From assembly GCA_051313645.2 (NCBI GenBank), contig JBNRSN020000004.1:85374001-85438000 (forward strand): a DNA stretch of 64,000 nt, read 5' to 3'. The stretch comes from Centroscyllium fabricii (Eukaryota). The translations under genes and the position numbers were made by a program. Below, in pieces: positions 1-64,000 of the stretch. The notes beneath the pieces are model-generated. The model did not search any database and had not been told where the DNA came from. It was given only the letters and a program-made list of their open reading frames with translations. Positions within the stretch are counted from its first letter, which is position 1, and each line of letters opens with the position of its first letter.

Positions 1-271
1 TGGTGCACAATACGTAACAGCATGCCACAACCTGAGGGACAGTGATTGACCAACATGCACACATGCACGCACACACAGGCAGAGAATGACCAACATTGAC
101 TGTGATACTGTTTGAAACTGCATTTAAACTATATATCTATTGATGTTATTACGGATGCGGTTGTATATATTCTGTTAGTACTGTTGTTATTACGTCTACT
201 AATGTATTATTTTATGTATATTACAATGCTTTGGCAACAACGGTTGATACCAATAAATTGAATTGAATTGA

Positions 272-885
272 ATCTCGGAAGATCTCTCCTGGTCACTAAA
301 CACCTCCTCTCTGGTTAAGAAGGCCCAACAGCGCCTGTACTTCCTTAGGAAGCTGAAGAAAGCCAGGCTGTCATCCGGCATCCTCTCCAACTTCTACCGC
401 TGCACAATAGAAAGCATACTGACAAGCTGCATCACTGTCTGGTATGGTAATTGCACTATCTCGGACCGGAAAACCCTGCAGCGAGTAGTCAAAACTGCCC
501 AACGAATTACTGGTACACAGCTACCGTCAATGGAAAGCATCTACCTCAAACGCTGCTTACGGAGGTCTATGAACATTATTAAAGACCCCACACACCCCAG
601 CCACAGTCTGTTCGCCCCTCTGCCCTCCGGGAGACACTACAGAGCAATTCGCACCCGCACGACTAGATTTCAGAACAGCTTCTTCCCCAGGGCTGTCAGC
701 CTCCTGAACTCTAAAAAGAAACTCCGGTACCTGCACGCCTGACAATGAACTTTACTGTATGCAATTTGAATGTAATTTATTTATTTTGTTTGCACTACTC
801 TCGGGAGAGTCGAGTCTTCGTCTCGTTGTATTGTACTAGTACTCTGCAATGACAATAAAACTTGAATTGAATTGAATTGAATTGA
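272..885 (+). mobile_element. Rex1/Babar-type non-LTR retrotransposon, 5'-truncated 3' end
   Basis: Unbroken frame 272-742 (ISEDLSWS..KKAQQRLYFLRKLKKA..FYRCTIESILT..VWYG..DPTHPSHSLFAPLPSGR..RTTRFQNSFFPRAV), then AATAAA and a (TTGAA)n tail. Confidence 0.88.
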
Positions 886-1380
886 GAGTGTTAAACCACT
901 GTGACAAACTGCGTTTAAACTATATATCTATCGATATAATTACGGATGCTGTTATATATATTCTGTTTGTACTGTTATTATGTCTATTAATATACTATTT
1001 TTTTTAAATGTATATTACAATGCTTTGGCAACAACGGTTGATACCATTCATGCCAATAAAGCTATTTGAATTTGAATTTGAATTTAGAGATAGAGAGAGA
1101 GATAGAGAGATACAAGGAAAACATACTTTGACAAATTAAGCTTGGCAATCCCAGATTTCAAAGAACTAGATGATATATCAAAACTAAGAATAATCCTTGG
1201 CGAGGGAAATAGGGCACAGCTTGGTGCACAATACGTAACAGCATGCCACAACCTGAGAGACAGTGAATGACCAACATGCACACACGCACGCACACACAAA
1301 CTGACACTAATTAAAACTAATTATTATACCGTTTGTAACTGCAAGAATGTGTAGCAACCAATAAAAGGTTACAGATGTAT

Positions 1381-1384
<4 letters not shown>

Positions 1385-1420
<36 letters not shown>
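1385..1420. repeat. (TA)n microsatellite
   Basis: About 18 perfect TA units. Confidence 0.95.
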
Positions 1421-1427
<7 letters not shown>

Positions 1428-1599
1428 GCACAGGGGAATATCTGCCCATACATTGTATATCTGTATCTGTATCTATGCATTTTAATATGTATGTTATGTC
1501 TTATACTTTGGCAACATAGGGATGTATCCTGTCATGCCAATAAAGTTTTTTAAATTGAAAAAAAAATTTGAATAGAGAGAGACAGACAGACAGAGACTT

Positions 1600-2505
1600 G
1601 GGTTTAGGGAAGACAATCTCGAAATTTGCTGACAGCACAAAGGTTGGAGGTTTGGCAAAAAAGTGAGGAGGTCTTAGAAAGACTTTAGGAAGACATAGAC
1701 AAGTTATCAGAGAGTGGGTAGATACAACTTAATGTGGAGAAGCGTGAAGTAATACAGTTTGAGAGAAAAAGGGAATAGAATTAAATACTTAATGGAAAGA
1801 CACTGAAGGGTGTGCATGAACCAAGAGACCTAGGGTTCAAATATATAATTCCCAGAAATTGCGAGTGCAGGTAGTTTAAGCCATAAAAAGGCCAACAGAA
1901 CTTTTCTTTTTAAATGAGGCATAGAGTACAAGAGTGAAGAAATAATGATGAATTTAAACTAAACAGTGGTTAGGTCATAATCAGAATACTGTGTGCAGTT
2001 TTGGGACCCCATTATAAAAAGGGCATTAAAGTCATAGAAAGCATTCAGTGTAGATTTACCAGTATGATGTCAGAGATATGAAACTATAGTTGTGAGGAGT
2101 GAGTTGAGATACTGGGATCATTTCCATTGGAGCACAGACAGCCAAGAGGAGATTTAATAGAGGCTTTTAAAATTATGAAGAGTTTTGATAGTGAATAAAG
2201 AAAGATTATATCCTTTGTTTGGAGAGTCAGTGGCATGGGGTCATCAATTTAAAATTATCAGTGAGAGTGAGGAGAGAGGCAAGTAAAGATGTCTTTATAC
2301 AGATGATTTTGGGGGCATGGAATGCTTTGCCAAAGGAAATGGTTGAGGCAGAGACCATTACATCCTTTAAAGAATAATTGGATAAATAATTGAAGCCGAG
2401 AAAGATACATGGCTATGGGGAGAAAGCGGGGCATTGGCTGAGCAAAGAGTTGGCACAGACACAATGGGCTAAATGGCCTCTTTTTGGACTGTAAACTACT
2501 ATGGT
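1600..2505 (+). mobile_element. Degenerate CR1 LINE 3' portion
   Basis: Remnants of SKFAD..TK.GG, EYCVQFW.P and 'RRGDLIE.FKI' motifs with stops; CR1-type 3' end. Confidence 0.8.
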
Positions 2506-2516
2506 TAATATGTCTA

Positions 2517-2800
2517 TATCATAGAATCATAGAATCCCTACAGTGCAGATAGAGGCCATTTCGGCCCATCGAGCCTGCACCGACACATATCCCACCCTAT
2601 CCCCGTAACCCCACATATGTGATCCCCCTAACACTAAGGGTCAATTTATCCTGGCCAATCAACCTAACCCTGCACATCTTTGGACTGAGAGAGGAAACCG
2701 GAGCACCCGGAGGAAACCCACGCAGACACGGGGAGAATGTGCAAACTCCACACAGATAGTCACCCGAGGCCCTATTTGAACCCGGGCCCCTAGCGCTAAC
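2517..2800 (-). mobile_element. HE1-like V-SINE with CR1-derived tail
   Basis: V-domain (aggaaaccggagcacccggaggaaacccacgcagacacggggagaatgtgcaaactccacacaga), B-box ggttcaaat on the minus strand, (catagaat)n tail. Confidence 0.85.
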
Positions 2801-3611
2801 CACTATATGCAAGTTGTCTGCCATCTAGAAGCACAGCTTCAAAAACATTTCCAGCAGATTTGTTTGATCTCGTTCTTGGATGTTTTCCTATCAGTTATGC
2901 TAGGAATTGTACTTAGTGAGCACTCATTCTAAAAAAGAAATCACAAGATATGTTTAGAGACCTGGGACTGAAACAGAGGACGGCTGGGCTTGTAGAGCAG
3001 AGCAGAGACATATCCAGATCTGGTGAGTGGAGTACAGATGTTGGGTTGGAAGAGTAGGGAGGGCCAGGAGGGAACGGGGGGACCTAAGGCCTGACAGTGG
3101 AGAGTCCGAGGGCATTCAGAGTGGGCCAGAAGCAGCAAGAGTCCAGAGAAAGAGAGGCTGTTGGCCTGGGAGCAGAGAGGCTAGATCTAGAGTCAACGCA
3201 GGAGCAGAAAGACATGACAGATGCAAGAGCTGAAATGCTGGCCCCAGTATCTGCAGGAACACTGACGCTGAACCCAGAGTAGTCCCAGGAACAGGGTGAA
3301 CGTGGCTGCTTTCTTTGTTGTGTTCTTGCATTTGATTGATCCATGCTAACCGTGTGACAGAAACAACTTTTTTTTTTTTTAGGGCTCTGCTTTCCATTTG
3401 CTATTTTTTTTATATTTCAATTATTTCAGACAACCACAACCACTAATTATGAACTCTCCCTTCTCACCAAACTCCATTTCATTGGGTTAGTGTATCCACG
3501 ATACCACACACTTGGTACAATATGCCACTGTACAATATGCCGCTGTGATATCATAATGGAAATAAAACACTGTGATAAACTTTTAATTCAGATCAAAGTG
3601 CTCTGGTATCG

Positions 3612-3860
3612 CATCGTTGTCGCCAGAATTGTTAACTCACTCACTGTGAGGAGGACACACCCTCCTGGGGGTCTGGGTTCTTACTTTAGGAGACTAAACA
3701 CGTCGGTCAGTCTGTCACTTTCTCAGTAATACACAAAGTCAGAGACTGTAAAATAATTAAAGTTTATTACCCAGTACTTCACTCTGAGAGACCCCTTGTA
3801 GCAACCCAGAAGTGCCCGCTCGCTCTGTGACCACAATTATTTATACAAAACATAAATGCA
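3612..3860 (-). mobile_element. Probable LTR fragment with primer-binding-site-like motif
   Basis: Minus strand: AATAAA (plus 3763-3768), then ..GAGTTAACA followed closely by TGGCGACAACGATG, a Gypsy-type PBS pattern. Confidence 0.4.
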
Positions 3861-4589
3861 AAGACCTTGCAAAAAGATTAAACGTAAATGTTCAGCGAAT
3901 AATTCTGAAAAACGAAAACAACCAATGAAAAAAAATAGAGACAATACAAATCCAATTAAATGTCAACATCTTGTGTTGACTCCTCCTAATCTTGCAGCTG
4001 CAGCTATTGTTAGGAGAACGAGATCTCTAGACAGAATGTCTCTATATTTTACCTCTTTGCTACCAAACTTTTAACCCATGTCAAACTATAATAAAGCAAT
4101 CTAGAATTAGCCAAAGTTTATCAACTGGACAGAGAGGGGTAACATGGCAAACTATATCCAATTAATAGTTCTTACAGCCCTAGAAACTGAATGGAAACGG
4201 GCATCTTTTTAGATTGAGATAATCTGATGCACATACTGGTGGTTTTATTTGTGTTGTACATATATTTACAAACTTACATTAGTTGAAAACTTCCTTCAGA
4301 AAAATAAGTTAAATCAGTCCTCTTGACTGGTGCCATGGTCATTATTTACCTCATATTCCACAGGCCAATCATCTTACTTAAAAGTGACATTCAATTTTTA
4401 TAATAATAGTACGTTTTCCTGCTGAAATTACACAAGAGATAGGGCCATTCACTACCAATGATTCTCACATATAATCAGACAGCACTTTCAGACCCCTCTG
4501 TGATATTGACCACTCTTCCCCTCATCGCCTATCCCAAATCTAGATAAATGCTTTCAATCCTGGCAGAATGAAGGATTGCGTCAAATTCA

Positions 4590-5112
4590 CGACAAATAAA
4601 GAGTGAAGGTGATATCAAATTAGGAGGAATTGCAAACAACAGGAAAAAGACCAATCATAGAAGAACATAGATAAGGTGGGGAGCCGGGGTAATGAACAGA
4701 GGATACCATTTAATGATGGGCAAAATCAAAGTACTGAGATTAGGAAAACATCATAAAGAATGACTATTTAAGCCAAATTGTATTATTCAACAGAACATAA
4801 CACAGGAGAAGGATTTAGGTGTACTAGATTACTGAAGTCATCAACTATAAATGAAGTAAACAGGTTCTTGGGTTGTGCAGAGTACAAAACTCAGGAAGTG
4901 ATTCTGAATTTGCACAAATCACTGATCCAGTCCAACTGGGGTGTATTGTGTATAGCTCTGGTCACTATTGTAAGAAAGAAATCCAAGCATTGAAGACAAG
5001 GCTCAGGGATGATCCTAAAGGGCACTGGCAAGATAAATGTCAATATCTTTAGCATAGTCCCAGGTCCTACAAGACAGCATAGTCTCAAAATTAGAAGACG
5101 GAGGATGAAAAC
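4590..5112 (+). mobile_element. Highly degenerate CR1 fragment (appears to resume at about 6420-6640)
   Basis: Remnants such as aaattaggaggaattgcaaac, gagaaggatttaggtgtact, gagtacaaaactcaggaagtgattctg. Confidence 0.55.
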
Positions 5113-6100
5113 CTGAAACAAAAACAAAAAATGCTGGAAATACTCAGCAGGTCAGGCAGCATCTGTGGATAGAGAAACAGAGTTAACATTTCAGGTCGAT
5201 GACCTTTCATCAGAACTGGAAAATGTTAGAGATGTAACAGGTATTAAGCAAGTACAGAGGCAGGGAAAGGGGATGGGGAGGAAAGAACAATAGGGAAGGT
5301 CTGTGCTGGGGTGGATGGCAGGAGAGATTAAATGACAAAAGGGATGATGGTGCAAGGTGAAAGGTGATGGTAATGGGACAAGAAATAAAAGATTGGTCTA
5401 GAGGAGGTGTAAATGGGAATGTCAGAATCATCAGCAACAGCTGCCATCTGAAAAAAATGGGGGCAGAGGTTATGATCTGAAATGTTTGAACTCCGTTGAA
5501 GGCTGTAAAGTGCCTAATAGAAAGATGAGGTGCTGTTCCTCCAGCTCACATTGAACGGAGGAACAGCGAGATCAGAGTGGGAGTGGGGCAGAGAATTAAA
5601 ATGACAGGCGATCAGAAGCTCGGAGTCATGCTTGTGGACTGAACAGAAGTGTTCCATAAAGCGGTCACCCATTCTGTGTTCGGTCTCCCCAAAGTAGAGG
5701 AGACCGCATCGTGAGCAGCGAATACAGTATACTAAATTGAAAGAAGTACAAGCAAATCGCGGTGGAGGTTGATCCGTTGAATGTGGAGGATGGTGGGGTG
5801 GAAGGTGAGGACAAGGGGAAACCTATTGTGGTTCTAGGAGGGGAAGGGGTGACAGCAGTAGTGCGGGAAATGGAATGGACACGGTCGAGGGCCCGGTCAA
5901 CCATGGTGGAGGTGAATCCTCAGTTGAGGAAAAAGGAAGACATATTGGAAGCACCGGTATCGAAGGTGGCATCATAGAATCATAGAAATTAGAACAGATG
6001 CGACGTAGACGGAGAAACTGGGAGAATGGACTAGAGTCCTTACAGGAAGTGGGGTGGGTGAAAGTGTAGTCCAGGTAGCTGTGGGAGTCAGTGGGCTTAT
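5113..6100 (-). mobile_element. Penelope-like element fragment (RT C-terminus, GIY-YIG remnants, terminal repeat with hammerhead motif)
   Basis: Minus strand KPTDSHSYLDYT..HP.SCKDS.PFSQFLRLRRICS, 'IYCIRCSRCGLLY.GET', and the 3' repeat ctgatgaaaggtcatcgacctgaaatgttaact..gatgctgcctgacctgctgagtatttccagcattttt. Confidence 0.8.
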
Positions 6101-6115
6101 GTGTTTAGATTTAAC

Positions 6116-6418
6116 TGATGTACACAGTGTGGTAACCCTTGTATATAGTTGTTTACCACTGTAATTATTGTGCCAATAATGGGCTGTGCAGATGTAAGGC
6201 ACAGCCCTGTATACTGTGTAATACTGTTGGGAGCCAGGTCAGCCACACCTCTAACTCCTCCCCCAGGTGAGGCCCTTTATAGGTGGAAACTGACCGAGGC
6301 TCCTCATTCCTGTACAGAAGTTCGTTCCGGAGGGTAGCTCCGTTCTTAGCGATTAAAAGCCTTTAGTTTCGGTAACTACTCGTCGACTCTTTTAATCTGA
6401 GGTATTGACGATACGTCA
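6116..6418 (+). mobile_element. Solo LTR, about 300 bp
   Basis: TGATGTA...TACGTCA inverted termini, TATA-like tttatagg, ATTAAA polyA signal near 6352. No clear TSD. Confidence 0.55.
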
Positions 6419-7263
6419 CACATAGAGTGCTGCACGTATGCAATAGACTGACAAATTTGGTAATGGGGGGTGTTTGTATCACCAAATTCAAGTGGGAGTT
6501 CAAGAAGTGCTGGGAGGAAAATTTGATAGAAAGCTATGACAGGTACCATGGAATCTGATAGCGCCTAGATACTGGGACTGGCCAGGTGGACCACAATTTA
6601 GCCCTTTCCAGTCATGTACATTCCTGTATATTCCTTGTAAGAGATTATGTTAAACCTCTCCACCTTTCTGAAGCTCCTTAAAATCTACCTCTTTGATCAA
6701 GATTTTAGTCACTTGTCCGAATATCTTAATCTTTGGCTTAGTCAATTTCTGTCTGATTACACTCCTGTGACGTCGCTATATAAATGCAAGTGGCTGTTGT
6801 TAAATCAACATCTACTGATGTAATTCCATCAAAGTCTAGTTCATCAGGCCAAGGCAGAATCAGCTGGGCCAAACATCAGGATAATTAATAACTGGGAAAT
6901 GTAGATGGAATCTGGCCCTTGGATTTCAGTAAAGCACACTGTCTAGGTACAGATTTGTACTTTTTCTTTCATTACTTTTCTCAAATATTCTCCCACCACT
7001 GAAATTCATATCTATATATTGTAGAGATTTCAACCAAAGTTGTGCAAAACTATATATGCTTTTATATATGGAATATTTTCTTATATTAATGCTACAGTTT
7101 GTATAGTCTCGTATGGTAAACAAACATGCTGCTAAAATTGATGGTCAATTCCTTAAAACTGTAGATCATGAATATTTTAACTAAAATCAGCAGCTAATAT
7201 ATTTTTGCACGATGTGAAACATCCATACTCACTGCTGAATGCTGGAGCACAATCTTTGCTTAC

Positions 7264-7359
7264 CTGCATTCTGTAAAGTTTCGATATTTTGTGGCCTTGT
7301 TGCAAGTTCTGCAATTGTTTGCACAAAGTGTGTTCTAGCCTTCTGGTACTGCTCAAAAA
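7264..7359 (-). CDS. SPAG6: SPAG6 second coding exon (96 nt); gene continues beyond the window start
   Basis: VFEQYQKARTHFVQTIAELATRPQNIETLQNAG, the characteristic SPAG6/PF16 N-terminus; CAG acceptor, GTAAGC donor; lies downstream of BMI1 as in tetrapods. Confidence 0.96.
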
Positions 7360-7454
7360 CTGGGGGCAAAAAGATAAAAGTAAGCAAATTCTTGAAACCC
7401 AAGAACTGACACACATAATAATTAAACAACAGAGTCCTAAAAGTGCATGATACT

Positions 7455-8095
7455 AGCTGTGGCTCAGTGGTAGCACTCACAACTCTGAGTCAGAAGGTTG
7501 TGGGTTCATAGTCCCACTCCAGAGACTTGAGCACAAAGTCTAGGCTGACATTCCAGTGCTGCACTGTTGGGAGGTGCCGTCATTTGGATAAGACGTTAAA
7601 ACCGTGGCCCCGTCTGCCCGCTCAGGTCTTCATGAAAGACCCTGTGGCACTATTCGAAGGAGGACTGGGGAGTTCTCCCTGGCTAATATTCATCCCTCAA
7701 CCAACATCACAGATTATCTGATCATTATTGCATTGCCTGAAAGGGTGGTAGAGGCAGGAACCCTCACAACATTCAAGAAGCATTTAGATGAGCACTTGAA
7801 ATGCCACAGCATACAAGGCTACGGAGCAAATGCTGGAAAATGGGATTAGAATAGACAGGGCTTGATGGCCGGCACGGATACGATGGGCCGAAGAGCCTCT
7901 TTCTGTGCTGTATAACTCTATAACTCTGCTATTGCATTGCTGTTCGTAGGAGCTTGCTGTGCACAAATTGGCTGCCGCGTTTCCTACATTGCAACAAGTG
8001 ACTAGACTTCAAAATACTTAATTGCCTGCCAAGCACTTTGGGACGTCCTGCAGAGGTGAAAGGCGCTATATAAATGCAAATCTTTCTTTTCTTTT
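7455..8095 (+). mobile_element. tRNA-headed Deu-domain SINE (SacSINE1-like), interrupted by a CR1 3' fragment
   Basis: A box tggctcagtgg, B box ggttcatagtcc, core gcactgttgggaggtgccgtcatttggataagacgttaaaaccg, tail aggcgctatataaatgcaaatctttc. Confidence 0.8.
7737..7929 (+). mobile_element. CR1 3'-end insertion nested in the SINE
   Basis: LPERVVEAGTLTTFKKHLDEHL remnant, (tataactc)n tail, flanking direct repeat TATTGCATTGC at 7726-7736 and 7930-7940. Confidence 0.8.
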
Positions 8096-8247
8096 ATAGA
8101 AATATTCGCTGCTTAATTGCAACTTCAGATGAAATAAGTAGCTTTACAGCCTTCTCCCCCAAGGACACCAGCTTCCACCTAATTCAGTTCTGAAGAGCAG
8201 TCTTCAAAACAAGTCAATCATTTTTATAATTTCCTAATGATTATTAC

Positions 8248-8272
8248 CTTGTAAAGCTAATCTTTGGGTCAT
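8248..8272 (-). CDS. SPAG6: Sperm-associated antigen 6, first coding exon (25 nt)
   Basis: GCCACC-ATG Kozak context, MTQRLALQ then G|GTAAT; joins in frame to 7264-7359. Confidence 0.88.
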
Positions 8273-8289
8273 GGTGGCCCGTCCTGTAG

Positions 8290-8520
8290 ATATAGACTGC
8301 CTGGGGTATACACTGCACACGTCTGCTGCCACTGTCGCGCTCTCCCCAGTGTCCAAGACAACCACCAGCTCTGTGCATTGTGCTGTGCCGCGGTTACCAC
8401 AGCGACGAACCGGAAGAGGATACTCGCCAACTCCCTGGGCAGAGGTCGCCACTCTGCGATTGTGACGTGCCGCGCCTGAGCGGACCCAGCTCCCGAGTCT
8501 GGGGGGTTCTTTAATTATTG
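8290..8520 (-). promoter_or_regulatory. SPAG6 proximal promoter with X-box-like, ETS and CRE-like motifs
   Basis: CpG-rich; GTTACCACAGCGAC at 8393-8406, ACCGGAAG at 8409-8416, TGACGTG near 8463. Confidence 0.6.
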
Positions 8521-11500
8521 TTACCTTGTTCGTTAGTGTTCAGAGTGTGAGGTTGCAACTCTGGAGATCTCCAGAGTAATTTTTTTTGCGGGGGTTACTC
8601 AAGAAAGCTCATGTCACGAACCGAGAAGTACTCGGTGTAAGAAGTGTTCGCATTGTCCTGCGAGTTCGCAAGAACAGCCAGCCTGAGCTTTATTTCAGTG
8701 TTGTGTTCTCGGCCAGTCTCATCGATTGTACTACACGTGCAATGCCACATTTTCAGCTGAAAAAAGTGATTGGTTGTGCAAATATTCTACAGCATCTGAA
8801 AATGGACTCGGCATGCAGATTTTTGTACAATTTGTCAAGCATAATCTCTTGGGACGAAAGACATTTATATTACGAACACCGAATAAAACGCGAATTAAAT
8901 TACTGTGAACGGCAAACATGTCCACGTCTTGAAAGGTTAAAGCGGAAATATTTGGTTGAAGTGGCAGCAAACTGCGAACGGTCGCTGTGCCTCAGTATTT
9001 TGGGAGTCGTTCTCAATCCAAGCGCCTTTGCTCCACACAATGTGGTTAGCAGCTGGTGATTTGACTTTTGATTGACTATAAACGATTTCTCGAAATGGTC
9101 TGTAATGTAAAAAAGCAAATCAATCTTGACTGTCGGCCCTATCCAGACAATATGCTTTCGTGCCCTTTTATATGTCTGTTCATAAAGCAGTGAACACCAC
9201 ATGTTAAAAACCAAGAGTACGATCTTAACCATATTTGCAGAACAAACATATTCGTTATTTTATGTATGCAACTATATCGGTTTAAAGAATAGTTCGCCAA
9301 GACCAATCCGCGTTACAATATGTTTACGCTACTTGCACGTCTATATTCTAAAATATTTAAAATGTCATTTTCTGCTTCTTGAAAAGGACTAACCAGCTAT
9401 GTTGAAAAGCAGCAGCTGAAGTTACAAACTCGGTTCATTTACTGCCTGAGTTTAACAGTTAGTCACGTCGATGAGTACGTTAAAAATATTCGTAATATAT
9501 ACAACCTGGTTTACATGTATTTCACTTCGAATCCCCCTTTTTATGATCGCGTGTTCTGCAAGAATATTTTAAAAGCTTATTTGGATGCTTCCATTCCCTC
9601 CAGCTCGTCTTACTATTCAGATTTGTTGTTCTCCGCTTACATGCACATGTGTCTTAGCTCTTCTGATTCGATTGCATTCAGTCACATTTCCATCTAGATT
9701 GGTAGCTAAGGACGCCTCCATTATCCACTGTTGAGAAAGGTTTCTCGAGGTTCAAATGAATCTTTGTTAAATGTACTGTCCAATTAATTTGTATACTCAT
9801 GTACGTATATACCTCTATCCTCACAAAGTAAGACTTTTAGAAAAAAAAATGGATACTGCATTTAAATTACACTGATTTTTAAGCTACATATTTGAAGCTG
9901 CATTATCTTCCAAAGGTTGTGGATTCTGCAGTGCCCGGGATGGTTGCACCTGAATGTGAAGCAAGTGCTGGAACCGCTCTCTGTCTAACGCTGCAGTTGG
10001 CGCAGATACTGATGACGCATGCGCAAACGAAGCGTACACGATGCGCAGTTGCTCGCTTCAGGAAGAGCGATTAAGTTTAGTTTCATTCCTCTTGTGCCGA
10101 TTTAAATACCGTTTGTCAAGCTTTTCCAAACAGATTAAAGTCATTCCATAACAAGCTACGCAAAAATCCTTGAAAAAAATAACTTACCTTTAAAATGTGA
10201 GGGTTACTACATAATAAACTAGCGTGAGTAACCATGTTTCCCCAAGTGCTGTGTGTGGGGAGAGTGAAACTGTAAAATCAGTTTACTAATTCCAGCGGCC
10301 CTGACTCTGACTAACTTAATCCGCTACTGGGGTAATTACGCATCGACCGGCATTTCAAGGCCCGCCTCTATTATTTAGACGTCACGGCCTTGGCGCTGCT
10401 GAAATGCATCTCATTGACCCGGCTCCAGGCTGTCAATCAGTAGCTTTTGTCGTCATGAAATGGCTGTTTAAGGAGGTCCGGTGAATTTTTTGGGATAGGT
10501 GTGCTGCATTCTGGAAACGGTTCAATTGAATTACTAGTATCGCGTTATTAAATATTCTATAATAGTAACTGCAACATAAAGTTCAAATTATTTCAAATAT
10601 TACATTTGCGTAGATTATAATAGTAAAAACGTAAGTATAATGCCAGTTACAAGGCGAAATCGGTTAGTAATTTCGAGAATTGTCTATTTTTGATAATTAA
10701 ACTGTTGCCATTGCACTGACGAAGCGCCAGTGATGTTTTAACATTCACACTGAAACTATTTTGAACTTTCTCAAGGGCATTTAAGCAGCCCATTTGCCAT
10801 CATATTGTCATTTCCCGTTAAACAGTGTTAAGAATGAATGCTTAGGCATTGACGAGGTGTGATATGTTTGAGGTTGGCGAGTGCTTAATTGTAATTTTTC
10901 ACATATTCGGTCCAGTCAACATTGTTGCCTGGTACTGATACGAGTCTATTGAACAAGAAAGTTTTGCCAGCATCATGTACCACTTGACTACATATGCGCC
11001 CAGTCTAATAAGAGCTGGAGAGACCATGGCGGTAGTCTGTTTAATGATTACCTCATTTTACAGATCTGAATGGGGCGGCAGGGATCAGCCATAAACTCAT
11101 CAGCATATGCAAACATCTGGATTTATATCACAACTTACTGAGAAATGTAAAATAAAAACATGTGGATCTTCATCTAGACTCTCCATAGCCAAATTATTTC
11201 AACGCAAACCAGCTCAATGTCTCCACTCGAATGTATTATCCTGGGATAAAACTGATAACATTTAGATATTTGTCTGCTGTTGATTTTGTCCTGAAAAATA
11301 GTGTTGATGAACAGATTTTCACACTGAGAAATATTTCTGTTGTCCAATACTAATGTCAGTATCTACTATTTATTTCTTTTAAAAAAACATGAAATTTATT
11401 TTAAAGGGATATCTTTGGATTTATTTAAAACTAGTACATAGTCCTCACTCAATTCCAAATAAATGCAAATATATTAATTCTCGATTTTTAAATATCACGC

Positions 11501-14500
11501 AGTCTGGCAGATAACAACAGCCCAGAGGAGTTCATTGTCTCGTGTGTACTGAAAATACGACGTTCACGATGAGGTAGTAAGCAGGAAGTCTTGGTTTTTC
11601 CATTAGTTGATATAAAAGGTCGCTTAGTACGTAAGGCGCTGTAACTGCCGCGTGGACATTTGCAGATCGATGGGTTAAACTGAAAACCACCCCACGCGGA
11701 AAATATAAAATTAACATCGAAGGAGTAGATTCATTTCCGTAACGAAACTTTTTTTTTTATTCAGTAAGGTTACACGTGTCTTTGTTTATTTTGTCATCAT
11801 TAAACATATTTCTCATTCTGCAGATCAAGTTAACTGGCATAAAACTACTGGGTTATGAAAGGTCCGTCTCCTAATAACATTCCCACCTGTTCAAGGTGAG
11901 GTTGTGATGACGCAAGTGCATTACTCCAGTTTCTGCAGCGCTGGCTGGAGGCAAGGCAAGAACATTGCGCATGTGCAGGAACTTTCTCAGCCTGCAATGT
12001 ACTGTTTTAATGAAAGTTATCAAATATGAGGTGTCATTACAAGTAAATCTTGTTTACAGCTCTGTGTGTTCAAATAGCAGAGTGTTTCTCCTTATACTTG
12101 TACTTTTAACTTCTGTTTCAAAGAGCAGTTGTACAAGAGACATATCCAGAAAGTGCAGCACCGATGTGGTGTTGGAGAGGTGGGGGCGGGAGGAGAGAAT
12201 GAGCTGCATCGTTTATAATATTGTTCCTCTTTTCCAATGCACCTATTTTTTTTTGCCTGGTGTATTTGGAGATTGTTTTGATTTATTTTCAGTATCAAAG
12301 AAATGAAAACCCTAATTGCACTACTTACCTTCAAAATCATGAAATGAAATGTTGCTGTTAACTCTACGATTTAAGGTTCGCAGGAACTGTAAACTTTCTT
12401 TACCTTTTGGATAAGCAGACAATGATGGTTAGAGAATTGATAAGCAGCTGGTGCCATACTCTTCAAAATAGCATCACCGTCATCTACAATCGCAGCTTTC
12501 GGTTAGGTCGTAAATTAAAATGAGTTCGGTTCCAGGCCTGTCATTTGGAAAAAGAAATGGACTTAAAGCACCCATTGCTTATATTCTGCCTCAAGCAGAA
12601 TACGGATTTTTGGTTTGTTGTTCCGCTTGAAAACATAAAGAAACCTTTGTTAAAACTGTAAACGTGTACTTTCAAATTACGTAATAAGCTGCAGTAGAAA
12701 TGATGAGACTAGGTGACATAATCAGAAGGATCATAGCCTGGTGTTTATTAAAACAATATTCAAGTGCTTTTACAACTGTAGATTGATACAAAAGTTAATT
12801 CGAGCTGGTTGGTTGATCGTTCTGTTCTTTCTCAAGTTGACATTTTTACAGAAATAACGTGTTGGAAAGGAGTAGTCCATTCACATTTCAGATGTTATAT
12901 ACGTAATTACCTATCTCCACCATTTCAAATGTCCCATTGGCGGCCAGAGCAGAAGGAAAGCCAATAACGTCAGACCTATGAAGAACACTGTTTGCACCCC
13001 AAATTGATGCATCCAGAATAAGGTCCCCCCGCCTCCACATCGACTGCCTCCTCCCGCGCACTGTACAGGAGTCTGGGAATTGCAGATTAGAATACTTCTG
13101 CTGATGTGCAGTGGAGAAATCAAACTACCGATGAAATGAAGCTGAAATCTCTGAAGAACCAACCTCACGTGAATTAAAAGTGACGTTTTTACACCAACGT
13201 CTCTCTCTCTCTCTCTCTCTCTGCACGTTCTTACGTGTTTTGGGAGCGCCGCTCTTTCTCTAAGCTTGTGCGCTGGTTTTCACCTTTGCTTTTCGCCACT
13301 GATGTATTAGTGCTGTATTCGTCCTCCCTTTTATAACAGCAATCACCCACTTCAATTTAAATGCGAATGGGCGAGGTGGAGTTCCGCCAGTAAAGTCATT
13401 ATGTGGTGTTAATGAAGCTGATAGTTTTACTGAATCAGTGCTCAGGGTCCGGGGAAGGGAGGTCAGACCGGAGAACATTGAGAAAATGTTTCTCTCGCCA
13501 GGGGACAGCATTGTTTGGGCAGTACGTTAAGCGTAAAAAAAAGTTACTGTCACAACGATACAAAATATAAACCTTGCTGGCGTCTTTGCATATTTTTAAA
13601 CAAGCAATGCGGAAATAATCTTGAACTTGATTAAAATCCAACTTCTTCTCGTACCTCAGAGGGTTTTATGAATTCGACTTTCATCCTATAGTTTATTCAA
13701 AAAAGTACAATTTATCAGCGAAATGATCTGCTGAGTTCGAGCGAAGTGCGCCCACCGAGCAGTAAACTGGCACTAGGTTCGAGACCAAAGCGAATTTAAG
13801 GACTGAAAATGAGCGAATCGCTGTTTTTTTCTCCATATTGTTCATTTGGTCCTTATGGAAAACTACTTAGGGACAACGTAGACAACCGTACAATTTAATT
13901 GGGCAATTTAATTTCATGTGTTAGAAAAATAAAGCAGTGACCATACCTTAGGGTCTTATATTCCCATCGCACATCTGAAGCCGATTAGCGCGTTAACTTC
14001 TCACGAAGCGCCGGCAGCTATGGTTATCGTTGAATTATTCCAATACAAAATGATGGGTGTTGAAAATCTCAAAACGCCAACAGTAAGTGGTGCGATTTTC
14101 CGACATTTCAGTCTCCACCCCCAGAGCAACAACACGTGGATCAGACCAAGTCACTGGTCATGTGCTCCATCTTTGGCGGGGGCTACAACCTGTGATATTG
14201 AAGCAGAAGCAGATCTCTCGTTTACCATAATGTGTGCAGTTAAGCAGGTCAGGTTAATTGTTTTTAGTTTATCATCGGCTGGTTTCAATTGGTTCAGGCG
14301 GTGATATAATTCAAATCGCGGGGCTGCAGCGTTACTCCTTCGAAAGACCCATGGCAGCCGTGATATCACATGCTTCCAATTGATACTGGCGGCAACACTG
14401 AACGGGAACACTGGCTGTTAAATCGCTCGTTCAGTGCAGTAATGCTGCATATTTTGAGTCCCCGTGAAGCGATCTGGGGTTTTCAGTGAGGCGGGATGAG

Positions 14501-14509
14501 CTGCATATA

Positions 14510-15032
14510 GTCGTGTCAGCATGACTCAGTTAATAGCTCCTGCCTTGGAGTCAGAGGGTTGTAGGTTCAAGGCATTGCCAGAGGTGCCACCCTTCAGATG
14601 ACATGTTCAACCACGGTCTTTTCTGTGTCAAGTTTCCCATAGCATTGTTTGAGGAGAGCGTGGAGTTCGCCTGGTGTAAATAAAATGGAAAGTAATACAA
14701 ACACTGTAACCCGAAATGAAAACTGAAATGCTGGAACTACACAGTAGATCGGTCAGCATATATGAAAAGAAAGCAGAGGCGAACTGACCTGCTGCGTATT
14801 TCCAGCATTTCTAATTTTTATTTATGAAGTCTTTCACTGTTGTGATCAATATTCTTACCTCAGCCAACACCACCATGCCGACGACAAATTGGTCATTGTT
14901 TTTTGCGGGACCTTGCTATGTTCCCAATGGCTGCCATATTTACCTACATAACAACAGTCACTGCACTTCAAAGCAATTCATTGGACATGAAGCACTTTGG
15001 AACTGATACGGTACTATATAAATGCAAGGTGT
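14510..15032 (+). mobile_element. Degenerate Deu-domain SINE copy with a small inverted-repeat insertion (about 14700-14825)
   Basis: Head tgactcagttaatagc..ggttcaagg, core gaggtgccacccttcagatga, tail tactatataaatgcaagg; colinear with 7455-8095. Confidence 0.65.
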
Positions 15033-15565
15033 TGCTTAACGACAACCCAACTGGTATCAGTTGGGAATTTCGATTGAGTATGAGACCACCTGAGCAGATA
15101 ATCTCAGATTCGCCTTCTCCCTAAACTGAATAACTGCTGTCACTGCACAATAGACATAAGGCTGCGGTTAATTTACAATGCAAGTATTACAAAAAAGTAG
15201 ATTTTGATCGAGGTTTTCAATATTTTTGTCCCATCCTGCTTAAGGATGCATGTCAAGAGGAAGGAGGACTGATCCGTGCGGACGGGTGAGAGCTCCAAGG
15301 GGAAGTTGCTCTCATACATTCCTCCTTGGGGAGAGGCACCTCCCTGGCTCTCCATCTTAGCGCAAAAGAGCCAATACTTTTATGGCATAATCTATTCAAA
15401 GACAGTACAGTAGTGTGTTGTAAAATGCAGCTGGCAACTCGAGTTATATTGTGGTCACAATTCATGTTTTGACTGCCAGGAGTGAGCAGCCATGGTGTGA
15501 AGAGTTCTATCCTCCAGTGGCTGTTTCTTTAATATCAAGAAAGCCCTGGACAGTGTGCACTTTGC

Positions 15566-16812
15566 ATAAGAACATAAGAAATAGGAGCAGGAGTAGGCCA
15601 ATCGGCCCCTCGAGCCTGCTCTGCCATTCAATAAGATCATGGCTAATCTGATCCTAACAACCAACCTACTATCACAGAACCATCTCCTGAATCTAACAGA
15701 ATTAGACACACAAAATAGGAGCAGGATCAGGCTACACGGTCCCTGGGCCCGCTCCACTACCCACAGGGCCATGACCAATCTGAACCTAGACTCATGTCCA
15801 AATTCCTGCCCACTCCCCATAACCCTTAATCCTTTTTACTACTAGGAAACTGTCTATTTCTGTTTTTAATTTATGTAATGATGTAGCTTCTACAGCTTTT
15901 TGGGGCAGCATGTTCCATGGACCTACTACCCTCTGAGTGAAGTAGTTTCTCCTCATCTCAGTTTTGAAAGAGCAGCCTCTTATTCTAAGTTTATGCCCCC
16001 TAGTTCTAGTTTCACCCATCATTGGGAACATCTTCCCGCATCCACCCAATCCAACCCCTTCACAATTTTATATGTTTCATAGAAACATAGAAACATAGAA
16101 GATAGGAGCAGGAGTAGGCCATTCGGCCCTTTGAGCCCGCTCCACCATTTAATGAGATCATGGCTGATCTTTGGCTGATCTTTCAAGTTCAGTACCCTGT
16201 CCCCGCCTTCTCTCCATAACCATTAATCCCTTTAGCCTGAAGAAATGTATCCAATTCCCTCTTAAATATATTTAATGAACTGGCCTCCACTGCCCTCTGT
16301 GGCAAGGAATTCCACAGGCTCACCACTCTCTGGGTGAAGAAATTCTTCCTCATATCTGTCCTAAATGGTTTACCCCTTATCCTTAGACTGTGGTCCCTGG
16401 TTCTGGACTCCCCCGCCATTGGAAACATTCTTTCTGAATTTAACCTGTCCAGGCCTGTCAGAATTTTATATGTTTCTATGAGATCTTCTCTCAATCTTCT
16501 AAACTCCAGCGAGTACAAGCCCAAACTACACAATCTAGCCCAAACTACACAATAAGATCTCCCCTCATTCTTCTGAACACCAATGAGTGGAGTCCCAATC
16601 TACTCAACCTCTCCTCATATGTCCAATCCCTCATCCCTGGGATTAACCGAGTGAACCTTCTTTGTACTGACTCGAGAGCGACTATGTCTTTTCTTAAGTA
16701 TGGACACCAAAACTGTATGCAGTATTCCAGGTGCGGTCTCACCAATACCTTGTACAACTAAAGCAATAACTCCCTATTTTTATACTCTATCCCCCTAGCA
16801 ATGAAAGCCAAA
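15566..16812 (-). mobile_element. Two nested CR1 LINE 3' fragments (inner copy about 16078-16540)
   Basis: ORFs [52 protein letters not shown]; tails (cataagaa)n and (catagaaa)n. Confidence 0.92.
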
Positions 16813-18467
16813 GATTAAAATAACTCAATACTATGTGCATAAATACCTGGAGATCCAACTCAGTACTACCTCAGCACTTCTTAAACCCGGCCTCACACCG
16901 GATTGACGCCGTATTACATGAGCCGTGGAGCTGAAGTCCTGTGAGATCAATTCTAGCAGAGAGTGGGGGAGGGGGCGGGGGAGGGGCTCTCTCACACCTC
17001 TTGGCATCAGTGCCTGGGTCAGTCAGACTGGGTTTTTGTGTGATATCGCCACTTTGAGGTACATATTCATGTAAAAGTGGGAGTATAACCGCAGTCCGCG
17101 TTTCTGATGTTAAATAGAGCACAAAGACAGACAGTTTTCATTTTCTTTTATTAAGATTTCACCGGCAGCCGAAGACAATATATAGATGAATACGAACATC
17201 TCTTTCAATCAATTAACGTACAGAAGTCATTCATTAAGCAGTTTTATTTTTTAACGTAATACTTTGAAATGATGCTGTTGGGTGAGTGCTCCTGACGTCT
17301 TTGATATTCAAATACAGTAAACGATACACTTCAGACTGCGTGATGACGCAATTGGAAAAAAATGTAGATTTTGATCAGATTTTTCCAATATTTTTGTTCC
17401 ATCTGTTTAAGGATGTCCGTCATGGATCGGGGTGGGTGGGGGTGGGGAAGAGGGGACCCCGGACCCCAAGGCAGAGCGTCTTTCCTATTTTCTTCCTTGA
17501 GGAGCAGCACCTTCTGGCTCCCGGGACATTGCTCCTATCCTAGTGCAAATCAACCACCACCGTTATGGTATAATATATTCAAACACCGTATGTAAGCCGA
17601 TTCTGCTGGCTCCAATAACTGCTAAAGACTTCTACTAAATGCTGAGAGTAGCCTACCATTTACCTCCACTCTACTGTTAAAACTGAAGCTAGAACCACAT
17701 CCAAGCGTTCAGAGATGTGTCATGTGAATTTGATACAGGTTCACAAACTGCTATCCTCATCTGCACTGAATGCAAACATTTACTGTCCTAAAAGACAGGT
17801 GAAAGAAATTCTGGTTCTAAGGGTCACCAGTAAAAACTTAAACATGCAAATTAAATATTTTATTTCCAATTTTAAATTGTTTCCCCCTCTCTCTCTCTCT
17901 CTCTCTCCGACTTCCCCCTCCCCCACAACCTGACTAAAAGGGCGACAAGCCATCTGCCATTGCTTTACTGGCTAGCCGCCCGATAAAAAGATGCGATGGG
18001 AGAATAATCACGGCACCATGCACCAGCCCTCTTGTGCTGGGACCGTGTATCGTCCTGCGTTGGGAATTCGCCTCCAGTGGAATCGTTGACGTGAATTTGT
18101 GATTTATTTTAATTATCTGCAATATTTGCTTGTATTTTAATGAAAGAGGAAATAATAAAAATTGCAAGGCTTCGTTCTATACTCAATGCAACCCCTTGAC
18201 ACAGTAAATAAACCTAGACTGTTCAATATCTATGAACCCTCACCTACCCAGTCACCGCTAATTATTGTCTGTCTGTTGCTGCGTACAATGAATAACTCAA
18301 GTTTGGCCAGTTTCCGTTATTCCTCGATCTATACCATTGTTTCCAATAATGTGTCTTTATAAAGTGGGTGCATGGGTGCCAGGTATAGAGCCACATAAGG
18401 AGGAGTACTCCGCAAATGTCTCTTTTACCGCAGCCCCACCTTCACACACACCGCTCTACTCTACATG

Positions 18468-18607
18468 CAAGAAGTCACACAACACCAGGTTATAGTACAA
18501 CAGCTTTATTAGAGTGATTTCAAATAAAGCTGTTGGACTATAACCTGGTGTTGTGTGCCTTCTTACATTTGTCCACCCCAGTCCAACACCGGCATCTCCA
18601 CATCACA
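18468..18607. mobile_element. Short Penelope terminal-repeat hairpin remnant
   Basis: aagaagtcacacaacaccaggttatagt is inverted against actataacctggtgttgtgtgccttctt; same family as 46455-46650 and 51262-52500. Confidence 0.75.
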
Positions 18608-21600
18608 TCTATTCTACATGTACAGTGAGTAAAAGACGGAACCAACGTAGCCAACATATTTTCCGTAACGTCATATTTGTCAGAATGCTTTTGTCCTTAA
18701 AATTCATTTTTTTACCAGGTGGGTTATCTCAGCGATCTATTGCATCACCGAAGGCTGCCTGTTTTACCTGGTGGTTGGTTAAGCAATGGTGGAAGGCGTT
18801 GGTACCAATCCGCAAGCAGTGTGTGTTTAAAACACTCTGACGTCACCCACAATAGTCAGGGTTTGGGCATTCACACAAATAGTTCGCAGTCGGCCAATAG
18901 GTTTTGCTGATGCAATGGAAATGGAAAGGAAAATGAATGTTTACATCTGAACAAGTTAACGTGTCTTCTCTCCACAGGTGCTGACTGACCTTCAAATATT
19001 TTCTGCCTTGCTTTCATTTGCAGTTTTTTTTTATCAATTTGCTTTTTTTTTATCACTATTTCTGTTTATACGTTTCGGTAAAGGCCATCGGTCTTTCAGA
19101 CAGCGCAAGGTACGGATGGCAAGACGAGGTCAGCTGTGGGTAGGACGTGCCAGAGCTATCATTTAGAATGATTCCTGGCATTATGGGGGGGGGGGGGGGG
19201 GGTGGGGGCAGGAAATGAAACACAGGGAGAATCCTGGACCGATGCAGCTTTCTCCGCTGCAACTTAGGTGGTGATGCAAGAGTTTTTCAGGCGTTAAACC
19301 TGACACAAATTCTGCAAGTGAAACTTGATCGTTCTGAGAGGGCCCCAAAAGTAAAATCTCGCAGAGGCTTGAAAGGCTGTTGCTTTGAATGCTGAGTCTG
19401 CATTCGAGTGCTGAAGCACGACAACAAAGCCACCGATACGCTGCGGGTAGCAGAGAGGGAAGGGGTATCAGCCACATATACTCACAATTAGTGCCTTTAA
19501 TCAAGTCTTTAAATTATATGACTACTTTATATGTATAAATCTTTCTTGACATTCCACATAATGAGAATAGTAAACTTGACAATTTGTTGGCTCAGATGCG
19601 CCAAACCAGAAGCAAAATAAAAAGACTGGAAATGGAAGCTCCAAACGTTGTCAAAAGTTAAGTGTCGTCTCAACGTTAGCTACGTACAACTGATATAAAT
19701 GAACTACGTTTAAATTGCTTTTATAATATAGCAACGACAAAAATATTCTCCATGGACATTGTGTATTGTCGAAAGAATGTTTTTTTCCTCCCAAGTTTTA
19801 TTTTATAAACAAAGCCTGCTATAAATCCCACGGCTCATGTGGTTTATACAAACTGCAGGCACCGTCTGAAGTTTACAGCGGGTTTAAGCTACTTTTCTGA
19901 ACAAAAATAAACGAACAAGGCAACACTGCCTGTCACCCAGAGATGTCTGCTACTGCTCTTTAAAGAGACCGCACCCAATTAGTCGCCGATGTTGCTGTAT
20001 ATGAAAAGGGAATATATTACAATATTCACACACATTTCACGGTGCTATTTTGCAATTAAGATAACTCGCGCTTTCCAACTGTGTAGAAAAATGTAAACGT
20101 GAAAAGAATATTTCGCAGTATTAGTGTTTTAAACATGCAGGTAGGTCTTGTGAATACTGTTGTATTTGAAAATATTAACATAGCTTTCAATTTGATGGTT
20201 ATAATAGAATAAGAGGCAAACACTGTAAATGTCCAATATGTATGTTCGGCTGGGTCTTTACCTCACAAGCTAGTATTTGGCTACATGTCACGCTTGTCTG
20301 AAGTGTGAAAGCTGGGTTTATTACATATAAAATCACTCTTTTATAAATTATATTTTATAAATCATTGTTACTGAATATATTTTTTCAAACGCGGTATCTG
20401 TGGTATCGGTAATCCGCGTTATCTGCTCTTTGATTTTCTTAACACACATCTCTATGCACCACTGCTCCACTAGGGACAATGAAGGATGCTGTGTTTATAT
20501 ACACGGCACAGATTGCAACGTGTACTCACTTTTCGAAACTTTCATTTTTGGAATTGACAAAAAACGACTCACGAGGGTTACTTGTGAAGCTAATTACTGG
20601 GTTGGTATGTGTCTGTGAGCTTTTTGTTGTGTGTTGATTCTATATAGGTCATGTTGCTGCGATATTTGAATGGAATTCTTGTCAAAACAATGTCATGTAT
20701 AACTAAAAGATTTATTACGTGTAATTCATCACTGCATACAAACACCTGTAGCGTCGCATTTGTTCCCATATTCACTGTTTCCATCTGTTTTAAAGCACAT
20801 TTAAGTAGAATAATTTTCCCCTTGTGTTAAAACCTCATTGCTGAATCCAGCATTGTCATATGATTACAGTGATAATAAGTGATTAATACCCACAAATTCC
20901 ACTAACCCCTCCCTTATACGTCAAAAAAAGATTTTCTATGACATATTACATCAGTGAACTTTCTCATTGGTGACTTTTCATAAATGATTCAAGCTCGAAA
21001 GCCTATACTTTATTTAAGATAAAACGATAGTATGATTACATATAGGTTTTAGGAACGGCAACAAGCACTGTAAATTTCCAACATTTCAATGAATTCATCA
21101 CAATTATAGGAGAAACACATTTTTATGAATACACGGTGTGCTCTGTTTTTCAATATTTAAGTACAACGTGACAGCAATTATAAAGCAGTGAGATGCATAT
21201 TTGTGAAGTTCGGCATCATTTAGTGACAGATCCAGTAACAACCACGATAAGACATACCAATGAGAATGTGTTGTCTGGACATCATAATGGCATGTCAGTG
21301 ACTTAAAAAAATCTGGTACGCGTTATTCGAGCTTACGAGTTATACTTGACATTGTTTTCATAATAATCTAATGCAAACAAAGGAGCAACATCAAATAATC
21401 ACATACTTGCAAGCATAAGGCTGGTGCAAACTTGTTTTTCTCTAAATGCTCATTAAAAACGCCCTGAAGTTCCAACTGAAATGGAGATAACGTTCAAGAG
21501 GCATACTTCAACTTTATTCTAAAAGGGTAAAAAAAAAGTAAACATTGCGTTGTAGACTTCATTTTCATTCCGGTTCTCTTTATAAAAGTTATGCTGCAGA

Positions 21601-22879
21601 CAGTTAGCAAATCCTAATGTTCCAATCTGCAGAGAAACCACCAGCATTTCGAACGATGTTCTGGTTTATAATACTGCACATTCTTGTAAAGTATTAATCA
21701 GGTGTTCATCATATCTGTCACCTTTGCTTGGTTCACTTAGTAACAGAAAATAGAATAGTTCCTAGAATAGTTCCTCTGAAAATGTAATGTAATTGTTTAA
21801 AAGTAAAAGTTTAAATGCAGGTGCGTTTGATGGGTATCAAATGTGATATTCTTCATTAATAAACAATAAATTATTTATGACTATGTTAATTGTTATTGTG
21901 AGCAAGATGTCATGTTTAATTTACATTTTCTCTATGCCTACCCAAATATCAAACCAGCATTAATTTGTTATTTTGCAGTTAGAAGTAAATTTCTAAATGA
22001 ATAGTTAGATGCCTAGAATGAGGGATTAAAAATAATTTGCAAGGACATACAAAAACAATTACCGCTACCAATTGCAGAAGAATCTGCAAATTGCGTTAAA
22101 ATATAGCATTTAAAAGTACCTTATTTATACTTTAGACAAGTGTGTTAACCACAACATTGCTCCGTTTCTCCGGCCTACAGATGATAACATTAGTGTTTGC
22201 TAAGAGTTTACAGTATGACATCATTTGATCTAGGGGTTTAGAAAGGAAATTTTAACAAGTTCTAATAGAAGCTGTAATTCTGGTGTTTTCGATTTGAGGA
22301 TAATGGTTAGTTGGCTTTGAAGCCTGGGTTGCATGTTTTTCACATCTCGGCTGTTCTACCTGATGAGTATGACTTCGCACACGGTTCAGCGGTTTGAAGG
22401 TGCAATTACACAACTGTGCCGTTCGTGCGAATCAGCTTGGCTTTACAAAGGCACTGTGCACGGGAGCATTTATCCTATACGATATAGGATAAATACAGCC
22501 TGAATCTGCACCAGGGCCCGACTTGACATCGGACAGTTTGGATTCAGTTCGGGCCTAAGCGCCCTACACAAGTTTAGCACAACGCCAAGCCAAAACCGCA
22601 TCACAGCAGCAGTAAACATTGTAAATGTACATCGAGAAGAATTGTATCATTTTGCATGGTTCCATTAAGTTTCTAAAAATTGCGGCGGTCAAGATTTCCG
22701 ATGGCACAAAATCCCAAAAAATGTTTGCTATCCGCACGCTGGTTTCTCCATGTTGGCTTCAATGTCCTCGATGGCTATATTGAAATTCGGGAGGGAGGGA
22801 AAGGGCAAGAGACGCGCTACATTTTTTGCAGCAGCAGCAGAACTTCAGCACAGACCCTCGCTAAACATTTTTTTTTTAC

Positions 22880-23560
22880 ATTTGTTCCGTGGCGCCAAAT
22901 GCGTGAAAGCAGGCGGGGATTTGCTCATGGCTGCGGTGCGGGTGCGGTGACTAACTAAGGCTAGGCTGCACGCAGGGCATGTGCTCAGGTGGTTCTGAGG
23001 TTTGACCATTGCACTCTGCGGTGGGAGCGCCGAGGCGCGCAGGCGCGCTACACGGTTTCCCCAACAGGGCTCCGGCGCGCGAGCCGCCAGCAGCGCCCGC
23101 CAAAAGAGTCACGTGGGCGGCGAGCAGCCGCTCTGCGGGCTGCAGAAACCCGGCCCTCCTTTGTCATTCAATACAGGGAAGGGGAAGATCAGAGCGGGGG
23201 GGGGACGGACGCGTAGGTAGATCATTAGTCAGCCTGCCTGCCTGCCCGATGCATTAGCTGAAAAATACAGCTAGTGCATAACATGTGAAAATAAGGCAAA
23301 CACAATTTGACGAGCCCGTAAAAAAACATCTGAAGCAAATTCGGCTGACTGGCGTCATGTGATTGAAACACCGAGCGTGGCCGTTTAGAATCAACGCTGG
23401 CGTCATTTCCAACGCCAAATACTCGGTGCTTTCTGCCCGTGCCATTTCAAACCAAATCCTTTCTAGGCCGTGGGGGGGGGGGGGCGATTATTTAAATGTG
23501 ACACCCTCCCCCCCTCCCCGGCACGAAATGTCAAGGCGAAAAAATAAAAAAAAGCTGCTC
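22880..23560. promoter_or_regulatory. Orphan CpG island between BMI1 and SPAG6
   Basis: Very high CpG and GC content (ggcgcgcaggcgcgc, ggcgcgcgagccgcc), GTCACGTGG E-box near 23108-23116, E2F-like GGCGCCAAA near 22891; no credible ORF. Confidence 0.65.
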
Positions 23561-25597
23561 TACTACCTGAAAAAAAACCGTTCTACATACATGGCCTGTC
23601 GCCACTAACCGTTCACTCAGCTCTTGTACAAGTTACAAAAAGAAACTGCTTGTTTGTGAGAAAAGGAAATCCGCTCGTTGAGCAAAGAGCTAAAAAAGAT
23701 CATGCAGCAGACAAGAACGTTACCCACCACTGACAACGGAAACAGGAAGCAGTTATCTGATTAAAACATTTACTAAGAATTTTGATGTAATATTTTTTAA
23801 GGGACTCATGAAACATTTGTATGTTTTTGTTAACGTCACCATGACACCCAACTTATGACATTTTCAATATACTTATGAACCACAATACAAGATCTTACTA
23901 TTGATAATAAAGGGCGCACTTCCTGATTTCTCCGAATTAAAGTATAAATCTAGTTTACACTCGATTTTCAAGTGCAGGAACACCAGCCTGCGTTAATTTA
24001 AATGAGTTCTTTTTATTATCTAAGAGATCGCTCAGCGAGTATTGTCGTGTTTAAGAACCCTGCAGTCACGTTTACTTTCTTAGCACAAAGAAAACGTGTG
24101 TTAAACTTAGATTGTAACGTTGATATGTCTTTATATCTAGTTTTCAAAGCTGCACCATAAGGCCATGAATTGTTTTCAGAGACGCCACCGACGTTTACAT
24201 TTACACTAACACATTGATATTGGATCTTTTTGTATTATTTGATTACCTGGCATTACCGTGAGGCATGGACAACCTGGTGGAACCTTAAACACCTGGTCAA
24301 GCTGCTCCTTTTTGTAGGCCAGGAAGTAATACATGAGATCATATACGTCTTTTTCAAAACAACTGTGATAACCGCGTATCTGTTAAAACATTTACAGAAC
24401 ACCTTAAAAAGAGTACAGATCAGGAAGAGACTTTGGATGCCGGTGGGTACGGTATTCGCCGATTGGAAGTGTGACTATAAAGTCGGAAATAGTGTATTTA
24501 CGTATTTCAGTAAAATTGCCTTTGTTGATCATATTGGAACTAAGGAGGCAGTGTCGTCACATCTCTGGCGTTCACCTTTGCACCCTGAATTCAAATCAAG
24601 AGCAGAATATTTGAACAAATTCGTCCGACTACTCTCCATCTCCCCAAACCTCTGCCTCCCCCTTTCCCCTTTGCCCATACATTTATAAGGGAATGAGCCC
24701 AGTGAGTCCAATGCTGAATTCACAATGCAACATTCATTCAATTGTCTGAAAAGGCCATACAGATGACATGGGAATGTCACACTTGTACAGCGATGGGAGA
24801 GATTACTTTGGTGAATTAAAGATTAAGTTACTTAGAATTTGCCAAGTGGGAACTATCTGATCCACTCAGTGTGCTAAATGGGTATAGGAAGTAAGGGGGG
24901 CTCCAGTTCTGGTGGCAAAATCTTTCATGGATCCCTCTCAAAATAATCAATTGTCTAAGCACACTAATGGAAGAGTTTTTTTTAATCTACCCATGTCATG
25001 CAAACCTAAAAGGTTTGTGCTGGCCTGATGCCCGTGGGCCTTTCTCAGTCTGTTTGTACTCACTGTCAGAAAAGCACTGTTAACGCAGTTATATTACAAG
25101 TATCTTAATTACCTGAGCCAGTGTTTTTGTTTGCTTTCCCTAGAATGTTGTTAACCGTTATCTTACCTTCAACGCAAAGGGGCATATTTCCTCCGTGTAT
25201 AAAGTTAAGGGAAATTCTTTTCTTAGCCCCTCATGAAGAAATTATATTCTAGGGAAGACGAAAAAGTAGTTTTTTTTAATTCAACTCTGCACACTGGAAA
25301 CATATGCCAGCCTCCAACAGCTACGTTGATTTGGTTCTGAGAGAAAGTGTTTCTGTCCACGTGAAAGCAATAGGAATGGTCGCCCTTTGGAGAGATTTGC
25401 TGCTCAGGAGATATGCTGATTGCTTTGTACTTTTGTGCAAGTGAAGTGAACTTTGAAAAATAATGCATTGTCAATGTCAGGTAATGACAATGCAAACCAG
25501 AGCAAATGCGGCCCCATTAATGTAATCCACATACAAAGTCAACAACATTTACTCGCTATTGAATTCATATCAATTAATATCAAAAACCACACGATAC

Positions 25598-25740
25598 TGG
25601 TGTTCCGATGAAGGGTCCAGAACCCGAAACGTTAACTCAGTTTCTCTCTCCACGGATGCGGCCTGGCCGGTTGAGTTTTTCCAGCATTTTCTGGTGTATT
25701 TTTCAGATTTCCAACATCCGCAGTATTTTGCTATTATATA
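25598..25740 (+). mobile_element. Short Penelope-derived terminal-repeat element
   Basis: ccgatgaagggtccagaacccgaaacgttaactcagtttctctctccacggatgcggcctggcc..ccagcattttctg, homologous to the reverse complement of 5113-5220. Confidence 0.7.
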
Positions 25741-28199
25741 CGATACTGGTGTATGCATATCATGATTGCACCATACCTTATTCCCAGCTGCTTTCAATTG
25801 TAGATGTCAGAGTGAACAGATTTGATTACCGGTGAACAGGGAGGTTCGATTTAAGTATTGGGTGTTACTTAGCGTCCCCTCTTGTTTTAAGGAGTGAATA
25901 TAAAGGCAAGTCGATAAGCACAATCTTACACGGCGCCTGTTTTGAAACCATTTTCTTTGTCTATTTTGTGGTGTATTTATTGGAGGTAGTACCATAAGCT
26001 ATGTCCAGAAAACTAAAACGTAGAAACACATTTGAAACATTTAAAAAATAGCAAAGGGATTATGTGTAACGTTTTAAGTTTCAAAAGATTATTCTAGAGA
26101 TCCATTTCCAGTTCTACTGTATTGCAATATCCTGTTTGGCGGAGAGCTAAGTACAAAGGGAACTTATTTTCTCAAACGGGAATATATATTTGGAACGATT
26201 CACTGGACAGGGTAGTAAAGAGATACAGCTTGGGGTTGTTCAAAATAGAGTTGGCTGCAATGATGAGAGGGTTAAGACTCGAATTATATTTCACCTGTAG
26301 TACAGGCCCAGCACTGAGAGAGGGCTTTCCTTTAGGGGATCTCACACTTGTTGGCTTTAGATGGAAATCTGACTCGGGAGTTGGTCTACCACTTTTGTTG
26401 ACGCGCACCCGAAATCATTGGTCATTACGTAAATGTTGGAGTACTATTGCTACTAGATTAACGAGATTTAATTGATGTATAGCATTGTCTCCTCCATGAC
26501 ATCTCATCTTGTTACATACCATCTCCATCCTCTTTCATTTTTATGACATTCAGTACTAAGTCATGGCGCTTCTTCCCTTATGAAAAACCATAACATCGCC
26601 ATAGTAATTTATTAGGGAATATAATTTTATAGAAATACAATGTTAGTATTAACCCTTCTCTAGCTTGCACAGTGAGGATTATTTGATTACATCAGCAATT
26701 GTGAAAATCTTTCATAAAGCATCGACATTGTTTTGGATGTGTATACTCAACACGCCAAGACTGTATTGGACGAGTTTTGTTGAATTTACAAAATTGTAGA
26801 TTGTTATTGTTACTGAAATATATCTGCAACCTCGGACCATACTTCCTCAAACACTAGCATATTCGGAAGAAATAGGAAACATAAAGTGAAAACTAAGAGC
26901 TTATGCAAAATCATTAACTTTAATTGACCTTATAAGAAAATTAAAGCACGAGTTGTATTGTGCTTTTCCAATTTGGGGGCGGAAATAACTGTAACGTTTA
27001 CTTGCCGGTTTATGTACAATATCAGCGACAGTAGAACAGTGCCAAAATACAGACAAAAGTACTGCCTCGTGTTTTCCTACAAACACAATTTGACCATCAT
27101 AGAGGAGAAATTGTTACCAAGCCCCTGTAGAGACGGAGTTTGGACCGGCCACGATTAAATAAGGCTAACTTAGACAATCATTGTTCATGTGTAGGTGTAG
27201 ACAGAAGTAGATAAACGGATGATAATGTATCGTGGGACGTCTTATACCTTTAAGGCATCACTTAAAACAATATGACTTAATACATAATACCATCAAAGAG
27301 TAAAGCTACAATATCCTTTGCAATCTATCTATCTTCTTATAGTTTAAATTTACCAATACATTGTCCCCAAGAAGGCCATTAGAAAGTCAACTCTAATCAG
27401 CAGCGTTGAATGTGAACCTACTACAATGCCAAGAAGTTAACATGAAAACGGAAGCTGTACCTCTCATTTCCCCAACACAAATTAGTTTGTATTATTATAA
27501 TGCACACCTTTCACTGCTTCGAGTTTACTTCCATCAAAACAGAAAAAAATGTAGCAGAAGAGATCTTTGCAAGAAAATCATATTTATAAATCTGATTTGT
27601 ATGATTATCGACAGTTGATAATTCTAGTGTAGAAAATTACTCCTATAGTCATATGTAATCGTTTTGATGGAAGCTACCCTTTTCAATTACCTGAAGCTTA
27701 TTACTTATGGGCCTAGTGTTAATTGCTCTGTGGTGGTCCAAATGTTGTCAGTTGAGTGTCTGAGATTTAATTTTTATTTGCTATGGGATGAAAACGTTGT
27801 GTGTAATGTTCTTAAACTATTCTGTTTAAGATGTTCAACCATAACCTTTTAATAAAAATGGCAACTAGTATCTAAAAACAGCACTGTTAGAAAATTCAAA
27901 AATCTTGAACTTTAAAGGTATAAATAGATCTTTACCAACACTGTTCTCTGGCATGGGTTGCCAACACTGTTCCCTGGCATGGGTTGAACAGACAATATCA
28001 GGCTCAATGCTGACCAAGATTCAACCTATGACAGTATCAGTGGAAAAATCCATTGCAAATAAGAGGAACATTAATTTTAAAATATAATTAAAAGTATATT
28101 TAAATCTTTAAATATTACAATTTGAACAAGAGTTCATTGGTTGTCTAATTTAAAAAGTTTGCTAATAGTAATTCAGATGGTGTATTCAATTTAAATGAA

Positions 28200-29257
28200 A
28201 ACAATGAAATGAATATTTCAAGCAAAACATTTATATATAGCTTAATACACATTATTTGCCTGTGGTAATATACAGGGGTGGAATTCTCAAAAATAATTAT
28301 TTGAATTCTCAGGGGTAGTATGTGCCTAATATATAGTATATATATTTTTCATACTGAATATATTGGATGTTTGGCATCCATATGTACATACTGCACCTTT
28401 GAATTTACTTAAGCATTTCTGAGATCCAGAAATTTAATTAGTCAGTGGAATCACCATATATAGTAAATATTATTGTTTTACAGGCAATTCAATTACTTCA
28501 TACCCATTTTAGGTATTAAATGATAAATCATTAAAACAATTTTATTTCGGGTTCATCAATTCAGTACTTTCTTATAGTATGTATACTAATGCTGCAGGAA
28601 AACATTAAACAACCAAAGATGTCAACATCTACTGTCAATCAGTTTTCACAGTGAAATGGCTACAAAGAATACATCTTTCTAATTTTCATTTCTCTTAAAT
28701 TCCTTTTCAGTGGGTGTCAGTGAAATATCACTAGCCTTTTATATTTAATCTGTACAGCCAATATCACAATGCCTATTACCGGCAAATTAAAAGTATGTTG
28801 ATATACAGATATAGTAAACTTCAATTCGATTAAACAGAGTTATACAAAATATCTTCCAACGTTTACATCTTTACAATAATGTCCCACTCAGCTTTCCTTC
28901 CTTCATTTCCCATTCCGTGAACATGGTCTCCTTTACAGTCAATGAGACATTAAATCCAACGCCATTAGGTGTAAATATCCTCAAATCTTTACAGTACGCA
29001 TTTCAGTGATGTAGATCCTTTATTAATTTGCATTCCCAGAAACTAGAAAATTGTCTTGCAGAGCAAAAGGTGTTGTCACATCCATTTATAGTAAAGCCAC
29101 ATCTTGTGTCTTGCTTTGAACCAAATGTACAAGTCACTACAAAGTAGTGATGTTAACGATGGTGACAATGCTAAGCATTCTCTATATCTATATATTATCG
29201 CATGGTATGAACAGGTCTTCGAATATATTTATTGTACCATCTATTTGGCAAATACTG
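28200..29257 (-). other. BMI1: BMI1 3'UTR (distal end approximate)
   Basis: AU-rich, repeat-free sequence after the stop codon. Candidate AATAAA at plus 29019-29024 and 28541-28546, miRNA seed cluster at 28645-28658, Pumilio element TGTACATA at 28381-28388. Confidence 0.6.
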
Positions 29258-29584
29258 TCAGCCTGATGATGCTGATGAGCCATTGACAGATGATTTGCGT
29301 GCTCTGTTGTTGCTGAATGGGATCTGATGGTTGGTATTAGGGTTGGAGGAGCCATTCATGGTAGTGGATATATGAGGAAAGTGTGGATGTGGAGACTGCC
29401 CTGGAGTACAGGGACTGGGCAGTGAGGATGATGTGGATGGTGCAGCAGCTGGGCTGTTAGCCTTGTCACTCCCAGAGTCACTTTCTAACTCTCCACTGGT
29501 ATTATTTAATCCATCTTGTTGATGACCAATCTTAATTCTTTTGCACGTTGGCCGCACTCGATATTTTAAAGGAAGTGGTCCATT
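29258..29584 (-). CDS. BMI1: BMI1 last coding exon (327 nt to TGA)
   Basis: [25 protein letters not shown]...[15 protein letters not shown]...[11 protein letters not shown]. Confidence 0.97.
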
Positions 29585-32500
29585 CTGAAATAAAATGTTA
29601 GATACATTAGTAAGGATTGAAGGTCTGAGATTAAATTTTCCTTGACCATTAGAATAGGTAGATTGGACTTACCCTCCTCCATGTGTAAATGTAAGCAATA
29701 TCCATAAGAGTGTAATAATCTTTCAATGGTTCATCTTCATACATAACATCAATCTAAAGTGAAAAGAATAGATGAATAACATATATATATTAAAGATAGT
29801 AGTATTTACAAAACTGCTTTATTTGATCATTACAAAATATAACACCTCTCAGAACTCATTGTAGGTTTATACAAATAACAATGCACCACTGTAAAGAATG
29901 AAACAAGCAAAATACATAAGTTCACATTACACTACAAGTTATATGCATTGTTTTAGTAACTCGTAGTAAGTCGCAACAACATATAATTGAATCCAACAAA
30001 ATTAAGTAACTATGAATATATTTTGAAGCCAGATGAGAAAATGTAACCTGCCTTTGAGTCATGAATGATTTACTTGCCAGGATTGACAAGAAATAAATAC
30101 AATTTGTCAAACTTGCAAATAACTACTGTGTATTTATCCCTCCATTCACAAGCTCTCATTGTCCCATTCTGGTTTGTTTTTTTGTTACATTTGTGGTCAG
30201 TAGAAGCTCTTCCCTATCTCAATGATTAGATCGTTCTCAACACCACAGATGTGTTTGATTTTTTAAAATATTTATTAAAATTGGATTGCAGTGGTAAACT
30301 TTTTAATGAGTTCAAAAGTGTTCTGGATGGGACAAATGAATAACTTTGAAAACATCTCCAGCAACACCTTGAAGTACCTTACATTTATTAAAATAAAAAA
30401 AAGATTCAACTATCATTTTTAAAATTCCATTTCACCTATCATTTTTAAAATTCCATTTCACAATACCATTTGTGCTGTAGTAATAAAATATACCCCATTC
30501 AAAACTGTATGCATATAATTTGTGTGTGTGCGTGTACAGGGGCCTCCAAATCTCTTTACATACAATATTTCAGAGCTGTATTGTGGTAGAATAAATAAAT
30601 AAATACATAGTTGAATGCTCTTCCTCCCAAACAAAACCAGTAAGGAAATAAAAATTATTTTTAATATTAGGACATAACACAAATAGTTTCCTTCTCAGAT
30701 GGAACCCTATTTATTCTTTATTAGAAATCATCATCCCTCTATAACTTTAATAAAGTGTAGCTCAATGTACCTGGAAGGTATGAGGGATGTCCATTTTACT
30801 CCTCAGGAATTTTCTTAAATGCATCACTGTCATGGCTGCCGGGCACCGCAAATATCGCTTGTCGTTCATCTAAAGAGAAAGAAAATCAAGATTTGAAATA
30901 CAGTGGCATTGCATTTGTTGATAAAGTGAATATTTCAGTTACTTTAAAATTAGTAGCAGCCTCGACTTTATAAATATGAGACTTCTTTCTATTTAATTAG
31001 TTCATCTTTGCTTGTTTAATGCCAGCTAAAATTAAGTATGTTTGTGCAAAACAGATAAATGTAAAGGAGTCACAGTTGACCATAGTTATATCACCTCATC
31101 TTTTGTCTTTTCTTTTTCTGCAGTTCCTTTTCGTTCAGTCCTGTTATACAAGACAGTCTCCATTTATTAATAAGAAAAAATGCAAAATCAAAAAGGTTTT
31201 TGAAACAATATACATATTATTTTGTATGATCACTGTACTTACTTATTTTGTTCATAGAATTCTATTGACAAGCTAATGATTTCATCATCTGTTATAATCC
31301 TCTTTTCTTCTTCTGTAACTTCTCCCCTGTCTTCATTCGAGCCATTTGCTGCTGTACAATTTTGAACATTAAAGAAGCAATGATTTCAGAATATTTTCAT
31401 GTACTTGGAGCCAATTAATCAATGCTTCAATACTAATTTAGAACATAAATCATCAGAAAATATAATTATTTCCTGTATTAAGTGAAAGATTAACTTTGCC
31501 ATACTGACAATGTTGGTGGGAACTCTAAAGGAGTAACAGCATAAAATTATCCTGATATGTACCAACAGAAAAATTTAAAATGTAACACAGGTGTGGGCCT
31601 AAGCAAAATAGTCTCTAATGCAACTATAAATTCATTTTTATCTGATTAGACATAGTTATTAAATGATAGCAACAACTACACTCTAAAGTCAAGAGTTTTC
31701 AAAACTAAAAACTATTTACAAAATGTATAACAAAAATTACAGTGCAACAGATGCACCACACTGACATAAATGCTGAAAATCTTTTAAAAGTATCACTTTA
31801 CTATTTTGTGAAAATAATTGAAAAATTTCTGCTGGTGACGAAAACCTGTCCTTTTTCAAAAATATTCTAGTATTATGTTTGTTAGGGAAAAAATCACTAC
31901 ATTTTTGTAGCACCCACTAACCAGCAGCAGAGGGATGGGCAGCATAGAAATCCCTTCTACGTTTCATTTCATCTATAAAGACAAAAGCCGATTAGTCACC
32001 TAATTGACAAGAAAGAGGAATTCAATTCAAATGTAAATTTGTCTTATAAACAGACTACTGTGCTTACCTTTGAAAAGGCCAGGAACTAATTTATACACAA
32101 TATCTTGTAAAGTCTTATCTGACCTAAAAAGGATTTAGACAGAAGTCAATTAATTATCAATCATCATCACAACAGTCATATTTTACAACACTACAGAAAG
32201 ATTTTATTCCACGTCATTTTATTCCACATAGTATTCATCAATACCACTTCCATCTACACAAGTAATAGAACTACTTTATGTGAATGCCAAATAACTGTTC
32301 ACTTTATTTGAACACAACAGTATTCCAAAATGCAAACGATTTCTCACTTTTGGTCCTTTACATATGCTGTTGTTCATTAAATTATAGATATACAGGTACT
32401 ACACAAGTGGAGCTATGTAGTCTGTAAACACTCATTTTTGGTGAAAAGTGTTCACTTAACAGGAATTTATAAGGTTTATTCAATTGATAATTGATTGCTT

Positions 32501-33910
32501 ATGTAGTTATTAACTGGAGCAACTAGATATATATCTGAGTTTTCAATTTCAGTTCTGGAGATGTGTGTATTGATTAACTGGGATGGAACTATTTGTATTT
32601 TTAGAGCAGATCAGAAAAGTATTGAGCCTTGCATCATGATTACTCATTTATACATATTATCCAATCTATAAATGTTTTAAATATATATTAGATATATTTT
32701 GCAATGCCACAGGAACATTTTCTACCACATATTCAATATCATTTTCTTTTAGTTGAGTAATAATAGAACTAAATTTAGTGAATCAAGTTTGCCATGGTTT
32801 TGTCTAAACTTTGTAAGAACTGGCAGGATAATGCCTGTGGCACTGTTCCATGCTTACTTTAGACTGTAATTGGAGATTTTTTTCCATAAAATGTTTCAAA
32901 TTAGTAAACCTGATTGATTGGGCAACTTGAGCAAAAGGTGCTCACTTTAACAAAACTTGCAGCAAATTTGTTCAGTTATTCTTTTTAATTATCAGTTAAC
33001 ATAACTAAAAAAGGCAAACATTTCCAAGTTCAGTTCACTCAGCAGGAACAGCCACCGACTGTACAGTATTTCTAAAAGAGTGCTGAATATTATCACGGAG
33101 CATTACATGATCTCAATTCTTGGAGCTACTACCAAAGTTTTCCAAATAACCCATTCTGTTTTGATACAAATACACAATTTGAAAAACACCCCATTCTTTA
33201 TTCAATTATTGTCAACTACTTTCAAATGAGAAGTTTAATACCAATAAAACAGAATTACCATTTTCTGAGATTCCAGTTTACAAAATATCCATAGTAAGTG
33301 GGTATGATAAACGTTTAATAAAGCACATTCATTATCTTCAAGTAGTACTGCACTATAGGCCCTGCAGTTTAGCTATAGTGTGTGTAGTTTGATAATTGTA
33401 TTTTTGTCAATCTAACACATGTATCAGCTCCGTGTCGTACAGTAGTTACAATCACACTTCCCACACCAACACATTTAACGGTGCAATCAAACATTATGAT
33501 CACTAAGTACACGGATACATACCTAATGTTAAGCAGGGGCCTAGTTTTGTGAACTTGCACATCGCAAATAGGACAGTACTTGCTCGTTTCCAAGTAACGG
33601 ACGATGCAGGTCTTGCAAACTGTGAATAAAAGCAGGAATCGTGTGCGGTTATACATAAATCGGCTGCAGTGGTTGACGTGGTAACAAGAAACGGTCTGTG
33701 ACACCTTTGTTGATATACGTTAATACTTAATAGTGCTGTTTTCTCATTCCTAACATAAGTAAGGGGCCTGCTGAGCTGCAGCCTGTCAGTATACTTACAT
33801 GAATGTAGACACTCAATGATGGTTGTTGCATCTATGAAGTATCCTCCACACAACACACACATCAAATGAGGATTCAGTTCTGTTATTTTGATTCGTGTTG
33901 TTCGGTGCAT
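29258..33910 (-). CDS. BMI1: Polycomb complex protein BMI-1 (PCGF4), complete spliced CDS, 325 aa
   Basis: Exons 33799-33910, 33523-33619, 32068-32123, 31922-31972, 31243-31351, 31095-31140, 30771-30869, 29673-29753, 29258-29584 sum to 978 nt. All introns are GT-AG and phases are consistent. Translation [57 protein letters not shown]... (RING), RAWUL region, Pro/Ser tail ending [13 protein letters not shown]. Confidence 0.98.
29673..29753 (-). CDS. BMI1: BMI1 coding exon 8 (81 nt)
   Basis: [27 protein letters not shown]; TAG acceptor, GTAAGT donor. Confidence 0.97.
30771..30869 (-). CDS. BMI1: BMI1 coding exon 7 (99 nt)
   Basis: [33 protein letters not shown]; TAG acceptor, GTACAT donor. 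Confidence 0.96.
31095..31140 (-). CDS. BMI1: BMI1 coding exon 6 (46 nt)
   Basis: [15 protein letters not shown]; CAG acceptor, GTGATA donor; length keeps the frame between the flanking exons. Confidence 0.9.
31243..31351 (-). CDS. BMI1: BMI1 coding exon 5 (109 nt)
   Basis: [37 protein letters not shown]; CAGCAG tandem acceptor, GTAAGT donor. Confidence 0.95.
31922..31972 (-). CDS. BMI1: BMI1 coding exon 4 (51 nt, contains the KRRR nuclear localisation signal)
   Basis: [17 protein letters not shown]; TAG acceptor, GTTAGT donor. Confidence 0.96.
32068..32123 (-). CDS. BMI1: BMI1 coding exon 3 (56 nt)
   Basis: [18 protein letters not shown]; TAG acceptor, GTAAGC donor. Confidence 0.96.
33523..33619 (-). 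CDS. BMI1: BMI1 coding exon 2 (97 nt)
   Basis: [33 protein letters not shown]; CAG acceptor, GTATGT donor. Confidence 0.97.
33799..33910 (-). CDS. BMI1: BMI1 coding exon 1 (112 nt, start codon)
   Basis: [37 protein letters not shown]; donor GTAAGT. Confidence 0.97.
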
Positions 33911-36900
33911 TTTCTGACTAAAATGGCCGCGTTCTGAAAGCTGAACAGAAATAAAACGCGCGTGTAAAAGGGATAGTTTATTTAATTCTGGAGTTCCACT
34001 CCAGATTAAGTTTACTGGCTTGGTTTATTGTAACTGGCCCACATTATAAGTAGGATACAATCATTGAGCTAAACAACTGTTCGTATCCACAATAGCAAGT
34101 ACAATTTTTTAAAACCACAATGATCAACAATTTATAATTTCTGAAACATTAACATTGTTCGCGCGAAGTATCATGGAATCAATATTCTGGCATTTCTTGG
34201 CCCTCGGTTGACTTAGTCTTAATTGGCAAATTTGTAAAACAAAACCGCTTTGTAAAGATATTGCTAGCTCCAAAGCTAAGAATCGCTTTTACTGAAATAC
34301 TGACAAGCTGAAGCACGGGAGTTGTATGTGAAGAGTTGTAAAAACCGGACTGAATGTGCCAAATCGCACCCAATTAATGCAAAGTGGCGAATCCATTGAA
34401 AGGCACAGTGAATCATTTTCGTAATCAAACAGACTTTATGATCTTCTGCAGACCACCTTTCCTCTGACCTCCACGGTGATTAATAATAAAAAAAACACGA
34501 ACCAACCACATGCAGGTTTATGACAATGAATTTTTGAATAGCACTCCCGATCGTTCTTGCTGCCTTTGTTTCCTGCATGTTTAAGCATAACAAAACCGCC
34601 TTTTCTAGACTTTACTTCCAGATACAAGGCGGCTGTACCAAAACACACTTCTTTCCGCGAAACCCACATGCCTTTGGGCTCATATTTACGCCGTTTTCAG
34701 ACGCGTCTGAATAGGTGAAAATTTGTAATAGGACAAAGCGACCATGTATTTAACAGAACACTTTTGTGTTACAGGGATCGTCGCATCTGGATTTGCAATC
34801 ACGCGTTTTATGCCTGACATTAAACCGACAATTCTATAGCCCCGCGTAAAGCGAAACAGGAAGAATTGTGTTCTATAAAGCCATTTCCGGCAATTACATG
34901 TTCGTTGGAAATATTTTAATGAACATCGGGGTGCAATGTGACGCGATGCAGATTACACAAGCTGACCCGTTACAAATTTAATAAATAAAATAATGCTCGT
35001 GTAGTACACGAGGACCATTCTTAATGATCAAAAAGGCAAATTGACGTCTGCTGGTGCCCATACTCGGCAATTCTTGCAGTTACTATAGCAACTTGGGTTA
35101 CACTTGGCATTTTGCCAAAGGACCGAAAATAGAGCGAGCTTCTGTGGGGGAACCACGGCGGTCATGTGGAAATATCGCAAATTTAAAACCGACAACGCAA
35201 TCACGATCGGAGGACGATCTGAGCAATCTAAACATGCAAATCTCACCGCCATTTCAAATGAGCCCTGACACAGCGCACATCATCGTTTTTTCGGCTCTCC
35301 TTGAGATAGTCTCCACGTCGACACTAGCTTTAAGTAGTGGCTTTTGTGATCACACGATTTTCTTCTGCAAAACGCCTCTCTCCTTTCCAGATCGGCGAAT
35401 GGGTAGCTGCGATTCCCCAACAGAGGATCACTTTGATAGAGAGCACGCCTATTGATTAATAATTAATTAACAAGTGATCAGGAAAAAAAACCCACACAGG
35501 AATGAAGATTCAGCGTCTCGCCAAACTTTGTCGGGTTTGTTGCTCACAGAAAACGTAAAAAAATAAAAAAGGAAACAGTTTGCTATTCTTAAGAAACCAG
35601 CAAGAAACTGACAACATGCAAATAACTATGTGACGCACAGAATTCAGAACGAGCCAGGCAGGGCAAACAAACAGCAGACACTGCCGGCCAGAGGGGAAAA
35701 AGTGATTATTTGTCGCACTTATTTACAGTACCTACTACAGTATATAGACTGTTAAAATAAATTAATTCATTACAGTTCATGTATATTAGGTTTAGGGACG
35801 CAAATTTTACCCACAGCGCCGACGCGCGACGTTTCGAAGTAATCAAACTACAACATCAGGTCATAAACAATCAGCATTTCTATATTTTTTAATATATTGC
35901 AATTGGCGCTGAGACACACGCGATACAGACTTCAGTGGACTTCCAGTCATTACGCCTTCAGGCAGTCTAAGGCAACAGACTGAACTCACTGCTGGCTCTC
36001 CGCTTATTTACTGGAGATTAACCGTTTTTTATACGGATGTCCTGACTCCACTCGTGCCCCGAAATCTCACAGCAACAAGCACCTTGTTTTCTCATTTAGT
36101 TGGAAGACACGGGAATCGCGCGAAGGTTTATCCATCCGTCTGCAGTCCGCGTGTGGGCTTTCAGCGGACTCTCACTATCAAGGTAGCGGCGAGCCATTCC
36201 GCGAAAGAGAGAGAGATAAAAGGAAAATAAAAACAAACCACGTGTTCCAGTCTCACCATCAGGCTCGTGATCGGCCCCTCTTATCAGAGTCAGATCAACA
36301 GGACGGGTGTGGATTTAGCTGATCAATAGATTAACTACTTCATCTGCGAAACCTTCATCAAGGACAGACAACTCCACCCTGGTATATATATATATATATA
36401 TCCATGTTTTATTTCACATACCCGTGGGCTTCCGTTTATGCTGGATAATTCATTTCAGCTGTGGAACTTTGTGTCTCCCTGATTTATTTTTTAAGCCTGA
36501 TGTTCTTTATTATCAGCGGGGTAAACAATTAACCTTTATGACATTGTACTCACACCATCCCGAAGCAACAAAGAAACCCATTTCAAAGCTGCATAAAGTA
36601 CAAAAAACAACGTATACTGTTTGACACATGGATCTTCAAGATGCTGTATGAGAAACAGCACCCATATCTCAACAATGCGTTTAATATTCCAGAATATCCA
36701 ACAGTGGCACTGAGAAAAAGTACGGTCTACTGCAATATAACCAGCTGTGCATGTATATTACAAAGAAATCTAAAATCAGACCCAATCACACCATCGCCGC
36801 CACCACCGACACACAAACACCATTTCTGAAAACTACATATGTTCTGAGCTGTAGTTCAGATTTAAATAATTAGGTTATTAACTAAAATAACGTTTGTCCC

Positions 36901-37949
36901 AGCTACAATCAATGATCCGGGTAAAGGGAGCACGGTCATTTGGACTGTTTAATTTGCTTTTAATGGTCATACTGATTGGGAGCAACCATACCATTAGAAG
37001 AGAAACAACGTTTTTTTGTCTACATAGAGCTCTTAGCTGTTCTCAAATTCCTGTTCCCAGTACGTTCGCTATAGTACATCACAGCAGAGACCACTCTGTA
37101 ATATTAACAAAAGCCTATCTGGCGGAAGGGACAGGTTTGGAAACACGTGTGTGTGTGTGTGTATACTCTCATGCAGTTTCAGTTGTCCTTGTCAGTTGCT
37201 GCTTGCTTGGAATAAACCAAAAGGATTTTGCTACCAAGGCCATCAATGGCCCCTTGCTCCATATACACTCTGTATCTCCAAGCAAAACATAATCAGGTTG
37301 TATAGCAGCTCTTCACCTCCCCCCTTCCCCACCACGACCACCATCTTCACTATTAACAACAACAAAACAACACAGAACTGAAACAGTACACGCCGCCAAC
37401 ACGTTCTCAGAATCCGCTCTAAAATCTAACTGGACAAAAAAGGGGGAAACACTCACTAACTCCCAGTCATACCCAGAGCCAGCAAACCTCGTGCTCTGCC
37501 TGGAAAATCATTGCTGTCAATCTGATACAGTTCTGGTGACCAATTATAGAAAAGTAGAACATGTCCACAAAACACGCATGAAAAGAACATCGCATCGTCT
37601 TGATAGTCGGTTATGACAAAGCTTTGCATGTTTCTTGTTTGTTTATTTGCTTCTGACACCACCAGCACTGTGCGGGGATACGAGGGGCACCGCCACCGAC
37701 CGCCATGTTTACCGTCCAAATCCGAAGAAGTACTCTTAAGAACTTAAGTTCAGAAAACACACCACACTCGACCTTTCCCCCAAACAGTCACACAAGCACA
37801 TTCCCTACCCTGTGTGGATCTTAACTCTATAAAATCGTTCCACTGGGTGCCCCGTTTGATGTCAAAATATACCTTTGTATCCGAGTTGACTAATAACGCT
37901 TCGGTGGTGCAGCAGCACATTTCCACCGTGGTCAAATTTCAAAGAAATC

Positions 37950-38800
37950 TAAATAAAAATCAGCGACACTTCGAGCCTCCCAACTTGCAACGATCGAAAG
38001 TATAAATATTATTCCGTCGATGCAAACGGGCAGAAAGGTCGCAGACCCGAGCGCCGCGGAGTATCGAACAAAAATTTTGCAAATGAAGTGCGTAACGAAA
38101 CTGAGTGGAAATAAGGAGGGCGACGAGCCGCTGTCAGCCTTAAGAGCGAGAGGAGAGAGAGAGAGGGAGAGAGAGAAAAAAGAGAGAGAGAGAGAGAGAG
38201 AGGCAGCACCGGGTACATTTCAAACAGCGAAATCGGCCTCAAGCCGCGGCCGGGATGTACCTGGCAGATCTTTTCCAGACAGTCCAATCTTGGAGAGACT
38301 ATACCCGGGGCCCGGCGACTCCCGGCCACAGCCTGCACCCCGCGGAAAACAATGAAAGTTGTAGATCAGGGGGAAAAAATGAATCGCAGCCAAGCGGCCA
38401 TCTTGCATGAACTGCAGACGCTGTCAATTGCAATCGCAGAGGCTGCAGCTTAGCGAGAGAGAGAGAGAGAGAGAAATAACATTCGTAAACGCCGGCCCTT
38501 CACAACCCTCGCATCCACCCTGGCAGGACCCGACCCGAGCCGCACTCTTGCAATATTTGTTCAGCCCATTCTACCTGGTTCCGAGGCGGCGGCGGGGGCT
38601 TATTCCCGGTGGTAGAAGTTGGAGAGCGGAAAAAAAAACCCACCCCCGAAGCCCAGTGATGGGTGCCGTGAAACTGACACCGTCCCCAAAATGGCTCGAG
38701 TTCGACCGCCCCGCTCCGTCACGTGGTCTCATTCCTTAAGGGTGGCCTGGGAATTAGAGTCGGTGTAACCAGAGCCGACCCCCCCTCCCCTCCCCACCCC
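37950..38800. promoter_or_regulatory. BMI1 CpG-island promoter with E-box, GC box and YY1 motif
   Basis: High CpG and GC content. GTCACGTGG at 38718-38726 (E-box 38720-38725), CCGCCCC at 38706-38712, GCGGCCATCTTG (YY1) at 38394-38405, (GA)n tracts near 38146-38202 and 38455-38474. Confidence 0.8.
38261..38600 (-). other. BMI1: BMI1 non-coding first exon (5' leader; start approximate)
   Basis: Minus-strand ATTGACAGCGTCTGCAG..CAAGATGGCCGCTTGGCTGCGATTCATTTT..AACTTTCATTGTTTTCCGC resembles the mammalian BMI1 exon 1 as I recall it. Candidate donors are CAG|GTACAT at 38261/38260 and CGG|GTATAG at 38305/38304. Confidence 0.7.
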
Positions 38801-40328
38801 TTCAAAAAATACCACCAAATAATGCACCCTTTACCAGCTCCAGCCCTATTCCACCAATAGCACGCTTTAAAAATAATCTATGCATAACGCCCGGCACAAT
38901 AAAAGGCCAGTGGTTTCGATACAAAAAAAAAGGTTACTGTACAATACAATATGAGGGTAAACTTTGTTAGAGTCTCGGATCACATCCGAGAATAAATCTT
39001 AGCCAAGAGATCAAATGAAAGCTTCCCTTCCTATAGATCTGTACGCTGGTGTTTAAAAAAAAAGTATCAGTTGAATATCATGCGAGTAGATTGCTGCTGT
39101 GCAATTATGCATAGAAACTTAATTTTGTCGTGGCTGGGGATTGGCAAGAGGCGACCCTATTTTTAATCCAATTTTTTCCCCATTTGAGCTATTTGTTGTA
39201 TTGTTTACACCATCATAATTCTTGCCAGCACAGGAAAAAAAAAACCTACGGGCACTAAAACGTGCCCGAGTTGCTGAAAGCGGTTCACTTCACAAACCCC
39301 ACCTCTCTCCGTGCTGTCGCACCGCCGACTCCCCGCTAAAATCTAACTTTCTGGCGTTCTTTTTCAATTTGGCCAACAAAAACAGATGCAAATGGGTTTC
39401 CATTGAAGGGGGTGCAGGGGGGGGGGGGGGGTCCCCCGGTCCCCCAAGGTTAGACGTAGCAGTTTTATACATCTGCGACTGAACGGACTGACAGACATTT
39501 TGTGATCACGTTTATTAAAAGTTTAAGAATTCACGTGAGGGACAGAAACAAGCCTGCGTTGCGCTCCAAACGCAATTTAAAAGTTGTCTTTGCATTGACC
39601 TGACTAGTTTCCTAATTTCTTAGCAAGTCGTGTGAGCAAATTCCACTGTTACCACGCACACATGAGACAATAACCGCCAAACGACGTCTAAGGTGTGAAT
39701 AATGGACAATTATATGTAATTATTCGGTAATATTTTTTTTTAACAGATTGTGTTCCAGTCTTTCTGCCCTCCACACACACCACCACCCCCACTGGCAGTT
39801 ACAGATGAACGTCAGGAGAATTAGAGATCTCCTCAAAATGTTGGGTTGTTTTATTTGAGGGGGTCGGGATACATTCGAATATGGCAGACGGTGAAGAACA
39901 GACTTACACTTGTCATGTCAAAATATATACAAAATCTCGCGTATCTAGGAAATTGCAAACAAACGTGAAATGATTTTAAACCAAAAAAAAATAGAAAGCA
40001 CCAAATATGATAGTTCAGACTGTAGGAAGCATCTCTTTATTATAGAAAAGTGTTATATATACAGTCAAACGCGAATAAAGTACATTTTAGTTACTGCAGC
40101 AATATACAAGTCTGATACAGCAAAACTCGCCCCGAAATTCTACAAGCATTTTATTCATTTCAAGTACAAAGCGGAATTTTATACATTCGCCAAAATGCAA
40201 CGTTTGAACCATTTCTGGATTGACTGTTGTTCACGTCTCTCTGGAAGCTGGGAGCCGCAGGTTTAGGCGGATTCCTTGTATGCCACCCACAGCCTCGAGT
40301 TCAATCGCGGTCCCCACAGCTCCATCAA

Positions 40329-40388
40329 TTACATCTGACTCGCCTTCTCCATGCTTTTAGCTGCGTCCTTCAACTTTCCCAAAAGATC
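40329..40388 (-). CDS. COMMD3: COMMD3 exon 8 (60 nt to TAA)
   Basis: DLLGKLKDAAKSMEKASQM*; candidate AATAAA downstream at plus 40150-40155 and 40036-40041. Confidence 0.95.
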   Translation of the reverse strand, partial: DLLGKLKDAAKSMEKASQM

Positions 40389-43300
40389 CTGCAAAGGGAA
40401 AACAGATTTTAAAAATATAATATACATTATATATTTAAACAAAGGGAGGCAGAAAGAAGTCTGCTTCACCGACAGGGTGGGATGAGGGAATTATTTTACT
40501 TTTATAGAAGCTCCTGTTAAATCGGTTTCCAGGATAAACTCCCGCACTAAGGCATTGCACATCGGAATGTAACTTCAATGCAAACAAAATATTTTTTTAA
40601 AGTTCAACATATTTAGTGACTTTGTAACCATACAAGGTTATTTTCCTGCACTTGGTCCGTAGCCTTGTATGCCATGACTTTGTTTCCCCCTGTTAAAGCA
40701 AAAGCAATTAGAAGCGTCGATTCTTAACCGTCGTGATACATGGGCTGGTTCTTTTTCGGTACATTAAAAAGTTAACTTTTTTTTAAAAAAAAAAGCACAC
40801 AACTGTGCCAAGCTTTAGCAATCCATAATTAGACTTTTTCCCCTTTTAATTCTAAGCTTCCGGCTACAAAAATTAAAAGCAAACAATTTTGCTAAACTTT
40901 TCACTGTGCAATGGGGTCATGCCGGCAACAAAATTTACATTGTAAGCTAGTAAACTTGGCGATGTTTTATAACACTTAGCATTAAAAAAAAAAATTTCGT
41001 AAAATACCTCTAGCAAAAATGCCGACTGCTGTGGCTTTTAACACAATGTGCAGGGTTTTGTAAATTCAAGAAAGGGCTGCTACTGAACAATACAAAATGT
41101 GACAAACGGCATTAGCAATAATATTGAAACTTGAAGTTATTTACATTAAAGTTTCCATAGAATCATACCGGTGTTTCACATTAGTTGCTAAAGACAGTCC
41201 ATATAAATACAAATCAAAGCCATCAGAGAACACCAGGCTAAACCACAAAATGATTCTCTTGCTCCCTACAATTGTAAATTAAAACAATTAAGTATATACA
41301 AATTTATTAGAACTGATATTTGCATGAGATGCAATTTAAACTTAGAGAACACTTTAAAGAGATGCAAAATGCAGCGAGGTAATTGCAATGAAGGGTTCAT
41401 CTATTCCAGGAAAAAATTGCATAGCAAATAATGAAGTTTGGATTTTTCTCTTTCAATAGATGGAGTAAAAGTGTCAATAAAAATCGTCACAAACAGCAAC
41501 GAATAACATGTCAGTGTACAAAAAGTGGTGGTTCTTAAAATCAATGTCATTGAAATTTTAAACTCTAGTATCTTTATGAACAAGAGACTCAAATGAAAGT
41601 TGATCTCTGGCCAATATGTGGCTTGCATTTTAGGTGATCCCACAATGTACTTTGTCTTCGAATAAGCCATTTGTTATTGAAGTTGCGTTCCAGAAACAGT
41701 GAGTCACTGACACTTCTGGCATCAGTCCAACTAACCACATGTAAAGTCTAACATCTTCTTACAATTCGGCCTAAAAAGCAACAAGCGTCAGTAAATGAAT
41801 TTCAGACTTGACATCTGGAGGAGAAAGCACCTATATTTTGTAAAGGAGGTAATGTTTTGCTAGAATACCTGTAATTGCTCCATTGTACAACTGAAAGTAA
41901 CATCCTGAGCTGGCCGGGATTCACCATTCTGGAAAAGGTTAAAACAATATTGAGCCGTGCTAAATAAGCAACTCAAATGCAAAACACAGTGTCCACTTGT
42001 TTTAACGCTTACCTCTACATTTAATGTTAATAAATATGCTGGCTGGTTGACTTTGTGAAGTTGGTTATTCTGGAATACATTAAAAAACAGTTTAGTGGGA
42101 GGTATACAATATGAAAATAACTGGAGGAAAGGTTGTGCCTGGCTATTCTGAAAGGCAAGCATGAAAATATGAAACTTTACACTTTTTACCCTAATGTGAT
42201 ATTCCAGGCGCCAAGAAGCATCAGTGATGTGAGAAGGAAATCTTCCTATGCTGCAAGACAGTCAACAGGAGTAAAGATTAACATTGTACAAAATAAAATA
42301 CCAAACACTATTCCTATTATTGCCTTTTCCCAATGCATCTGATCTCACCCTTCCAAAGTCAGCAGGAGTTTAATAACAACAGGGTTTCATCCAAATAGTA
42401 ATTTTGGCTCAAATTTTCCAAAAACTCAATTTAATCCAAGTCTGATGTTGCATTGTTGTGGAGATACTACTGTTCACTGTGAAAGAGAGAAAATCTTCCG
42501 CGTATAAGCACAAAAAGTGAGCGGGTAAAAATAAAAGTTTCGAGATCGATGGAAATAGGATGTCGAACAGATCATTAGAAGTCGAATTCACTGTATACAT
42601 ATCCTTTAGTTTATAAACACAAGTCACCTTTCCAATAAACTTGCCAAACCTTGCAGGCAATACACTAAGTGTATTGTATAAACATAGACAAAGATTAATT
42701 AGCAAGGATAGAAGTGCTGATGTTAAAATAATTCGACAGTTTATTTCGATTCCTGGCTCTTGCTTGCCTTAATTTGTCCAAGTGTTTAGCACGTGCTGCC
42801 GAGGTGCATGGGGAAACAAGACTTTATCCCTCTTCTCGATTATGGAGTGAGAAGGCATTTAAAATCCCTCCACAGACCCACATTCAGCTATAGATTGGAA
42901 TGTATGATCCAGAGGCAACAAGTACAGTTTTAAGCCAATAACATTTATCAAATTATTCAGTGTTGTGCATGCTATATATCAGTTGAACCAAGACTAGTCT
43001 AAACATAGTTTTAGAAGTATTTAAATTGGACTGTAAACTTTCACTAAGCTACCTGTAGTTGAACTTTGTGCATTTTCAAGGTAGACAATTGAATGATTTT
43101 ATGACAGACATAAGCATGATCCAAACTGATTGTATATGGGATTAAAACACAACATATTTCAGTTTATAAATATTGTACCCAAGATGCAACACACGCACAC
43201 CAGATCCTGAAGTTATATACTGTAGACTAGCTGCACAACACTTACCCTCCTAGTAAGGTTTCCACTCTATCTTTGTTCTTCTAAATAATCAAAAGGAAAC

Positions 43301-44751
43301 ACAGGAACTTAGCCACATTATCAAAGCTACAATGTTGGCTTCAGTTAATATATTTTCAGTAAACGTATAATATGTAGGTGCTTGCATCAGTATTTTACCT
43401 GTGTAAACGTGTTCTGACAAATCCATAAGGAACTACAAGATCACAATCCTATAATAACACCTCCTTAAACTAGTGATCTACATGGTCAGCTATACACTAG
43501 AAAGTCAGGGCATTGGTTGTAATAAAACAAAAAGTCAACCATTTGCCTGGTTGCGTTGCTTCGCATTCTTTTCGTGGCAAACTCTTCCTAAATTGCAGTA
43601 ATCCCAACAATTTTACAAATGCACAGTATGGTATGTAATAGTCACCAAACCTGGTATGCTGCACAAAATATGTCTATTCTTTCTCCTCCAAATCTACAGT
43701 CTTCAAGTAATGTGCTGAAATTAAAGAACATCAGTTACAAAATGCCTCTACACCTAAAAACAAATATTGAACTGAATACACAATATTCATAAATCTTGGA
43801 TATGTTGTAACCTTATAGTTGATTTATCAGCGTTTTGTTTTCCTGCCTCCAGTACACAGGTTGCGATGGCTACATGGCATTGTTTCAGCAAAGTCAAGTC
43901 CAAATTTCCCAGCTCTACATGATCTGCATAACAATAGTAAATTATAATGATTCTCAATACGATTTCCACATAAAACGTAAGGCTTGTCACCTATTAGAGT
44001 ATTGCGTCTGGTTCAGGACATACGTGACATTTAGTAATGGCGTCATTATTTTGCCTACCACTTTATAAACCAAACAATGACAGTTACCTCCCGGAAAAAT
44101 TAGGTAAAACATTTTACTCTGTTTATACCGAATTATTTTGACATGTTGTGCCTTCAATGATAACACCTACAGTACGTAGTCTTTTACGCCTACAGTACAT
44201 AGTCTTTTACAAGTGTTATCTTTTGCCTGCTTTTACTTACACTAAATATGTTGGGACCTTAAATATTTGTTAAGCAACCCAGATAAAGCAGATGTTCAGT
44301 CGGCAACCCTGGTGCATTAGGCCCCAGGATATTCGTCCACAACAATGAACAACAACATCCAGACTCAACATGCATTCCGCGTCAAGTCGGCAGCTCAAAA
44401 AAGGTATCACTCAACAGAAACGCATTTGGCAAATAACACACTGTTGCAAATGTTATTTATAACTGGATTCGGGAACATTGCGACACAGAGCCGTTTGCAA
44501 AGGAACGGCCCGACCGTGTCCTTCCTGCATTAAATCACTAAAAGAACCAGCAACAGTAGCAGCCGCTCTCGCCCTCCCACCCTCCGCAAACAGCTCGGAA
44601 CTACGCGCTCACCTAATGTTGCTCCGTCTGTTTGTGGGTTTATGAGGCTCTCGAAAGCCGCTTCCACTAAAATGTGGAATGTTTTGTTGGAGAAGTGGCT
44701 GGGATCGGCCAGCAATTGCAACCCTTTCAGTGCATACTCTGGCAGCTCCAT
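40329..44751 (-). CDS. COMMD3: COMM domain-containing protein 3, complete spliced CDS, 195 aa
   Basis: Exons 44613-44751, 43812-43923, 43651-43714, 43246-43280, 42190-42250, 42013-42069, 41869-41928, 40329-40388 sum to 588 nt, all GT-AG. Starts MELPEYALKGLQLLADP; COMM domain HITDASWRLEY..PAYLLTL..FSCTMEQLQDLLGKLKDA. Sits directly upstream of BMI1, as in other vertebrates. Confidence 0.97.
41869..41928 (-). CDS. COMMD3: COMMD3 exon 7 (60 nt)
   Basis: NGESRPAQDVTFSCTMEQLQ; donor GTATTC. Confidence 0.95.
42013..42069 (-). CDS. COMMD3: COMMD3 exon 6 (57 nt)
   Basis: NNQLHKVNQPAYLLTLNVE; donor GTAAGC. Confidence 0.95.
42190..42250 (-). CDS. COMMD3: COMMD3 exon 5 (61 nt)
   Basis: IGRFPSHITDASWRLEYHIR. 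Confidence 0.95.
43246..43280 (-). CDS. COMMD3: COMMD3 exon 4 (35 nt)
   Basis: KNKDRVETLLGG; TAG acceptor, GTAAGT donor. Confidence 0.9.
43651..43714 (-). CDS. COMMD3: COMMD3 exon 3 (64 nt)
   Basis: STLLEDCRFGGERIDIFCAAYQ. Confidence 0.94.
43812..43923 (-). CDS. COMMD3: COMMD3 exon 2 (112 nt)
   Basis: DHVELGNLDLTLLKQCHVAIATCVLEAGKQNADKSTI. Confidence 0.95.
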
Positions 44752-44900
44752 TGTGCTGGACTGACCTTCGACACGGAGCCACGTGATCGAGCTCAGCTGA
44801 TGCACGCGGATGTGACAGTGTTAGCAATGAACCGAGGCTGCAGAATATCAGCACGCTCTCCTCCAGCAAGTAAAAAAACCTGCTCACCACCAAATTGCTT
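44480..44900. promoter_or_regulatory. COMMD3 promoter, small CpG-rich region with E-box
   Basis: CpG enrichment around exon 1; CACGTG at 44780-44785, about 30 nt upstream of the ATG. Confidence 0.6.
44613..44751 (-). CDS. COMMD3: COMMD3 exon 1 (139 nt coding)
   Basis: MELPEYALKGLQLLADPSHFSNKTFHILVEAAFESLINPQTDGATL; donor GTGAGC. Confidence 0.95.
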
Positions 44901-45849
44901 TCACTCGGTAGCCATTCATACAGAAATATAAACAGTTTGCAAAATGCAGAGGCGTAATGGTTTATTTAATACTGGGAAAATAATTGCAAACTATTTCCGC
45001 AAAGCGTTTCACAAATTAAGACCAGTCCAGCTTTTTAGTGTCATCGCACAGAACATTTAAAGCAGAGTTTTAAAATGCAAAGAGACAACACATGGAAGAG
45101 ATTAAATGCCGATTTTATTGTTCATTGAAACAATAAAACATTTATAAGCAGATTTACCTCCATGAGTATATCATTTACTACTACGTGGAGTGGATCAATC
45201 TGGGGCTGATCAGTGTAATTTCTATATATAAATTGTATGTAATAATAAATGTAATCGTGTATTTTACTGCAGCAGCTGTAGAGAGCACGATGCAGTAAGT
45301 GAATGTGTCCAGTTAGGTAGTTATCGTACTGAAATGAACCATCTACGCTCGCTTAACGGGATCTTTATATTTTCTTTTCCCTTACCAGTACGAACCATTT
45401 ATCAGCTATTGGCTTTGGTGCAATTAATTAAGTACTTCTAGCAATACATCAAATATCAGCCAATTATCCAGTATAAGTACCAGCACTAAATTGAGAGTAC
45501 TGAGTTAGGTGTAATAGGCCAATCATTTAATTATGCTGTACGTTTGTGTTTGTTCAATGTGGTTTTCCCCGACAGTACACCATCAGAAAACAATATTATA
45601 ATTCTGTGGAACTCGTATTGAGCCAACATTTATTCAGTGGTGTTCATCAGCTGCCTTATAACCACAACCAGAGCAACAACACCTATTCAATAGTTGGAGA
45701 CTACTGAGCTGGATATTGCCTTAATGGTATAGTTAGGTGAACATATATATGACTTGCAATGCAGAAAAGAAACAGAAGACTGATCTCTGCAATTGGAGGA
45801 CTAACTAGGCAAGCTTGGACTATTTAACCTTGAAAAGATGCGGCTGATA

Positions 45850-46445
45850 TAATGAACAGTGAGTCATGAGTTTGGGCAAAAGGATGGCGATGAGAGCTTT
45901 TTAAAGGTGGAGAGAGAAATGGAAGGTAAAGCCAAAGCTTTGCTACCAATGACCAGTCAAGGGAGATGGAGATCCAGAGAAGGCCAAAGCTGGAGGACCC
46001 GAGGGTGCAGGAGGGGTTTATAAGGCTGGACGACTTTGCAGAGGAAGGTTGAATTGAGACTGTGGAGGGATTTGAAGGTGAGATTTTTAAATTGAATGCT
46101 TTGGGGGACATGGTAGGTCAGTGAGGAGGAGCAAGCAGAACTTAGTGTGGATATGAGTTTTGAACAAGTTGGAGTTTATGAAAGGTAGAGGGTGGGAGGC
46201 TTCTGAGATTAACATTGCAGAAAATGAGTCCAAAGGTAACAAAAGCATGGATAAGGGTTTCAGCAGTTGCTGGATAAGATCAGGCTAAATATAGGCAATT
46301 TAGTGGAAGTGCGAGTAAGTGGTCTTACTGATGGATAGGATGTGGCATTTGAAGCTCAGCCATGGGCCAAATAAGAGGCCAGCATTGTGGAGTGAAGTTT
46401 CAGATAAAGTTCAGTTAGAGGAAATTCATATTCATCCATGACTTG
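45850..46445 (-). mobile_element. Degenerate L2-like LINE fragment
   Basis: Purine-rich plus strand with patterns typical of reversed L2 3' coding regions (ggatttgaaggtgagatttttaaattgaatgc, aagcatggataagggtttcagcag); no intact ORF. Confidence 0.5.
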
Positions 46446-46454
46446 ATATCTGAC

Positions 46455-46650
46455 ACAACACCACGTTATAGTCCAACAGTCTATGTTTTATTTGAAATCA
46501 CAAGCTTTCGGAGCATAGCTCCTTCATCAGGTGAAGGAGCTACGCTCCGAAAGCTTGTGATTTCAAATAAAACTGTTGGACTATAACCTGGTGTTGTGTG
46601 ACTTCTTACAATTGTCCACCCCAGTCCAACACCGACGCTTCCACATCATT
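46455..46650. mobile_element. Penelope terminal-repeat fold-back element with 13-bp TSD
   Basis: Arms of about 75 bp inverted around 46530; TTGATATCTGACA repeated at 46443-46455 and 46649-46661. Confidence 0.85.
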
Positions 46651-48209
46651 GATATCTGACATCAGAGGTAGTTGTGAAACCAGGATTCTCACTTCTAATT
46701 TCTGTCCAATGACCACTGCTGTAAAGTATGCTTGATGGCATTGGATAAGGACAGTTGTGATGTTCTTAAGGTTGAGTTATCTACCAACATTCAATGTCTA
46801 AGCTCAATGTGGGTGTGTGTGGTACCATCTGTGAAATGGTATCCCTACATGAGGGATTATCTTTGTGGCCAAATAATTTTAATCATACCTCCCCTCAAAT
46901 ATATTTTAGCCAAAATGCACTGAAGCAGTAACTGATAAAATAAAACCAATCCCCAAGTCAGTCTTAATTATATTTTACATCAATTTAAAATCATAATCTT
47001 TTGTGTTAATCCAAAATTGAGCTCACACGGCAGATGTACTTATCACTTTTCTCAACTTTCTTTGTATTTGGTGGCAGATTAGATACATGGTAAAGCAATC
47101 TTTTCTCTACAATAGGGCTCTGCCTTAACCCCAACTGCAGGTGAGTACTTCTATTGTGCTGGTAGGGGTGCTAGTGTGCTCCTAGTGTGATATTTTCATT
47201 TCCCACACTTACTATCCATCTTCGTGACATTGTTTCACCAGTACTGAATAATGGACATGACTGCCTTTGTATTGCAGAATTGTGTACAGTAGGAGCTGAG
47301 TTTTCTGTAGGATGCTTTCAGCTATAACAGAGAAGAAACTTTCATCCCATTGATCTAGGCTGAGTTTAAACCCAGCCCAGAAGTGAAAGAAAAAGCTCTA
47401 TCTAACCTATTGTGCCATCTAGACTCCATGAATTTTGCGATTGCAATTGGTTCAAAACTGGTTGTTAATTAATCATGATAATATTCAAAAATGAAAGCCT
47501 TAAAGTTGGGAGACCAAGTCTAAGTATGATGTTTGAACCTGGTTCATCACATTTGCATATGTTTGTTGGACTGCTGATTTTGTTAGTGTGTTAGGTCAGT
47601 TTGTGTTTTGTTTTCTTTTTTACTCTTTGTATTTTTCATCTTCTGCTGTTTGCCTGCTGTTCTTTTGTAAGCATATGGTCCTTTTTATCTGGTTCAAATC
47701 TGGCTCAGACTGATGGGATGAAAATCTTTCTTTGTTAGCTGTAAGGATCCTAAGCAAACAAGCCATGGAGCTACAGCCGAATCTGTCCACAATTTAACTC
47801 AAATTGACAATAAAACTCTGACAGTCCATAAGGAGAGCAGGTGTTGAAAATGGGGGGGGACGGAAATTACGCTGCAGTAGAGGTTGTTCCTTGAGGTTTA
47901 AGTTAGCACTTTGTTGAAACAAAGTAGAGGAGCTTCACTATATGGTGTAATGTTGGTTGCATTAAAATATCCGTGAGTGGATAACTACATTTACACTATA
48001 TACTCATATTGATGCTATAGAAGAATCCAGAGCTCCATGCATGTGGACTCAAATACATGCATGGAGTTCCACTCATCAGAAACCTCTGACTGCTGGTGAC
48101 TTTTTCAATCATACAGAAGAACTGATGAGATAGTCGGCTCTTTGCTATTATTAGAAATCTAAGGGTTAAAATTTAAAAAGTTAACTTTGAATGAACTTTA
48201 ATTATGCTT

Positions 48210-49212
48210 CAGCGGATGCTGAGTCTTAGGCAGTCCCTCGGAACCGTGGATGATTTGCTTCCACATTAAAAATGAGTTTGCAGGTGACTGCTGAGTCCAA
48301 TGCAGGGCCTACAGTCTCTGTCACAGGTGGGGCAGACGTTGATTGAAGGGGTGGGGTGCTTGGGTTGACGTGCACTGCCTGTGCTTGGCTTCCGCTTGCT
48401 CCTGGCAAAGAGACTCGGTGTTTGCCGCCTTCCTGGATCCATCGCCTCCACTTTGTGTGGCCTTGGGCCACGGATTCCCAGGTGTCAGTGGGGATGTTAC
48501 ACTTTTTCAAGGAGGCTTTGAGGGTGTCCTTGAAGCGTTTCCTCTGCCCACCTGGGGCTCTCTTGCCGTGCCGGAGCTCTGAATAGAATGCTTGTTTTGG
48601 GAGTCTCTTATTGGGCATGTGGACAATGTGACCCGTCCATCAGAGCTGATCGAGCATGGTCAAAGCTTCGATGCTGGGGATGTTGGCCTGAGCAAGAACA
48701 CTGATGTTGGTGCACCTATCCTGCAAATCCATTGGCAGATCTTGTGGATGCAGCATTGGTGGTACCTCCCCAGTGCTTTGAGGTGCCTGCTGTACATGGT
48801 CCATGTCTCTGAGGCATACAGCAGGGCGGGTATCATTGCTGCTCTGTAGACCATGAGCTTAATGCTGGGTTTGAGGTCCTGGTCTTCAAACACTCTCTTA
48901 CTCAGGTGACCGAAGGCTGCATTGGCACATTGAATGCAGCGTTGGACTTCGTCATCGACGTCTGCCCTTGTTGACAGTAGGCTCCCGAGGTATGGAAAGT
49001 GGTCCACGTTGTCCAAGGCCTTGTCGTGGATTTTGATAATTGGGGGGCAGTACTGTGTGGCGGGGGCAGGTTGGTAGTTGGTAGAGGACCTTTGTCATAC
49101 GGATGTTTAGTGTAAGGCCTATGCTCTCATATGCTTCAGTGAAGGTGCTGACGATGGTTTGGAGTTCGAACTCCGAGTGTGCGCAGACGCAAGCGTCATC
49201 TACATACTTTAA
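48210..49212 (-). mobile_element. RTE-clade LINE fragment (RT YxDD motif to 3' end), frameshifted
   Basis: KYVDDACVCAHS, VDHFPYLGSLLS, ALLYASETWT, RLPKQAFYSELRHGKRAPGGQRKRFKDTLK, C-terminal CPTCDRDC..H zinc knuckle. Confidence 0.92.
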
Positions 49213-51261
49213 TTTGAGTGCTGCCCATTGCAAGACCACTTTTTCAGTGCAAAGGATTGTGCTATGGATGCCAAAAATGCAGTATAATTAAGGCTTTATT
49301 CTGTATTATGCCTGTATTTTGCTTGACCTGGGAGTACTGCACTTGTGCCAAAATAAAAATGAATTCCATTCTCTAGCATTGACTCCCCAACCCCTGATAA
49401 ACACAAGAATTCACTAAGAAGTGAGTTATTAAACTAGATTACACAATGCAGAATTAAATATGAATCAGTAAGGCTGAAGTAAATTTGGAACTAAGATGCA
49501 AACAGATAATTAGAAAGACTACTATGCAAACTATTGTAAAAGTAATTTACAAGAGATATAAATTCTCTATACGACATATAAAATGTAAGGAGCAAAGCCT
49601 AATGTATTTCAGCAGTGCCTTTACTGATATATGTAACAACTGTTTTGTACTGTATGGTAATCCTATAGGGAAGAACTCCATGGGATTTAATTTTATCTGG
49701 TATTTGGATGCTGGGGATCCCAAGCAGAGGCCAAGTGCCTCCCCAGAGCGAGTGAAGAAAAAAGTCAGGCAGCACTCAAAAAAAATTAGAAGTTGTCAAA
49801 TGACCTGTCCCACACTTCCCAATGCCTACTTTTATTCATGTATATTATATTAATTTATAGTATATTATCCAGATACCAGATAAAGTTAAAACACTTTGGT
49901 GCACATGGCAAACTTGCCAAGCTTAACTGAAAATGGTGCATGACATGAGATAAATAAAAAGAGGGGCTGCCTAGAAAGCCTTGCGTTAAAGGCACCTGGT
50001 GCACCATTTCATTGAGTAAAGTTCCACAGTTCCATTCTCCACTGGAGCAGCACAATAGGTGCTATAATTTGCTTCAATACCCCTGAGCTGGGGGAGGGAG
50101 AAAATTATCCAGGGCCCTGATTTTGATTGCGATCCAGTGACTCCTGTTGGAAAGTGCAAATTTGGAAATGTTGAGTGAGAACAGAGCTAGAATCAAGCTG
50201 TACTGTGATGCCCATTTAATGGCTGGCAACACCATTCACTGTCTACTCTCACTGATGAAGAATGAATGGCTATTGGCGGTTTGTAGGATTTTGTGATAAT
50301 GTACCCCAGTATGAATCGCTTCTGGAAAAGAGGGGGAACCAACAATGTGTGTTTACTTAGCGCATTTATCTTGCGACAATGTCCCAAGGTGCTTCACAGG
50401 AGCATAATCAGACAAAAATTGACTGCGAGTCAAAGAAATGGGATATTAAAAGGGGTGATTAAAATCTTGGATACAGAGGGAAGTTTTAAGAAAAAGGTGG
50501 AGAAGTTTAGCTTGGGAATTTTGCAACTTAGGGCCTAGACTGAAGGATGCATGATCTTGTGGGACGAAAGGAATGGGGTAATGTGTAATTGGCCAGAGTT
50601 AGAGGAACACCGAGTTCTTGGAGGATTGTAGGGCTGGAGAAGGGTCAAAACAAGGGAAACATGGAAAAATACTTTGCACAGTGCACCTAATGTTATGTTG
50701 CAGTTCTTACTTTGCTGCCCATTTACTGCTTGTGCATTTTTTTAATGCATTTTTAAACTTTAGTGTTCGCAAAGAGCCAACTGTCCCATCAGCTTCTCAG
50801 TGACGTTTAAAAAAAACAAACTGGTGAGAACTCCTCTGATGGCTCAGCAAATTCATGCCACAAGCAGTTAAGCCATAACTGCCCTAAAAGGTTCCAAGTT
50901 TTGATTGCTAGTTTGTGCTGAGGTAGTTGATCGCAGATAGATTAGGAGTAGGAATGCTACCAAGGGGAAGGAGAGGAGTGGGCTCCTATGTAATGGTCCC
51001 TGCAGCTGAATTGCCAATCAACACACAGTGATTGCCACTTGGCCAAGGTATGAGGAGGTTACTGGTGCTTGCAGAACTGTATCCTAACAATTAATATTTT
51101 TAAGGGAGGGAAAAAATGGCACAAGGAAAAAGAAATTGGTGAGAATAACTAAGAATGATCTGATGCATGCAGTATCATCAAGCACTGCCAGTTTCATAAG
51201 AAATAGGAGCAGCAGTAAGCAATTCAGCCCTTTAAACCTGCTCTGCCATTCAATAATATCA

Positions 51262-64000: not shown

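What the first reader, a model, noticed from the sequence alone, without database searches (positions are those of the whole stretch)
33911..41928. Locus is splice-compatible with an in-frame COMMD3-BMI1 read-through protein
Seen: the COMMD3 stop is only about 1.7 kb from the BMI1 first exon, on the same strand. COMMD3 exons 3, 5, 6 and 7 end in phase 0. The acceptor after the best pyrimidine tract upstream of the BMI1 ATG (ttttatttctgttCAG, exon start 33940) leaves exactly 30 nt. These read CTT TCA GAA CGC GGC CAT TTT AGT CAG AAA ([10 protein letters not shown]) with no stop, in frame with the ATG. Exon 7 spliced to 33940 would give 176+10+325 = 511 aa. Established: a COMMD3-BMI1 read-through is annotated in human. 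Inference: the capacity for this fusion may predate the bony/cartilaginous fish split.
Basis: partly seen in the sequence, partly recalled or inferred. Interest (0 to 1): 0.7.

Follow-up and report, generated by a model that had tools for sequence, protein, structure and literature searches.

The report
Shark BMI1 leader, not COMMD3 fusion
In RNA from close relatives of this shark, the short open stretch before the BMI1 start codon is spliced to BMI1's own upstream exon, which likely adds 12 amino acids to BMI1; it could join the neighbouring COMMD3 gene in frame on paper, but the known human fusion protein uses a different frame that fails here, so this is an ordinary two-gene neighbourhood.

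Summary
The arithmetic is right: COMMD3 exons 3, 5, 6 and 7 end in phase 0, the acceptor at 33940 leaves 30 stop-free bases, and exon 7 joined to it would give 511 aa. That is weak evidence: any leader length fits some COMMD3 donor, and 64% of local 30-mers are stop-free.

That exon ends in ATG GCG, in frame, predicting a 337-aa BMI1 with 12 extra residues; this isoform is already annotated in four other sharks. This is the likely reason the leader stays open.

The human 469-aa fusion is built differently: exons 1-4, exon 7 in a shifted frame, and an inferred 19-nt leader. That route is out of frame here (155 aa), and the shark route would be out of frame in human. The commonest read-through pattern (exon 7 to BMI1 exon 2) stops at 182 aa. 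The gene pair is ancient; a shared fusion frame is not. Rare chimeric RNA is untested, because contigs drop rare forms.

The parts
44613..44751 (-). COMMD3 exon 1 (CDS, phase 1)
   Evidence: single copy in own genome
43812..43923 (-). COMMD3 exon 2 (phase 2)
43651..43714 (-). COMMD3 exon 3 (phase 0)
43246..43280 (-). COMMD3 exon 4 (phase 2); last in-frame exon of the human-type fusion
42190..42250 (-). COMMD3 exon 5 (phase 0)
42013..42069 (-). COMMD3 exon 6 (phase 0)
41869..41928 (-). COMMD3 exon 7 (phase 0); its end is joined to exon 8 in contigs
   Evidence: loose ends at 40391 carry exon 7 letters in 4 of 4 runs
40329..40388 (-). COMMD3 exon 8 CDS and stop; residues 177-195, including the end of the COMM domain (Pfam 123-185 on P0003)
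39842..40328 (-). COMMD3 3' UTR as far as contigs reach; AATAAA at 40155, 40041, 39855
   Evidence: contig ends do not show the RNA end
38575..38696 (-). BMI1 exon 1a (non-coding; 5' end not defined), joined to 35448
   Evidence: joint in X1, X2, X4; donor place read from the letters between the joint sides
38261..38332 (-). BMI1 alternative exon 1b; joined to 35448 in one low-depth contig; joined to 33940 in phase 0 in three shark gene models; the ATG of those models is ATA here
   Evidence: X3 depth 3.6; P0001, P0048, P0050
35247..35448 (-).
   Evidence: joined to 33940 in 4 of 4 runs
35254..35283 (-). 9-codon uORF (two ATGs, A at -3) whose stop lies 1 nt before the in-frame upstream ATG
   Evidence: translation untested
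35247..35252 (-). In-frame upstream ATG + GCG (G at -3 and +4), predicted start of 337-aa BMI1
   Evidence: same N-terminus in P0092, P0093, P0097, P0098
34639..34683 (-). Candidate alternative exon end with in-frame ATG and GT donor, 15 codons, phase 0 to 33940; 15 of 15 residues equal the N-terminus of Carcharodon model X1
   Evidence: no joint seen for it
33911..33940 (-). 30-nt open leader of BMI1 exon 3 ([10 protein letters not shown])
29258..33910 (-). BMI1 canonical CDS, 9 exon pieces, 325 aa (RING + RAWUL)
   Evidence: domains on P0092

Best explanation
The 30-nt stretch opens BMI1's third exon and, in contigs from close relatives, is spliced to BMI1's own upstream exon (35448-35247), whose last two codons ATG GCG are in frame and likely start a 337-aa BMI1 with a 12-residue N-terminal extension; the frame match to COMMD3 is likely a by-product. 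Shown: the junctions, the ATG, the frames. Inferred: scanning ribosomes meet a 9-codon uORF, then the ATG at -36 (G at -3 and +4), then the canonical ATG (A at -3), so leaky scanning and re-initiation would give a mix of 337-aa and 325-aa BMI1. COMMD3 is likely a separate transcript ending at its own poly(A) signals. Occasional read-through would most often join exon 7 to 35448, stop at 182 aa and be a predicted decay target.
For: Joint 33940-35247 in 4 of 4 runs, 3 studies; the exon 7 end joined to exon 8 in 4 of 4. In-frame ATG at -36 gives 337 aa. Annotated 336-337-aa BMI1 starting [12 protein letters not shown] or [12 protein letters not shown] in Carcharodon, Cetorhinus, Mustelus and Scyliorhinus torazame; the skate model's HLKWR is compatible with the same ATG. 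Two more upstream exons with in-frame ATGs feed the leader in phase 0 in other shark models (349 and 350 aa). Leader open in 10 of 10 named cartilaginous fishes whose models show it; the one length change (Callorhinchus, +1 codon) keeps frame, whereas the UTR part of exon 2 shifts frame twice between this shark and the skate. Exon 7 to 35448 stops 181 nt before the next junction; last-exon/first-exon skipping is the commonest read-through pattern (PMC6862657, passages).
Against: No ribosome or peptide data: the 337-aa models are predictions, and pipelines pick the longest open frame. Cetorhinus also has a 325-aa model (P0090). Conservation does not single out coding: the non-coding part of exon 2 also matches the skate over 18 straight codons in a frame that carries stops here. 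The leader set is biased, since a species with a stop would not yield such a model, and one in-frame indel has a 1-in-3 chance. The runs are of relatives (pieces mostly 90-99% alike), listed as 'RNA?' by guess though they show GT-AG joints; 44 differences were not shown, so I could not confirm the ATG in them. The good-context uORF may suppress use of the -36 ATG.
Confidence: 0.65

Rival explanations
1. The leader is plain 5' UTR. It is open by chance and conserved because the BMI1 5' region evolves slowly or holds regulatory elements; the -36 ATG is rarely used and almost all protein starts at 33910. No fusion either.
For: 54-64% chance of being stop-free; flanking UTR also well conserved; uORF stop 1 nt before the -36 ATG; leader length differs in mammals (19 nt inferred) and in the paralogue L002 (likely 17 or 5 nt), so 30 nt is not general.
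Against: The -36 ATG has the better context and is kept in at least four other shark species.
Confidence: 0.27
2. One reading: read-through RNA joins COMMD3 exon 7 (or 3, 5, 6) to 33940 and makes a functional 511-aa (or 440, 472, 491-aa) COMMD3-BMI1 protein, and this keeps the leader open.
For: Frames fit. Acceptor is real. Leader stays open in the relatives seen. Human read-through RNA and fusion protein are reported in SK-OV-3 cells (PMC12638823, passages). A RING2-BMI1 chimera with BMI1 at the C-terminal end has a solved structure (6WI7), so N-terminal additions can be tolerated.
Against: The human fusion frame differs. The join must skip exon 8 and two BMI1 exons. 0 of 7 fused cartilaginous-fish models use it; all keep exon 8 and differ in linker, 29-135 aa. 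It would cut the COMM domain at residue 176 of 123-185; the overlapping C-terminal helices bury the dimer surface (PMC6089597, passages); placing that helix in exon 8 is my inference.
Confidence: 0.05
3. A fusion that keeps exon 8, using the GT inside ATGTAA at the COMMD3 stop or a donor just before it, as in public models of 520-1200 aa.
For: 48 of 85 fused proteins held keep the start of exon 8, including all 7 from cartilaginous fishes; the GT lies at the stop here too.
Against: Linkers run from 22 to 650 aa and mostly do not align between species; the skate model follows the real UTR exon through three different frames of this shark's sequence. This is the pattern of gene-prediction merges (inference).
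Confidence: 0.03

Closest known systems
Human COMMD3-BMI1 read-through protein (NP_001190991.1, 469 aa; P0063)
   Same: Same two genes, same order and strand, short gap; COMMD3 exon lengths fit; uses the exon 7 donor and the acceptor of the ATG-bearing BMI1 exon.
   Different: Human skips exons 5-6, reads exon 7 in +1 and uses an inferred 19-nt leader; it has the HN domain but no COMM domain hit. Here the leader is 30 nt, that route gives 155 aa, and an extra exon sits before the ATG exon.
Shark BMI1 isoforms of 336-337 aa (XP_041040100.1, XP_078394412.1, XP_078090689.1, GCB68056.1)
   Same: Same 12-residue N-terminus or one substitution; same length as predicted here.
   Different: None seen; all are predicted models without protein evidence in what I could see.
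Merged COMMD3+BMI1 gene models in cartilaginous fishes (P0001, P0007, P0010, P0011, P0048, P0094, P0095)
   Same: Run from COMMD3 through the same open leader into BMI1.
   Different: All keep exon 8 and use different linkers; none is the 511-aa form.
Type I cis-spliced read-through (conjoined) transcripts, e.g. GALT-IL11RA (PMC6862657)
   Same: Close same-strand neighbours; donor of the last internal exon.
   Different: The Type I join here (41869 to 35448) is out of frame with an early stop.

Membership tests
COMMD3-BMI1 read-through (human type) | COMMD3 directly upstream of BMI1 on the same strand | tested here: met
COMMD3-BMI1 read-through (human type) | Exons 1-4 + shifted exon 7 + leader in frame with BMI1 | tested here: not met
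   155 aa, out of frame; 172-192 aa via exon 2
COMMD3-BMI1 read-through (human type) | Chimeric junction present in RNA | tested here: inconclusive
   4 of 8 RNA-like runs laid, contigs only, COMMD3 exons 1-7 outside the laid stretch; contigs cannot show absence
COMMD3-BMI1 read-through (human type) | Fusion protein detected | not testable with these tools
   no proteomics
Type I read-through fusion protein | Second-to-last exon of gene 1 to second exon of gene 2 keeps frame | tested here: not met
   41869 to 35448 stops at 182 aa
BMI1/PCGF4 with upstream in-frame start | RING and RAWUL domains, BMI1 orthologue | tested here: met
   translation; Pfam on P0092; best PDB match human BMI1
BMI1/PCGF4 with upstream in-frame start | In-frame ATG on a spliced upstream exon, no stop | tested here: met
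BMI1/PCGF4 with upstream in-frame start | ATG kept in relatives | tested here: met
   4 other shark species by annotated protein; skate compatible only; chimaera not seen
BMI1/PCGF4 with upstream in-frame start | Initiation shown at that ATG | not testable with these tools
   needs ribosome profiling or proteomics

The most novel reading that the evidence does not exclude
Cartilaginous fishes make a regulated COMMD3-BMI1 fusion by a route of their own (exon 7 to 33940, 511 aa), while tetrapods reach an in-frame fusion by another, so the conjoined transcript has been kept or re-invented since early jawed vertebrates, linking endosomal Commander to PRC1.
Probability: 0.05. Interest if true: 0.55.

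Novelty: already known. Interest (0 to 1): 0.15.

Why it matters
Little as it stands. The human read-through is annotated and the shark 337-aa BMI1 is already in public gene models. Two useful points remain: frame compatibility does not show an ancestral fusion here, since human and shark need incompatible routes; and many public 'BMI-1-like' proteins of 520-1200 aa look like merged models that hide COMMD3. If sharks really vary the BMI1 N-terminus through three upstream exons and a uORF, that would be a modest new point in Polycomb regulation.

Tried and rejected
Run search: no RNA holder listed on record; 8 of 14 rows were guessed RNA with shares 0.06-0.07, and 4 of those 8 were laid. No chimeric joint and no loose end at 33940 appeared; this is not counted as evidence, because contigs drop rare variants and COMMD3 exons 1-7 lay outside the laid stretch. 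No relatives are held as genomes. Two metagenome pattern scans for host DNA found 0. Exact look-up of canonical BMI1 parts found 1 of 5, so skate, chimaera, Heterodontus and Chiloscyllium isoform sets were not seen. The first census (72 proteins) used a filter that dropped teleost models and was replaced. Acceptors 33933, 33917 and 33913 were not seen in contigs. Coordinate slips of one base (exons 2 and 4, last BMI1 exon, exon 1a end) were corrected or do not change any frame. Earlier-findings look-ups gave nothing on this locus. PMID 36445330 is not held. No fold or complex job was run; neither would decide the question.

Full report
Observation. The window holds COMMD3 and BMI1 of a shark on the minus strand. 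COMMD3 exon 1 is identical to a Pristiophorus japonicus model, though other residues differ. COMMD3 has eight coding exons (195 aa) with phases 1,2,0,2,0,0,0. The acceptor at 33940 leaves 30 stop-free bases in frame with the ATG at 33910. BMI1 is 325 aa and exons 1-7 + leader + BMI1 give 511 aa.

Chance. COMMD3 offers donors in all three phases, and each of the four candidate acceptors tried fits at least one. Ten stop-free codons occur in 4031 of 6271 local windows and in 54% of 20,000 leader shuffles. Even for exon 7 alone the chance is about one in five (1/3 x 0.6).

RNA. The run search listed 14 runs, 8 guessed as RNA; none is on record as RNA. I laid 4 of the 8 (three organisms, three studies, contigs only) on 33400-40400. 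All four join 33940 to 35247 with GT-AG ends. That exon, 35448-35247, is joined upstream to exon 1a (donor 38575) in three runs and to exon 1b (38261) in one low-depth contig. All four carry exon 7 letters in front of COMMD3 exon 8. So 33940 is a real acceptor, but it opens BMI1's third exon. No chimeric joint appeared, which says nothing about rare forms.

What the leader likely is. Exon 35448-35247 ends GAA ATG GCG, in frame with the leader, predicting 337 aa. A 9-codon uORF stops one base before that ATG. Public models of 336-337 aa with this N-terminus exist for Carcharodon, Cetorhinus, Mustelus and Scyliorhinus torazame. Two other upstream exons supply in-frame ATGs in other shark models: exon 1b (349 aa; the ATG is ATA here) and a piece at 34683-34639 that matches Carcharodon X1 in 15 of 15 residues. 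The leader is open in all 10 named cartilaginous fishes whose models show it: 10 codons in nine, 11 in Callorhinchus. Against over-reading: only species with an open leader can yield such models; the neighbouring UTR is also well conserved in the skate (18 straight codons in a frame with stops here); and no translation data exist here.

Human comparison. The human read-through protein (P0063, NP_001190991.1, 469 aa) follows COMMD3 to the end of exon 4, then reads exon 7 in the +1 frame. The shifted peptide is codon-compatible with in-frame exon 7 of related mammals at 18 of 19 (Saguinus vs human) and 19 of 19 (Capra vs Budorcas) positions; shuffles average about 5, maximum 13. Taking the exon lengths as here, the implied leader is 19 nt; a Tupaia model using exon 2 gives 19 as well. 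The same route in this shark is out of frame (155 aa). The shark route would be out of frame in human (528+19). There is no shared fusion frame to inherit.

Public fused models. Of 121 proteins held, 85 join COMMD3 to BMI1: 48 keep the start of exon 8 with linkers of 22-650 aa, 34 are human-type (tetrapods only), 2 are other, and 1 (P0019) was classed as exon 7 in frame but begins with the first residues of exon 8. These are cluster representatives plus at most 15 members per cluster, not a full census. All 7 from cartilaginous fishes keep exon 8, with unlike linkers of 29-135 aa; none is the 511-aa form. I read them as prediction merges, and some non-mammalian human-type models as projections of the human entry (implied leaders 19-43 nt); both readings are inference. 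They do show that the gene pair is adjacent across jawed vertebrates.

If read-through occurs. [quoted passage not shown] Here that is 41869 to 35448, which stops at 182 aa, 181 nt before the next junction, a predicted target of nonsense-mediated decay (rule recalled). The 511-aa form would also lose COMMD3 residues 177-195, inside the COMM domain (123-185), whose C-terminal helices bury the dimer surface (PMC6089597, passages).

Papers seen. Passages only: PMC6435891, PMC12638823 (RT-PCR and western for the human fusion in SK-OV-3), PMC7891386 (gene lists only), PMC6862657, PMC13529871 (Umbreen 2019 seen only as a table row and reference), PMC6089597. Listings only. 'COMMD3' with 'shark' gave 1 unrelated paper. 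The BMI1/upstream-start search listed 20 of 192 papers, one mentioning BMI1. So I found no paper on a shark fusion or the extension, but subscription journals are largely not held and no supplements were read; fusion lists in supplements could bear on this.

Verdict. Observation confirmed; interpretation partly supported (old gene pair, no shared fusion frame). Best explanation: BMI1's own upstream start, 0.65. Novelty: already known. Interest 0.15.

Noticed in passing
L002:1450-1611 (G000:C778): BMI1 paralogue, 36 of 37 residues alike in the first coding exon (CALCGG; likely PCGF2/MEL-18, name recalled), with a likely 17- or 5-nt leader; COMMD3 exon 1 has no second copy in the genome.
   Followed up: partly
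window 34476-34841 and 34934-35240: Low-depth unspliced contigs from all four runs lie in the BMI1 intron around the candidate exon at 34683-34639; conserved and possibly an alternative first exon.
   Followed up: partly
window 36073-36647: Further low-depth contigs from X1 and X4 in BMI1 intron 1; conserved non-coding sequence or retained intron.
   Followed up: no
window 38261-38332: Exon 1b frame is open and conserved, but the ATG seen in Pristiophorus, Heterodontus and Cetorhinus models is ATA here.
   Followed up: partly
window 40329-40334: The COMMD3 stop sits in ATGTAATT, a donor-like GT that many public gene models appear to use to splice past the stop.
   Followed up: partly
PDB 8GRM chain M: A BMI1 RING fragment is labelled 'COMMD3 protein', likely naming spill-over from the read-through annotation.
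   Followed up: no
window 22900-23600: CpG-rich island with poly-G/C tracts about 6 kb downstream of BMI1; possibly a promoter of the next gene.
   Followed up: no
window 272-742, 16189-16599, 48226-49287, 51686-52338, 53071-54636: Open frames that look like decayed LINE- and Penelope-type retroelement pieces (assignment by eye, recalled).
   Followed up: no
window 62137-62511: The reverse-strand translation resembles that of a tRNA gene or tRNA-derived SINE; not scanned.
   Followed up: no
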